The notes under the pieces are model-generated. The model made no database searches, was not told the origin of the DNA, and saw nothing but the letters and a program-made list of their open reading frames with translations. A DNA stretch of 53,315 nt from an uncultured archaeon (GTDB taxonomy: Archaea > Asgardarchaeota > Lokiarchaeia > Sigyniarchaeales > SOKP01). The stretch covers positions 1-53,315 of the forward strand of contig CAZOYD010000016.1 of NCBI GenBank assembly GCA_964583985.1, read 5' to 3'. Below, one piece after another: positions 1-53,315 of this stretch (position 1 is the stretch's first letter; the number at the start of each line of letters is the position of its first letter). Both the position numbers and the translations under genes were made by a program.

Positions 1-221
1 GATTTTATCAAAAATTTCTAAGAATCCCCGTTTTAAAATCATTTGTTAATTGGTTTGCCAATAAATTTAATCTCCATATCCTGCATCAAGATAGAGCAGT
101 GGTTTTAACGCAACAACCAATTAAAACTCAATTAAAGATGGGGGAAAAGCTTATACAGGGCGATAATCCCATTATGTACTATCGTCGTAGAAGAGAAGAA
201 TTACTTGCAAAAAATAATTAA
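1..221 (+). CDS. 3' end of a probable Rieske non-heme iron oxygenase alpha-subunit-like protein (partial, runs off window)
   Basis: Frame 3 is open from the window edge to TAA 219-221: FYQKFLRIPVLKSFVNWFANKFNLHILHQDRAVVLTQQPIKTQLKMGEKLIQGDNPIMYYRRRREELLAKNN. QDxxVxxxQ...GDxPIxxYRR resembles the C-terminus of VanA/CAO-type oxygenases. Not in the ORF track. Confidence 0.55.
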   Translation, partial: FYQKFLRIPVLKSFVNWFANKFNLHILHQDRAVVLTQQPIKTQLKMGEKLIQGDNPIMYYRRRREELLAKNN

Positions 222-318
222 TTCTCGCGTTATTTTTCAATTTTCATTATTTTTTTTATGGTTTATGAATTTTCACTTGAGGAAAAACTACAGTTTAAGC
301 TCATCTTAAATACTTAGA

Positions 319-1086
319 TTATTTTCTGTTTAAGAAAGAATTTAATCTTTTTTTTGGTTCTCCCGAGTTAAAACATTCTTGAAAAGCCTCACCTTCAAAT
401 TGAAATCCTTCGAGATTATTATAAATCCCCATCTGAATTAACTGCTTACTTAATGCAATGGCCTTACCAGAGTTTTGAATCATCGATTCGGCTAAGATTT
501 TAACTCGATCTTCAATTTCTTTTAATGATACTATTTCATTAATTAAACCAATTTTTAGAGCTTCTTGAGCATCGATAATTTTCGAAGTAAATATGAGTTC
601 TTTGGCTTTTAAAGCACCAACTAAACGCACTAATCTTTGAGTTGCTCCTGCAGCGGGAGTCATCCCCCATTTAGTTTCAACTTGTCCAAATCTTGCATTA
701 TCAGCAGCAATTATGAGATCTGCGCATAACATCAATTCAAATCCAGCAGTAAGATTCAAACCCTTTATCGAAGCTATTACGGGGATCGAAAGGTTTTCAA
801 ATTTAGTGAAAATTTTCTGTAAAGTTCTTGTCATATCCTTAGCTTTAACTCTATCTAAAGTTATTAACCATTTTATATCAAGTCCAACAGTAAAAATATC
901 TTCTAGCGCAGTGGAAATTACTAAAACACGAATATCTTCCAAGTTTTGTGAAATATCTTCATCAAAAATGTGATTTAATTCTCGAACCACATCAAGATCA
1001 AAAGCATTTTTCTTATCAGGATTATTTAAGTAAAGCCAAAAAATTTTGTTTTCGAGTATGGTTATCCAGAATTTATATTGGTTCAT
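319..1086 (-). CDS. Enoyl-CoA hydratase/isomerase (crotonase family)
   Basis: LNNPDKKNA, GLDI, AGFELMLCADLIIA, FGQVETKWGMTPAAGATQRL motifs. Confidence 0.9.
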   Translation of the reverse strand: MNQYKFWITILENKIFWLYLNNPDKKNAFDLDVVRELNHIFDEDISQNLEDIRVLVISTALEDIFTVGLDIKWLITLDRVKAKDMTRTLQKIFTKFENLSIPVIASIKGLNLTAGFELMLCADLIIAADNARFGQVETKWGMTPAAGATQRLVRLVGALKAKELIFTSKIIDAQEALKIGLINEIVSLKEIEDRVKILAESMIQNSGKAIALSKQLIQMGIYNNLEGFQFEGEAFQECFNSGEPKKRLNSFLNRK

Positions 1087-1205
1087 TTTTTTTTCAGTGG
1101 TTTGATTTAGTTATTAATTAGTCATTAATGTTGAATATTTATTGAAACTTAATATTTGTTCATTAATTATTTCCTATATTACAAGGGTTACTAAGGTAAT
1201 AGAAA

Positions 1206-2036
1206 TTGAATTATATAGAAAAGGAATTGGATATAGTTAAAAAAACGGCAAAACCAAACACCACGGAATCACTTAAAGATGATTTAAACTCCTTAGGATT
1301 AAAACAAGGGGCTATAGTCATCGTGCACAGTTCATTAAGCAAAATTGGTTGGACAGTAGGAGGACCAGTAACCGTGATTGATGCATTAATGGAGCTGATT
1401 ACTCCAAAAGGTACTTTAATAATGCCTACTTTCAGTTCAGGAAATACCGAACCATCAGGGTGGCAATATCCTCCCGTTCCAAAAGATTGGTGGCCAACAA
1501 TTCGAAACTCCATTCCAGCATTTCATCCAGACAAAATACCTACGAGAGGTATGGGGACTATTTCAGAAACATTTAGGAAATATCCAAATGTGATTCGAAG
1601 TAATCATCCGACTACATCCTTTGCAGCATGGGGTAAACACGCAAAAAAAATAATTAAAGATCACCCATTAGAAAATGATCTTGGTGTAGATTCCCCTATT
1701 GGAAAAGTTTATAAATTGAATGGTCAAGTTTTATTATTGGGGGTTCCGCATTTAAACAATAGTTCCTTACATCTTGCAGAATATTTATGTGAATATCCAG
1801 GAAAAAATTATATCGATATTGGATCAGCTATTAATGTAAATAAAAAGAGGAGATGGGTAATTTGGAAAGAATTAGAAAATATAAGTGATGATTTTGATGA
1901 TCTTGGACTTGATTATGAACAATCGATAAATTATCACCCTCAAAAAGTAGGTCAAGCAATTTCTAGATTATTGTCTCAACGAGATATAGTCGATTTTGCA
2001 GTCAAGTGGATGATGGAAAACAGAAGTTTTGATTAA
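1206..2036 (+). CDS. AAC(3)/YokD-family N-acetyltransferase
   Basis: VIVHSSLSKIGW, GTLIMPTFS, RSNHPTTSFAAWG, LLLGV, LHLAE motifs; TTG start. Confidence 0.9.
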   Translation: MNYIEKELDIVKKTAKPNTTESLKDDLNSLGLKQGAIVIVHSSLSKIGWTVGGPVTVIDALMELITPKGTLIMPTFSSGNTEPSGWQYPPVPKDWWPTIRNSIPAFHPDKIPTRGMGTISETFRKYPNVIRSNHPTTSFAAWGKHAKKIIKDHPLENDLGVDSPIGKVYKLNGQVLLLGVPHLNNSSLHLAEYLCEYPGKNYIDIGSAINVNKKRRWVIWKELENISDDFDDLGLDYEQSINYHPQKVGQAISRLLSQRDIVDFAVKWMMENRSFD

Positions 2037-2062
2037 TGTAATTATTTTGATATTTCTCTTTA

Positions 2063-3550
2063 TCAAATTTGACTTCTTTTTAGTCTAAAATCCACGTATT
2101 CACATACCTTTGCTAAAGCATTTACTGGACGATCCCAAAACTTAAATAATATCGCTCCATTATTGCGTATACGTTTAGACCACGGACTATCAAACCTCAT
2201 TGGACTGACGTACAGAATTGGAACAGAATATTTTTTGGAATTCTTTAAAGTCGGTTGGAGCAATTTTGAAGCTATTTTATCTTGTTCTTCATCTGAAATG
2301 GATGAAAAGTCAGCATGTTTGGCAATCTCCTCATTTTCTAAATAATCATCCATGACATCTTGAAATCCAACAACACCATATTGGATTATGGCATCAATTT
2401 CTCCGGATCTCATTAAAATTTCTGGTAATGTAATATAAAAATATGGTAAATTCATGTCAAAAGTGCAATCAATGGGATTTTTATAACTTGCGGTTGAGGG
2501 TAATAGAGCTTTAAGTTCATCTTGCAAATTCTTTGATAATTCAGGAACAACTAGCCCATGTTGCTCAGCATTGTTTGCAACCATGGCACCAGGACCACCA
2601 GAATTGGTAATAATTCCAAGACGATTTCCCTTAGGTAAAATTCCTTTTGATAAAATTAGTGCTATATCTAAGAAATCTTGAACATAATCCGTTTTTATTA
2701 TTCCAGCTTCTTTAAAAACAGATTTATATATCTTTGAGTTTCCTGCAAGTGAGCCGGTATGACTTTGCAATGCTCGATTACCAGCTTCAGAACCTCCTAC
2801 GTATATTCCTATAATTGGTTTTACGGGAGTTATTTGTTTACATAATTTTAAAAATTTCTTTCCTCTTTTTAACTCCTCAATATATAAACCTATAACTTTC
2901 GTTTCAGGATCATCCTTATAATATTCCAGACAATCTACCATATCAATATTAGCTTCATTTCCAATTGAAAGACTCTTGCATAACCCTAAATCTGTATCAT
3001 CAGGAGCAAACCAAATATGAGAACTCAAGGTTCCCGACTGCGAAGCGATGGAAAAATTCCCTTTTCGAATATGCTCCCATATTGCTATGTTAAATGCATT
3101 ATTTTCATTTTCTGGCTCGAAAAAATTGTTAAACACCCCTAAACAATTAGGGCCAATAAATCTCATCCCATACTGATCAGCAATCCTACAAATTTGTTCG
3201 GTTAAATTATTTTCCCGATCATCGATTAATTCTCGAAATCCTCCAGAGATTAAAATTATTTTTTTAGTGCCTTTTTCACCGATTTCTTTAAAAATACTAG
3301 GGACAATCTCAGCCGGGAGCACAACTACTACCAAATCAGGGATTTCTGGAAGATCCCCGATTGATTTATATGCTTTAAATCCCATAACTGAATCCAATTT
3401 CAAATGAATTGGATATACATTTCCCTTATACCCCGATTTAATCAAATTCATTATTTGGATTGATGCCAAAGAACCACCCTTGTTGTTAGCACCATAAAAA
3501 GCAATCGAAGAAGGATTTAAAAACCCGTGAATGAAGTGATTTTTACTCAT
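2063..3550 (-). CDS. Acyl-CoA synthetase (ADP-forming) alpha-subunit-like, CoA-binding
   Basis: NPSSIAFYGA, GPNCLG, SQSG, SHTGSLAG (phospho-His), TNSGGPG, NPID. Confidence 0.88.
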   Translation of the reverse strand: MSKNHFIHGFLNPSSIAFYGANNKGGSLASIQIMNLIKSGYKGNVYPIHLKLDSVMGFKAYKSIGDLPEIPDLVVVVLPAEIVPSIFKEIGEKGTKKIILISGGFRELIDDRENNLTEQICRIADQYGMRFIGPNCLGVFNNFFEPENENNAFNIAIWEHIRKGNFSIASQSGTLSSHIWFAPDDTDLGLCKSLSIGNEANIDMVDCLEYYKDDPETKVIGLYIEELKRGKKFLKLCKQITPVKPIIGIYVGGSEAGNRALQSHTGSLAGNSKIYKSVFKEAGIIKTDYVQDFLDIALILSKGILPKGNRLGIITNSGGPGAMVANNAEQHGLVVPELSKNLQDELKALLPSTASYKNPIDCTFDMNLPYFYITLPEILMRSGEIDAIIQYGVVGFQDVMDDYLENEEIAKHADFSSISDEEQDKIASKLLQPTLKNSKKYSVPILYVSPMRFDSPWSKRIRNNGAILFKFWDRPVNALAKVCEYVDFRLKRSQI

Positions 3551-3641
3551 GAGTTTTCACTTATATTTTAAAACATGAGATCATTTTAAAACCTAAACGC
3601 TTAATTTGACATTATTTGTCCATTAGTAATTGGGATACAAT

Positions 3642-4532
3642 ATGAAAGATATTGAATTTAAGCTTAGAAACTTACTTATTGAGATTTTTGATACTCACTT
3701 GCTTAATAGATTACCTGCTAATTATGGGGGAGGGAAAATTTTTTCAGATCCAATTTTTGGTGTATCGCAAGGAGACGACACGATTTTTCATAAATTTAAA
3801 GAGGTTGTGGGATCGGAACACTTTACACCATTGGAATTGTGGAATGCAAATGGACTTACAGAAAGAGTGGAAAATATTAAAATCATATCTATTATTTTCC
3901 CATACAGTAAAATTATTCGTGAAGCGAGTAAAAGCGCTGATAAAATTCCCTCTGATGAATACTGTATTGGGCGAAATCAAGCTGATAGATTTATGGATGT
4001 AGTATTAAAGGAAGTAATAAAATTTCTTCAAAAGGAAGGATTTCTGGCAACATGTGGAATGCTTAGCGATGCATTTAACGTTAAAACGGGGCGAAAAATA
4101 TATTCAAATTGGTCAGAACGACATGTTGCGTTTGCAGCGGGTCTTGGAACATTTAGTCTTCATGAGGGATTAATCACTGAAGTTGGTTGCAACGTGCGGA
4201 TAACATCTGTCCTCACAAATGCTCCTATGATAATAACTAAAAGAAAAAGTGATGATCCTTATGGAAACTGTCTTTTTTATTCTAAAGGAATTTGTAAAAA
4301 ATGTATTGAGAGATGTCCTGCAAACGCTATTACTGAAGAAGGGCATGATAAGTTTAAATGTGCAGAATATGGTCGCTATATAAGAGAAAGTGTATTAAAA
4401 AGGTTAATAACATATATTAAACCAAAATGGACCCGTTTTAATGGTGTCTTAAGAAAACGTCAACCACCAGTTGGTTGTGCTTTTTGTCAGTTTGATGTAC
4501 CTTGTATGGGAGAAAATCCTACTTTAAAATAA
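3642..4532 (+). CDS. QueG/epoxyqueuosine reductase-like 4Fe-4S protein
   Basis: WSERHVAFAAGLGTF; CLFYSKGICKKCIERCP and CAFCQFDVPC cluster motifs. ATG 3642 preferred over TTG 3630. Confidence 0.75.
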   Translation: MKDIEFKLRNLLIEIFDTHLLNRLPANYGGGKIFSDPIFGVSQGDDTIFHKFKEVVGSEHFTPLELWNANGLTERVENIKIISIIFPYSKIIREASKSADKIPSDEYCIGRNQADRFMDVVLKEVIKFLQKEGFLATCGMLSDAFNVKTGRKIYSNWSERHVAFAAGLGTFSLHEGLITEVGCNVRITSVLTNAPMIITKRKSDDPYGNCLFYSKGICKKCIERCPANAITEEGHDKFKCAEYGRYIRESVLKRLITYIKPKWTRFNGVLRKRQPPVGCAFCQFDVPCMGENPTLK

Positions 4533-4646
4533 TATTGTATACTTTAAAATTAACTAATTACTCTATGATTTTAGGTATGCCTAAATTTAAATATAATTTC
4601 ATCTATATATTACTTAGAATAAAATAATTAATTTAAGGCGGAAAAC

Positions 4647-5588
4647 ATAAAGATATTAATATACGGAGCAGGTGTTATTGGGAGTATTTTTGCTTACACA
4701 CTAAAGAGTGGTGGGATTGATACGTCGATACTTGCCAGGGGAAAACGTTTGGAAGATTTAAAACAACACGGACTTATCATCCAAGATGATATTTTTAATA
4801 AGGAATATAAAACAGATATTAATGTTGTAGAAAAACTAGAAAAAGATGATTTTTATGACATTATTCTAGTAATTATGCAAAGACAGCAGGTTAGTCAGAT
4901 TTTACCCATTCTGAAGGTTAATATCAGCCCCATCATAATATTTACGGGAAATAATCCAGCTGGAGCAGCAGAATATTTAAAATTCATAGAAAAAGAGAGA
5001 ATTCTTCTTGGATTTGGTGGTCCTGGGGGATATAAAGAAGATTTCAAAATAATCGCTGCTTATGTTGAAAATGCAATACTGTATGTTGGAGAACTCGACG
5101 GAACGATCAGTGAGCGTGTACAAACAATCGAGAGGGAATTTACAACGGCGGGGATCAAGGTTGATTTAGTTGGAAATATTGATTCTTGGCTCAAAACACA
5201 CATGGCTTTAATTGCTCCATTAGCAATGGGTGGTTATGCTGCAAGGAATCGAAATACAACACTTGGAAACGATATAGAACTTGTTAACCTGGCAATTAAA
5301 GGATTTAGAGAAAGTGTCAAAGCATTAAAGGATTTGAATTTCACTATTCTACCTAAGAAATTTAAAATTCTTTCTTGGATACCTAAATCAATTATAAGGA
5401 AAAAGATTGTAAAACTCACGAATTCTGAATTTGGGAGAATCGCGTTATCAGGACATGCACATGCTGCAAAAGAAGAGATGAAGAGAATCACTGACGATTT
5501 TTTAAATATCATAAAAAAAGCTAAGACTGAAATGAATGCAAACCAGAAGCTCTATGAATTGAGTTTTGGTTTAACTCAAACAAATTAA
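4647..5588 (+). CDS. Ketopantoate reductase (PanE/ApbA) family oxidoreductase
   Basis: The frame extends upstream of the tracked start (4749) to include the Rossmann motif IKILIYGAGVIGS. The start is placed at ATA 4647 because no ATG/GTG/TTG lies between stop 4629-4631 and that motif. Confidence 0.75.
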   Translation: MKILIYGAGVIGSIFAYTLKSGGIDTSILARGKRLEDLKQHGLIIQDDIFNKEYKTDINVVEKLEKDDFYDIILVIMQRQQVSQILPILKVNISPIIIFTGNNPAGAAEYLKFIEKERILLGFGGPGGYKEDFKIIAAYVENAILYVGELDGTISERVQTIEREFTTAGIKVDLVGNIDSWLKTHMALIAPLAMGGYAARNRNTTLGNDIELVNLAIKGFRESVKALKDLNFTILPKKFKILSWIPKSIIRKKIVKLTNSEFGRIALSGHAHAAKEEMKRITDDFLNIIKKAKTEMNANQKLYELSFGLTQTN

Positions 5589-5747
5589 AAATTTTTATTT
5601 ATTTGTTGTTGTATTTGTTGTTTTTCTGCTAGATTTTATTAAAAAGCTATCTTTGATGGATATCAAAGAGATCTATTATTATTCTTTGCTTGTAAATCTT
5701 TTTTAACGATGTATTTTTAAGATATTGAAACAAATAGGGGAATTTAC

Positions 5748-6926
5748 ATGAAGATCTTCTTAAGTTATACTAGTAAAGATCAAAATGAATTTAAGATTGA
5801 GGAAATCGTTGATTTCTTAGAATATCAAGATGAAATTGAACAAGTATATTATTGGGAAAGGGATACAAGGGGAGGTCAGACCTTTGACGACTATATGGCG
5901 ACTAATATCAAAGAGAGTGATCTGGTGATCGTGTTATTTACCCAAAATACTATAGATTCCATTCCAGTCATACAAGAAATTGGAATGGCAAAAGCATTCC
6001 ATAAAAAAATAATGCCAGTCTTTGTAAAGGTCGAGAATATTTTTGCAAATATCAAATCTAGCAGAGGAGTTCGCTACCAGCAAGATTTCCGAACGTTTTG
6101 CGAAGATTTATATTTTAAAATAACTAAAAAGAATGCTAAATTTAAAGAAAAAAATCCACTGATGGATTTACGGTATCAAATGCATCAAAATTTCGTATTT
6201 AATAAGTTAAATTATGTAGAACCTGAATTTAGAGCAATATTGGACGTAGATGAGAACGGTATCGAAGAAGAAACTCCTTTAATTAGTTATAGAATATTTA
6301 ATTTCATTATTTTTGATCCCCTCAATAGGGGTTCATTGAATATTGTGATAGGCCCCCCAAGTTCAGGAAAATCTGTTCTCTTAGCTTCATTAAAATATGA
6401 TATTCTTCATCGAGAGCAACTCTCTAGTTATATTCCTTATTTAATCAATGCGGTGGATTTAAAATTAGAAAAAGAAAACATTCTACCCGCTATATATGAA
6501 TATATTTTACCAAACACCGAAAATCGATATTTTTCATATTTAGAGGAAAGTTTCAAATCAGGAAAAGGTATCTTATTAGTTGATGGCTTAAAAGGAAGTA
6601 AGGAGCCAACAACCATACTAAATATGCTTTACGATTTTACCCTTTCATATAATGCGCGAGTGATAATAACTTGTCTTCCCATCATTAAAGAATATATAAC
6701 AAGACTCTCACTGGCTAAAGAAAGATCTCACATTTATGAATTGAATACTTTCAAACCGTCCTCATTGTTTGAATGGATAGTATTGAATAAAAATAATTTT
6801 GATCAAACTCGTAATTTCCAAGCGGCTCAAATTTATTTTGTTTTAAAGAATAAAGTTAGAGAGAAGGAAGAAAATGGAGAACCAGTTCTTCTCCCGTTAT
6901 TAATGCAAGAATTTACACTCAATTAA
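5748..6926 (+). CDS. TIR domain fused to NACHT/STAND-like P-loop NTPase
   Basis: N-terminal KIFLSY...SDLVIVLFT...VIQEIGMA...IMPVF (TIR); Walker A GPPSSGKS; Walker B ILLVDG; RVIITC sensor-1-like strand. Confidence 0.8.
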   Translation: MKIFLSYTSKDQNEFKIEEIVDFLEYQDEIEQVYYWERDTRGGQTFDDYMATNIKESDLVIVLFTQNTIDSIPVIQEIGMAKAFHKKIMPVFVKVENIFANIKSSRGVRYQQDFRTFCEDLYFKITKKNAKFKEKNPLMDLRYQMHQNFVFNKLNYVEPEFRAILDVDENGIEEETPLISYRIFNFIIFDPLNRGSLNIVIGPPSSGKSVLLASLKYDILHREQLSSYIPYLINAVDLKLEKENILPAIYEYILPNTENRYFSYLEESFKSGKGILLVDGLKGSKEPTTILNMLYDFTLSYNARVIITCLPIIKEYITRLSLAKERSHIYELNTFKPSSLFEWIVLNKNNFDQTRNFQAAQIYFVLKNKVREKEENGEPVLLPLLMQEFTLN

Positions 6927-7018
6927 ACATATAAAAAATAAGCTTAAGAGTTTGAAAAACTTATAATTAGGTCAAGCATTAATTTTAAAATAATAATTAT
7001 TCGAAGTGATAACCAACA

Positions 7019-7309
7019 ATGGGAGAAAAAGAAGAAAAAAAGGAAAATTTTCTCAACTCATTAAACGATAAGTTCCTTGATTTTGTAGGGAATGCGTTTG
7101 GGGAATCTGGTCGCGATTTCATAGAAGAGACTGGAGAAAAACTTAAAGATTTCTCATCTACATCTATTAAAAAATTCATGGAATTCTCAGATTCAATACT
7201 AGAAAACTTAAAGCTCACTGATAATGAACAAGTCATGAAAGCAAGAGATTCAGTTGAAGACATGCTGAAATCAGCTGGTTTGATTGAAGAAGATGAAGAT
7301 GACTTTTAG
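7019..7309 (+). CDS. Small acidic helical hypothetical protein
   Basis: 96-aa ORF with typical composition filling the gap; no family recognised. Confidence 0.7.
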   Translation: MGEKEEKKENFLNSLNDKFLDFVGNAFGESGRDFIEETGEKLKDFSSTSIKKFMEFSDSILENLKLTDNEQVMKARDSVEDMLKSAGLIEEDEDDF

Positions 7310-7365
7310 AAATTTCAATTAATATTATTAATTTTAAATCTCTTATTTATTTTTGTGAATTTAAG

Positions 7366-8043
7366 TTATAGATAGGGACGATCTTTCATTTTTTTGCGAG
7401 TTCCAAATTTTTTTGCTTGTGAATTCCATCCTAAATTACCCACTTTGATGTAGAGGGTATAAGGCATTATTTTTTTTCCAACAAGTTCTATGGCTTCCTC
7501 TGGAATTATTTCATTTTTAGCTAAAGCGGTAGCGGCAATATCGAATCCATGAATTATATTTTTTGTCATTCTACCAACGTTTTTTAATCCCCTACCAGCA
7601 ATAAAGCCACCCATACCAAGCATTAAAGCGCCTTTCCAATCAAATCCAACTTCTTCAGAAAATATTTTGCAAATTTTTCCTGCAACAAAATTATGTTGTG
7701 TCTCTGGAAAACCACAGTTAATAATGACAGCAAAAGCATGTTTTTTTGAATCCTGAGATAATTCTTTATGATCTCTGATTAATTCTAATGTTTTTATTAC
7801 TCCTGCCGGTAAACAATCTACATAAAGAGGAAATGATAGAATTATAAGATCAGCATCGTCAACCTTCTTTAATAACTTTTGCTGCCCATCATCTTTTCTA
7901 ATAAGTCTATACACAAATTCCTTATCAATTGATAACCCTTTATCTTCCAATTTAAGTAGTAAATTATTACCAATAGAGAAGGAAGCACTAGATGTAGTTT
8001 TCGGGCTTCCTACAAGTAATAATACTTTTTTTAGTTTACTCAT
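7366..8043 (-). CDS. Flavodoxin-like NAD(P)H-dependent FMN reductase family protein
   Basis: LLVGSPK, FPLYVDCLPA, NCGFPE motifs. Confidence 0.8.
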   Translation of the reverse strand: MSKLKKVLLLVGSPKTTSSASFSIGNNLLLKLEDKGLSIDKEFVYRLIRKDDGQQKLLKKVDDADLIILSFPLYVDCLPAGVIKTLELIRDHKELSQDSKKHAFAVIINCGFPETQHNFVAGKICKIFSEEVGFDWKGALMLGMGGFIAGRGLKNVGRMTKNIIHGFDIAATALAKNEIIPEEAIELVGKKIMPYTLYIKVGNLGWNSQAKKFGTRKKMKDRPYL

Positions 8044-8615
8044 AAAAGTTGTTCTACCTCCGCTACAGATTTATTGAAAATATTAATAAAGTACGAAATA
8101 TCTTGATTTTTTAAAAATATAATCGCATTGTGATATGAACTCCACATGTTAATGGAGTTTCTTGCAACTAAAGTCTTAAATATCTCTTCTTGTTCATTGT
8201 CAGGTTTATCCAAGATCCCAATAGCTATCAAAGATTGTTGCTTTTCATATCTCTTATCATGATGCACTTCTCCATCAATCTTCATAAAATAAGGTAAAAC
8301 ACGCGATATTTGGCGATCTAAAGTTTCCTTCAAAATTGAAGAATATCCACCAAATGTAATAGGAGTTATATAAATGATGAGATCACTGTGAACCATTTCT
8401 CTTACAATTGTTTCTTGATAATCTTTAATGATACATTCCCCAGGAGTTTGAACCCAGCAACCGAAACAACCAGTACAATAAGCAAGTTCTATGTCTTCAA
8501 GAATTATAGAATTTATATTCCAATTTAATTTCTTTAGTTCCTTAATCATGGAATCGTGGATCATGGCGGATTCAACATTGTCTTTCTTACATCCATCCAA
8601 AATTAAAGCTTTCAT
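8040..8615 (-). CDS. Flavodoxin / iron-sulfur flavoprotein family protein
   Basis: CTGCFGCWVQTPGECIIKD, TPITFGGYSS; ATGA overlap with the next gene. Confidence 0.85.
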   Translation of the reverse strand: MKALILDGCKKDNVESAMIHDSMIKELKKLNWNINSIILEDIELAYCTGCFGCWVQTPGECIIKDYQETIVREMVHSDLIIYITPITFGGYSSILKETLDRQISRVLPYFMKIDGEVHHDKRYEKQQSLIAIGILDKPDNEQEEIFKTLVARNSINMWSSYHNAIIFLKNQDISYFINIFNKSVAEVEQLL

Positions 8616-8728
8616 ATAGTATTTAATCTTTCTCTCTATATTAATAAGTCATAGCTCAATAATTGAGTTGATAATAATGAAAATTTGGTCAAAAATTAGT
8701 ATTTGAAAAGAATTTGTAATATGTTTAA

Positions 8729-8986
8729 CTATAAAACTTTTGCATTCTTCAAGAATGATTTGATTTCATCTGTAGTTGAGTTGAATAATTCAGAGATCAC
8801 TTGAATAGAAATAACTCCATCCATTCCAGCAGCTTTATAATCCTTGTATAGCTGCACCCAAGTTTCTTTTTGAGCATATCTCTCAGGATGCTCCTTTTGA
8901 ACATGTTTCCAGTACGGATGTTTTAATTCAATTCCACAGTAAGGACAAAATCGTGATTCGGTCTCATCTAGCATAAAAATTACCAT
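8729..8986 (-). CDS. Small protein with C2H2-like zinc finger
   Basis: FCPYC-x8-KHVQKEH; start may be a later Met. Confidence 0.7.
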   Translation of the reverse strand: MVIFMLDETESRFCPYCGIELKHPYWKHVQKEHPERYAQKETWVQLYKDYKAAGMDGVISIQVISELFNSTTDEIKSFLKNAKVL

Positions 8987-9125
8987 ATATGTTATAATTT
9001 GAATATTTATTTCAGAATAATAGTATTAAGAGATTTATTCTTTAAAAATTTTTAATTTCCTAATAATAATATAGATATTATTTCGGGTCTTTTGATCAAT
9101 AAAAAATTTTATTTCATGCACTGAT

Positions 9126-9638
9126 CTACCAGTTTCTTTTTAAATCCTTTTTCGTGAGCTTTCTAACATGATTAACTGCCCATATGACAAATTTATAGCA
9201 AGTCTTTTCCCAAATGTGTTCTTTTTGATATTGAATAAAACCTTCTGGAGTACTGAAATCATATCCACATAACTGAGAGCAAACCACTGTTCCGAATTCT
9301 TTTTCAAAATCGGTGCAATATTTAGATGCCTTTAAGTAGGCAATTGCCATTTGATCGTCATCCATTTTTGTATCACCACCCAATATCACTCCGATTGCAG
9401 CACAAGCTCCTGTAACAGCCCCACACGCTCCTTGCCATCCATTTTTAGCTTTATATCCTCCAAATCCACCAGCTAATGGCATCGCAAGGTTATGAAACAA
9501 GTAAGAGTCTACTCCTAAAACATCCAGAATATTAGTTAAGGTTAATTCACAGCAATTAACTCCTTTTCTCATTTTTGGAAGTGATTCCTTTAAATCTTCT
9601 ATTTTTTCATTAAAAGTATTATCTATATCCTTTTCCAT
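9126..9638 (-). CDS. C_GCAxxG_C_C family putative redox protein
   Basis: NCCE, GGFGG, CGAVTG, GTVVCSQL, late Cys. Confidence 0.85.
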   Translation of the reverse strand: MEKDIDNTFNEKIEDLKESLPKMRKGVNCCELTLTNILDVLGVDSYLFHNLAMPLAGGFGGYKAKNGWQGACGAVTGACAAIGVILGGDTKMDDDQMAIAYLKASKYCTDFEKEFGTVVCSQLCGYDFSTPEGFIQYQKEHIWEKTCYKFVIWAVNHVRKLTKKDLKRNW

Positions 9639-9642
9639 TTAA

Positions 9643-10161
9643 TTACACCTTCTCTGGAGATATATATCCACTATTTAATATAATTTTTGTGGTGAGACGA
9701 GCGACATTTCCCACGAGATCAGAGCAATGCTCCATCATTCCGGACTTGAACGCTTGCTTTAATTCATCTGCGTCCCATAAATTGAATGAACGACCCACTA
9801 ATTTAGTTTGCACATCATGACAACGACAAGTCCCATATTTTTTCACGTATTTATCATGTAACTTTTTTACCATTGCATACGATTTCATAGGTCGATTCAT
9901 GTCTTCAAATTCATCCTTTCCACGACCATAAAGATAACCAATGACCATGGAGCCACCAACAAGAGCTCCACAAGAACCATCTCCTGTTAATCCTAAACCA
10001 TCTGCTAATCCACTCGCCGCTTTAAAAATATCCTCATTCCATATTCCGAGAGCTTCAAAAATCGCAGCTATAGCGGTTTGAGCGCATCCAGTACATTTTT
10101 TCTCATAAGCTTTCCCCAACCTGTATGCTTTTTCTAATATTTCTTCTTTTTGAACAGTCAT
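9643..10161 (-). CDS. C_GCAxxG_C_C family putative redox protein (tandem paralog)
   Basis: GCAQ, CGALVG, GTCRCHDV, late HC. Confidence 0.85.
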   Translation of the reverse strand: MTVQKEEILEKAYRLGKAYEKKCTGCAQTAIAAIFEALGIWNEDIFKAASGLADGLGLTGDGSCGALVGGSMVIGYLYGRGKDEFEDMNRPMKSYAMVKKLHDKYVKKYGTCRCHDVQTKLVGRSFNLWDADELKQAFKSGMMEHCSDLVGNVARLTTKIILNSGYISPEKV

Positions 10162-10223
10162 TATATTATTACTAATGGTTTATTGATTTAAAAATTGTTA
10201 TTAAAATAAAAAAAAGGATTTAA

Positions 10224-10313
10224 ATGATTTTCTTTAAGACATTTTTGGTTAATTCAACTAAATGTTTTGAATATGGTAGTTGCATTTCTAAATGTCCTAA
10301 GAATGCCATTTAA
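10224..10313 (+). pseudogene. 29-aa mini-ORF or relic with a degenerate ferredoxin motif
   Basis: MIFFKTFLVNSTKCFEYGSCISKCPKNAI*: CxxCxxCxxxCP(xxAI) with the second Cys as Tyr (TAT, one base from TGT). Confidence 0.5.
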
Positions 10314-10431
10314 TAGTATAATGAGAAATAAATTGGTTGTTTTGGATAAAATAATAGTTAAATACAAATAATTTTATTAGGTTTATAGTCATTTCAGATC
10401 AATTTTATCTTTTAAGTATTCGGATCCTAAG

Positions 10432-10866
10432 ATGAAAGAATTATATGAATTGGGAATAGTATTCCGTGGATTTGTCTTAGTAAAACATTTATTTAAAGAA
10501 ATTCCAGACTCAAAAAGTTCAACCGATCCGAATAAGGATTTACGAGGTGCATTTATTTCTGCTATTAACATGTTTGCTAAAAATGCTTTTAATAATATTT
10601 CATTAGAATATTTAGAGTCAAAAAATATATTGTTCATATTTAAACCACGTGAAATTCAGGCTTCGGATTGTAATTGTGCTGAAATTCTCATTTTATATGG
10701 TCTTACAGATAAAAGAAAGAAAGATCCAGATAAATTAGTAAAAAAATTCTTGGAAAAGTCCGAACCCATAATAGAATCTTTTATATTAAAATATTCAAAC
10801 AAGGATTTCACTGAATTAGATCAGTTTTTAGCTTTTCAAGATGAAATTCCCGCCTTTTTTGCTTGA
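10432..10866 (+). CDS. Longin-like domain protein
   Basis: 144 aa with a beta-beta-alpha-beta-beta-beta-alpha-alpha pattern and DLRGAFISAINMFA helix typical of Asgard longin-like proteins. Confidence 0.65.
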   Translation: MKELYELGIVFRGFVLVKHLFKEIPDSKSSTDPNKDLRGAFISAINMFAKNAFNNISLEYLESKNILFIFKPREIQASDCNCAEILILYGLTDKRKKDPDKLVKKFLEKSEPIIESFILKYSNKDFTELDQFLAFQDEIPAFFA

Positions 10867-10887
10867 TCGGTATTAAATAAGTTTGAT

Positions 10888-12546
10888 TTATTGAGGTGTT
10901 AAACGCCAACCTTTAGGATTTGATTTAGAATATTGTATGACGCCATGATCTTTTAATAAATCCACTTGCTCTTCCACATCTGATTCACTATATCCTAAAA
11001 TGGTTATTTCAGTTATCAGCTTTGTTCTAGTGGGAATCAGTTTGTTTTTCTCGAGATTGTGCATAATAATGTATCGGAGATTTTCATCAATTTTTAATTG
11101 CTCTTCAGATTTACCCGGTGCTTTTTCTTTTTGTAATGCACGAATTAAATCAGCTCCTTTGGGAGCTTTTTCCTCAACTATCTCAGTTTCAATTTTAGTA
11201 GCAACTTTTGGTTCTTGTATGACTCCTCCAGGACCAATCTCTTCTTCAGAAAGACTCCACAAAGAATAAATTACTTTTTCATAAGTACCCGGTTTTTGGA
11301 TTTTCATCAATTCAAATTCATTTTTTACACTTTCTTTCAAATATCCAATTTTCTCTAATTCTTTTGTAATTCCATCAATAACTCTTGTTTCCTCTAAAAT
11401 TTTAAAAATATAATCTCGAAGATTTGTAGGAACTGTCTTTATTTCCGCTGGTTGTTCTAATTCACCTTCAACAATTTGAGGTTTTTCCCTTTTAATGGAA
11501 CCCATTTTATCGGATACATCTAATTTTGGTTTTTCCCCCCATTCAAAATCAGAAACACACCTCAAGCTTCTATCATACCCTCCAAAAATAATGTCAATTA
11601 AACCTTGTTCTTCATCCACGATTGGAAAGACAATTTTAATTGAATTTGACGTGCTAGTCTTCCACTTCAACTCGAAATTTGTCGAGTCAATTTGTTGATT
11701 ATGAAAAATATTTAATGTTCCATCAGCACATCCAACAATGATTTCTTTGGCATTATCACCATCTATATCAGCTACACGCACTGAAATTGGTCGACCTCCT
11801 TCTATTTCGATAACATGCAGTTCTTCTCCATCAGCATTATATATTTTTACTTTTGAATCATCTGATCCGATAATTATCTCATTATACCCATTGTTAACAA
11901 CATCTCCAACATCAATCGCATTAATTTGAGATCCGAGCTCTCGTTGCCAAATTATATCTGGCATTCCGTTTTTTATTTGTATTAATTGTAACATTCCATT
12001 TTTTGTTCCAATTAGTAATCCTTGAATGGGATCTTTAAGATTTGATAATTTTAAACATCCCGAAGTACAAGAAGTGACCCAAGAATCATAATATAGTACA
12101 AACTTAGGAGAATTCGCATCAATGTTCTCAAAAATTTTTACTGTTTTATCCTCTCCACCTTGGATTAATTCGATATTACCATCATTAGAGATATCCCCCG
12201 CAGTGACACATAGGACTTTCCCTGAGGAACGATAATTCATTATGGTGGCTAATTTATTTAAGCCTTTAACAAATTTTAAAACGAGAAAATTGCCATCACC
12301 AGCACCAACCAATATCTCATCGCATCCATCAGATGTGATGTCAATCGGATAAGTACAGCGGCACCAACCATCAAATATAACACTATCTAATATTTGCATT
12401 TCATCGTCCATCAAGTAGAGAGTTTTATCATGACCCCCAAAAACAAAAAACCGCTTATCATCGCACTTTAAACTTGAATAAGTGAGTACAGCATCAGGAG
12501 CTTCAAACATCCATTTTAAATTGAAGCGTTTTTTTAATTTTGACAT
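10888..12546 (-). CDS. FG-GAP/WD-like beta-propeller protein with duplicated C-terminal winged-helix-like repeat
   Basis: Repeats DITSDGCDEILVGAGDG, GDISNDGNIELIQGGEDK, GDVVNNGYNEIIIGSDDS, DIDGDNAKEIIVGCADG; no signal peptide; two LR..I...LE...GY....V....W.L repeats. Confidence 0.75.
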   Translation of the reverse strand: MSKLKKRFNLKWMFEAPDAVLTYSSLKCDDKRFFVFGGHDKTLYLMDDEMQILDSVIFDGWCRCTYPIDITSDGCDEILVGAGDGNFLVLKFVKGLNKLATIMNYRSSGKVLCVTAGDISNDGNIELIQGGEDKTVKIFENIDANSPKFVLYYDSWVTSCTSGCLKLSNLKDPIQGLLIGTKNGMLQLIQIKNGMPDIIWQRELGSQINAIDVGDVVNNGYNEIIIGSDDSKVKIYNADGEELHVIEIEGGRPISVRVADIDGDNAKEIIVGCADGTLNIFHNQQIDSTNFELKWKTSTSNSIKIVFPIVDEEQGLIDIIFGGYDRSLRCVSDFEWGEKPKLDVSDKMGSIKREKPQIVEGELEQPAEIKTVPTNLRDYIFKILEETRVIDGITKELEKIGYLKESVKNEFELMKIQKPGTYEKVIYSLWSLSEEEIGPGGVIQEPKVATKIETEIVEEKAPKGADLIRALQKEKAPGKSEEQLKIDENLRYIIMHNLEKNKLIPTRTKLITEITILGYSESDVEEQVDLLKDHGVIQYSKSNPKGWRLTPQ

Positions 12547-12699
12547 AATTATGAAAATTAGTATTTGAGTTTATAGAATTTTTCTTTTAATTTAATTACT
12601 TTTACAATTAAATAATCCACTAATCTATAAATATAGAAGTTATTTAATGAATATTTAATCCTTTTGGTTTAATCCTCATAAAAACAGTGATATTATATT

Positions 12700-12732
12700 A
12701 AAAAAAGAAATAAAGCAAAATAAAAAAAAAAT
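12700..12732 (-). terminator. Oligo-U type archaeal terminator
   Basis: Long T-rich tract on the minus strand about 30-60 nt after the stop at 12760. Confidence 0.5.
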
Positions 12733-12759
12733 ATTTTCATTGAGAAGATTTTTTAAATT

Positions 12760-14934
12760 TCAGAAAGCTGCTTGGGCATCGCTGGGACTATAATCTCCAG
12801 TACCATTTATCTCGTAGGTGATTTCTAATCGTTCTCCTGCGTCTAACTTCTCGATGGTCCACTTTAGAGTGTCACTTCCAACTTCATCGGTGATCTCTGG
12901 CTTTTTGGAATAACTGCCATACTCGAAGCTGTCTGGGACTTTATCCATCAACACTAAGTTCTGAAGCGGAGCTGTACCAATGTTTTCTACTAGTAAAATA
13001 ATCTTATAGTGTCCTAATTTACCAATATGTAACACTTCTTTACCAATTCTGAATCTTCTCCTGAGATGGAGCGCTTCTACAACAGGTACTGCAGGTAAGA
13101 ATTCTAATTCAGAAGACATTGGAAAAGTGTTAGCGTTATAGATTATTTCTGATTCAAACTTCGCATCTTGAACAGGATTCACGCAATGAATTGGATATTT
13201 GAATTGTAAATTGGATTCTGGTGTGAACATTCCGGAATCTGAATTTCTCAAGTCTTTTAACGTGATTTTAAACACGCTTCCATCAAAAGAAACAGCATCA
13301 GAATCTAATTCAAGTTCGCTTCCATTCCACAATAACTTAATTTCACTAGCTTTAGGAGGTTGAAATTCGTTAGTGAAGAATTTTTGGGTGACTTTTACTT
13401 CATTTAAGGGAGCGGATCCATTGTTTACAATTTTAAGCGTGGCAAAAATATCTTGCTCCTTATATGTAGGTACTTGTTCAATATCGTAAGACATGTCTCC
13501 TGTCATGCTGGCAATTTCTAAGATAACATCTGAGATTATGGTTGAGCCATTAACAAGAGTTTGAAAATCAGGCATGACTCTGAATTCAAGTTTCTTTCTA
13601 AAGGCAGGATATTCTTCTGATTCGAACTTCCATTTGTTAGAATGCCATTGAGCTCCTGCTGGTAGGAGAGAAACGTCTTTTGGATCGATATCTACAAATT
13701 TGGTTCCTTCGTCATCAGGTGAGTATACATCCGCATTAAACAATTGTATGATAAATTCAGAGGCATTTTCAAAAACTAGCTTGCAGTCCCATACTCCTGG
13801 CTCTGCATCAAGTTCGACAGTATCGACATAAAATCGATTGCGAGTATAAGCATCGTATTTATCAATATCCAAACCTCCAGCAAAGGAAGATGACCCTTGA
13901 TATGTAATTTCAATTGGTCCTGTTTTTCGAGCAGTGATATCAGATACGGTAATATTGCTCGTAAATTTCAAAATTGCAGTACGATCTGGCTCGAGTTTAT
14001 CGATTGTCCAAACAACTTTATTGCCTTTTACATCTGCTCTTCCCACGGAAGTGCTTCTAATCATTGTTGCTGAAAAATCAGGGGGGATTGTTTTCACTAA
14101 CTTGACATTAGATATCGCTTTTTCAAACATGGAGCGTAACCCAATTGCGAACCAAACTACATTTTCTTTATCTATGGAGATTCCAAAAGATTCTAAGGAA
14201 TAATCAGCTGCTTTCATTCCACCATCTGGATATGTTTCATCGTCCTCAGGCTCTTCCTCTTCTTCTTCTTCTTTTTCTTCCTCTTCTTCCTCTTCGTCTT
14301 TCGCTTCTACAACCTTTACCTTAGAACCCGCTTTGCTTGTTTTATTTTTTAATTTTTCCAGATCTGCTTCAATTTCCCTCTCTGTTAAAACATCATCTGC
14401 ATTTGGGAGAGTATTAATGTATTCTTTTACCAAAAGGAGGTTAGGAACTGCATCTTTAATTTGAAATTTATGAGTTTCAACATTTGTGGCATCATCCGTA
14501 CCTAATTCTCGGATTTTAATAGCTTCGGAAGCTAAATCGGTTTTCTCGATATTTTTTAGTGTGATGTCAATATCCCAAATCCTATCTTTTTTGCTAGGAT
14601 TTTCTATATTCAAATTTCCTTGAAAATTCATGGATTCTATGTTAGAATCATGATCTAATTCCACACTTACATTTTCAACAATTTTAACTAAACCTAATAA
14701 ACCCTCACGATTTCCATCTTTTAATAATATGGATCCTTCTAAAGCACCTGTATCGGCATCATACGTCTCAATTACAGGAGTGGTAAGATCTCTATCGATT
14801 AAAGTGACCTTTCCTTCATCCATTTGCGAACGTTTTAATCCTTCAGCAACTTTTGCTTCTTTTGCTTCAGAGGCATCCCAACCATGTCCCCGTGTTGGTT
14901 CTTCTCGAGGTTTCTTATCTTTCTTTCGTGCCAT
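12760..14934 (-). CDS. Cytoplasmic multi-beta-sandwich protein: mu-homology-like region, poly-Glu insert, C-terminal DUF11/Ig-like domains
   Basis: VKIVENVSVELDHDSNIESMNFQGNLNI and NVKLVKTIPP...TSVG...NKVVWTI...GPIEITY...GGLDI recall adaptor mu/delta-COP C-terminal domains; VENIGTAPLQNLVLMDKVP...LKWTIEKL is DUF11-like; no signal or TM segment. Confidence 0.6.
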   Translation of the reverse strand: MARKKDKKPREEPTRGHGWDASEAKEAKVAEGLKRSQMDEGKVTLIDRDLTTPVIETYDADTGALEGSILLKDGNREGLLGLVKIVENVSVELDHDSNIESMNFQGNLNIENPSKKDRIWDIDITLKNIEKTDLASEAIKIRELGTDDATNVETHKFQIKDAVPNLLLVKEYINTLPNADDVLTEREIEADLEKLKNKTSKAGSKVKVVEAKDEEEEEEEKEEEEEEEPEDDETYPDGGMKAADYSLESFGISIDKENVVWFAIGLRSMFEKAISNVKLVKTIPPDFSATMIRSTSVGRADVKGNKVVWTIDKLEPDRTAILKFTSNITVSDITARKTGPIEITYQGSSSFAGGLDIDKYDAYTRNRFYVDTVELDAEPGVWDCKLVFENASEFIIQLFNADVYSPDDEGTKFVDIDPKDVSLLPAGAQWHSNKWKFESEEYPAFRKKLEFRVMPDFQTLVNGSTIISDVILEIASMTGDMSYDIEQVPTYKEQDIFATLKIVNNGSAPLNEVKVTQKFFTNEFQPPKASEIKLLWNGSELELDSDAVSFDGSVFKITLKDLRNSDSGMFTPESNLQFKYPIHCVNPVQDAKFESEIIYNANTFPMSSELEFLPAVPVVEALHLRRRFRIGKEVLHIGKLGHYKIILLVENIGTAPLQNLVLMDKVPDSFEYGSYSKKPEITDEVGSDTLKWTIEKLDAGERLEITYEINGTGDYSPSDAQAAF

Positions 14935-15075
14935 TGTTTATCACTTTTTTTTTAATTTTTATTAGATTATTAGAATTTATTTATCGTTTGATAAAATAAT
15001 TTCGATGTAACAAATATACTTACTATGATTAAAAAAGCTTTTTTATATAATTTATCAAAATTATCAGAACCAAAA

Positions 15076-15270
15076 TCATAAAAATCTTTTTTCGATAGGT
15101 TCTTTTCCATTTGGAGGAAAATTAGGCTCGATAAATTTATGTCCACACATGGGGCATTTTTTTGTCGTTTTTTTAGATGTAGGATCAAAAATTCTGAAAC
15201 TATATCCACAAACGGGACATGTTTTTATCAAGTCATTTCCGATTCCATTTATTTTTAGTTTCTTATCCAT
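15076..15270 (-). CDS. Small zinc-ribbon protein
   Basis: CPVCG...CPMCG; starts 2 nt after the glycerate kinase stop. Confidence 0.7.
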   Translation of the reverse strand: MDKKLKINGIGNDLIKTCPVCGYSFRIFDPTSKKTTKKCPMCGHKFIEPNFPPNGKEPIEKRFL

Positions 15271-15271
15271 T

Positions 15272-16711
15272 TTATTTCATTTTTTGGGTAATTAAGATTA
15301 AAAGTAAATCATTCACATTGCATCCAGTTGGACCCGATATTATTTCAGTTCCGATTTCCTTAAAGAATGCATTAGAATTGTTATCATCCAATAATTGTTT
15401 TATGTATCTGTTTTTAGATGAAATTCGAGATATTGTGTCATTATCAATTAAACAACCCATCGCATTACTATTACCTTCAATACCATCGAGATTCACACCT
15501 ATAATTACATGATTGTATTCTTTAATAATAGAATTTTTAGCACTACTTAAATAACTTAGTAACATTTCTTGATTTCTCCCACCTATGCCATTACCATTTA
15601 ATGTAACCGTAAGCTCTCCAGTGGCAATGAGAGCCATTTTTCCTATGCCCCTCTTATTAAAGCTCTTTATTTTTTCTGGAATGATTTGAGCTAATTGAAG
15701 TCCAAAAATTCTTGCTTCACCTGATAGATTATTGGAAAAATAGTCAACAACGAATTCTTCACTCTCTAAAAACGGTTTGATCACATCTACCGCAGCATTA
15801 ATACTTCCAATTAAATAGTTTGTTACTTGTGAAAAACAGGGATCTCCTTCTTTAGGTGTTTCTAATTTTGGATTGATTAATCCTTCTTCAATGATTTTAA
15901 TGACAGAAGCAGGAAATTTATTCCACATCTTATATTTTTTGAGAATTCTTCTTGCGTCTGTAAATGTCGATAAATCAGGCACGGTTGGACCGGATGCTAT
16001 CGAATTCAAGTCATTTCCCACTACATCTGATATAATTAGAGAGATAATTCTTGCCCCACTTGTATCATATACTCTTTTTGCTAAATTCCCTCCTTTTATT
16101 GATGAGATATGCTTTCTTATAACATTTATTTCTTGAATTGGAGCTCCGGATGCAATAAGTATCGAATTTATGTTTTGGAATTCTTCAAATGATATTCCTT
16201 CCCTTGGTAATGGTAAGAGTGCGGAGCCTCCTCCTGAAATTAGACAGATTATCAAATCGTTTGAGGTAGATTTATCAATAAAACTCATCATCTTTTTTGT
16301 ACCTTCAAAACCAGATTTATTAGGAATTGGATGGGATGCCAAGTTGATTTCAACATCTCTTTTTAATTCATAATTACTTATATCTTGATTTTGCGGAACA
16401 TTTATTATGCCTTGATAATGGATATTGGGTATTTTAATGAGTAGATTTTCAAGGGCAAAAAACATTTCTGCACTTGCTTTTCCACCCCCAATGATGTAAA
16501 TGGAGTTAAAATCTTTTAGTGGAAATGGTTCATTTTGAATGTATAGGGTATTATTGAGAACAATCACAGACTCTTCTATCAATTTTCTTGGCATAACTGA
16601 TTGTATTGCTTTTTCCAAACAATTTATACAGAGTTTTCGAAGGTTAAATTCTATTTCCGATAAATTATCGGGTAATAATTGCTTTAAATTTTTAATTAAC
16701 AAATTTGTCAT
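15272..16711 (-). CDS. Glycerate 2-kinase (MOFRL/DUF4147 family)
   Basis: GGGKAS, ASHPIP, LISGGGSAL, RKHISSIKGG, ISDVVG, IASGPT, GGRNQE, GPTGCNVND. Confidence 0.92.
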   Translation of the reverse strand: MTNLLIKNLKQLLPDNLSEIEFNLRKLCINCLEKAIQSVMPRKLIEESVIVLNNTLYIQNEPFPLKDFNSIYIIGGGKASAEMFFALENLLIKIPNIHYQGIINVPQNQDISNYELKRDVEINLASHPIPNKSGFEGTKKMMSFIDKSTSNDLIICLISGGGSALLPLPREGISFEEFQNINSILIASGAPIQEINVIRKHISSIKGGNLAKRVYDTSGARIISLIISDVVGNDLNSIASGPTVPDLSTFTDARRILKKYKMWNKFPASVIKIIEEGLINPKLETPKEGDPCFSQVTNYLIGSINAAVDVIKPFLESEEFVVDYFSNNLSGEARIFGLQLAQIIPEKIKSFNKRGIGKMALIATGELTVTLNGNGIGGRNQEMLLSYLSSAKNSIIKEYNHVIIGVNLDGIEGNSNAMGCLIDNDTISRISSKNRYIKQLLDDNNSNAFFKEIGTEIISGPTGCNVNDLLLILITQKMK

Positions 16712-16835
16712 GATAATTACTCCTCATGTAAGAAAGCATATATTGCATTTAATTAAACTTATAATTGGTTGGATGATTTTCATCCATAATATTATAAGAT
16801 ATGAAAACATAAAAATTAAAGTAGTCGAGTGTAAA

Positions 16836-18320
16836 ATGACCGAAATGTATGATATTGCAGTTATTGGAGCAGGTCCGGGAGGATACCACACGGCAGTGAG
16901 GGCTGCACAATATGGAGCAAAAGTAGCTTTAATTGAAAAGCGAAATCTGGGAGGAACGTGCTTGAATTGGGGTTGCATACCCACCAAGGCGCTATATGCA
17001 TCCGCTGAATTGATCCAAAACATTAGGGAACACGGAACAGAATTTGGAATTTCATGTGACCCTGAAATAAATTTTGCCAAAGCTGTAGATCGAAAGAATA
17101 AAGTTGTTAAAGAATTGGTTGAGGGTATTGCTGGACTTGAAAAAGCTTGGAAAAACGATGTGTACAATGGTCATGGGAGGATTATTGGTGGAAATGCTAA
17201 TGATGGCTTTGATATTTCTATTAATGGAGAAGAAACGCAGAATATAAAAGCAAAAAGAGTTATTATTGCAACTGGATCCTCTCCAGCTTTGATTCCCGCA
17301 TTCAACATTGATCATGATAGAATTTTAACAAGCGATGATATTTTGCACCCTGATTTTAAAAAAGTCCCGGGAAGATTATTAATTATCGGAGCAGGGGTAA
17401 TAGGGTGTGAATTTGCTAATATATTTACTACATTTGGTTCTAAAGTCATAATGTTAGAATATCTCTCAACCCCAATAGCTACCGAGGAACCCATGGTTAT
17501 TAAAGAACTTCAAAAGAAGTTAATTGAAATGGGTATAGACATAAATGTATCTCTAAATGTTTTGTCTGTTGAAAATACAGGCTCTGGTGTAAAAGCTACA
17601 ACATGCTCTGCAGATGTTCCGCGAGATCAAGTTGATAAAGCCGAAAAATTATATTTCGAAGCAGATTATTGCTTAGTCTCAATTGGAAGAGCTCGTGAAT
17701 CTACCAATTTAGGATTAGAAGAATTGGGAATTGAAACAAATAGGGGCGCTATAACAATCGATCAAAAAACCTGTGAAACAGCTGTAAAAGGTATTTATGC
17801 AATAGGTGATGTAGCCATGTCTGGGGCGCCAATGCTTGCTCATGTTGCAAGTTATATGGGAGATATTTCTGTAGCAAATGCTTTAGATAGTATTGGAGGA
17901 TTTCCTATAAAAGAACGAACTACTGATTATAGGGTTGTTCCCGCTACTATCTTTACTAGTCCAAATATTGGTTCTGTTGGCCTTAGAAGGAACCAAGCTA
18001 AGGATTTGGGCATAGATTTAGCAATGGGACGATTCGCTTACAGTTCTCTTGGAAAAGCGAAGTGTGCAGGGCACGAAGAAGGATTTATCATGATTTTAGT
18101 TAATAAAAAAGATCATAAAGTAATAGGTGCTTCATGTATCGGGGCAGAAGCACCAGAATTAATTGCTGAAATTGCTTTAGCGATGCAACATGGACTAACT
18201 GTTCATGATATTGGAGAAACAATCCACAGTCACCCAACGATATCAGAAATGGTTCTAGAAGGTTCAGAAGACGTATTTGGTTTTGCCATTCATAAAAAGG
18301 GAAGACCAGAACTTCATTAA
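16836..18320 (+). CDS. lpdA: Dihydrolipoyl dehydrogenase
   Basis: VIGAGPGGY, GGTCLNWGCIPTK, GAGVIGCE, HSHPTISE. Start moved to ATG 16836 because the tracked extension overlaps the divergent gene. Confidence 0.93.
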   Translation: MTEMYDIAVIGAGPGGYHTAVRAAQYGAKVALIEKRNLGGTCLNWGCIPTKALYASAELIQNIREHGTEFGISCDPEINFAKAVDRKNKVVKELVEGIAGLEKAWKNDVYNGHGRIIGGNANDGFDISINGEETQNIKAKRVIIATGSSPALIPAFNIDHDRILTSDDILHPDFKKVPGRLLIIGAGVIGCEFANIFTTFGSKVIMLEYLSTPIATEEPMVIKELQKKLIEMGIDINVSLNVLSVENTGSGVKATTCSADVPRDQVDKAEKLYFEADYCLVSIGRARESTNLGLEELGIETNRGAITIDQKTCETAVKGIYAIGDVAMSGAPMLAHVASYMGDISVANALDSIGGFPIKERTTDYRVVPATIFTSPNIGSVGLRRNQAKDLGIDLAMGRFAYSSLGKAKCAGHEEGFIMILVNKKDHKVIGASCIGAEAPELIAEIALAMQHGLTVHDIGETIHSHPTISEMVLEGSEDVFGFAIHKKGRPELH

Positions 18321-18405
18321 TATCCTATATCTTTTCATTTTTATCTTATTATTACTTTTTAACTATGCTTTAAATTTCATTAAGAACTAAATATAATGAG
18401 TAACC

Positions 18406-19707
18406 ATGAAAGAAGATACAAGTAAGAAATACATCGGAATTTTACCTCAAGATCAACTATTAAAATTATATGCTAAACATGTGAATGCACCCAAAGTTCG
18501 TACATTTAAAGGTTTTGGATTCGGTGTAATGCCTGGAGAGAGGTATGGGATAAAATTTAAAACATTAGTGGGCGTTAAATCTTCAGATCCTCCATTGGAA
18601 ATTTATAATTGCAGATCCAGTGGTGGAGTCTTCAATTTAGGTCATTGTAATCCTCAGGTTGTCCAAGTTCTAAAGGATGCATTGGATAGTGGATTAGATA
18701 TTGGAGATCACATGTTATTATCTGAGTGGAGAGCGTTATTAGCTAAAAAATTAGCTGATTTAATGCCTCCAGGAATTACAAAAACAACTTTTGGGGTAAG
18801 CGGTGGTGAAGCTATAGATACAGCTATAAAATTTTCACGTGCATATACGAAAAGAAGGGGTTGCATATCTGCTATAGGTGGCTATCATGGACACACTGGA
18901 TTCGCCTTATTAACTGGGGATCCTGAATTCAGAGAGACCTTTCTATGGCATAATCCCGATTTTAAACAAGTCCCTTTTGGAGATGCTGACGCAATGAGGA
19001 AAAGTGTTACAGAGGAAATATCTTGTGTCATTTTAGAAACAATTCCCGCTACAGGGGGAGTTTTGATTGCCCCAGAAGGTTATTTTGCTGAAGTTCGCGA
19101 AATATGCGATAATAATGGCGTTATGTTAATAATAGATGAGGTTCAAGCAGGATTAGGTCGAACTGGACAATTTTGGGCTATTTATGGAGGCATGTATCCC
19201 AATGAAAAGGTAATTCCTGATTTTATCGTCTGTGGAAAAGGGATGAGTTCAGGAATTTATCCACTTTCTACTTGTTCCTATAAATCTTTTATAGAAAAAG
19301 AGATTTTCAATGAAGATGCATTTATTCATATTTCGACTACAGGAGGATCGGATCTAGGTTGTGCTGTTGCAAGTGAAATGTTAGATATTCAATCCGATCC
19401 AAAATTCCTCGAACATGTAAGGCAAATGGGAGAGCTTTTTGGAAATGGTTTAAAAAGTATTCAAACTGAATATCCTGAGTTTATTAAAGAAGTTCGAGGG
19501 AGAGGTTTAATGTGGGGTGTTGAATTCTATGATGAGAATCTTTGTTTGAAAAGCATGATTCTTTGCATCCAAGAGGGAATCTTACTGAACTATTGTGGAA
19601 ATAAAAAAAATACTCTTATAATAATGCCTCCATTAATTGTTCAAAAAAATGAAATTGAAGAAATAATTGTTAGAATCAGAAATGGAATTCAAAAATTAAA
19701 AAAATAA
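18406..19707 (+). CDS. Class III PLP aminotransferase (putrescine/ornithine aminotransferase-like)
   Basis: SGGEA, YHG, LIIDEVQAGLGRTG, CGKGMSSG, RGRGLMWG. Confidence 0.9.
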   Translation: MKEDTSKKYIGILPQDQLLKLYAKHVNAPKVRTFKGFGFGVMPGERYGIKFKTLVGVKSSDPPLEIYNCRSSGGVFNLGHCNPQVVQVLKDALDSGLDIGDHMLLSEWRALLAKKLADLMPPGITKTTFGVSGGEAIDTAIKFSRAYTKRRGCISAIGGYHGHTGFALLTGDPEFRETFLWHNPDFKQVPFGDADAMRKSVTEEISCVILETIPATGGVLIAPEGYFAEVREICDNNGVMLIIDEVQAGLGRTGQFWAIYGGMYPNEKVIPDFIVCGKGMSSGIYPLSTCSYKSFIEKEIFNEDAFIHISTTGGSDLGCAVASEMLDIQSDPKFLEHVRQMGELFGNGLKSIQTEYPEFIKEVRGRGLMWGVEFYDENLCLKSMILCIQEGILLNYCGNKKNTLIIMPPLIVQKNEIEEIIVRIRNGIQKLKK

Positions 19708-19721
19708 GAGAAATGATTATC

Positions 19722-20930
19722 ATGTGCGACACCTATGTTGCTTTAGGCAAATTTACTAAGAATGGAAATGTTATTTTTGGAAAAAATAGTGATCGATTAG
19801 GCGCGGAAGCTCAATTGATAACACATGCTCCCAAGATGAGTTATTCTAAGAATGATATGGTTGAATGCACTCATATTAGCATTCCTCAAGTATCAGAAAC
19901 TGCTGAGGTGTTATTGAGCAAACCATATTGGATGTGGGGTGCCGAAATGGGTGCAAATGAGTATAATGTAGTTATAGGAAATGAAGCTATTGCAACAAAG
20001 GAACCTCTTAATGAGACTGGATTACTTGGCATGGATTTATTACGCCTTGGTCTTGAACGAGGAAAATCTGCGAAGGAAGCATTAGAAGTTATCACTAATC
20101 TATTAGAAAAGCACGGTCAAGGAGGAGCACATAATAAAAAAGGATTAAATTATCATAATTCTTTCCTTATAGCGGATTCTAAAGAAGCTTATGTTTTAGA
20201 AACTGCGGGCTATTGGTGGGTAGTAGAAATTGTTCAAGAGTATCGTTCTATCTCAAATAATATTTCAATTAGGGGAAAAGGAGACATGAGAAAAGATGGA
20301 ATAATTCAACACGCAATTGAACAAGACTACTGTAAAGATGATGATGATTTCGACTTTAAAATGATATTCTCGCCTTCTCAGTTACCTGATGTGTTTCCTC
20401 TCGATAGTAGAGATGGCTGTTCTTTAAATCAATTAGTTAAAAATCGCGGAAAAATCACAGCAGAATTGATGATGCACTTTCTTAGAACACACGATCCAGT
20501 GAGGATCTGCATGCATCAACGTAATGATCAATCCACAGGTTCTCAAGTTTCTGAATTAAAGCAAGGGAATCTTCATTCTATACATTGGTTAACTGGGAGC
20601 ACCATACCATGCTTGAGCATTTTTAAACCTTATACCTTTCCTATAGAAGAAGAAACAATTGCAGCTATAAAATATCCCGAAATCAATCCGAATTGGTTTT
20701 GGTCAAAACACGCTGATTTCATTACACCTTTTATAAAAAAACCGAATGTGGAGAATTTAGAAAGAGATGATTATTATAAAACACTCAGAGAAATTGAAAA
20801 TGAACTAATTGATGCCGTGAAAAACTTAACACTCCAAGAACCATCAATTTCCTCTCAAGATTTTCTTGGAAAAATGAAATTAATTAATAAATCTGCCTGG
20901 GAAAAATCCAATTCTGTAATTAATGCTTAA
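19722..20930 (+). CDS. Peptidase C69 / secernin-like Ntn hydrolase
   Basis: MCDT N-terminal nucleophile, FGKNSDR, WMWGAEMGANEYNVVIGNEA, LLGMDLLRLGLER. Confidence 0.9.
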   Translation: MCDTYVALGKFTKNGNVIFGKNSDRLGAEAQLITHAPKMSYSKNDMVECTHISIPQVSETAEVLLSKPYWMWGAEMGANEYNVVIGNEAIATKEPLNETGLLGMDLLRLGLERGKSAKEALEVITNLLEKHGQGGAHNKKGLNYHNSFLIADSKEAYVLETAGYWWVVEIVQEYRSISNNISIRGKGDMRKDGIIQHAIEQDYCKDDDDFDFKMIFSPSQLPDVFPLDSRDGCSLNQLVKNRGKITAELMMHFLRTHDPVRICMHQRNDQSTGSQVSELKQGNLHSIHWLTGSTIPCLSIFKPYTFPIEEETIAAIKYPEINPNWFWSKHADFITPFIKKPNVENLERDDYYKTLREIENELIDAVKNLTLQEPSISSQDFLGKMKLINKSAWEKSNSVINA

Positions 20931-20951
20931 ACCGTATGAAAATCTCATGAA

Positions 20952-21584
20952 TTGATTATATTGGCAAATATATTTAATATTTTAATAACTGGTTTCGAAA
21001 ATCAAGGATTTAATAATATATTACTATTCTTGAAGGAATATGGTCAAAATTCACGTTTTATTATAAAAACTGTGAGTAATAGAGAAGAAATAAAAACAGC
21101 AGGAAATAATTCTAAAATCGCTTCAGTAAGATTTTTAATTGAAAGCACGATATATTCTACTGAACCAGAATACGGTATAAATGATGAAATTTCTATAGAT
21201 ATCCCACAAAAAGCGGTACACTTGGTTCTTGGATTAGATCCAATGGAAGTCATGAATAACTTGAAATTGATTTCTGAGCGTACGTTAGTCATCTTAAATG
21301 CCAATCTTAATTCTTCTAATGCAAATGGAGGCTATTCTGTCGGAAAAATTATTGAAATATTAGACCAGTATGTAAGAACTACAATATGTTTAAATTTCGA
21401 AGAACTCGCACTCCTAAAATTCAATAAGTTATATTTTGCAAGTTTCATCATGATGGGAGTTGCAATTAAAGAGTTTATAGGTTTTTTTAGAAAGGATTTG
21501 GCTTTAAAAATATTATCGAGTAAAACTGAGAATGATACTTCAAATGCAATTAAAGCATTTGAGATAGGATACAATTTAAATTAG
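20952..21584 (+). CDS. Diverged IorB / 2-oxoacid:ferredoxin oxidoreductase gamma-like protein
   Basis: NILITGFENQG (cf. GxGGQG), SVRF, VHLVLGLDPME, KAFEIGY; start may be TTG 20961. Confidence 0.6.
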   Translation: MIILANIFNILITGFENQGFNNILLFLKEYGQNSRFIIKTVSNREEIKTAGNNSKIASVRFLIESTIYSTEPEYGINDEISIDIPQKAVHLVLGLDPMEVMNNLKLISERTLVILNANLNSSNANGGYSVGKIIEILDQYVRTTICLNFEELALLKFNKLYFASFIMMGVAIKEFIGFFRKDLALKILSSKTENDTSNAIKAFEIGYNLN

Positions 21585-21609
21585 TGGAGCTGGAAGACAT
21601 CCGGTACTA

Positions 21610-23709
21610 TTATTTCTTGATGTATGATATCTTAAAAGAAGCCAGTTTACCTTTCATGATTTTAATTTCTCTAAATGCGCCAGTCAACTCTGGATTAGAA
21701 TATCCCCCCAACCCAAGAGCTGGCGTTTGAACAACAAATGGACCGTTCATTTCTATATCTCTTGGATTTGTATAAATTTCAGAATATAAATCATAATATA
21801 TTGCAGCAGGATTTTCAATTTTTTTTAAACTGAATGGGGGAGCATTTAATACGTGAGTTTTAATATCAGAATTTTCCAATCTAAATTCTTTAAGTTCATG
21901 AGTGTGTCCAGAAAGAGTAAGTATGCAGTGATCTTTGCAAAAATTGATCAATTTTTCCCAATTTGCCGAAATCGTGCCATATTTGACGTTGAAATTGAGA
22001 TCTATTCGAGCTTGTGTGTGTTTTTTACCAAGTTTTTTAATGACGGATTCTTTAAATTCATCAAATTTGCCTATAAAATCATTCTTAGATTTTTTGAAAG
22101 CTATGCGATCAAATATGCTTAAATTTTTTTGAATATTTACTGGAGGACCATGAGTCAATAAGAACGTGATATCATTCTCCTCAATCTTATTATTTATGAG
22201 GTATTCTAAAAACTTAATCTGTCTTGTAGTAACTCCAGTAACAGAAGGATGTCCGCTTACAAAATCTCGAAAATTTTTAAAAGAATCTGGGCCCGTATTG
22301 AGAAATATGAACATAGAATTACCCAATTTTAGTGAATAATCTAAGGAACTATTAAACTCTGAAAAATAACCTTTTAAAGCTCGAAAACTCCTTGTTATAG
22401 AGCTTATTGGATTAGCAATCAATCGATCATTGAGAGCAATTGCTTCATTTGCATTAAGACCAATCTTTTTATATAAATTTCCCCATCGAATATCATAATG
22501 ATAAGGACGGAAATCATGGTTACCTGGAATTGTGAAGATTGGACATAATAGCTCTTCTCCTTCAATCATTCCTCGTCTTTTTTTTTGAGGAATATTCAAT
22601 ATTATTTCCTTAAAGATTCTCCAATTACTATGTTCATAGTCAAAATCGATAAGTTTCTTAAAATCTTTTGGTAGTTTAGATAAAATAGTAAAATCTATTA
22701 AATCACCAGTTAAAACTATAAAATCTAATTCATTTTGAAGGACTTTTTTATTCATTAATCTTATAAATTTTTTAAAATTATTGTTAGGATTAATTAATCG
22801 CTTCTGAAGGGGTTCAATTCTAAGTGGAGATTGAGGCTCTTCTTCCTTGTGTTTTTTTGAGCTTTTCTTGAAAAAAGAAAATTTTTTAACACTTTTCTCA
22901 GCAAATTCGACCATGTTATCTTGGATTGCAAGCCAATTTTTAACAATTTCATAAATTTTATCATTTCTCTCAGCTAAATGTAAATCAGTGGCATGAACGA
23001 AGTTAATATTAGTCCAATCATTTTTAGAAATTACTAAGGCATGGTTATTGATTCGATCTTTACCATTTTCTTGTATTTGGATAATATCAAACATGAGAAA
23101 AGTAAAATCTCTCAACCAAGCTCTTACTTCTTCAGTTAACGTGATATCTACAATAACGCGATAAAATTTATATAGCCCATCAAATATGCTTTGCTTTAAT
23201 AAATATTCATGAGAATTAAGAATTTCTATATTCTCACGTTCCACAACTTTATCGGGAGGGACTTCATTTGCATTAAGTATAATTCCATCAATTGGATCGC
23301 CTCGATAGCTACGTATTTTTATTCTTCTAAAATCTTGCTGTTTCTCTTGTTCAGATTCTTCTTGTTTAATCCCTTTAGTTTTCCCTCGTTTCATTTTAAA
23401 GGAAAAAAAAGATTTTATTTTTTTCCAAATTCCAATTCTTTTCTCTTTTTTTATTATCTCTTTTTCCTTTTTTTCTTTAATAAAAGCATTTATTTTCCAT
23501 CTATATTCAAATATTGGTATAAATCGAATTTTATGTCTGAGTGAATTCTCAAGTTCTTTTATCTCAGTAATGTTACTAATGAAAAAAAGTTCCAATTCAA
23601 AATTATTTTTACTAACCTTCTGGTCAGTGTTGATAATTAAAGGATGACCTAAGTTAGGATTAATTATAATTGCTTTACCAGATTGAGTCGTGTTGATGTT
23701 CGCATTCAA
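21610..23709 (-). CDS. Calcineurin-like metallophosphoesterase with long N-terminal extension
   Basis: TDLH, TGDLID, PGNHD, THGP, SGHTH; GGGTGAT SD-like site upstream of TTG. Confidence 0.85.
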   Translation of the reverse strand: MNANINTTQSGKAIIINPNLGHPLIINTDQKVSKNNFELELFFISNITEIKELENSLRHKIRFIPIFEYRWKINAFIKEKKEKEIIKKEKRIGIWKKIKSFFSFKMKRGKTKGIKQEESEQEKQQDFRRIKIRSYRGDPIDGIILNANEVPPDKVVERENIEILNSHEYLLKQSIFDGLYKFYRVIVDITLTEEVRAWLRDFTFLMFDIIQIQENGKDRINNHALVISKNDWTNINFVHATDLHLAERNDKIYEIVKNWLAIQDNMVEFAEKSVKKFSFFKKSSKKHKEEEPQSPLRIEPLQKRLINPNNNFKKFIRLMNKKVLQNELDFIVLTGDLIDFTILSKLPKDFKKLIDFDYEHSNWRIFKEIILNIPQKKRRGMIEGEELLCPIFTIPGNHDFRPYHYDIRWGNLYKKIGLNANEAIALNDRLIANPISSITRSFRALKGYFSEFNSSLDYSLKLGNSMFIFLNTGPDSFKNFRDFVSGHPSVTGVTTRQIKFLEYLINNKIEENDITFLLTHGPPVNIQKNLSIFDRIAFKKSKNDFIGKFDEFKESVIKKLGKKHTQARIDLNFNVKYGTISANWEKLINFCKDHCILTLSGHTHELKEFRLENSDIKTHVLNAPPFSLKKIENPAAIYYDLYSEIYTNPRDIEMNGPFVVQTPALGLGGYSNPELTGAFREIKIMKGKLASFKISYIKK

Positions 23710-23962
23710 TATATTATGATCACCCTTTTTACATAAAAGAACTCTGAATTGTTTTTAACTAAGTATTAAACACATATATGATTTTCTTTTTATTTTTTAG
23801 AGAGGAAGATTATCATTAGTAATATACTAACAGCATTCAATCTTTTGCGAGCTGAATTTAACCAAGTCATAAATGAGAGATCTAATTCTATCGATAATTC
23901 AGTAATGAGAGCTTTTTTAATAATAATTTCAATAGAATGCTTGAAATATCATTTTGGGCGAA

Positions 23963-24241
23963 TTATTCTGAAGTTAAGCACACAAATATTACGTTGTCAC
24001 CTCTGACAACGATATTACCAAGGTCTTCATGCTCTTCCCGGATATTTCCATCCTCATCTTGATATTCAAATAGTTGACTAGTTCCTTCGAGATAAAGGTT
24101 CAAATGTTCGTCAAACCCACCAAGACGACCTCTGAAAAGTCTGTTTCTTTTCACTTTGATTAAGATAATTTCATTGACAGAATTTTTCAAATAATCAATG
24201 GGTCGTTGAGGTCTATTTTTCTGGTCATTTCTTCTTTCCAT
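23963..24241 (-). CDS. Sm/Lsm family RNA-binding protein
   Basis: Sm1 GRLGGFDEHLNLYL and Sm2 IVVRGDNVIFV. Confidence 0.92.
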   Translation of the reverse strand: MERRNDQKNRPQRPIDYLKNSVNEIILIKVKRNRLFRGRLGGFDEHLNLYLEGTSQLFEYQDEDGNIREEHEDLGNIVVRGDNVIFVCLTSE

Positions 24242-24471
24242 TTTTTAAAACACGAAAACAAATAATTAAAAAAATCTAGTAATAATAATATGAATATTAA
24301 AACTGCGAATTAAAACCTTATGATTATTTTGCTTTATTTAGATATAAACACCACAAATTTTAAATATCATCAATGGAGAGGTTCATAAATCATCCCAAAA
24401 TCTGTTGAAAACTGATCTTTAAATTTTTATGCTATCTTTCTTTTTTATGTGTAACATCTTCTTATATGCAT

Positions 24472-24592
24472 AGGCCCGTGGCGAAGACCGGATATCGCGG
24501 CAGCCTCCTATTATCTCGTTGGAGATAGCTGAAGAACGGGGGTTCAAATCAAGAAAAAATTCTTTTCAAGAGAATACATCCCCCCGGGCCTG
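24472..24592 (+). tRNA. tRNA-Arg(CCT) with two introns (16 nt at 37/38; 30 nt in the T-loop/T-stem boundary)
   Basis: Acceptor AGGCCCG/CGGGCCT + discriminator G; D-arm GCGA/TCGC with GGA20; anticodon stem GCAGC/GCTGA; CT-CCT-A; T-arm GGGGG-TTCAAAT-CCCCC is restored by removing 24551-24580. Confidence 0.85.
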
Positions 24593-24672
24593 TATATTAA
24601 ATTTATCATTTTCAAAATTAGAAACAATTATTCTTTTCTAGTGTTGAATGGTATTCTTAAATTATCTCAATC

Positions 24673-24711
24673 TCTCGTTAGGTTTATGGAAACATGACGA
24701 GAATTTATATA
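24673..24711 (+). promoter_or_regulatory. TATA box (TTTATATA 24704-24711) of the aor operon with an adjacent inverted repeat
   Basis: TCTCGT-N18-ACGAGA directly upstream of TTTATATA; AAGGTGA SD before ATG 24757. Confidence 0.45.
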
Positions 24712-24756
24712 ACAGATAATACGAATATACATGTTTAATTAATAAGGTGAAAATAA

Positions 24757-26493
24757 ATGTCAAAAAGAATTTTAAGAGTAAATATGAGTAATCTCGAAGC
24801 AAAATTTGAAGATTTTCCTGCAGATTTTGCTGCGTTAGGAGGTAGAGGACTTACTTCTACGATTGTTGAAAAAGAAGTGGATCCACTCTGTCACCCTTTA
24901 GGTCCAAATAATAAGCTTGTACTTGCTCCAGGGTTAGTTACAGGAACTTTAGCTCCAAGTTCAGGTCGTATTTCTGTTGGTTGTAAATCACCTTTGACAG
25001 GAGGGATTAAAGAAGCAAATGCGGGAACTCCATTTGCTCAACAATTAGCAAGAATGAGAATTGCAGCTATAATAGTTGAAGGAAAACACAAGGGATCCGA
25101 TTTCTACACGCTTAAGATTACCAAAGATAAGGTAGAGTTTACTAGTGCTAATAAATGGGTTGGAAAGGGATTATATGAAACCTATAAAGGATTATTTAAA
25201 GAATATGGAGACAAGGTTGGAATATGTGGAATCGGAATTGCAGCAGAACTTTTTGGTGCTTCTTCAGGTATATGTTTTAATGATCCTGAAGGCTTGCCCA
25301 GTCGATATGCAGGTCGAGGGGGTGTAGGAGCCGTAATGGCTTCCAAAGGATTAAAATTCATTATAATTGATGATACTGGTGCCCCGGGAGTTGAAATTTT
25401 AAATGAAGAAGCTTTTAAAGAAGGTGCTGAAAAGTTAAGAAAAGCATTAACAACTCATGACGTAACGAAACCTGGTGGTGCTCTCAATTCTTATGGAACA
25501 AGTGTACTTGTGAATATCATAAATGAAGCAGGAGGATTACCACAACGAAATTTTTCGGCAGGTCAAGATGACAGGTCAGAAAAAGTTTCTGGAGAATTAA
25601 AAGCTGAAGAAATTAAAAAACGTGGTGGAAAAAGACCCCATTATTGTAATGTAGGATGTATTATTCAATGCTCTGAAGTATGGTGTAAACCAGGAGGAAA
25701 AGATCCCGTAGGTTGTCTTGAATATGAGAGCGTATGGTCTCTTGGTCCTAATTGTGGAATTTATAATTTAGATGATGTTGGAGAATTAAATAGAGCATGC
25801 AATGATTTGGGATTAGATACTATTGAAGCTGGAGGAATGATGGGAGTTGCAATGGAAGGTGGTCTAGCTGAATTCGGAGATGCTAAAAAAGCTCTAAAAT
25901 TAATGGATGAGATTAGGAATAAAACACCATTGGGTCGAATTTTAGCGAATGGTACAGCTTTTACCGCTCAAGCCTTGGGAGTAACACGCGTGCCAGTTGT
26001 AAAAAGCCAGAGTTTACCGGCTTATGATCCACGTGCAATAAAAGGAATTGGTGTCACTTACGCCACCACTCCTCAAGGTGCGGACCATACTGCCGGATAT
26101 GCTATAGCTACCGAAATAATGGGTGTAGGTGGAACAGCGGATCCCATGGATACAAATAAGGCCGATTTATCACGGAATCTCCAAATAGCAACTGCAGCAG
26201 TCGATGCTACGGGATATTGCCTTTTTATAGCATTTGCCGTATTAGATATTCCTGAAGGCTTGGAAGGGGTTGTTGGTACATTAAATGGTATATTGGGATC
26301 GAATCTCACAGTTGCTGATGTTCCAGGATACGGACAATCAATTATCGATGTTGAAAGGAAATTCAATAAAGCCGCTGGTTTTACTAAATTAGATGATAGG
26401 CTACCAGAATTTTTCTTGAAAGAGAAATTAGCACCTCATAACACCGTTTTCGATGTTAGCGATGAAGAATTAGATAAAGTTTGGGGAGCTTAA
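24757..26493 (+). CDS. aor: Tungsten aldehyde:ferredoxin oxidoreductase
   Basis: LGGRGL, KSPLTGGIKEANAG, AGRGGVGAVMASKGLK, CNVGCIIQC, EYE, DLGLDTIE, YDPR, DDRLP. Confidence 0.93.
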   Translation: MSKRILRVNMSNLEAKFEDFPADFAALGGRGLTSTIVEKEVDPLCHPLGPNNKLVLAPGLVTGTLAPSSGRISVGCKSPLTGGIKEANAGTPFAQQLARMRIAAIIVEGKHKGSDFYTLKITKDKVEFTSANKWVGKGLYETYKGLFKEYGDKVGICGIGIAAELFGASSGICFNDPEGLPSRYAGRGGVGAVMASKGLKFIIIDDTGAPGVEILNEEAFKEGAEKLRKALTTHDVTKPGGALNSYGTSVLVNIINEAGGLPQRNFSAGQDDRSEKVSGELKAEEIKKRGGKRPHYCNVGCIIQCSEVWCKPGGKDPVGCLEYESVWSLGPNCGIYNLDDVGELNRACNDLGLDTIEAGGMMGVAMEGGLAEFGDAKKALKLMDEIRNKTPLGRILANGTAFTAQALGVTRVPVVKSQSLPAYDPRAIKGIGVTYATTPQGADHTAGYAIATEIMGVGGTADPMDTNKADLSRNLQIATAAVDATGYCLFIAFAVLDIPEGLEGVVGTLNGILGSNLTVADVPGYGQSIIDVERKFNKAAGFTKLDDRLPEFFLKEKLAPHNTVFDVSDEELDKVWGA

Positions 26494-26503
26494 CCATTTA
26501 AAC

Positions 26504-26791
26504 ATGACAATTTTGGTCAAAATCTTTGGAGATTTGCGTAACAAAATTAAGGACGAAAAGCCCGATGGGGCTCTTCCACTTAATTTATATATCAAAACCG
26601 AGAACATTGAATATATCAGAGACATATTACAGAAGATATCAATTGAAGAAAAAGATACAAGCCATATCTTTGTGAATGGAGTTTATGCAGGATTCAATAA
26701 AAAGGTAAAGGATGGAGATAGAATAGGAATTTTTTCTAAAAACCAAGCTCTTTTATATAAATGGTATTTTAAGAGAGAAGAAGATGAATGA
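26504..26791 (+). CDS. MoaD/ThiS-like beta-grasp protein without C-terminal Gly-Gly
   Basis: VKIFGDLR, IFVNG, VKDGDRIGIF, then tail SKNQALLYKWYFKREEDE. Confidence 0.75.
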   Translation: MTILVKIFGDLRNKIKDEKPDGALPLNLYIKTENIEYIRDILQKISIEEKDTSHIFVNGVYAGFNKKVKDGDRIGIFSKNQALLYKWYFKREEDE

Positions 26792-27032
26792 AAATAATGT
26801 AATCACGGTAACAATAAAATTATTTGCAAACTTGCGCGGATTTGGTCCAGCAAAATCGATCGAAAAATTCCAAAAATATACCACCGTACAGGTTATAGTC
26901 GATAAATATCATTTGCCCTTCAAAGATATGAAATTAATTATTCTAATCAATGGAAAACCGCATATCGCTCTTGATCATGTTCTTAATGATGGAGACGTCC
27001 TTGCGATATTTCCTCCTTTAGCAGGAGGATAA
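26784..27032 (+). CDS. MoaD/ThiS/SAMP sulfur carrier
   Basis: IKLFANLR, LING, LNDGDVLAIFPPLAGG* with terminal GG. Confidence 0.9.
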   Translation: MNENNVITVTIKLFANLRGFGPAKSIEKFQKYTTVQVIVDKYHLPFKDMKLIILINGKPHIALDHVLNDGDVLAIFPPLAGG

Positions 27033-27042
27033 TTATCTCAAA

Positions 27043-27057
27043 TTTTCTTTTTTTTTT
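27043..27057 (+). terminator. Oligo-U terminator after the aor-moaD operon
   Basis: TTTTCTTTTTTTTTT 10 nt after the stop. Confidence 0.55.
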
Positions 27058-27128
27058 ATATTATCTCTTATAAGAATTAAACAATTGCATGTTGTAAAAG
27101 CAAGAATTTTCGTTTATTAGCTTATCTG

Positions 27129-28067
27129 TTAGTTTTTAAATTTCCAGAAAGTTTGGTCATTGTAAATTACTTTTTTAATCTTATTTTTCGAGGCTAGAAT
27201 ATCCAGTTGAATCAATATATCTTGTTCATTAAAAGTTTGAGAACAAAAGGTTTCAATGATTTGTTCTTGTTTCATTGGATGCCTTTCAATTAAATTCTTT
27301 AATTCAATTTCGAAATTAGAGCTCAAAACATTAAAATTCCCTCGTTCAGGATAATTGATATTGTTATATTTCCTAAAAACATCATCTAAAATGGGAATGA
27401 CGCTCTTATCGGGAATTTGCACCCAACTTTCCGTGGGAGGTCTTATGGGAACATTAATGTCAATCCTATCCGGTTTTATTAAATCGAGTTTCTCCTTTAT
27501 TTTTAATAGCTCTATTTTGGAATCATTAATCCCCTTCATGAGCATTATTTCTATCCAGAATTTTCCCCTAAATTTTTTCCTAAAATCGATATATCCTTGA
27601 ATCATCCTTTCAAACTTTATGGAGGGATGAGGGCGATTGATTTTGATGAATAATTTTTCATCTCCTGCATCTAAAGTAGGTAAAACAACGTCAACAAGCA
27701 TCAACGCTTGCTGAACTTCTTCATCATGCAATAAACTTCCATTAGTAATTACACAAGTGGGTTTTTCAGATATCTTTTTAACAGAAATTATTAAATCCTT
27801 AATGTCTTTATAAAGAGTAGGCTCTCCACTGCCAACAAATGTAATGTAATCAGTTTTATGTTCATTTAACTTGATAAAATAATCCATTTCACCAATAATA
27901 TCATCTTTCGGAAAGAAATTTTGTCTTGAATTGGTAAAATGTGTCGTTTTTCCTAATTGACAATAAATGCATTGGTAATTACATGTTTTTGATGGAAGTA
28001 TATCTATTCCTATTGATCGCCCTAGTCTTCTGCTTGGAACCGGTCCATAACAAAATTGAGGTATCAT
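27129..28067 (-). CDS. Radical SAM protein (COG0731-like Fe-S oxidoreductase)
   Basis: YGPVPSRRLGRSIG, CNYQCIYC, GSGEPTL, TNGSLL. Confidence 0.9.
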   Translation of the reverse strand: MIPQFCYGPVPSRRLGRSIGIDILPSKTCNYQCIYCQLGKTTHFTNSRQNFFPKDDIIGEMDYFIKLNEHKTDYITFVGSGEPTLYKDIKDLIISVKKISEKPTCVITNGSLLHDEEVQQALMLVDVVLPTLDAGDEKLFIKINRPHPSIKFERMIQGYIDFRKKFRGKFWIEIMLMKGINDSKIELLKIKEKLDLIKPDRIDINVPIRPPTESWVQIPDKSVIPILDDVFRKYNNINYPERGNFNVLSSNFEIELKNLIERHPMKQEQIIETFCSQTFNEQDILIQLDILASKNKIKKVIYNDQTFWKFKN

Positions 28068-28088
28068 TTCATCGCTTTGAGAAATTTA

Positions 28089-28460
28089 TTATACTAATTT
28101 TATGATTTCCTTTATAATATGTTCACACGTAATCCCTACCATCATTCCATTCTTTACAAAAGGGTAATCATATAGTTCGATATCTCTATTTAAGAGAATC
28201 CCATTTTTAAAAAATAATAAGGTTGGAATTGAATGTATATCTAATATTCGAGTAATTAAGGGATTTTCATCAACATCAATTTTAATTAAATTTATCAATC
28301 CTTCATCTCTATATTTTTGGAGAATGATGGTTAACCCATTACACGAGTTACACCATTTTGAAGTAATTTCTACAATGATAATGCCTTTTCCTGAACCACT
28401 AATCCCACAGTTCGATAAGTCTTCTATATTCGTAAAAACACCAACTTTGCTCCAACCTTT
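28089..28460 (-). CDS. Thioredoxin-like protein (WCNSC); start codon unresolved
   Basis: The frame is open from 28460 and contains IIVEITSKWCNSC (WCNSC at 28341-28355) upstream of the tracked TTG, then KIDVDEN and SIPTLLFFKNG. Confidence 0.75.
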   Translation of the reverse strand, partial: KGWSKVGVFTNIEDLSNCGISGSGKGIIIVEITSKWCNSCNGLTIILQKYRDEGLINLIKIDVDENPLITRILDIHSIPTLLFFKNGILLNRDIELYDYPFVKNGMMVGITCEHIIKEIIKLV

Positions 28461-28549
28461 TCATTTGAAGAAAAAATATCACGTTTCAAAGTATATGAAT
28501 AATTATTCATATTAAAATATTAATTATTTGCAACATTATTATTTTCATT

Positions 28550-28702
28550 ATGGTAGATGTAAAAATAGAAGTTGATGATAAGGAAATTCCACTAAACGAA
28601 ATAATGAGTAAAGTCATTTCCAATATTTTAGGGGGATTTCTTGACGCATTACATGACATACCTGAAGAAAGGAAAAAGATTAATCTAGAAATCACTTATT
28701 AA
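28550..28702 (+). CDS. 50-aa protein resembling the C-terminal module of some MobB/Fe-S proteins
   Basis: MVDVKIEVDDKEIPLNEIMSKVISNILGGFLDALHDIPEERKKINLEITY*; below the ORF-track cutoff; explains the antisense shadow ORF. Confidence 0.65.
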   Translation: MVDVKIEVDDKEIPLNEIMSKVISNILGGFLDALHDIPEERKKINLEITY

Positions 28703-28747
28703 ATTCTTAATTATCCATTTTTTTTATATTTTCTAATAGGAATTTAC

Positions 28748-29188
28748 TCATGATTTTAGGTTCTTATATTTTTGAATAGCTTTCCTTAGAGTCCTAATCG
28801 ATAAATCTGCGCAATGTTTATGATTATCGGGTAAACCGTTTAAAGCGTGATCGATATCTTCAGCGCTCAAATTTTCAACGTATTCCAAGGTTTTTCCTTC
28901 AATCATGATAGTTGTTTGACTAGCAGTTGCAACAGAAGCACCACAACCATCAGTAATAAAATTAGCTTTAGTAATAATATCACCCTCAATTTTTAAAAAG
29001 TAGTTCATTGTATCACCACATGATCCAGTGTAAGTCTGTGAAACACTTATCTCATTTTCAAGAGGTTTCCCCCAATTTTTAGGATTATGGAATAATTCAA
29101 CAATATATTCATTAAATTCTTCCTTCTCTTTCTCAATAATTTCTTTTTGGAGGTTTTCTACAAAATCATCAAAATTATCTGAGGGCAT
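28748..29188 (-). CDS. IscU/NifU-N iron-sulfur cluster scaffold
   Basis: NPKNWG, GSCGD, DGCGASVA, LP...KHCA. Confidence 0.9.
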   Translation of the reverse strand: MPSDNFDDFVENLQKEIIEKEKEEFNEYIVELFHNPKNWGKPLENEISVSQTYTGSCGDTMNYFLKIEGDIITKANFITDGCGASVATASQTTIMIEGKTLEYVENLSAEDIDHALNGLPDNHKHCADLSIRTLRKAIQKYKNLKS

Positions 29189-29367
29189 AATTAATTCAGA
29201 ACCTACTTTTTAGTACGTTACAGAATAATGGTTAACGAAATTTAAACTTATTAAAAAAGTAGAATTGTTTAACAACTCCTAATATAATGAATAATTATTC
29301 ACAATATTTATATTTTAACCCCGATTTTAAAATATAACAGAAATTATATAATAACTAGGTAAAAAAA

Positions 29368-29769
29368 TTGAAAATTGCAATAAGTACAGATTCAGGTCAA
29401 GTATGTGCCCATTTTGGTCGTGCTCCAGAATTTACATTCATAACTATTGAGAATAATAAAATAATTGGAAAAGTTGTTCTTCCAAATCCAGGTCATACCG
29501 TGGGAAGCATTCCAAAATTCTTAAGCGAACATGGAGCAAATTATATTATTTCGGGAGGAATGGGAAGTAGAGCTGTAGAATTCTTCAATCAATATAACAT
29601 AGAAGTCATCACGGGGGTCGAAGGTAACATTGACAACGTAACAAGAGAATTTATTAATGGAACGTTAAAAGGTTCGGAAGGTATTTGCACTCCTGGAGCA
29701 GGTAAAGGATATGGAATTGATAAAATCCATACCGAAGCTGATGATGATCAAGAACACCACAATCATTAA
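29368..29769 (+). CDS. NifB/NifX-family domain protein
   Basis: MKIAIST, HFGRAPEF, IISGGMG.RA; His-rich tail. Confidence 0.88.
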   Translation: MKIAISTDSGQVCAHFGRAPEFTFITIENNKIIGKVVLPNPGHTVGSIPKFLSEHGANYIISGGMGSRAVEFFNQYNIEVITGVEGNIDNVTREFINGTLKGSEGICTPGAGKGYGIDKIHTEADDDQEHHNH

Positions 29770-29821
29770 ATACAACTTTAATGAGTACTAAAAAATCATA
29801 ATCATTTACAATCTTGAAATC

Positions 29822-31072
29822 TTGACTGTTAATGGTAAGGATGGTATCAGCTTGAAATTTTATGAGAATTTATTGTTCATTAATATCATTCTTTTGTTCA
29901 TAAGCCTTACGCTATTCATCTTTAAACTCGTGTTTGGTTTGATTACCAATAGCATAGCACTCCAAGCTGACGCTTTTGACAGCATGACTGATATCGTTAT
30001 ATCTCTATCCGGTATAATCGGTTTTATTTTTACGAATAAAAAACCAAATGAAAAATTTCCATATGGATTTTACAAAGTAGAGAACATTATTAGTCTTATT
30101 ATCTCTCTTTTTATTTTTTTAACAGCTTATAACATAATAGTTCGAGGATTTGGAGATATTATTAATTATGTCAATGGAATTTCAAGAGTAACTTTCTTTT
30201 TGAATGATGTCTTCTTTTTCTTAATTATCTCATTGACTTTATCGACAGTAATAACAATCTACTTGAAATATGTGTCTAAGAGAACTAATTCACCAATTCT
30301 CAAATCGGAAGCAAATGAAAAAATGTCAGATATATTCATTTCTTTATCCGTTTTAATAGGATTTATTGGAATTTTATTTAATTTCAATCTCTTGGATTCA
30401 ATTTTTGGATTGATCATTGTCATTTTCATTATTAAGGGAGGATACGATATTTTTATAGGCTCGATAAGAACGTTACTCGATGCGGTTATTGATTTTGAAA
30501 ATCGGTCAGAACTCTTTAAAATGATTGAAAACGCTCCAAAAGTTAAAAAAGTTAAAAAATTAGATATCAGAGCTTATGGGAGGTTTATTTTTTTAGAATT
30601 AGAACTCATTCTAAATAAGAATTTTCCCTTATCTCAAATCACTTCTCTAAAAAACAAGTTAAGGAGGGACATAACAAAGAGATTCCCCATGATTCTCAAA
30701 ATTATAATCATCATTGATAATGCGGAAAAAAATGAAATGAAAATTGCTGTGCCTTTAAAAGATTCGCAAGGTTTGAATTCAAAAATCTCTGATCACTTTG
30801 GAGAAAGTCCTTTTTTTGGATTTTTGGAATTTCAAGAGAGTAATTTTTTAAAATTGGAGATTGTGAAAAATGATTTTATCGATCAAGAAAAAAGAAAAGG
30901 AATTCTAATCTCAGATTGGCTCAGCTCTCAAAAAGTGGATAAAGTATATGTTAAAAATGAATTAAAAATGGGACCATCTTTAATTTTTGAAAATAATTTT
31001 GTAGAGATTCAAATCATAGACGTTGAAACATTAAACAATGTTTTAATTATAGAAAAAGAGAAATCGGTTTAA
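29822..31072 (+). CDS. Cation diffusion facilitator fused to a C-terminal NifB/NifX-like domain
   Basis: SIALQADAFDSMTD, FPYGFYKVE, multiple TM helices; C-terminal KIAVP...ISDHFGESPFF. Confidence 0.88.
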   Translation: MTVNGKDGISLKFYENLLFINIILLFISLTLFIFKLVFGLITNSIALQADAFDSMTDIVISLSGIIGFIFTNKKPNEKFPYGFYKVENIISLIISLFIFLTAYNIIVRGFGDIINYVNGISRVTFFLNDVFFFLIISLTLSTVITIYLKYVSKRTNSPILKSEANEKMSDIFISLSVLIGFIGILFNFNLLDSIFGLIIVIFIIKGGYDIFIGSIRTLLDAVIDFENRSELFKMIENAPKVKKVKKLDIRAYGRFIFLELELILNKNFPLSQITSLKNKLRRDITKRFPMILKIIIIIDNAEKNEMKIAVPLKDSQGLNSKISDHFGESPFFGFLEFQESNFLKLEIVKNDFIDQEKRKGILISDWLSSQKVDKVYVKNELKMGPSLIFENNFVEIQIIDVETLNNVLIIEKEKSV

Positions 31073-31120
31073 ATCCTTGAAAGATTTATTATTAATACCA
31101 AAAAAAAGATATTATTTAAA

Positions 31121-33403
31121 TTATCTATAAAGGTCAGTGGATATTTCTTTAATGTGTTCTTTATAAGATTTTTTAGCTTTATCAGCACTTAGTTTAATCT
31201 TATTGATTGCTGCTTCGAATTCTTCTTGAGATATGCAAACGTTTTTGTAAGATGCGGGATCTAGCGTGTTGATATTTTCATCTCTAACGGCTCTTCGAAT
31301 AGCTAACAACGTGGCTTCTTCGCATATCGCTTTAATATCTGCACCTGTATAGCCTTCTAATAGTTCTGCTAATTTTTCAATATCTATATTGTGATTAACA
31401 GGTCGATTCGATAGATGGATCTTGAATATTTCAACCCTTGATTTCTTATTAGGTAATGGAACCTCTATGTGCCTTCCAAAACGACCTGAGCGAAGTAAAG
31501 CAGGATCCAATAAATCAGGTCGATTCGTGGCAGCAATAAGCACTACATTCTTCAATTCTTCTAATCCGTCCATCTCTGTTAACAATTGAGCCACTACTTG
31601 TTCAACAACATGAGAACTTGATCCTTCCGATCTTTTTACTGCGATAGCATCAATCTCATCAAAAAAAATAATACATGGTGCTGCAGCTCGTGCCTTTCTA
31701 AATGTTTCTCTTACTGCTTTTGCACTTTCCCCTACCCATTTTGATAAAAATTCTGGACCCTTAATTGAAATGAAATTTATTTCTGTTTCATGAGCAAGTG
31801 CTTTAACCATTAATGTTTTTCCTGTTCCTGGAACTCCAAATAACAATATTCCATTTGGTGGCTTGGAATTCATGAATTCATAAAATCCTTGATAAATAAA
31901 TGGCCATTCAATTGTTTCTCTTAGTTGTTGTTTGGCATCTTCTAAACCCCCAATATCATCCCATAATTCGTTTGGTTGAGTAATCATTACTTCTCTTAAT
32001 GCTGAAGGTTCAATTGAGATCAAAGCTTCAAGGAAATGACTCATTTTGATGTTAAGACGGTTTAAAATTGTCTCAGGGATAGGTTTATCTAAATCAATTT
32101 CGGGAATTATTTCTCTTATTGCTAATAACGCAGCTTCTTTACACAAAGATTTAATATCCGCACCTACAAATCCGTGAGTTTTTTCAGCGATTATTTTTAA
32201 ATCAACATCACTTTTTAGAGGCATTCCACGAGTATGTATCTGCAAAATTTCATAACGTCCATTTGTATCAGGAACTTTAATTTCGATTTCTCTATCGAAC
32301 CGGCCAGGTCTTCTTAGAGCAATGTCAATATTATTGAGTTTATTTGTCGCAGCTATGATGATAATTTCACCTCTATTATTTAACCCATCCATAAGAGAGA
32401 GTAATTGAGCGACAACTCGAGATTCCACTTGATTTTTTCCTTCTTCCCTTTTTGGGGCAATTGAATCGAGTTCATCAAGAAAAATTATAGAAGGGGCATT
32501 TATTATCCCTTCCTCAAAAATTCTTCTTAAATTTTCCTCACTCTGTCCAAAAAACTTGCTCATAATTTCAGGTCCGCTAATACTGATGAAATGAGCATCT
32601 GTCTCATAAGCGACTGCTTTTGCTAATAAAGTCTTCCCTGTACCCGGAGGGCCATGTAGTAAAACTCCTTTAGGAGCTTCTATCCCAATTCGATCAAATA
32701 TTTCAGGATGGCGAAGAGGTAATTCTATTATTTCTCGAATTTTTTGAATTGAAAATGCTAGACCTCCAATATCTTCATAAGTAATATCCTCATAACCAAT
32801 TTTTTGTAATTTCTCTTCTAATTGAACTCTTCCACTTGATCTGATATTTGAATTTCTTAATTCAGCATAAGCTACATTAGGTTTTTCACTAAACAATATT
32901 TTTGTGTTTAAATTTATTTTCACAGCTTCTAAATTTGGTTTAAAATCTACTACAATCAAATCAATTCTACGTGCCATAGCATAAAAACTTAAAATATCAC
33001 CTTTAGTGACTACTCTTTTTTCCAATTTTCGTGCTAAAGCTTGGGGATCTCTTGGTATTAAAGAAAGTCCGCTAAAAGTTATACTTTCAGCTTCTTCCAC
33101 GTCTATTTTCTTAATTTCGACAAGATCATCAATCGAAGCTCCCAAATTCTTACGTAATGATGGATCTAATCGAATAATATTCGTTTCTTTATCCTCTTTC
33201 TTTCCAGTATGTAATAGCGCTACAGTATTCTTATTAGTAAAAGGATGCACGATTTCAATAACATCGCCTACCTTCAAGTTCAATTCATTGGAAACATCTG
33301 GATCGATTCGAATTATACCTTTTCCTGCATCCTCTTTAAAGGCATCTTTTATTCGTACTTTTCTAGGATTATCTTGATAAATTTTAATCCCTACCATTCT
33401 CAT
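31121..33403 (-). CDS. cdc48: CDC48/VCP family AAA+ ATPase
   Basis: N-domain; D1 [23 protein letters not shown]; D2 [19 protein letters not shown]; C-terminal LYR (HbYX). Confidence 0.93.
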
Positions 33404-33455
33404 CCCTCAATTTTATAATAATTTGTGATAAAAATAAAAAAAATGGTAAATATAC

Positions 33456-34469
33456 TCACATTAATAATGTTTTAGCCATGTTAAAGGCATAATTATAGTC
33501 ATAAATTTTTAAACCCTTGGTTACCACAGCTTCCTTAAGAATTTCCCCTTCTACATTAGCTTTGAGGCGTCCTAACGCTAAAGCTCCAATTCCAAATATT
33601 GCCGGATAAATCTCATCATTATCGTGCTTAGGCTTTATTCCTTCAATACCATAGGGGGGAACTAAATTGATATCAACGACAATTTTCTTTTTACCATTTG
33701 AGATTCTTTCCATTAAGTTTCTAGGTAATATTTCAACTCCTGCTGCTGCTAATGACCAGATTACATCGGCGTCTTTGGCTATTTGATATCTATCTTCTGG
33801 ATCTGGAGCAAAAATTCCCTTAATTTGAGTAGCTTCCTTTCCTGCTTCTTCATTCAATCCCGTTACCAAATTCATCAAAATCTCTTCATTTGACTTATCC
33901 CAAGTCTCGACTACGAAAACTTGGCTCTCAAGTTTAGCACCCAATATTGCCGCTATTCTCGCTACAGGTCCCGCTCCAAATATGACTATTTTTTTACCTT
34001 TAATTGATTCAATTCCATGTATTTCTCGAAGATCATGAATAGTTTTAGCTACTACTGCCGACGCAGTTGTATGAGAACCCCTAGGATCAATAATAACAGG
34101 ACATTCGAAAGGAGGAACTAGTGATTTTACTACTTCTTTTGCTATTTTTTCGCCCTCCATTACATTTGATCCCCCTATAAAAAAAGTCGTTGGCGCTTTT
34201 GGTTTGCGGGAAAAAATGGCATCTTGAACAAGTTTAGGCACTTGATCAACTGTCATTTTACTTATAGGCACTACAATATCAAAACCAGCATCATATGCCA
34301 TATTAATGTCGAAGGGCGAAGCGATATCATCCGTATCAAAAAAGAAACATATTTTATCCGATAAATCAGCTTTTTTAATTTTAATTGGTGTTAATTCTAA
34401 TATCGTTTTTTTACCTAAAATACTCCCTATTTTACGTTCTATCTCTTTTTCTTCTGTAATTTTACTCAA
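33456..34469 (-). CDS. NAD(P)-dependent methylene-H4MPT/H4F dehydrogenase (MtdA/MtdB-like)
   Basis: SPFDINMAYDAG, VQDAIFSR, DPRGSHTTASAVV, GAGPVA, AAAGV, DINLVPPYGIEG, GIGALALGRLK. Confidence 0.85.
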   Translation of the reverse strand: MSKITEEKEIERKIGSILGKKTILELTPIKIKKADLSDKICFFFDTDDIASPFDINMAYDAGFDIVVPISKMTVDQVPKLVQDAIFSRKPKAPTTFFIGGSNVMEGEKIAKEVVKSLVPPFECPVIIDPRGSHTTASAVVAKTIHDLREIHGIESIKGKKIVIFGAGPVARIAAILGAKLESQVFVVETWDKSNEEILMNLVTGLNEEAGKEATQIKGIFAPDPEDRYQIAKDADVIWSLAAAGVEILPRNLMERISNGKKKIVVDINLVPPYGIEGIKPKHDNDEIYPAIFGIGALALGRLKANVEGEILKEAVVTKGLKIYDYNYAFNMAKTLLM

Positions 34470-34522
34470 CTCCTTTATTATTTTAAATTTCGTAAATTTT
34501 GTACCATATTTTAAAAAAATAT

Positions 34523-35251
34523 TTATTTTGAAATTTCGATATCGTCTTCCATGACTTCTTCGATTTCTTCAGTTTTAATAGATCTTTTTATTTTAATTTG
34601 TTCAGTTTCAATTCCTAAGTCTGAAGCAAGTTTCTCCAATCCATTAAAGTGCCTTAAATCACAAAGAAAGAGCCCTTTCAGTTTTTTACCATCAATTGTC
34701 TTAGCAAGATTGGTAATATTCATCATCATCCATGCTTCCCTTACCTTATATCTTATTTCATTCTCTTCTGAATCGTAATCATTTTGTAAGTACTCTTTCC
34801 ACATAATTAAACGTTGAAAAAGTTCATCTTTTTCAGGGATCCCCCCATTTTTTTGAATAATTTCTTCAATTTTTGTCTTCAGAGATTTAAGCATGGTCCT
34901 ATGCTCATCCAAGGATGTTGACAAGTAAAATTCGGCATTTTCAGAGATATCGGCATGTCTGAAAGGAATATTTTTCTGTTCAAAGAGACGTTTTAGGGGA
35001 TCTTCATCAGGATTGGAAGGACCGTTCCAGAAATTTGGTTTTTCTTCTAAAGCAATATCTGGTTTATATTTTTCTATCAAGGATTCAATTAATTCTAAAT
35101 ATTCCTTGCTAATCAGATGCAAGTTCCAAATCAAATCTTCCTTCTTCTCTGCAGGCACCTCAAACCACCAATCAATTGGAAATTCAGATTCGATCATTAT
35201 AAGTTTAAGGTGTTTTTCTTTTAAAGGTTTTAATTCTAATACTTCTGGCAT
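34523..35251 (-). CDS. Hypothetical protein, possibly TraB/Tiki/ChaN-like fold
   Basis: KPDIALEE...IPFRHADI...REAWM...LFLCDLRHFNGL pattern; N-terminal EVLELKP. Confidence 0.6.
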   Translation of the reverse strand: MPEVLELKPLKEKHLKLIMIESEFPIDWWFEVPAEKKEDLIWNLHLISKEYLELIESLIEKYKPDIALEEKPNFWNGPSNPDEDPLKRLFEQKNIPFRHADISENAEFYLSTSLDEHRTMLKSLKTKIEEIIQKNGGIPEKDELFQRLIMWKEYLQNDYDSEENEIRYKVREAWMMMNITNLAKTIDGKKLKGLFLCDLRHFNGLEKLASDLGIETEQIKIKRSIKTEEIEEVMEDDIEISK

Positions 35252-35275
35252 TTTTTTTATCCCTCTTTATTATTT

Positions 35276-35896
35276 TTAAAAAATCACATTTTGAATTAGA
35301 TGTTTTTTATTATAAGAAATTACTTTTGCATTTAATTCTCGCAAAAGTTGTACCACTTGTGGACAAATATCTTCACAAATATCTTCTTGTACGAAATGAA
35401 CAAATGAAATGGTATTTCCATCAAATTTCCTAGTCAAATCTAACATTTTTTTCACGATCCATTGTGGTCTTAATTTTAAACTTAAGAAGATCTCTAGATC
35501 TTGAATTTCGTCGCGAAGCATATCTATCCAATTTTTTAAACTCTGTCCTTTATATGACTCCTTATTTTCCATATTCTCAAATTCTTCAAATAATTCATTT
35601 AAAAACTCTTGTTTTGATGAAATTTCTTGATATAAATATCCCATTGCATATTCTGGGATATCTAATTGATAATATGGTATTTCCAATTTGTCTAATGTTT
35701 TAGCAAAAGGAGTTTTACTAAATTCTTCCATATCAACCTGAAAATCAACAGTTACAAAGTTGATATCTTTCTTTTTTAGAAATTCTTCAAGTTTGGATTT
35801 ATCCTCAGTTTGAAAATATTCTGAATCTTCTTTGGAGGACATGTATGAGATTACTTTCTTATTTTTTTTTATTGGTTTTAATTCTAATACTTCCAC
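35276..35896 (-). CDS. Hypothetical protein, diverged paralog of 34523-35251
   Basis: Shared EVLELKP, IP[YF]...DI.E.A..YL, W...L and K[LV]R..W segments; GTG start with GAGGTG upstream. Confidence 0.65.
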   Translation of the reverse strand: MEVLELKPIKKNKKVISYMSSKEDSEYFQTEDKSKLEEFLKKKDINFVTVDFQVDMEEFSKTPFAKTLDKLEIPYYQLDIPEYAMGYLYQEISSKQEFLNELFEEFENMENKESYKGQSLKNWIDMLRDEIQDLEIFLSLKLRPQWIVKKMLDLTRKFDGNTISFVHFVQEDICEDICPQVVQLLRELNAKVISYNKKHLIQNVIF

Positions 35897-35978
35897 TTTA
35901 AGCTACACCTCTTTATTGTTTATTTGAAAAGTAATTTTTATTCTAAATATAAAATCAATTGACTCTAATTTAAAAGAT

Positions 35979-36022
35979 TTGACAAGAAGAATTTTATTCA
36001 ATTTGATAATTTTACTTGTCAA
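35979..36022. promoter_or_regulatory. Inverted repeat in the divergent promoter region (candidate operator or hairpin)
   Basis: TTGACAAG (35979-35986) / CTTGTCAA (36015-36022), extendable to about 15-bp arms with two mismatches. Confidence 0.45.
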
Positions 36023-36206
36023 TTGTTAAATCTTAATTAATTGTGTAATCATGAGAATTCGTTAATGTGATGTAGAAATCTAATAAAATGATGATCAGTT
36101 TCTTACATAAGTTTTTAAATTTAGATAATAATAAATATCATGATGGAAAAAAAATTTGTCAAAAAATTGAAATCACAATTAAAATTATCTATGGAGCAAA
36201 AAAACA

Positions 36207-38756
36207 ATGGACGTATATTCCATTTTATCCCATCCGTTTAGACGAAAAATTTTATATCTCTTGGAAAGAGAAGGATATATTCAATACTCAGAGATTATGG
36301 ACAAGCTTGGGTTGGATTTAACCGGACAATTGAATTTTCATTTAAAAAAACTTGGATCATTGATTGGTAAAGAGAGAAAATCCTATTATTTAACAGAGGA
36401 TGGTAAAAGAATCCTTAGCATGTTAAATTTAAATGATCGCATCTTAGCAGGAGAAGAAATAGAGCATTTAATCTCGAAGGGTAGTGATATAAATAGAATC
36501 GGTGTTATTGTGTGTAATTGTAATGAAGAAATTTCAAATATTATAAATGTAAATAGTCTTACTCACGATTTATCTCATCTTAAAAATGTAGTTTCAGTAA
36601 GAATTTTTGAGAATTTATGTCAAGAAATAAATTTAGAAAAGGTTGCTAATTGGGTTAAAGAAAATTTCTTAAATAAGATTGTAATTGCTGCTTGTTCTCC
36701 AAAGAGTCATAAGCACATATTTGAACTTATGTTTGAAGATATCGTTGAATATGTAAATATTGAATTTGCTAATATTAGGGAACAATGTTGTTGGGCGCAT
36801 CAACAGCATGATCATGAAACCCAAATGAATCCTCTAAATCTCGCTTTTAAAGCATTTTTACTAATAGAAGCAGCAGTAGTAAGAGTAAACCTTCAAGGAG
36901 CCGTTAAAATTAAGCGGATAGAAGTGGAAAAATCCTGTGCTATATTTGGAGGGGGCATAGCAGGAATGAATTTAGCATTAAATTTAGCTCGTGCTGGAAT
37001 TAAAGTTTATTTAATTGAAAAATCTCCTACTCTTGGAGGTAAAGTTGCTCGTTGGCATCGAATATCTAATATGGGAGACTGTTCAATTTGTTTGATATCT
37101 GAGTTGATAGGAGAAATTGTTAAGAGAGATGATATTGAAGTTCATACTAATGTTGAAATCAATAAAATATCAGGAGAAGTCGGAAATTTCATAATAGAAC
37201 TTATTAAAAAACCAAGATACGTGGATGAAAAACGATGTACTGGATGTTCGCAATGCACTGAAATATGTGGAAATGAAACTCTTAATGAATATGAATTTGG
37301 ATTAACAAAAAGAAAGGTAATTCATTTTCCATTCTCTAATTGTTATCCTTACGTGCCATTAATTACTGATCAGGATATTGAAAAGTGTAGAGAATGTAGG
37401 ATATGTGAAAGAGCATGCTTGAATAAAGTTATAAATTTAGATCAGAAACCAGAAAATTTCCAGATTAAGGTTGGAGCTAAAGTGATGGCAACAGGAGCAG
37501 ATTTATTTTTCAATTTGGATGAATATGGTTATGATCCTTCAAAGAACATTATAACTTCAGCCGAATTTGAACGAATGTTATCTTCAGATGGCTTAACTGG
37601 AGGGAAATTAGTTCGTCTATCAGATAATCAGCCAATCAACTCACTTTCGATAATTCAAGAAATTGGTCCATCTGATTATGTTTGTGAATTTACTGATGAC
37701 GTAGCTCTCAAATATCTTGAAGAAATTAGTATTAGAAATCCAGAATGTGAAGTGAATATTTTTTATGATTTATCTAAACTAAAAGATAATCAAGAACTTT
37801 TACTCCGTTTCATACATCCTAATTTTCTATATGCAAATAATGTCAGTGTAGAAATTGGAAACAGAATTAATTATGTTATAGCCGATTACATTGAGTTTCC
37901 AAGTGATTTAATTGTTTTAAACCAAAAGATTATCCCAAATAAAGATCTAGTTAATCTTCGAAATACATTAGATTTTACGCTTGACGATAATGGTTTTATG
38001 AGCAAGGAAACGCTCGCATCAGGCGTTTATGGAGTAGGATCCATTTTAGGACCTATGAATTATCAATCTACCATTTCTTCAGCAAACACAGTGGCTTTAA
38101 AGATAATATCGCTCCTATCAAATGATTATTTAATTGCGGCTTTTACTGGCATTAATTTAAATGAGGAAAAATGTGGTTTATGTGGTCTATGTATAAAATC
38201 GTGTCCGTTTAATGCGATAGGTATCGATTCTAATAAAGTTAAAATTGATCGATTTAAATGCAAGGGTTGTGGCTCTTGTGTGAGTTCTTGTCCAACAGGA
38301 GCTTTAGAAATGAATATTGATACAACAGAGAAAATTTTGAGAACAATTGACGTATTTTCAAAATTCAAAATTGGCCCCAAAATTCTCATATTTGCATGTG
38401 AATCATGTGGTTATGCTGCTGCGGATATTGCTGGGTTTAAGAAATTAAGCTATCCTCCAAATGTCTTTATAATAAAAGTACCCTGTGCAGGAAGGGTTGA
38501 TACTGAATTTATCCTTTATTCACTCAAATGTGGATTTGATGGTATAATGGTTGTAGGGTGTAGAGAAAATGCCTGCAATTATATTGATGGTATAACACAA
38601 GCAGAGAATAGAATTGAGCTTTTAAAGAAAAATTTCGAGCCAGAAATTCGTAAACGCATAAAAATATTAAAATTGAATTCAATTGAAGGGAAAAAGTTTT
38701 CTGATAGTGTGAACGAGTTCCATAAATTCTTATCGATAGAGGTTGATAATCATTAA
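36207..38756 (+). CDS. Winged helix-turn-helix - HdrA-like flavoprotein - MvhD fusion
   Basis: N-terminal LSHPFRRKIL...LNFHLKKL...YYLTEDG (ArsR-like wHTH); HdrA motifs IAACSP, NIREQCCWAH, GGGIAG, EKSPTLGG, EFERML and ferredoxin inserts; C-terminal MvhD YAAADIAG, PCAGRVD, GFDG..VVGC....C.Y. Confidence 0.88.
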   Translation: MDVYSILSHPFRRKILYLLEREGYIQYSEIMDKLGLDLTGQLNFHLKKLGSLIGKERKSYYLTEDGKRILSMLNLNDRILAGEEIEHLISKGSDINRIGVIVCNCNEEISNIINVNSLTHDLSHLKNVVSVRIFENLCQEINLEKVANWVKENFLNKIVIAACSPKSHKHIFELMFEDIVEYVNIEFANIREQCCWAHQQHDHETQMNPLNLAFKAFLLIEAAVVRVNLQGAVKIKRIEVEKSCAIFGGGIAGMNLALNLARAGIKVYLIEKSPTLGGKVARWHRISNMGDCSICLISELIGEIVKRDDIEVHTNVEINKISGEVGNFIIELIKKPRYVDEKRCTGCSQCTEICGNETLNEYEFGLTKRKVIHFPFSNCYPYVPLITDQDIEKCRECRICERACLNKVINLDQKPENFQIKVGAKVMATGADLFFNLDEYGYDPSKNIITSAEFERMLSSDGLTGGKLVRLSDNQPINSLSIIQEIGPSDYVCEFTDDVALKYLEEISIRNPECEVNIFYDLSKLKDNQELLLRFIHPNFLYANNVSVEIGNRINYVIADYIEFPSDLIVLNQKIIPNKDLVNLRNTLDFTLDDNGFMSKETLASGVYGVGSILGPMNYQSTISSANTVALKIISLLSNDYLIAAFTGINLNEEKCGLCGLCIKSCPFNAIGIDSNKVKIDRFKCKGCGSCVSSCPTGALEMNIDTTEKILRTIDVFSKFKIGPKILIFACESCGYAAADIAGFKKLSYPPNVFIIKVPCAGRVDTEFILYSLKCGFDGIMVVGCRENACNYIDGITQAENRIELLKKNFEPEIRKRIKILKLNSIEGKKFSDSVNEFHKFLSIEVDNH

Positions 38757-39507
38757 ATTTAAAATTTTAATCATTTCGATGACATCGTGCAGTGGTTGTA
38801 TATCTACTTTATTTTCTTTAGATATTTTTCCTCAATTCCTTGAAAAAACAAAAATTGCTTATTTTCCCTATATTACCGATGAGGAAAAGTTAGAGAGTTA
38901 TGATATGGCTTTGATTGAAGGATGTATAATTCAAGAAAGTCAGATTCAACTCATTCAAGAGATTCGGAGGGTTGCAAAGAAAATTTATTTATTAGGTTCT
39001 TGTGCTGCTTTTGGAGGTATGATAAACCTTTCGGAAAAGAAGAGAGGAGATCCTATCTCAAATTATATTGAAGTTGATGGTATAATTCCTGGGTGTCCTC
39101 CTCCTTCGAACTTATTCGGAAATTGTTTGATGGATCTTTTAGAAAATAAAATGATTAAATTATCAAATAGAAATCAATGTTACTCCTGTCCACTTAGAGA
39201 AAGTCTAGACTATGAATTTAAAACTAAGATTACAAAGCTAATCCCAAGTAATAGAGATATTAACTCTGCTCAAAATCCCAAATGTTTCTTATCTCAAGGT
39301 GTATTATGCCTTGGACCAGTGACAAGAGAGGGATGTGAAAACAAGTGCATTATCAAAGGAATGCCATGTGAAAGTTGCTTAGGTCCTCCTTCAAAAAGTT
39401 CGTGCGCTAATATCTATAACTTTCTAAGCCTACTTGACATATCAATTGAGTTAAAAACATATGAAGGAATCTTTTTTAGATATTCAAAACCAATAATTAA
39501 AAGGTGA
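38743..39507 (+). CDS. [NiFe]-hydrogenase small subunit, MvhG-like
   Basis: SCSGC, IEG, GSCAAFGG, PGCPP, CYSCP, CFLSQGVLCLGPVTREGCENKC...PCESCLGP; no Tat signal. Confidence 0.88.
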   Translation: MIIIKFKILIISMTSCSGCISTLFSLDIFPQFLEKTKIAYFPYITDEEKLESYDMALIEGCIIQESQIQLIQEIRRVAKKIYLLGSCAAFGGMINLSEKKRGDPISNYIEVDGIIPGCPPPSNLFGNCLMDLLENKMIKLSNRNQCYSCPLRESLDYEFKTKITKLIPSNRDINSAQNPKCFLSQGVLCLGPVTREGCENKCIIKGMPCESCLGPPSKSSCANIYNFLSLLDISIELKTYEGIFFRYSKPIIKR

Positions 39508-40808
39508 TTAAATTACAAAAAATTGTTGAGCCGTGCAAGAGAATAGAAGGAAATGCAAATATTAAAATACTGCTAAGGGGAGAAAACATTGATCATGTTG
39601 AATTCGTGATCCCTGAAGTTAGAGGGTTTGAAAATATCCTCATGAATAAAAAAACTCAAGATATTCCTAGAATTGTATCGCGAATATGTGGACTATGTCA
39701 TGCTTCTCAAGCAATAGTTAGCAACAAAGCTATCGAAGACATTTATGGGATTAATCCACCAACTCAATCAATAATTTTAAGGAGAATTTTATTAATTGGA
39801 GAATTAATTAAATCTCATGTAATGCATTTCTTTTTTCAATCTTTCCCAGACCTTTTGAAATTAATTAATCTTCAAGAAATATCTAATCCCTATGATTTAA
39901 TGCAATTTGATCCTCATTTGACTTCAAATGTATTTGATTTAATTAAATTAGGTTCAGAAATAGATAAAATCTTTGGTGGTCGATATGTACATTTAATCAG
40001 TTGCATCTCTGGTGGTGTTATATATCATCCTTCACAAATTAACATCAATTTAGTGAGAAAATTACTACAAAAAGGATCTAATAATGCAAAATACTTAATT
40101 GAAACCTTTATAAAACTATTTTCAAGCAAAACTCCGCCTAGTTCATTCGATCTTCCTAAGTTAAATTATTTAGGACTTTCAAACCAAGGTGCTTATGATA
40201 GATATTCCGGAGATATTGTTGTGAAAAATTATAAAAATCAATTAAATTTTCATGAAAAAGATTACCAATCCTATTTTGATAAAGATATTGAAGTGTTTGG
40301 AGTCAGTTTTCATCAAATCGATGATATGGGAGTTATTACAGGTCCAATCGCGAGAGATAATATAAATAAAATTTCAACTAAAGAAAGAATTACCCCATAT
40401 TTTGACAAGATTAATGAAAATTGGAAAAACTCAATTCTTTATCAAAATTTTTTGGAATTAATCGAAGTTGATCATGAAATCCATGAATGTCTCAAATTAT
40501 TAAATGAAAATTCGTTATACGAACGGAGTGATTTACCTGATTTAGGTGAAATTCAAAAATTAGAAGGAATAGGAATGCTTGAGGCCCCACGTGGTTTTTT
40601 ATTGCATCATTATAAAATAAATCAAGATGAGACCGTAATTCAAGCAAAATTATTTATTGCTACTGAAATCAACATTCCTCTCTTAAATTTCATGACATCA
40701 AAATATGCCCATTATTTGCATAAAAATGAGGAAATCGATAAGGTTAGAAAAGAAATAATCCAAATGATAAGAGCGTTTGATCCATGCATATCATGCGCAT
40801 CACACTAA
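39504..40808 (+). CDS. [NiFe]-hydrogenase large subunit, MvhA/group 3-like, atypical
   Basis: RIEG, RGFE, RICGLC, EAPRG, DPCISCASH*; all four Ni-Fe Cys ligands present. Confidence 0.9.
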   Translation: MIKLQKIVEPCKRIEGNANIKILLRGENIDHVEFVIPEVRGFENILMNKKTQDIPRIVSRICGLCHASQAIVSNKAIEDIYGINPPTQSIILRRILLIGELIKSHVMHFFFQSFPDLLKLINLQEISNPYDLMQFDPHLTSNVFDLIKLGSEIDKIFGGRYVHLISCISGGVIYHPSQININLVRKLLQKGSNNAKYLIETFIKLFSSKTPPSSFDLPKLNYLGLSNQGAYDRYSGDIVVKNYKNQLNFHEKDYQSYFDKDIEVFGVSFHQIDDMGVITGPIARDNINKISTKERITPYFDKINENWKNSILYQNFLELIEVDHEIHECLKLLNENSLYERSDLPDLGEIQKLEGIGMLEAPRGFLLHHYKINQDETVIQAKLFIATEINIPLLNFMTSKYAHYLHKNEEIDKVRKEIIQMIRAFDPCISCASH

Positions 40809-40823
40809 TATAGGATTTACATC

Positions 40824-41852
40824 ATGCTAAAGGAGGAGATGAACATCAACGTATTTGAAGATCATAAAAAAATATTCATCAATATGAAAAATAAAATCCA
40901 AGAAGGAGATTTTTCTTTAGGAAATCTCTGTGAGATTTTTATACTTACTGTTGATGAAGCTCTTGGTCGCCTCATTCTTTTAATTTATCCTGATGATTCA
41001 ATTAAGGACGATCTTGAAAAAATCCGAATAATTAATATTCATCCTATATGGCATATCGAGGTTAGTGAGCTTAATGGCTTTGATCCCCTCGTGATTGAAT
41101 GTGGTAAGAGAATTTGCTATGGTTATAAATTTGTATTTCGAAAAGTTATAAGAAAAAAAATTGAAGAAATCATCATCATTCTATCATTACCTTTAGAATT
41201 AGAGATTTTAGGTTTTAATCTTTTAAAAATGATAGTTGATTGGATCATTGGCTCTTATAGTGATAGAATATATAAAATTATTGAATCAGAAATTACTAAA
41301 TTTAAAGCTGTGAAAACCCAAAATATGATAGAAATAATTAGACAGGGAGTTGACTTGAAAGAAACGCTCCTAAATGAGTTAAAAAAAACCTGCACGGAAT
41401 ATTTTTCTTACATTATTAAAATACTAGATGATACAAAAATTAATTCACAGAAAGCTTTATCTCTCTTAATGTTAAAAGGTATAAACCTAACAAATTCCAC
41501 ATTAAAAAGAAATGATACTGATATTGGACATTTTAGAATTAGCCCTTCTGAACAAGAAATTGAAGAATTTTTCTCAATTCATTCTATTAACGTTATTCAG
41601 AACCATAATGAATTTGAAGTCTCAATTCAAAATATATCCAATGATGAATTGAACGATGTAAACGTGAGGATTATTTATATCTTGAATTTTGTTGAACACG
41701 ATATTATTAATGTAGATCTTGATTACTGGTTTTCTGAAGAAAGAATAATCTTCACTGTTCCAATTAAGTCTTTAAATAATGATTTTTTTATCTTTATTTC
41801 AGATAATAATATGAAAAGAACTTTATTCTCGAGAAAAGTCTCTCTTTTATGA
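40824..41852 (+). CDS. Hypothetical protein with possible uDENN/longin-like N-terminal and Ig-like C-terminal domains
   Basis: IFILTVDEALGRLILLIYP resembles the uDENN/NPRL-type longin start; FEVSIQNISNDELNDVNVRI is Ig-like; 15 nt after the hydrogenase stop. Confidence 0.5.
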   Translation: MLKEEMNINVFEDHKKIFINMKNKIQEGDFSLGNLCEIFILTVDEALGRLILLIYPDDSIKDDLEKIRIINIHPIWHIEVSELNGFDPLVIECGKRICYGYKFVFRKVIRKKIEEIIIILSLPLELEILGFNLLKMIVDWIIGSYSDRIYKIIESEITKFKAVKTQNMIEIIRQGVDLKETLLNELKKTCTEYFSYIIKILDDTKINSQKALSLLMLKGINLTNSTLKRNDTDIGHFRISPSEQEIEEFFSIHSINVIQNHNEFEVSIQNISNDELNDVNVRIIYILNFVEHDIINVDLDYWFSEERIIFTVPIKSLNNDFFIFISDNNMKRTLFSRKVSLL

Positions 41853-41897
41853 GCAACAGAAAAATTATTCCTACTATATTTTTGATGGGAAAAAATC

Positions 41898-42458
41898 TTA
41901 TTTTCTTGTTTTCAACCAATCTTCCTTTAATATTGAATAAACGTAAGTATCTTCATATTTTCCATTAATATATGCGTCCTTTTTTAAAACTGCCTCACGA
42001 GTTAATCCATTTTTTTCAGCACATTTCCAAGACGCGATATTTGGAGTAAAAATGTAACCATATAGCTTATGAAAATTCAATTCTTTAAATCCGTAATCAA
42101 TCAATAAGGAAGTGGCTTCGGTTGCATACGCTTGTCCCCAATACTCTGGTTCTCCAATTTGCAATCCCATTACACAGATGCGATCAAACCACCTTATATT
42201 ATGATATCCACAATTCCCAATAGCCTTATTATCAGTATTATGCCAGATCTCCATAATTATTTCATTTTTAACGCCTCCATCTATCGATTCAAAAAATTGC
42301 TTGAACCTTTCGATTGTTTTAGGTTCAGCATTTCGAGCATAAACACGCACACGGATATCATTTTCCCAGGCTGCGTATTGCTCTACGTGATCACTATTTA
42401 AAGGAGCTAATGAAATTGTTTCACCTCGTATGAACACCATTGGTTTATCTTCAGTCAT
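41898..42458 (-). CDS. GNAT acetyltransferase, RimJ/RimL-like (6 of 6)
   Basis: IGEPEYWGQAYATEA, FKELNFHK, PNIASWK..EKNG, DAYINGKYED. Confidence 0.9.
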   Translation of the reverse strand: MTEDKPMVFIRGETISLAPLNSDHVEQYAAWENDIRVRVYARNAEPKTIERFKQFFESIDGGVKNEIIMEIWHNTDNKAIGNCGYHNIRWFDRICVMGLQIGEPEYWGQAYATEATSLLIDYGFKELNFHKLYGYIFTPNIASWKCAEKNGLTREAVLKKDAYINGKYEDTYVYSILKEDWLKTRK

Positions 42459-42501
42459 TTTTGTTTTTCTCCTAATTTAGTCTAATTTTAAACATTAAAT
42501 T

Positions 42502-43098
42502 CTAAATATTAATTTTTAACCAATCTTTTTTCAACATTCGATATTTTCGAGCATCAATATATTGCCCATTTATAAAAATCGTTTTCTTTTGAATACCTTC
42601 AAGGATAAATCCATCCTTTTCTGCCACACTCCATGAACCGATATTAGGTTCAAAAATACCAGCATAGATTTTATGAAAATTGAGTTCTTTGAAACCATAA
42701 TTAATCAATAAACGGGATGCTTCAGTCCCCAAATTCTTATTCCAATATTGAGGTAGACCTATACTCATGAAAATATTTGCGTTCCTGCTAATCCAATTAA
42801 TACGACCAAAACCACAAGTACCAATGGGTACTTTATCTCTTTTATGCCAGATTTCAAATGTAATATAATCTGATAAACCTCTTCTTTCACTAGGCTCAAA
42901 CCACTTTGTTATATCCTCTACAGTGTGAGGTCTGTTATTGCGTGCGTAAATTCTAGCTTTAGAATCATTTACCCATTTAGCATACAATTTTATGTGATCC
43001 AAATTCGGTGGACATAAATCTATGTTCTCCCCTTCAATAAAAGGATAAGCGACGTGTTCTTTTTCTTTTATTTCTTCACTATTCAATTCTTCTTTCAC
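42502..43098 (-). CDS. GNAT acetyltransferase, RimJ/RimL-like (5 of 6)
   Basis: YWNKNLGTEA, PNIGSWSVAEK; start moved to GTG 43098, which gives a GTGA overlap with the upstream stop. Confidence 0.88.
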   Translation of the reverse strand: MKEELNSEEIKEKEHVAYPFIEGENIDLCPPNLDHIKLYAKWVNDSKARIYARNNRPHTVEDITKWFEPSERRGLSDYITFEIWHKRDKVPIGTCGFGRINWISRNANIFMSIGLPQYWNKNLGTEASRLLINYGFKELNFHKIYAGIFEPNIGSWSVAEKDGFILEGIQKKTIFINGQYIDARKYRMLKKDWLKINI

Positions 43099-43688
43099 TT
43101 CCCTAATTGTAATAATTCTTTTCTCTTTTCTATCCATTCATCATAAAAGATGCAATATTCATATTCGTCTACATATTTTCCATCTACCCATGCTTGTTCT
43201 TGATAAACCAAAGCGCGTTGCATGCCTAATTTTTCAGCTACTTTCCAAGAGCCTACATTGACTTCATACATTCCACACCCAATTTTAAACATGTTCAATT
43301 CGTTAAAACCATATTCAATAATTAATGCTGCTGCTTCTGTTCCTAAATCTTTATTTCGGTACTCTTGTTCTCCAATCACCATGCCTATATTTGCACTTCT
43401 ATCTGACCAATTAATATGATTAAATCCAACATATCCAATGATTTTTTTGTCATTTTTATGCCAGATTTCGAATTGCATTTCACTAGGGGTTCCTATTTTC
43501 AATTCTTCAATCCATTTTTTATATTCCTCCGTTGAAATTGGGAACATATTTCGAGCATAGTGTCTGGTTTCTTGATCGTTATCCCATTTAACATATAAAT
43601 TTAGATGATCAAGATTATTCCCAGGTAAAAGATCGACATTTTTTCCATTAATAAACGTTCTAATATCTTCAGGTTCCATTATGTTCAT
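43095..43688 (-). CDS. GNAT acetyltransferase, RimJ/RimL-like (4 of 6)
   Basis: IGEQEYRNKDLGTEA, NVGSWKVAEKLG. Confidence 0.9.
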   Translation of the reverse strand: MNIMEPEDIRTFINGKNVDLLPGNNLDHLNLYVKWDNDQETRHYARNMFPISTEEYKKWIEELKIGTPSEMQFEIWHKNDKKIIGYVGFNHINWSDRSANIGMVIGEQEYRNKDLGTEAAALIIEYGFNELNMFKIGCGMYEVNVGSWKVAEKLGMQRALVYQEQAWVDGKYVDEYEYCIFYDEWIEKRKELLQLGK

Positions 43689-44275
43689 ATCTCCTCATCT
43701 ATTTTTAAATTGAGCCAATCTTTTTTGAACACTGCAAATTTATGATTATCCACATAAACTCCATCTTTATAAATTTCTTCTCTTAAAACTACTTCTTGAA
43801 CCAAACCTATTTTAATAGCAGTCTTTAAAGCACGTTCGTCAGGAGAATAAATATTGGTGCAAACCTTGTGAAGGTTTAGTTCTTCAAATGCATAAGTAAT
43901 CATCAATTTACTCGCTTCAACCCCAATTCCTTTTCCCCAATATTCAGGTTCTCCAATTACTGTCAAAAGGTTAGCATTTCGATCTAACCATTGAATATCA
44001 GTCAAACCAACCATTCCAATCGTTTTCTCATCATTTTTGAGATAAATGAGAAAATGAACATCAGTTTTCATCTCATCTTTTTTCGGTTCGAACAATTTTT
44101 TTATTTCTTCGATGGTTGTTGGGAGAGGATACCTAGTGTAGGTACGAACATCGGGATCATTCATCCAACGGACAACGAGTTTGATATCTTCTTGAACTAT
44201 AGGAGTTAAGTTAATCCGATCTCCTTTTATAAACTCCATTATTGGTATATCTTCTTTAACTTCCATTTTATTCAC
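43685..44275 (-). CDS. GNAT acetyltransferase, RimJ/RimL-like (3 of 6)
   Basis: IGEPEYWGKGIGVEA, AFEELNLHK. Confidence 0.9.
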   Translation of the reverse strand: MNKMEVKEDIPIMEFIKGDRINLTPIVQEDIKLVVRWMNDPDVRTYTRYPLPTTIEEIKKLFEPKKDEMKTDVHFLIYLKNDEKTIGMVGLTDIQWLDRNANLLTVIGEPEYWGKGIGVEASKLMITYAFEELNLHKVCTNIYSPDERALKTAIKIGLVQEVVLREEIYKDGVYVDNHKFAVFKKDWLNLKIDEEI

Positions 44276-44292
44276 GACTTCAAGAACTTTTC

Positions 44293-44868
44293 TTATTTTT
44301 TTGTAGCTTCTTTATATTTAATTATCCAATCATCTTGAAAAATACAATAACAATAATCATTTATATATTCACCATCAATAAATGCATTGTTTTTAAGAGT
44401 GGCTTCCCTTTCCATACCCAATCGTTCACAAACTTTCCATGAACCTATATTTGGGCTATAAATCATTGTTCTTATCTTGTACATGTTTAGTTCACCAAAA
44501 CCATAATTGAGCAATAACATTCCAGCTTCAGTTGCTATTCCTTTTCCCCAATATTGCATCTCTCCTATGGTAACTGATATGTTGGCTCTTCTATATGCAT
44601 AGCGGATGTTGTTAATTTCCGCTAATCCTATTGCTTTATAATCTTCCCTATGAAAAATTTCAAAATGGACATTATCCTCAATGCTCCATCCCTTGGGTTC
44701 GAATAATTTTTTAAACAATTCTACTGTAGTAGGAAACTCATTTCGTGCATATTTCCTAATCTCAGGATCATTCTGCCATTTTACATATAATTTGATATGA
44801 TCTGAATCCAATGGTACCAGATCTATTTTATCTCCTTTTATAAACGCTTTATCATTGACTTTACTCAT
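44293..44868 (-). CDS. GNAT acetyltransferase, RimJ/RimL-like (2 of 6)
   Basis: YWGKGIATEA, PNIGSWKVCERLG. Confidence 0.9.
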   Translation of the reverse strand: MSKVNDKAFIKGDKIDLVPLDSDHIKLYVKWQNDPEIRKYARNEFPTTVELFKKLFEPKGWSIEDNVHFEIFHREDYKAIGLAEINNIRYAYRRANISVTIGEMQYWGKGIATEAGMLLLNYGFGELNMYKIRTMIYSPNIGSWKVCERLGMEREATLKNNAFIDGEYINDYCYCIFQDDWIIKYKEATKK

Positions 44869-45467
44869 AATTTTTCTCCCCGACTATTGTTTTCTGCTTT
44901 CTTCTTAAACCAATCGCTTTTTAAATATCCATAACGTTTTTCATCCCGGTATACACCATCAACATATTTCTGCTCTCTCAGAATGCCTTCAAGTTTAAAA
45001 CCGACTTTTTCCGCAACAGTCCAAGAGCCTACATTTTCTACTACAACTGTTCCACTTACTTTATTTAAATTTAGTTCTTCGAAAGCATATTTTAATAGAA
45101 GTTCCGTTGCTTCTGTAGCAATATTTTTATTCCAATATTCCATCTCGCCAATATTTGCATAGGCGTTTGCCCATCCATTAATCCAGTTAATTCTGCTTAG
45201 TCCAATTTCACCAATTGGTTTTTTATCTTTTATATGATAGATAATGAAACCTGCCCACTCGCTTAAACCTCCTGTTACTCGAGATTCAAACCTTTTTTTC
45301 ATTTGATCTATTGAGCTTGGGAGGGGTCCACGTAAAAATGTCCTGTTTTTTGGACTGTTTACCCACTTACATCGTAATTCGATCCATTCTGATCTATTTA
45401 CGACTAGATTAATATTTTCTCCTTTAATAAAAGGCAATGGTTCACTTTTTTGCTTATCTGTTGACAT
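44865..45467 (-). CDS. GNAT acetyltransferase, RimJ/RimL-like (1 of 6)
   Basis: YWNKNIATEA, ENVGSWTVAEKVGFKLEG. Confidence 0.9.
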   Translation of the reverse strand: MSTDKQKSEPLPFIKGENINLVVNRSEWIELRCKWVNSPKNRTFLRGPLPSSIDQMKKRFESRVTGGLSEWAGFIIYHIKDKKPIGEIGLSRINWINGWANAYANIGEMEYWNKNIATEATELLLKYAFEELNLNKVSGTVVVENVGSWTVAEKVGFKLEGILREQKYVDGVYRDEKRYGYLKSDWFKKKAENNSRGEKL

Positions 45468-45577
45468 GATTGTACCATTAATTTCTATTTTTTCTCAATC
45501 AACTATAATAATTTAATTGAAAAACAAGATTAAAAATTTTCCAATGATATAAAAAAATACATTATGACGCATTTTCA

Positions 45578-45847
45578 TCACAGATATTCACTTTTTGCTC
45601 TTGTGAATATAGTAAATAATTTGATAGCAATTCCAACGAATATAAATACGTAGAAAATGTTCAGAGATCCAATGAGACCAACTAAAAGATTAAGTAAAGC
45701 CATAATTTCAATAAAATTTAAACGCCCCCATTCTGTCATGTATGCAAAATATACTCCCCGAATCGTGTGAATTCCTAAAATAAATTGATAAACGTAGTAT
45801 TTATAAAAATTCGATTTATAACTTTTAGGGACGATTTCTTTGGACAT
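45578..45847 (-). pseudogene. Probable internally deleted MFS-type transporter remnant
   Basis: Only 89 aa, hydrophobic; reads like an MFS first helix (NFYKYYVYQFILG...GRLNFIEIM) joined in frame to last helices (LIGSLNIFYVFIFVG...TRAKSEYL). Confidence 0.5.
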
Positions 45848-45968
45848 TTGATTTCTTTTTGAAAAATGATTATACTATCTTATATTGTCAGTTTTTCATT
45901 ATATTAATAGAAGTCTCTTTGAAGTATCTCTGAATTATCTTCAAATGATTGGAACAAGTTAAATATAC

Positions 45969-45997
45969 AAAAAAAAGCAAAAAAAAATAAAAAAAAA
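45969..45997 (-). terminator. Oligo-U terminator of the histone gene
   Basis: Three consecutive T runs of 8-9 nt on the minus strand, 20 nt after the stop. Confidence 0.6.
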
Positions 45998-46016
45998 TTA
46001 AACATAAGGGGTATTT

Positions 46017-46229
46017 CTACATTAATTTCATTGCCATTGCCATGTCGCCAACTGTGAGTTTCTTTCGACCAGCGTGACGGGTCATTTCTAAAGCCTTATT
46101 TGTTGCGCCTTTAGCAATGTTTTCTAAATAATCTATGAGCGCATCAACGGCTTCACGTGCAACCATATCCGCACCGTTGTCTTTCATTAATTTTCTTACA
46201 GGGGACCAAGCAAATACTTTTTTAGCCAT
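46017..46229 (-). CDS. Archaeal histone (HMf-like single histone fold)
   Basis: FAWSPVRKLMK..GA..VAREAV......LE.IA......A...TRHAGRKKLT..D; GGAGG SD upstream. Confidence 0.93.
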   Translation of the reverse strand: MAKKVFAWSPVRKLMKDNGADMVAREAVDALIDYLENIAKGATNKALEMTRHAGRKKLTVGDMAMAMKLM

Positions 46230-46315
46230 TTTTATTCCTCCATTTTATAATTTTATATTATTTTTAGAATTATATTTGACAATATAAGTCTTTAAATTAT
46301 AATATGCCTTTCAAA

Positions 46316-46330
46316 TATATAAATCTTTCT
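46316..46330 (-). promoter_or_regulatory. BRE/TATA promoter candidate for the histone gene
   Basis: Minus strand AGAAAGA-TTTATATA about 90 nt upstream of the ATG. Confidence 0.45.
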
Positions 46331-46717
46331 GTAGGTTGCTGAAACTATATGATAGAGTTAATAATTTTTCCAAGATCATCGTTTCGACAAAAAATCGATG
46401 TTGTAGAAGAAAAGCGATAGATATATTTCTGAGCCTTTAGAACTAAGATCTAATTTTATTTAAAAAAATGTGTTCGATAAAGGTGTGAAATTAAAAAGTT
46501 AGAATTAAATAATTAAAATAGTTTTTTGAAATGGTAAAGTCCGATAAATAAGCTTATTACCACGGAAATAAATAAGAATGAAGTTAACTTTTCTTAGTTT
46601 TTAACAAATAATTGGACTTGTAAATTTATATGTTGAAGAATATAATCCAAAATCAAAACTTATATCAACTTGATGATTATCATTAATTAAGATATATATA
46701 CTCATCTAATAATTCTA

Positions 46718-47392
46718 GTGGTGAAATTGTCAAAATTACCAGAAATCGCTGAAAAAATAGAGGATTTGAAAAAGGAGCTATTAATTGAAGAATTAGAAGA
46801 AATAAATTTTAGCAGAAGGCAAAAATTGATTTTTGAAACCTGTGGTTGGGCAATACTTGCTGGATGTGTTTATTATTGGATCTTCTTTTTCTTTTTTTTA
46901 CACTATTATGAACCATTATTATATACTACCTACTTCACCTCAATTCTAATTGGTGTTACTTTTATTTATCGATTTGAATCGCTCTTATTTAACTCGATAA
47001 CCTGCATAACCTTTTATGGATTCATCAACGTAACAATTGGATTACTTTTTACTACAACAGACATCCTTGGTTTTATAACCGCTCCGCTTTTACATGCTCT
47101 TATCGCGGCAGTTCAATTATTTATCATTTTTAACAAGAAAATTCCGATCCATGAAGGCTATTTGTTATGGGGTTTATTATTTTATTTTATCTTCACGAGT
47201 AGTTATGACAGCTTTCAACGATGGAATATTATAACTGGATTGGCAACACTGGTTTCAGATGTTTTTACAAAAGCTTATGCTTTCTATGCATTATGGCTTT
47301 CTGGTTTATTCATCCATTTCTACAAAAAAAGACAGGGTTTATTGCGTGGATTAAGTAAAACGCCTGTTTTTTCGCATAATATTCAAGAATAA
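46718..47392 (+). CDS. Integral membrane hypothetical protein
   Basis: About six hydrophobic segments after a charged N-terminal helix. Confidence 0.75.
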   Translation: MVKLSKLPEIAEKIEDLKKELLIEELEEINFSRRQKLIFETCGWAILAGCVYYWIFFFFFLHYYEPLLYTTYFTSILIGVTFIYRFESLLFNSITCITFYGFINVTIGLLFTTTDILGFITAPLLHALIAAVQLFIIFNKKIPIHEGYLLWGLLFYFIFTSSYDSFQRWNIITGLATLVSDVFTKAYAFYALWLSGLFIHFYKKRQGLLRGLSKTPVFSHNIQE

Positions 47393-47515
47393 AATTTTTT
47401 TTAATTACCCTTATAACTTTCTAAACCATAATATTAATGATTAATATCATTATTTAATATGAAATGAATTAAAATCTTATAGTGATGGTATATAGGTTTA
47501 GATAAAGAGAATTTA

Positions 47516-47812
47516 ATGGATATGTTAGCCCTTTCCAAAATTGAATATCGAGCGCTTAATAAAATTGCCATGTATAATCCCAATCTTATTGCAAATCTTT
47601 CAAAAGAGGCATATGATCTATACGTGATTAGAAAGGAGATCAGTGAATATATTTTTTCTCTTATAACAATCCAAGGTATGACTATGGATAAGTTTAAGAA
47701 TAAAATGCATGAAGAAATTAAAAAAGTTAAGAATATGCAAAAGATGGCTGAATCTGAAGAAGAAAAAGCATTTTTAGAATTAAAAATTAAAGAATTAGGA
47801 GATTATCTTTAA
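47516..47812 (+). CDS. Small helical hypothetical protein
   Basis: 98-aa ORF with typical composition. Confidence 0.7.
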   Translation: MDMLALSKIEYRALNKIAMYNPNLIANLSKEAYDLYVIRKEISEYIFSLITIQGMTMDKFKNKMHEEIKKVKNMQKMAESEEEKAFLELKIKELGDYL

Positions 47813-47866
47813 TTTGAAGCCTTGCTTTAATAAGAATGATTTCTCCAAATTAGAATGTGAGTAGTA

Positions 47867-48934
47867 ATGAAAAAAACAATAGCAGTTTCAAAAGGAGATG
47901 GAATAGGGCCCGAAGTCGTTAATGAAGCGATTAAGGTCATGAAGATTATTGCTGATTATTCTGAATTCGAATTTGAATTCCAAGAAGCTCCTGTAGGGGG
48001 AAGCATTTGGAAAAAATATGGTACTAATCTCCCCGAAAAATCATTTAATACAATAAAAAGTTCTGATGCCTTATTATTTGGAGCTGCGGGACTGCCTGAT
48101 TTGCCCCCAGGAGTTGCGGAATCCTGCATATTAAAAATTAGACAAGAATTGGATCTTTATATTAACCTAAGACCTGTAAAGTTATTTAATAATTTGCGGG
48201 ATCGTTGTCCTCTTAAAGAAGAATTTATTGGTGGAGGTATTGATATCGCCTTTATTAGAGAAAACACGGAAGGACTATATTCTAATAAAGGAGCTGTATT
48301 GAACAATGATGTTGCTGAAAATTTGATGCAGTATACACGGAAAGGATGCGAAAGGATAATAGAATATGCATTTGAATATGCAAAACGCTTCAAGCATGCG
48401 AAGATTACTTCTGTCGATAAAGCGAATCTTTTAAGTCCCAGTAAATTATGGCGTCAGATTTTTCACGAGGTTGGAGATAAATATCCAGATCTTTTAAAAG
48501 AAGACATGTATGTAGATGCCTTTTGTCAATGGTTAATCAGAGCGCCTTTTAGATTTCAAACGGTGGTTACTGGTAATTTATTTGGAGATATCATTAGCGA
48601 TGAAGGTGCATTTCTAATAGGAAGTTTAGGAATGGCTTCAAGTGGCAACATTAATCCGGATAAAGTGTCAATGTATGAACCTATTCATGGTTCTGCTCCA
48701 GATATTGCGGGAAAACAAATTGCTAATCCGATTGGAACGATTCTTAGCGTAAAACTAATGATGCAAGAATCGTTCCAATCAATTCAAATCGCTCAAGAAA
48801 TTGAAAATTCAGTAGAAGATGCTCTCTTATTTGGACGCACCGTGGATATTAAGAAAGACGGAATAAATACGTTAAGTACTTCTCAAATGGGAGATTTGAT
48901 TAGTCAGAAGATTAAAGAAAGGCTAAGGAAATAG
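47867..48934 (+). CDS. leuB: 3-isopropylmalate/isocitrate dehydrogenase family (LeuB-like)
   Basis: GDGIGPEV, LYINLRP, RENTEGLY, VDKAN, NLFGDIISD, YEPIHGSAPDIAGK..ANP; substrate specificity not certain. Confidence 0.8.
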   Translation: MKKTIAVSKGDGIGPEVVNEAIKVMKIIADYSEFEFEFQEAPVGGSIWKKYGTNLPEKSFNTIKSSDALLFGAAGLPDLPPGVAESCILKIRQELDLYINLRPVKLFNNLRDRCPLKEEFIGGGIDIAFIRENTEGLYSNKGAVLNNDVAENLMQYTRKGCERIIEYAFEYAKRFKHAKITSVDKANLLSPSKLWRQIFHEVGDKYPDLLKEDMYVDAFCQWLIRAPFRFQTVVTGNLFGDIISDEGAFLIGSLGMASSGNINPDKVSMYEPIHGSAPDIAGKQIANPIGTILSVKLMMQESFQSIQIAQEIENSVEDALLFGRTVDIKKDGINTLSTSQMGDLISQKIKERLRK

Positions 48935-48940
48935 TAATTA

Positions 48941-50497
48941 TTAATTTAAGGCTCTTGTATTTAAAATTGCATTTAGCATTACTTTTAGAAAATTATAGAT
49001 TTGTGTTCTATAATCTTCACCCATCTTAAGGAAAAGAATTGAGATCCATTTCTCTTCTAAATCACCTTCAATATGAAATTCTTCCAATAATTTTGACCAT
49101 TGCTGGTCATTAGATACCCTGATTCCAACGATTATTACTCTTTTTTTCCTTATTTCTCGCATTATTCTAAGGAGAATGCCTTTCCAAGCAGGATCCACGT
49201 GTTCTTTTTCTCTGGCATCAAATATAACAAATACGGCATCAGAATTGGCTAAATTAAAATTATGATAAAGAAAATTGTTGATGATTAACCCATTGTTATA
49301 GGCATAAAGACGCTCAAGATTGTTATCCTTAATTTTGGAGTATTCACCTAACTGTTCAAGTTCAGAAAGTACTTGGAATCCTGGACTAAATGTCATATTT
49401 TCGGTAATGAAAGAGATTTCTAATATGATAAGTGTTTTCAATGTTTTATTTATTTCATCTAATAATTGTTGATTGATTACATGCTGTTCCTTTTGTTTAG
49501 TTCTCAGCAAATAATGGTATGCTATAAGTTTAAATGCATCTGCTACATTCTCTCCATTTTTTGCGCTTGTCTCTATATAAGAGACACCTTCTGGAGATAA
49601 TGTGTTAGCTAATTCCAACCCTTCTTCACGTGTCACGACACGTTGTTCCTTCAAATCTAACTTATTACCAACTAAAATAAGAGGAATCTCTCTGTCTTCT
49701 ATCAATTCTGTAAGTTCTTGATACCATATCTTAATGTTTTCGAATGTAGATCGATTTGTTAAGTCATAGACTATGAAGGCAGCTTCCGCTCCGCTATAAT
49801 ATATCTTTCTAAAGCGTTTAAAGAAAACTTGTGCTCCCACATCCCATAATGTCAAGCTTAATATACTCCCTTGAAATTCGAATGAATGAGCCAATACATT
49901 TAGGCCAATTGTAGCTCTATAATCTATAAGGTATTTTTTTTCAACATATTGTCTTATGAGAGAGGTTTTTCCAACTTCATGATCGCCAACAATAATGAAT
50001 TTAAAAGTATAACATCCCTTTTCCGAAGAATCTTCGATATTACATATTTGATCCTTTAATAGATTGTGTCTTTTGACTTCTTCATCAAAATCAGGAATGT
50101 TAAGTTGTATAGAATCTCCATCTTCTGCAGTGAGAATTTGAGCTGTCTTTTCTGCAAGGAAATAGGCATAAGGAGCGATTTTATCAACAGAAGCCATGCT
50201 TTTTAAAATTAAACTTAAAATATTTTCTCGATCTATTGAAATAAATAGCAAGCGATATTCATTTGTGTCAAAACTTCCAGTTCCAAATTGCTTAAATGAA
50301 TATTCATCTCTAATTCGTGTTAATATAGGATTGACTAATGTGGTTAATACTGATACTAGTTCAATATCTATCCCTTCTCTTTTTTCTCCAGCTACAATTA
50401 ATCCATCAAAATCTGATACAATTATTGCTTCAATATCGAAAAATTTCTCCAAAAAACTGCCAAATATGCCAGAAAATAGTTGATTTTTATTTATCAA
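48941..50497 (-). CDS. Roadblock/LC7 - Rab-like small GTPase - degenerate GTPase-like domain fusion
   Basis: IEAIIVSDFDGLIVA roadblock; G1 GDHEVGKTS, G2 YRATIG, G3 WDVGAQ, G4 GNKLD, G5 ETSAK. Confidence 0.88.
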   Translation of the reverse strand: MINKNQLFSGIFGSFLEKFFDIEAIIVSDFDGLIVAGEKREGIDIELVSVLTTLVNPILTRIRDEYSFKQFGTGSFDTNEYRLLFISIDRENILSLILKSMASVDKIAPYAYFLAEKTAQILTAEDGDSIQLNIPDFDEEVKRHNLLKDQICNIEDSSEKGCYTFKFIIVGDHEVGKTSLIRQYVEKKYLIDYRATIGLNVLAHSFEFQGSILSLTLWDVGAQVFFKRFRKIYYSGAEAAFIVYDLTNRSTFENIKIWYQELTELIEDREIPLILVGNKLDLKEQRVVTREEGLELANTLSPEGVSYIETSAKNGENVADAFKLIAYHYLLRTKQKEQHVINQQLLDEINKTLKTLIILEISFITENMTFSPGFQVLSELEQLGEYSKIKDNNLERLYAYNNGLIINNFLYHNFNLANSDAVFVIFDAREKEHVDPAWKGILLRIMREIRKKRVIIVGIRVSNDQQWSKLLEEFHIEGDLEEKWISILFLKMGEDYRTQIYNFLKVMLNAILNTRALN

Positions 50498-50617
50498 GAG
50501 ATTACAGCTATATTTTTGTCGATTTGCTTTAGATTATTCTATAATTATCTAATTAGTAACAGATCACATTTTTAAATATGTATATTAGAGGATACGTGAT
50601 TAAAATTTCTGAAAGGT

Positions 50618-52183
50618 TCAATTATCTTGAATGGCACTTAGCATAATATTTAGTTGATCATATATTTCCAAGCGATATTCCATTCCTATCTTGAAAAATA
50701 AAACTGAAACCATCTTTCGTTCTAAATATTTGTTAATTTCAAAATCTTCGATGATTTTGGACCAATTGGTTTTTTCAGATACTCTTATTCCAATTAACAC
50801 GACCTTATTTTCGTTTAACTGAGCAATAATATTAAGTAAAACTTCTTTCCACTGAGGATCAATAATTTCTTTATCTCGGGCATCAAAAATGATAAAAACT
50901 CCATCAGAATCTGAAACATCAAAAGACTCATAAATAAAATTCTTGACTTTCAAACCATTGGAGTATTCATAAAAGCGATTTTCAATATCTCCTTGAACTA
51001 TTTCGCATTCACAATATTTATTTACTTCGTTAAAAATTTGTAAACCAGGACTCCATAGCGGATTTTTGGTAATAAATGAAATTGTTAGCATACCTTTCTG
51101 TTTTAATATGAGATTAACTTGTTTCATAAAATCAGCTTTTAATCTTTCTTCTTCCAATTCTTTACTCCGTATAATATAATGATAAGCAACTAAATTGAAA
51201 GCATCATTAATATTTTCTCCCGATAGGGCACTTGTTTCAATATAAGATATTCCCCCTTCAAATGTCTCAATTGCTAATTCATTTACAAATTTAATCGCAA
51301 ATTGATAATCAATTTTACGTTCCTCGGATAAATCAGATTTATTACCAACAATTACTATAGGAATTTCTCTAGAACCTGTAATTTGTTTCAATTCATTGAA
51401 CCATTTTTTAATATTGATAAAAGAATCCTTATTTGTCAAATCAAAGACTATAAAACTTGCTTGAGCGCCTTGATAATATGTTTTTCTAAATCGTTTAAAC
51501 ATTTCTTGGGCTCCAACATCCCAAAGTGAAAAGATAACTTCATTATCATAAAATTCAAGCTTATGGGTCAGTATATTTAACCCAATTGTGGCGCGATAAT
51601 CTGTTGAAAACTTGTTTTCGATAAAACGACGTATAATGCTTGTTTTTCCCACCATATAATCTCCAATTATTACAAATTTAAACCTATAACTTCCTCCGGA
51701 GTCCAATCGCAATTGGTATATTTGATCTTTCATTTTTGGAGAATCTGAAGATGAATCTGATTCTACCTGAAAATTAGGAATGGTAAGTTGAACTGAATCG
51801 CCCACTTCTGCGTTGAGAATTTGAGCTGCCTTTTCTGCAAGAAAAAATGCGTATGGGGCGATAGCATCAATTGAACCTATATTACTTAAAACAAGGCTTA
51901 AAGTAATGTTTTCATTGATGGAAATAAATAATAAACGATATTGATCAGTATCAAATGAACTACTGGTTTTAAGTTTGAAGGAAAACTCATCTCTAATGCG
52001 ATCTAAAATCGGGTTAATCAAGGCTGTAAGAACTGAAATTAATTCAATATTCACATCTTCTCTTTTCTCACCGGCTATTACCAAACCATCAAAATCTGAT
52101 AAAATTATAGCTTGTAAATCTGCATCAATTTCTAAAAAGTTTTTAAATAAATCCGAAAATAACTTTTCTTTTGGAATTGCCAT
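50618..52183 (-). CDS. Roadblock/LC7 - Rab-like small GTPase fusion (tandem paralog)
   Basis: LQAIILSDFDGLVIA; GDYMVGKTS, YRATIG, WDVGAQE, GNKSD, ETSAL; colinear with 48941-50497. Confidence 0.88.
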   Translation of the reverse strand: MAIPKEKLFSDLFKNFLEIDADLQAIILSDFDGLVIAGEKREDVNIELISVLTALINPILDRIRDEFSFKLKTSSSFDTDQYRLLFISINENITLSLVLSNIGSIDAIAPYAFFLAEKAAQILNAEVGDSVQLTIPNFQVESDSSSDSPKMKDQIYQLRLDSGGSYRFKFVIIGDYMVGKTSIIRRFIENKFSTDYRATIGLNILTHKLEFYDNEVIFSLWDVGAQEMFKRFRKTYYQGAQASFIVFDLTNKDSFINIKKWFNELKQITGSREIPIVIVGNKSDLSEERKIDYQFAIKFVNELAIETFEGGISYIETSALSGENINDAFNLVAYHYIIRSKELEEERLKADFMKQVNLILKQKGMLTISFITKNPLWSPGLQIFNEVNKYCECEIVQGDIENRFYEYSNGLKVKNFIYESFDVSDSDGVFIIFDARDKEIIDPQWKEVLLNIIAQLNENKVVLIGIRVSEKTNWSKIIEDFEINKYLERKMVSVLFFKIGMEYRLEIYDQLNIMLSAIQDN

Positions 52184-52275
52184 GTTTTATCGAATCAAAT
52201 GAATTTATTAGAATGAATTTTTAAAATTTATTTAGATGATCAATAACGATACTAATTTAATAATTAATTAAAAAT

Positions 52276-52860
52276 TTGCTGAGTAATATGCATTGCATCA
52301 TTTGTCACATGATGATTATTAAGGACATTGATGAAAAAGAAACTTGTCCAAATGATCACCCCGTTCACAGTAGTTGCTTAATGGAATGGTTAATGAAATC
52401 TAAAAGTTGTCCCTTATGTAGCGAACCTTATTCTCCAGAATTAATTTTAAAATTTGCGGATAATATAAAACAAAGAAACCAAGAAAAAATGAATACTCTT
52501 GAAATTCAAATTAAAAGGGAGCAAATGGGTGAAGTCAATAAAGTCACAGAAAAATTTATTTTTCTAAAAAGTATTGAATTAATTGAAAAATTAGTTAGAA
52601 ATCAAGAATATAATCGAGCCTTAGAAAAAGTGGATTCTCTGGGGGATTTTCCCTTATCAAGCTATAAAGGACAACAAATCCATTTCTTAAAGGGTAAAAT
52701 TAACTTCTTAAGGAAACGTTATGATCTAGCCATTAATCAACTTTTTCGATTAGTTAAGGAAAATTTTGATTTTCCAAATGGATTTCTTTATTTGGGGAAA
52801 TCATATGAAGCATTAGGATTAATTGATAAAGCTAAATGGGCATATGAGAGAGTAAAATAA
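52276..52860 (+). CDS. RING-H2 zinc finger - TPR protein (putative E3 ligase)
   Basis: CIIC...CPNDHPVHSSCLMEWL.....CPLC; C-terminal TPR-like FLYLGKSYEALGLIDKAKWAYER; start may be ATG 52288. Confidence 0.82.
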   Translation: MLSNMHCIICHMMIIKDIDEKETCPNDHPVHSSCLMEWLMKSKSCPLCSEPYSPELILKFADNIKQRNQEKMNTLEIQIKREQMGEVNKVTEKFIFLKSIELIEKLVRNQEYNRALEKVDSLGDFPLSSYKGQQIHFLKGKINFLRKRYDLAINQLFRLVKENFDFPNGFLYLGKSYEALGLIDKAKWAYERVK

Positions 52861-52893
52861 TAGAGTTAAATACCTTCTTACTTTATTTATAGT

Positions 52894-53315
52894 ATGAAAC
52901 CGATTTGTTTGACTATTGCTGGCTCAGATCCCACATCAGGAGCTGGAATACAAGCAGACATAAGAACTTTTGATAGAATTGGAGTACATCCTTTTTCTGC
53001 TATAACAGCTCTTACATATCAAACAGCAACTGAATTCACAGGGTATAAAAGTTTATCAAATAATTTAGATCAACAATTAGAAGTCTTATTTAAAGCATAT
53101 CCTATAAAAGTGATAAAGGTAGGAATGATTCCTGATAATAAAGTGTTAGAAATCATAATTCATTATGTCAAGACTTATGAATTAGATGTTGTACTTGATC
53201 CAGTTTCAATTTCAAGTGTTGGGCATCGTTTGTCTAGTGAAGGTTTAGAATTAGAAATGAAGCGAGATTTGTTCCCTCTAGTTAAAATATTGACTCCAAA
53301 TATATCTGAAGCTAG
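52894..53315 (+). CDS. thiD: Hydroxymethylpyrimidine/phosphomethylpyrimidine kinase (partial, runs off window)
   Basis: [55 protein letters not shown]. Confidence 0.88.

Follow-up and report, generated by a model that had tools for sequence, protein, structure and literature searches.

The window, a stretch of 53,315 nucleotides of archaeal DNA, carries a three-gene operon that begins with a fusion of a winged helix-turn-helix (wHTH) domain, HdrA and MvhD, and that lies divergent to a second operon, X1-X2-mtdA (Table 1). The first-pass annotation had read the three parts as one open reading frame, and this is borne out: within the 849-aa frame Pfam places DUF7347 at residues 2–72 (E 1.3e-10, above the cut-off) and FlpD/MvhD at residues 726–840, and PDB 5odc_A matches residues 97–714 (E 1e-101). 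The structure model displays soluble HdrA/MvhD folds along the entire fusion, Foldseek matched it to HdrA structures at TM 0.78–0.84, and five Cys of the MvhD moiety are unchanged in 120 homologues. Scores against the NCBIfam cut-offs were far under (557 versus 1100 and 138 versus 800). The same annotation had correctly described mvhG- and mvhA-like genes with overlapping stop and start codons and the absence of hdrB and hdrC from operon and window; no CCG/HdrB match was found on the contig of the window. A separate conventional VhuGAU-hdrCB set is encoded in the same genome, and hdrB/hdrC are found on other contigs. A HdrA-MvhD fusion by itself is already known (type Ia/HdrA2).

Table 1. Features of the fusion operon, the divergent operon and the region between them.
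Feature	Position	Strand	Basis or remark
MtdA-like NAD(P)-dependent methylene-H4MPT/H4F dehydrogenase, predicted main target	33456..34469	-	Pfam Mpt_N; PDB 6tge/1lu9, E about 2e-28
X2, X1 paralogue, often fused to MtdA-like protein	34523..35251	-	weak TraB/ChaN-like fold lead
X1, 206-aa protein	35276..35896	-	first gene of predicted target operon
Putative X1-X2-mtdA TATA box	35968..35975	-	consensus, inferred; operator spacing conserved
Weaker candidate operator	35980..35997	.	score 7.6; ends directly upstream of minus-strand TATA
Strong palindromic candidate operator	36004..36021	.	top intergenic PWM match in 3.8-Mb genome; upstream of X1-X2-mtdA TATA
Putative fusion-operon TATA box	36112..36119	+	inferred
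Two tandem operator-like sites	36123..36161	.	36123–36140 weak, 6.3; 36144–36161, 12.5; directly downstream of TATA
wHTH-HdrA-MvhD fusion gene	36207..38756	+	single uninterrupted frame, 849 aa
DUF7347/ArsR-like winged helix, residues 1–80	36207..36446	+	Pfam; 1y0u profile match
HdrA moiety	36495..38351	+	PDB 5odc_A match; motif conservation
Eroded HA4 [4Fe-4S] motif	37656..37697	+	exit from FAD to HdrBC
MvhD moiety	38376..38726	+	Pfam; conserved Cys
MvhG-like small subunit	38743..39507	+	overlaps fusion stop; best PDB matches for the mvhG-/mvhA-like pair: 5odc_E, 5odc_F
MvhA-like large subunit	39504..40808	+	4-nt overlap with mvhG; best PDB matches for the pair: 5odc_E, 5odc_F

A profile search with the wHTH retrieved 1y0u at E 2.4e-6; a single-sequence PDB search gave 1y0u at E 0.012 and, apart from it, nothing but DARPin noise. 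The domain was modelled with a pLDDT of about 86–90, and fusion residues 1–90 contain no Cys. Across 12 relatives no other part of the operon is as well conserved: identity is 72% for the wHTH, 64% for HdrA, 55% for MvhD, 54% for MvhG and 48% for MvhA, the hydrogenase being the fastest-evolving part. Residues R12, G40, H45, K55 and Y60 are invariant across classes, as part of a conserved domain with a conserved recognition helix. The first-pass annotation had suggested that HdrA dimerisation would supply a wHTH dimer; in the prediction the wHTH pairs by itself, through its first and last helices (residues 2–13 and 68–85). The dimer prediction gave an ipSAE of 0.46 (best control, 0.01) and a pLDDT of 85, with at least 82% of contacts shared between runs, and in the calibration the dimer mark was reached by 20 of 30 solved dimers and 1 of 23 monomers. 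Resemblance to ArsR dimers of solved structure may account for the high score. Residues 84–94 form a flexible linker between the wHTH and the HdrA N-terminal domain.

The architecture search across archaeal genomes that the first-pass annotation had proposed revealed a recurrent protein. The wHTH-HdrA junction or N-terminus was matched in 119 of 399 Asgard genomes, and more than 100 independent 90% clusters share the architecture at 59–87% identity, which rules out an assembly chimera or singleton. The three-gene operon is also present in Bathyarchaeia, and synteny is kept, the fusion being followed by mvhG and mvhA in almost all loci read in the two phyla. In these loci neither the operon nor its flanks contain a conserved histidine kinase or response regulator gene. 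Family f3, to which the cultured-type closed genomes searched belong, is without the system (0 of 14).

Identification of the HdrA moiety stood, although it is not a canonical HdrA, the HA4 ligands being gone and an 8-residue loop missing. It retains the N-terminal cluster, the FAD site and both ferredoxin modules. Glu-455 and Lys-502 correspond to Glu-356 and Lys-409, proposed markers of bifurcating HdrA (PMC12054007), and together with Cys-292 and Cys-295 they are invariant in 97 sequences. HA4 is the exit from FAD toward HdrBC (PMC13580544); its ligands are replaced in the HdrA of the window and throughout families f1, f4, f5 and f6, and are intact in f19, f28, f31 and Bathyarchaeia. In all family members the DKTFPT stretch is rewritten and the 8-residue loop deleted. 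As judged from sequence, the cofactor chain NiFe, MvhG, MvhD, Cys pair and FAD is unbroken, and the HA4 exit has disappeared in the Loki/Hel lineages.

The MvhG-like subunit retains its Fe-S motifs clade-wide, and the MvhA-like subunit preserves the four metal Cys, Glu-15, the EAPRG Arg and the final His. At position C+4 of the L1 motif, all 53 Loki/Hel MvhA sequences carry Gln (Gln-69 here), whereas all 21 canonical sequences carry His, which is also retained in three deep Asgard families. The C-terminal extension measures 0–13 aa (0 aa in 46 of 46 family members), compared to mostly 20–32 aa in canonical enzymes. A direct check gave the same pair of characters for the sensory HoxC of pHG1 (Gln-67, extension 0); the corresponding values in HoxG are His-82 and 15. 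The best matches of MvhA fall in groups 3c/3b/3d, and MvhA appears to descend from group 3c, the tree being a quick version without reference groups 2, 3a and 3b. Because of this ancestry, the Gln and the tail-lessness that it has in common with HoxC would be convergent. Taken together, Gln-69, the missing tail, the loss of HA4 and the separate metabolic hydrogenase support a sensor-like hydrogenase.

The intergenic region contains an 18-bp palindrome, TGAYAA-N6-TTRTCA, located 3′ of the fusion operon's TATA and 5′ of the divergent X1-X2-mtdA TATA. The motif arose from random seeds with an information content of 13.9, compared to 7.6–8.3 in shuffles. Among held-out X/mtd promoters away from the fusion, 17 of 19 scored at least 14, both misses being fusion-less genomes, and only 13 of 342 other promoters did so, nearly all of them belonging to the fusion-operon leader gene, X paralogues or detached mvhGA; because the genomes are related, these counts are non-independent. 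The palindrome stays with its own promoter and that of X-mtdA after genomic separation. In genome G123, where mvhGA is split from the fusion, each part retains a site; the 3.8 Mb of G119 hold just one perfect site, and the fusion promoter is where it lies. Bathyarchaeial loci have the same box immediately before TATA-like elements, and family f28 has the operon with only weak sites. Genome G257 (sites, no fusion) was rejected as a counter-example, its contig ending just past the frhB-like leader, at the expected fusion start. By their position, the candidate tandem sites behind the putative fusion TATA are placed for repression.

A large regulon was not found, only two intergenic PWM matches in the whole genome scoring at least 14, and promoters of the metabolic hydrogenase (vhu) genes showed no site. 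The apparent targets are C1-metabolism genes, the main hydrogenase not being among them. X2 had no Pfam match, an atlas TraB/GumN match of 0.84, and best structural Z values of 8.5–9 (CbiL, ChaN).

We propose, with a probability of roughly two in three, that the products of the three genes form a one-component, redox-gated transcription factor, assembled from the Mvh-Hdr electron wire and fed by its own hydrogenase. A wHTH dimer would bind the palindrome, repress its own operon through the site behind the TATA and activate the methylene-dehydrogenase operon through the sites in front of the TATA. Through its dedicated and probably slow hydrogenase, H2 would determine how reduced the FAD and the Fe-S clusters are, and reoxidation would likely run via ferredoxin. 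A flexible linker ties the wHTH to the N-terminal domain of HdrA, home of the mobile arm's shuttle cluster, so that arm movement or an oligomer change could conceivably gate DNA binding. The presence of a DNA-binding domain on the complex, along with a site that tracks both promoters through rearrangements, makes direct gene switching by H2 or redox state probable. The first-pass annotation had suggested an H2-responsive transcription factor; its regulatory half gained support from the recognition helix, the predicted dimer and the travelling candidate operator, and its sensory half from the hydrogenase features described above. Counting against our proposal are the invariant Lys-409/Glu-356 equivalents, the HA4 and L1 His of deep lineages, the weak sites of f28, metVF boxes in genomes with no detected fusion, the site-free promoters of the metabolic hydrogenase and the lost Glu of Thorarchaeia-like MvhA; the invariance of the ferredoxin-side clusters likewise speaks against catalysis having been given up. 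We give about even odds to a fuller version, in which the complex would sense H2 without a kinase. It would be a distinct sensory [NiFe]-hydrogenase derived from group 3c, with an HdrA-MvhD partner that itself binds DNA and translates H2 partial pressure directly into C1-gene activation and autorepression. Such a sensor would date back far enough to be common to several Asgard classes and Bathyarchaeia, its active-site marks converging on those of bacterial sensors. To our knowledge, little has been described of how anaerobic archaea couple H2 to gene expression. Hydrogen-based models of eukaryote origin give Asgard archaea a central place, and the present system supplies a concrete protein, candidate operator and candidate target operon for tests in these organisms.

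Alternatively, the complex could be a trigger enzyme resembling PutA, in which regulation is real and catalysis of a working metabolic H2:ferredoxin enzyme (bifurcating in the deep lineages) is the main job. The catalytic Cys, Glu-15, EAPRG Arg, FAD motifs and Glu-455/Lys-502 are all retained, HA4 is intact in deep lineages, hdrBC genes are available in trans, and in genus g12 a frhB-like gene heads the operon. We nevertheless consider this unlikely given the rapid evolution of the hydrogenase, the loss of HA4 in this lineage, the HoxC-like Gln and absent tail, and the separately encoded Vhu-HdrBC. It is rather improbable that the transcription factor reads a signal other than H2 (the ferredoxin/F420 pool, a Cys-292/Cys-295 thiol/disulfide or Ni loading of the tail-less MvhA) with a structural or vestigial hydrogenase. 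The Thorarchaeia-like MvhA has no proton-transfer Glu and therefore fits poorly with true H2 turnover in that group, f28 MvhA has no final His, the g12 leader is frhB-like, and the targets are C1 redox enzymes rather than hydrogenases; however, mvhG and mvhA stay behind the fusion in almost all loci read from two phyla, split mvhGA and fusion in G123 both retain the site, and the Loki-lineage active site is intact.

The palindrome might instead belong to another regulator, leaving the wHTH for protein contacts or non-specific DNA tethering. Boxes in metVF promoters score at least 12 in 9 of 19 cases from fusion genomes and in 4 of 7 from genomes without a detected fusion, which leaves room for another factor that recognises a box of this kind and makes metVF a tentative rather than a firm target; fusion-less genomes also contain perfect matches at a low rate. 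Nonetheless, the box is missing at the X-mtdA promoters of four fusion-less genomes and upstream of other DUF7347 genes, fusion promoters of different classes carry it, and the recognition helix is conserved, which makes this very improbable. Scarcely credible is a membrane-bound energy-transferring complex, as what is very probably the same cluster was read in Helarchaeota (Seitz et al. 2019, PMC6478937 Fig. 5, ‘possible energy-transferring complex’, membrane electron transfer). Transmembrane predictions in that paper favour it, but the folds modelled for the fusion are those of soluble HdrA/MvhD, the matches of the other subunits are to MvhG/MvhA, also soluble, and the wHTH and operator would be left unexplained; in text searches of the paper no DNA-binding domain came up.

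The literature searched, which covered journals open without subscription, contained no description of the wHTH-HdrA-MvhD architecture, and no paper on a DNA-binding hydrogenase complex was found. The parts and general logic all have precedents in sensory hydrogenases, trigger enzymes and SurR. The complex resembles group 3c MvhAGD-HdrABC (PDB 5ODC, 8RVU; PMC13580544) in homologous subunits and folds, input wire, and FAD with Lys-409/Glu-356 equivalents, and type Ia HdrA2 proteins (NF040770; PMC12054007) in the HdrA-MvhD fusion. It differs from both in the N-terminal wHTH, hdrBC not in cis, HA4 loss in Loki/Hel, the tail-less MvhA with L1 Gln, the rewritten DKTFPT and the deleted loop. The usual annotation of these genes, a metabolic group 3c hydrogenase together with HdrA, may lead to inflated metabolic reconstructions. 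In the HydDB table, sensory [NiFe] enzymes occur in group 2 only, 2b being kinase-linked and 2c putatively cyclase-linked (PMC5037454). With group 2b HoxBC/HupUV and HoxJ-HoxA (PMC8229454, PMC5037454) it shares a second, dedicated hydrogenase, the L1 C+4 Gln, the absent extension and a link to transcription; in contrast, it has group-3c ancestry, no kinase or response regulator, a DNA-binding domain inside the complex and apparent C1 targets. SurR of Thermococcales, which activates and represses, and MsvR of methanogens (PMC7278568) are archaeal wHTH regulators with redox-dependent DNA binding, as proposed here, but they use Cys thiol switches, whereas the Cys-free wHTH here is wired to FAD/Fe-S and a hydrogenase. 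PutA trigger enzymes (PMC6978683) similarly combine a flavoenzyme with its own DNA-binding domain and repress their own operon, as proposed here; the proteins are unrelated, and the present metalloenzyme has several subunits, probably activates as well and shows signs of reduced catalysis.

The gene under study reads as a single frame joining an N-terminal winged helix (wHTH) to HdrA and MvhD, as the first-pass annotation had claimed, and the mvhG-like and mvhA-like genes behind it indeed overlap at their ends. An AlphaFold model of this fusion (mean pLDDT 85.9) has HdrA and MvhD folds and a well-formed winged helix, with residues 84–94 as a disordered linker. The host genome measures 3.8 Mb with 31.6% GC, and its closest homologues bear the names Promethearchaeota or Lokiarchaeota. 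In line with the claimed lack of hdrB and hdrC, the window's contig, C16, gave no HdrB-type match; several lie on other contigs of the genome.

Coordinates of the features discussed (window positions unless a locus or contig is named)
Feature	Position	Strand	Remarks
Fusion	36207-38756	+	single 849-codon frame; DUF7347 2-72, HdrA 97-714, MvhD 726-840
Candidate operator	36004-36021		top intergenic match of the whole host genome
X1 and X2	34523-35896	-	paralogous, with an N-terminal motif in common
342-aa gene	40824-41852	+	15 nt past mvhA
Tandem array	41898-45467	-	six ~190-aa paralogues, the first a GNAT acetyltransferase
metV-metF site	G000:C5:73553 (L178)		second-best intergenic site of the host genome, 126 nt before metV-metF
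Bathyarchaeial boxes	L176:4313, 15070		perfect variant
frhB-like gene	L059:3695-4813		F420-binding; heads the fusion operon, behind the operator
vhuU-like small ORF	G000:C43, about 2150-2300 (L181)		after vhuA; TGA (selenocysteine) in frame for the L2 metal ligand; hdrC and hdrB next

The proposed search for this architecture and its synteny across archaea returned more than 100 sequence clusters. Fusion residues 1–110 were matched in 119 of the 399 genomes of the phylum: in the home family (89/133), family f2, f4, f5 and f6 (probably Helarchaeales), f19 (probably Hermodarchaeia), f21, f28, and f31 (probably Thorarchaeia), with 0/14 in f3. The order fusion-mvhG-mvhA is retained in nearly all Asgard loci read, and also in Bathyarchaeia. 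Very probably the same cluster, in Helarchaeota, was described by Seitz et al. 2019, who read it as a membrane complex for energy transfer; text searches of that paper and its supplement found no mention of a DNA-binding domain. The literature searched yielded no description of the fusion, in line with the earlier remark that the system was unrecognised. We regard it as a genuine variant, widespread, probably regulatory, and not previously described in that literature. In some relatives (L060–L062, L066) the aligned start is ATA or ACG, with no ATG, GTG, or TTG, and one wHTH-HdrA gene (L157, genome G278) is truncated at 640 aa without MvhD, far from its own mvhGA genes (L053).

Across 120 homologues there is little or no variation in the Cys residues that serve the N-terminal cluster, in those of MvhD and of both ferredoxin modules, or in the 292/295 pair. 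Glu-455 and Lys-502 are invariant; their equivalents, Glu-356 and Lys-409, stabilise the bifurcating flavin (PMC12054007). The HA4 cluster hands the high-potential electron from FAD on to HdrB (PMC13580544). All four HA4 ligands are absent in the window fusion and in its family (f1), f4, f5, and f6, mostly absent in f21, and retained in f19, f28, f31, and Bathyarchaeia. In all members the DKTFPT stretch is rewritten and an 8-residue loop deleted. Retention of the Cys and FAD residues with loss of the HA4 ligands means that the input wire and ferredoxin side survive, while the heterodisulfide exit was lost in this lineage.

The window MvhA keeps four metal Cys, Glu-15, the EAPRG Arg, and the final His. 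Four residues past the second L1 Cys, Gln stands in 53/53 sequences of the window's lineage and Helarchaeales, versus His in 21/21 canonical enzymes. The large-subunit tail is 0 aa in f1 and f5, 5–13 aa in deeper families, and mostly 20–32 aa in canonical enzymes. In the pHG1 plasmid sequence, the corresponding residue is Gln-67 in the sensor HoxC, which ends without a tail, and His in the respiratory HoxG, whose tail is 15 aa long. The position of HoxC Phe-110/HoxG Leu-125, which we take to line the gas channel, is Gln in the window enzyme and Phe in f21. Sensors are not the only enzymes without a tail; PMC8229454 states no more than that a few enzymes have none. Within the operon MvhA is least conserved (48% versus 72% for the wHTH). 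The hydrogenase phylogeny suggested earlier was obtained as a quick tree, which placed the fusion-linked large subunits on one side of one branch and canonical group 3 on the other (SH-aLRT 86). Since the host genome also has a separate conventional vhuG-vhuA-vhuU-hdrC-hdrB cluster, the window hydrogenase is a second, divergent enzyme. HypD and a maturation protease are encoded too. Four HdrA genes (C11, C13, C23, C60) look interrupted at a comparable internal position, which, as at vhuU, is probably a case of Sec read-through. In L143–L145 and L150 (Thorarchaeia-like family) the RxEG Glu is Gly, with all four Cys and the operator retained; in L050–L052 and L054 (f28) the L2 motif ends in Val, not His, with L1 Lys for Arg.

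The wHTH profile matches the ArsR-type structure 1y0u (E 2.4e-6). A homodimer through residues 2–13 and 68–85 was predicted with ipSAE 0.46 (best control 0.01), contact agreement of at least 82%, and pLDDT 85; this mark was passed by 20/30 known dimers and 1/23 monomers, and the prediction may owe something to resemblance to solved ArsR dimers.

From random seeds, the palindrome TGAYAA-N6-TTRTCA emerged in upstream regions of 38 loci (information content 13.9 versus 7.6–8.3 in a shuffled control with fewer seeds). The divergent neighbour of the fusion is usually X1-X2-mtdA, comprising two paralogues and an MtdA-like dehydrogenase gene. In genera g11 and g12 the two stand apart, with ~9 kb of hdr genes between them, and in f19 and f31 X2-mtdA sits downstream of mvhA; in each layout the box is present at both the fusion and X promoters. 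Judged from sequence, these rearranged loci are the strongest test of the tie between box and genes. Scores of at least 14 were reached by 17/19 separated X promoters and 10/19 fusion promoters held out, and by 13/342 other held-out promoters, almost all explained. The box is absent from X-mtdA promoters in four genomes without the fusion; f28 promoters have only weak sites. Bathyarchaeia have a perfect variant immediately ahead of TATA-like boxes at a gcvH-nuoEFG-like operon and at a 179-aa gene; the fusion's own start lacks it. Some metVF promoters carry the box, in genomes with and without the fusion. In archaeal regulators, a site behind TATA is a repressor position and one ahead of it an activator position. 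The box lies behind the putative TATA at the fusion promoter and ahead of it at X-mtdA.

The window complex departs from MvhAGD-HdrABC in HA4 and the large-subunit tail, and from group 2b sensors in ancestry and kinase. We propose that it resembles sensor hydrogenases in logic, and SurR and PutA in output. We put at about 0.66 the probability that the complex is a regulator gated by redox state and wired to a hydrogenase of its own; that H2 itself is the signal is an even bet. Most likely, H2 would reduce a chain from NiFe through MvhG, MvhD, and the Cys pair to FAD. Because HA4 is gone, electrons would stay, or exit slowly via the shuttle cluster to ferredoxin. In Mvh-Hdr the domain holding this cluster moves between states (PMC13580544); as the wHTH is tied to it, motion linked to redox state could assemble or dissolve the dimer that would bind DNA. 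The complex would repress its own operon and control that of the MtdA-like methylene dehydrogenase. What the sequences show directly is the anatomy, the conservation, and where the operator occurs; DNA binding, its direction, turnover, and the identity of the signal are inferences from these.

Several minor observations concern neighbouring genes. X1 is mostly not found in genomes without the fusion, and X2 and the MtdA-like enzyme are fused in many. The bathyarchaeial operon ends in a hydrogenase-small-subunit/ferredoxin gene. In genome G123 the operon is broken up: one contig carries the fusion, pointing away from metV-metF, and another carries mvhG-mvhA (L040, L158), with a site at both promoters. 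The frhB-like gene of g12 recurs in L067, L070, L074, and L077. The 342-aa gene keeps its place in many family members at only ~30% identity; it belongs to a Promethearchaeota family that has no name, and its Arg-repressor match is weak and below cut-off. The tandem array has been kept in L001 and L002.

Follow-up and report, generated by a model that had tools for sequence, protein, structure and literature searches.

A glutamine-type [NiFe]-hydrogenase large subunit of Asgard archaea, ending at its L2 motif and encoded beside a wHTH-HdrA-MvhD fusion protein

A stretch of 53,315 nucleotides from an uncultured Lokiarchaeial archaeon, referred to here as the window, encodes a [NiFe]-hydrogenase large subunit in which the canonical L1 His is replaced by Gln and the C-terminal extension is missing, next to an HdrA-MvhD protein carrying an N-terminal wHTH. 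The results indicate that both traits characterize an Asgard lineage as a whole and were acquired stepwise, after the wHTH had been joined to the partner protein. The favoured reading, for which we see about an even chance, is that of a working hydrogenase whose complex would also regulate transcription.

The large subunit

The gene occupies positions 39504-40808 of the forward strand, starts with GTG, ends with TAA at 40806-40808 and encodes 434 amino acids. Its product scores 94.4 bits against the PF00374 profile (cut-off 25.8) and finds its best PDB match in the MvhA chain 5odc_F (E 2e-50), the next solved relatives being MvhA 9sw2_F and then the bifurcating HydABCSL subunit 7t2r_D and the NAD-reducing 5xf9_D. 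The AlphaFold model (pTM 0.85) reaches a TM of 0.81 (about 0.8) to 5odc_F, 5xf9 and 7t2r. Group 3 proteins were the best matches throughout, in agreement with the MvhA-like group 3 scaffold proposed when the sequence alone was read, and the closest relatives (MvhA/VhuA), together with the linkage to MvhG, MvhD and HdrA, place the protein by homology in group 3c.

The motifs singled out in that sequence-only reading are borne out by the translation and by alignment with MvhA. The L1 motif, RICGLCHASQ (39681-39710, residues 60-69; this and the following features lie on the forward strand), contains the metal ligands Cys62 and Cys65, and Gln69 (39708-39710), four residues past the second L1 Cys, stands where the canonical His is found. 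The L2 motif, DPCISCASH (40779-40805, residues 426-434), is followed directly by the TAA stop, the two together spanning 40779-40808, with no C-terminal extension; the next ORF starts at 40824. The RIEGN motif (39540-39554, residues 13-17) provides in Glu15 the conserved Glu of RxEGH and has Asn17 in place of the usual His. The second change that defines the clade, Gln112 (39837-39839), replaces the canonical Leu in HFYxL. In canonical enzymes a hydrogen bond connects the L1 His to the sulfur of a bridging Cys, and the end of the gas channel is lined by the HFYxL Leu. In gap-free HMMER alignments Gln69 pairs with a His in MvhA 5odc_F and 9sw2_F and in 7t2r_D (CQVAH, CDVQH and CPVSH), and these three chains extend ~25 residues beyond the L2 His, where the window protein terminates. 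The alignments thus identify Gln69 and the C-terminal end as homologous positions and not as chance motif matches.

Both metal-binding motifs, RICGLC (residues 60-65) and DPCISC (residues 426-431), are present in the window gene and invariant in its clade. Comparison with 33 canonical 3c representatives yielded 47 positions conserved on both sides, including R13, E15, G16, C62, C65, H105, R363 (the Arg of EAPRG), C428, C431 and H434. The differences that define the clade are few (H69Q, L112Q, R147I, E260K, K269F and six others). At position 69 the whole clade (100%) has Gln and 33/33 of the canonical representatives have His, and position 112 is Gln in 95% of the clade but Leu in 91% of the canonical set. 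Further replacements at otherwise conserved positions, namely C74N, P169S, K179I, F303I and I398T, are specific to the subclade of the window gene.

The operon and its partner proteins

The fusion protein, of 849 amino acids (36207-38756, forward strand), is made of the wHTH (36207-36491), HdrA (36492-38366) and MvhD (38367-38756), with matches to DUF7347 for the wHTH, to NCBIfam HdrA2 (557 bits) and to FlpD for MvhD, and also to 5odc_A and 5odc_D. The MvhG-like small subunit (254 amino acids, 38743-39507, forward strand; PF01058, NCBIfam VhuG) comes next, its stop overlapping the GTG of the large subunit by 4 nt; in alignment with 5odc_E it retains the Cys ligands for three Fe-S clusters. Judged by these residues, nothing is missing from the large-subunit catalytic core or from the Fe-S relay, and the enzyme looks complete for catalysis.

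The HdrA part of the fusion is devoid of the CxGSRD...CSxxCC cluster motif of 5odc_A. Across the operon families compared (f1, that of the window, and others named below), the four Cys of the motif are retained in f28 and lost elsewhere, a gradient that runs parallel to that of the two large-subunit traits. No CCG-domain (HdrB) gene was found on the contig (C16), and hence none in the 53-kb window, while about two dozen such genes lie elsewhere in the same genome. With one [4Fe-4S] site lost from HdrA and without an HdrB gene close by, a function as a classical heterodisulfide-reducing bifurcase is improbable for the complex.

Downstream of the large subunit, an ORF of 342 amino acids (40824-41852, forward strand) is conserved at the same 3' position in family f1; a Pfam search with it returned no significant family, and by tblastn it shows 27-33% identity in 9 loci and 73% in a further one (L019). 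A profile search of nine flanking ORFs detected no kinase domain. The gene order is kept in 19 loci of Asgard reference genomes, with an Mtd-like gene, two unknown paralogues, the divergent wHTH-HdrA-MvhD gene, MvhG, the large subunit and the 342-residue ORF, and the wHTH was present in 16/16 of those loci that cover its region. The genome also encodes HypD and one HycI-type protease.

The wHTH and candidate operator sites

The wHTH profile matches the archaeal ArsR repressor 1y0u (E 2e-4). Its identity across the family, 67-78%, lies above that of the hydrogenase subunits, and its recognition helix, TGQLNFHLKKL, is almost invariant across five families. The divergent promoter region contains a conserved half-site TTGACAA (35979-35985), a conserved palindrome TTGATAA-N6-TTGTCAA (36003-36022) and a further half-site TTGTCAA (36156-36162). 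When this intergenic region of 310 bp and ~20% GC was aligned among 11 otherwise diverged loci, TTGACAA, TTGAYAA-N6-TTRTCAA and TTGTCAA remained in register.

The palindrome with a relaxed spacer (TTGAYAA-N5-8-TTRTCAA) occurs in 9 copies in the genome versus 1 for the reversed control, and one of the two intergenic copies among the other eight, on contig C11 (15795-15813), is located ~200 bp on the 5' side of a canonical hdrA, a gene that contains three Sec codons and keeps the cluster motif. Single half-sites showed no enrichment in the window (56 versus 47 +/- 7), and a genome-wide regulon was not established, six of the eight other palindrome copies being within ORFs. What is left as evidence for a regulatory site is the phylogenetic conservation of these sequences within the promoter, together with the copy upstream of the Sec-hdrA.

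Spread of the two traits among homologues

A search of 5.8 billion proteins returned 285 relatives, and motifs were scored in the best 120 of them and in the query. Within this set, 119/120 homologues having the L1 motif carry Gln at the fourth position after the second Cys, the remaining one carrying His, and the C-terminal end falls at DPCxxCxxH in 121/121. The source names of the homologues are Lokiarchaeota/Promethearchaeota and a few other Asgard labels, and together they make up a lineage of Asgard archaea, chiefly Lokiarchaeial, that descends from group 3c. RIEGN is limited to the ~80%-identity subclade of the window gene, and the wider clade has mostly RVEGH (92/117). Being subclade-specific, at a position that varies in canonical enzymes too, RIEGN was rejected as a sensor mark.

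Among representatives at 50% identity, Gln at this L1 position is confined to the Asgard lineage and its nearest outgroups, beyond which follow canonical 3c-like proteins with His and tails of 18-35 amino acids. The same set contains 22 group 3 representatives that have His and no tail; of eight of these scanned with family models, six scored best on 3b (sulfhydrogenase) models and two on VhuA (3c). Since tail-less His proteins are this numerous, a missing tail is common in group 3, in line with the caution already voiced that the missing tail alone is not diagnostic. Six group 3 representatives of the set, some of them tailed, have Tyr at the L1 position. A missing tail has been noted for other groups too (PMC7294309). 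According to PMC5665086, the L1 His is kept by every [NiFe]-hydrogenase other than the bacterial H2 sensors. A literature search found no paper describing these motif changes in Asgard archaea or the wHTH-HdrA fusion. Gln and tail loss are unusual outside group 2b and apparently unreported for Asgard enzymes.

Order of events

The sequence-only reading had seen in the traits independent support for a regulator and had proposed, as a check, to ask whether both co-occur specifically with wHTH-HdrA fusions. The other operon families do not bear out such a link. In family f21 (4 loci) the wHTH-HdrA-MvhD/MvhG operon, with the same divergent genes, was found in 3/4, where the region is on the contig, and the large subunit has RICGLCSSAH and a tail of 7-8 amino acids. 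In family f28 (4 loci) the wHTH operon accompanies a large subunit with K[VI]CGFCSAAH and with DPCISCSSV followed by 8 amino acids; a loss of metal-binding motifs in this family, suggested by a pattern search, was rejected, the alignment showing all four Cys. The operons of f4 and f6 combine Gln with tails of 5-11 amino acids, and only f1 and f5 have Gln and no tail. As subunits with His and a tail also occur in wHTH operons, the traits do not track the fusion.

In a tree rooted on canonical 3c enzymes the basal branch is a His form with a 7-residue tail, the next branches are a tail-less His form and the Gln forms with tails of 5-11 residues, and the crown is the Gln tail-less clade, inside which the window gene is nested. 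Taken with the operon families, this places the wHTH-HdrA-MvhD operon before both traits, which were then gained in succession. The earlier argument is supported only in part: the traits are real and, in this family, are found beside a wHTH-HdrA-MvhD protein; arising stepwise after the fusion, they lend the regulator idea no independent support.

Distribution and evolutionary rate

The same genome carries, on contig C43, a canonical [NiFeSe] Vhu enzyme made of VhuG, VhuA and VhuU. Its VhuA has the L1 motif RICGICPIPH and ends before L2; the small ORF VhuU carries L2 with Sec (D-C-U-L-S-C-A-A-H) and a 21-residue tail, and is followed by HdrC- and HdrB-like genes. This arrangement agrees with the Loki selenoproteins described in PMC4989117. 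The family includes 88 genomes with a completeness of at least 90%, which are related to each other, so that counts are not independent; of these, 55 hold both the Gln-type and the Vhu enzyme, 21 Vhu only, 9 the Gln-type only and 3 neither. The Gln-type lineage is thus found in 64 of these near-complete genomes, with the two traits fixed across it, which removes them from the peculiarities of the window gene, and a third of the genomes do without it. It is equally frequent without Vhu (9/12) and with Vhu (55/76) in these related genomes, and its presence is independent of Vhu. In five genomes, 93-99% complete (G200, G163, G265, G272 and G181), the Gln-type ORF is the sole PF00374 match, although gaps in the MAGs could hide another; PF00346 and PF02906 gave no match in the four sole-hydrogenase genomes searched. 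A family of the same order represented by closed genomes of 4.4 and 6.0 Mb has no Gln-type enzyme.

VhuA identity across the family is 82-96%. The window large subunit shares 41-51% with most of its f1 counterparts and 80-84% with three close relatives, and the median among main-clade large subunits is 57%; for neighbouring products at the same loci, compared with those of the window, the figures are 61-68% (HdrA), 65-77% (wHTH) and 69-77% (Mtd-like). Root-to-tip length of the window subclade is 2.90 versus 2.62 +/- 0.11, a modest effect at 50% identity to the main clade, and a strong acceleration of the subclade was not upheld. The fast divergence relative to VhuA is more in keeping with a protein of low abundance or under weaker constraint than with a principal enzyme of metabolism.

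Comparison with known systems

The closest known systems are the group 3c MvhAGD-HdrABC complexes of methanogens (5ODC, 9SW2), with which the window protein shares the best match, the fold, the MvhG, MvhD and HdrA neighbours, the L1 and L2 Cys pairs, the RxEG Glu and the EAPRG Arg. It differs from MvhA/VhuA in its low identity (only about 23-30%), in having Gln for both the L1 His and the HFYxL Leu, and in the absence of the extension of ~25 amino acids (18-35 in canonical representatives); with the NCBIfam VhuA model it reaches 138 bits, far under the cut-off of 800. The partners differ as well, in that MvhD is fused to an HdrA that bears an N-terminal wHTH and is short of one [4Fe-4S] motif, and that the operon contains no HdrBC.

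With HoxC/HupV the window protein shares Gln at the L1 position and the absence of a C-terminal extension, both of which, as the sequence-only reading had stated, are documented for group 2b (PMC5665086, PMC7294309), as well as, probably, a link to transcription output. By ancestry they are unlike, the best NCBIfam and PDB matches of the window protein belonging to group 3 (3c, 3b, 3d and 3a) and then to group 1, with none in group 2. HoxC/HupV act with a PAS histidine kinase (HoxJ/HupT) and a response regulator, whereas the window partner is a flavoprotein with its own wHTH, in an anaerobic archaeon. Group 2b enzymes are further characterized by very low turnover, Ni-C resting behaviour and O2 insensitivity. 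The VhuGAU enzyme of C43, which resides in the same organism, is likewise of group 3c type and has an MvhG-like small subunit, differs by its canonical L1 His, split large subunit, Sec, tail, HdrC- and HdrB-like genes and higher conservation.

Discussion

In the favoured reading, a working hydrogenase whose complex would also regulate transcription, the lineage would have branched from group 3c Mvh/Vhu-type enzymes, replaced the L1 His by Gln and then lost a short C-terminal tail, both changes following the gain of an ArsR-type wHTH by the partner HdrA-MvhD. The large subunit would be loaded by the Hyp system without proteolytic processing. H2 would be split or made, electrons passing from MvhG through MvhD to the flavin and the ferredoxin-type clusters of HdrA. 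Gln69 and Gln112 would reshape the environment of the active site, with a possible shift in its redox properties or catalytic bias. In addition, the wHTH probably senses the redox state of the holoenzyme and reports it at the conserved TTGAYAA-N6-TTRTCAA sites.

Alternatively, the enzyme could be a dedicated H2 sensor, a low-turnover detector convergent with HoxC/HupV whose sole job would be to set the redox state of wHTH-HdrA-MvhD and so switch transcription. Several of the observations are in line with it: the two traits of group 2b, a wHTH fused to the electron-accepting partner in every locus covering that region, an HdrA minus one cluster with no HdrBC partner nearby, the coexistence of a canonical Vhu [NiFeSe] enzyme in the window genome and in 55/64 carriers, the fast evolution of the large subunit relative to VhuA, and conserved operator-like sites, one of them upstream of the canonical hdrA. 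We nevertheless consider a dedicated sensor unlikely. The existence of wHTH operons with a His-type, tailed subunit unties the traits from the fusion, and the RH Gln itself 'seems not to be involved in H2 sensing' (PMC5665086). Moreover, a pure sensor controlling other hydrogenases is not expected alone, so two observations speak against such a role, namely that at least five near-complete genomes have no other hydrogenase than this enzyme and that its presence is independent of Vhu; and a three-cluster relay with an HdrA of ~750 amino acids containing ferredoxin domains is much machinery for sensing.

The opposite view, an ordinary metabolic hydrogenase that regulates nothing, its wHTH being structural or protein-binding and the Gln and tail loss neutral drift, draws on the intact catalytic core and Fe-S relay, on the genomes with no other hydrogenase, on the frequency of tail-less His proteins in group 3 (22 representatives, mostly 3b-like) and on the occurrence of Tyr at the L1 position in some tailed representatives. 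The high abundance reported for the group 3c enzyme in cultured Lokiarchaea (PMC11216029) was dropped as evidence of a metabolic role; it probably concerns the other hydrogenase. This view appears doubtful, however, when set against a wHTH more conserved than the hydrogenase subunits and with an invariant ArsR-type recognition helix, against the matching palindromic half-sites conserved in the promoter, and against the fixation of Gln69 and Gln112 at 95-100% over a diverse clade, which points to selection and not to drift. Finally, relaxed selection on a hydrogenase-like scaffold that is decaying or catalytically inactive, to which the fast sequence evolution, the longer root-to-tip path and the subclade-specific replacements might be ascribed, is most improbable given metal ligands and catalytic residues that are invariant in about 120 sequences and intact ORFs with overlapping genes across many genomes.

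A further proposal, which we put forward only tentatively, is that the large subunit feeds the H2 signal into an archaeal transcription factor wired to a hydrogenase, and that Gln69, Gln112 and the loss of the tail tune an Mvh-type site to low-turnover signal-holding, in convergence with group 2b. If this were so, the reduced HdrA flavoprotein would alter the binding of the wHTH to TTGAYAA-N6-TTRTCAA at the promoter of its own operon, and also at genes of core energy metabolism, for instance the canonical hdrA. Whichever role the enzyme plays, an Asgard lineage swapped the L1 His for Gln and lost the maturation tail in several hundred sequences, and the natural stepwise series from His with tail, through Gln with tail, to Gln without tail offers a test of the roles of the residue and of the tail. 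Through the DNA-binding domain of its flavoprotein, the operon may couple transcription directly to H2 or redox state. It does so in the archaea most closely related to eukaryotes, for whose origin syntrophy models give H2 exchange a central place.

Divergence of HdrA and of the large subunit

The [4Fe-4S] motif in the flavin domain of HdrA, located at 37600-37720 within the wHTH-HdrA-MvhD fusion of the window, was compared with that of loci L095-L108 and forms a gradient across the Asgard families. Four of its cysteines are kept in family f28, two in f6, one in f21 and none or one in f1. This gradient parallels the series observed in the large subunits, in which the L1 histidine gives way to glutamine and the C-terminal tail is lost (histidine and tail in f21 and f28, glutamine and tail in f6, glutamine without tail in f1). 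The f28 large subunits (L099, L100, L107 and L108) open their L1 motif with lysine in place of arginine (K[VI]CGFC), and in L2 valine replaces the terminal histidine (DPCISCSSV) and is followed by about 8 further residues.

The genes divergent from the hydrogenase operon (33456-35896) encode a methylene-H4MPT dehydrogenase resembling Mtd, together with a pair of unknown paralogues, and their synteny with the operon extends to four Asgard families (f1, f4, f21 and that of the window), the conservation of the Mtd-like gene being 44-77%. In genome G223, from the family of the window, two Gln-type large-subunit copies are found, both full-length, on contigs C115 and C61. An Asgard HdrA-MvhD/MvhG/Gln-type operon is also carried by DATKTP010000041.1 (L018/L105, 9823 bp), labelled as the bacterial 'Candidatus Deferrimicrobium sp.'; by its coordinates it corresponds to a contig of G124, which is placed as a genome of the window's own class, so that the bin has probably been mislabelled or is chimeric.

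Other hydrogenase and Hdr genes of the genome

The genome of the window also encodes a canonical [NiFeSe] Vhu-type hydrogenase on contig C43 (L081:18-2400), including VhuG. VhuA (434 aa) terminates ahead of the L2 motif, and VhuU is a small ORF with an in-frame TGA (Sec) within D-C-U-L-S-C-A-A-H and a tail of 21 aa. Downstream lie genes resembling those for HdrC and HdrB.

A canonical HdrA is encoded on the minus strand of contig C11 (L089:855-2798), reaching 647 aa if Sec is assigned to three TGA codons; its CVGSRE..CSGVCC motif is intact. About 200 bp upstream, in a divergent intergenic region of 548 bp, stands an exact TTGACAA-N5-TTATCAA palindrome (L089:3001-3019). Over the whole genome, CCG (HdrB-type) domains gave 44 matches in about two dozen ORFs on many contigs; the set of HdrB/HdrD-like proteins of this archaeon is unusually large.
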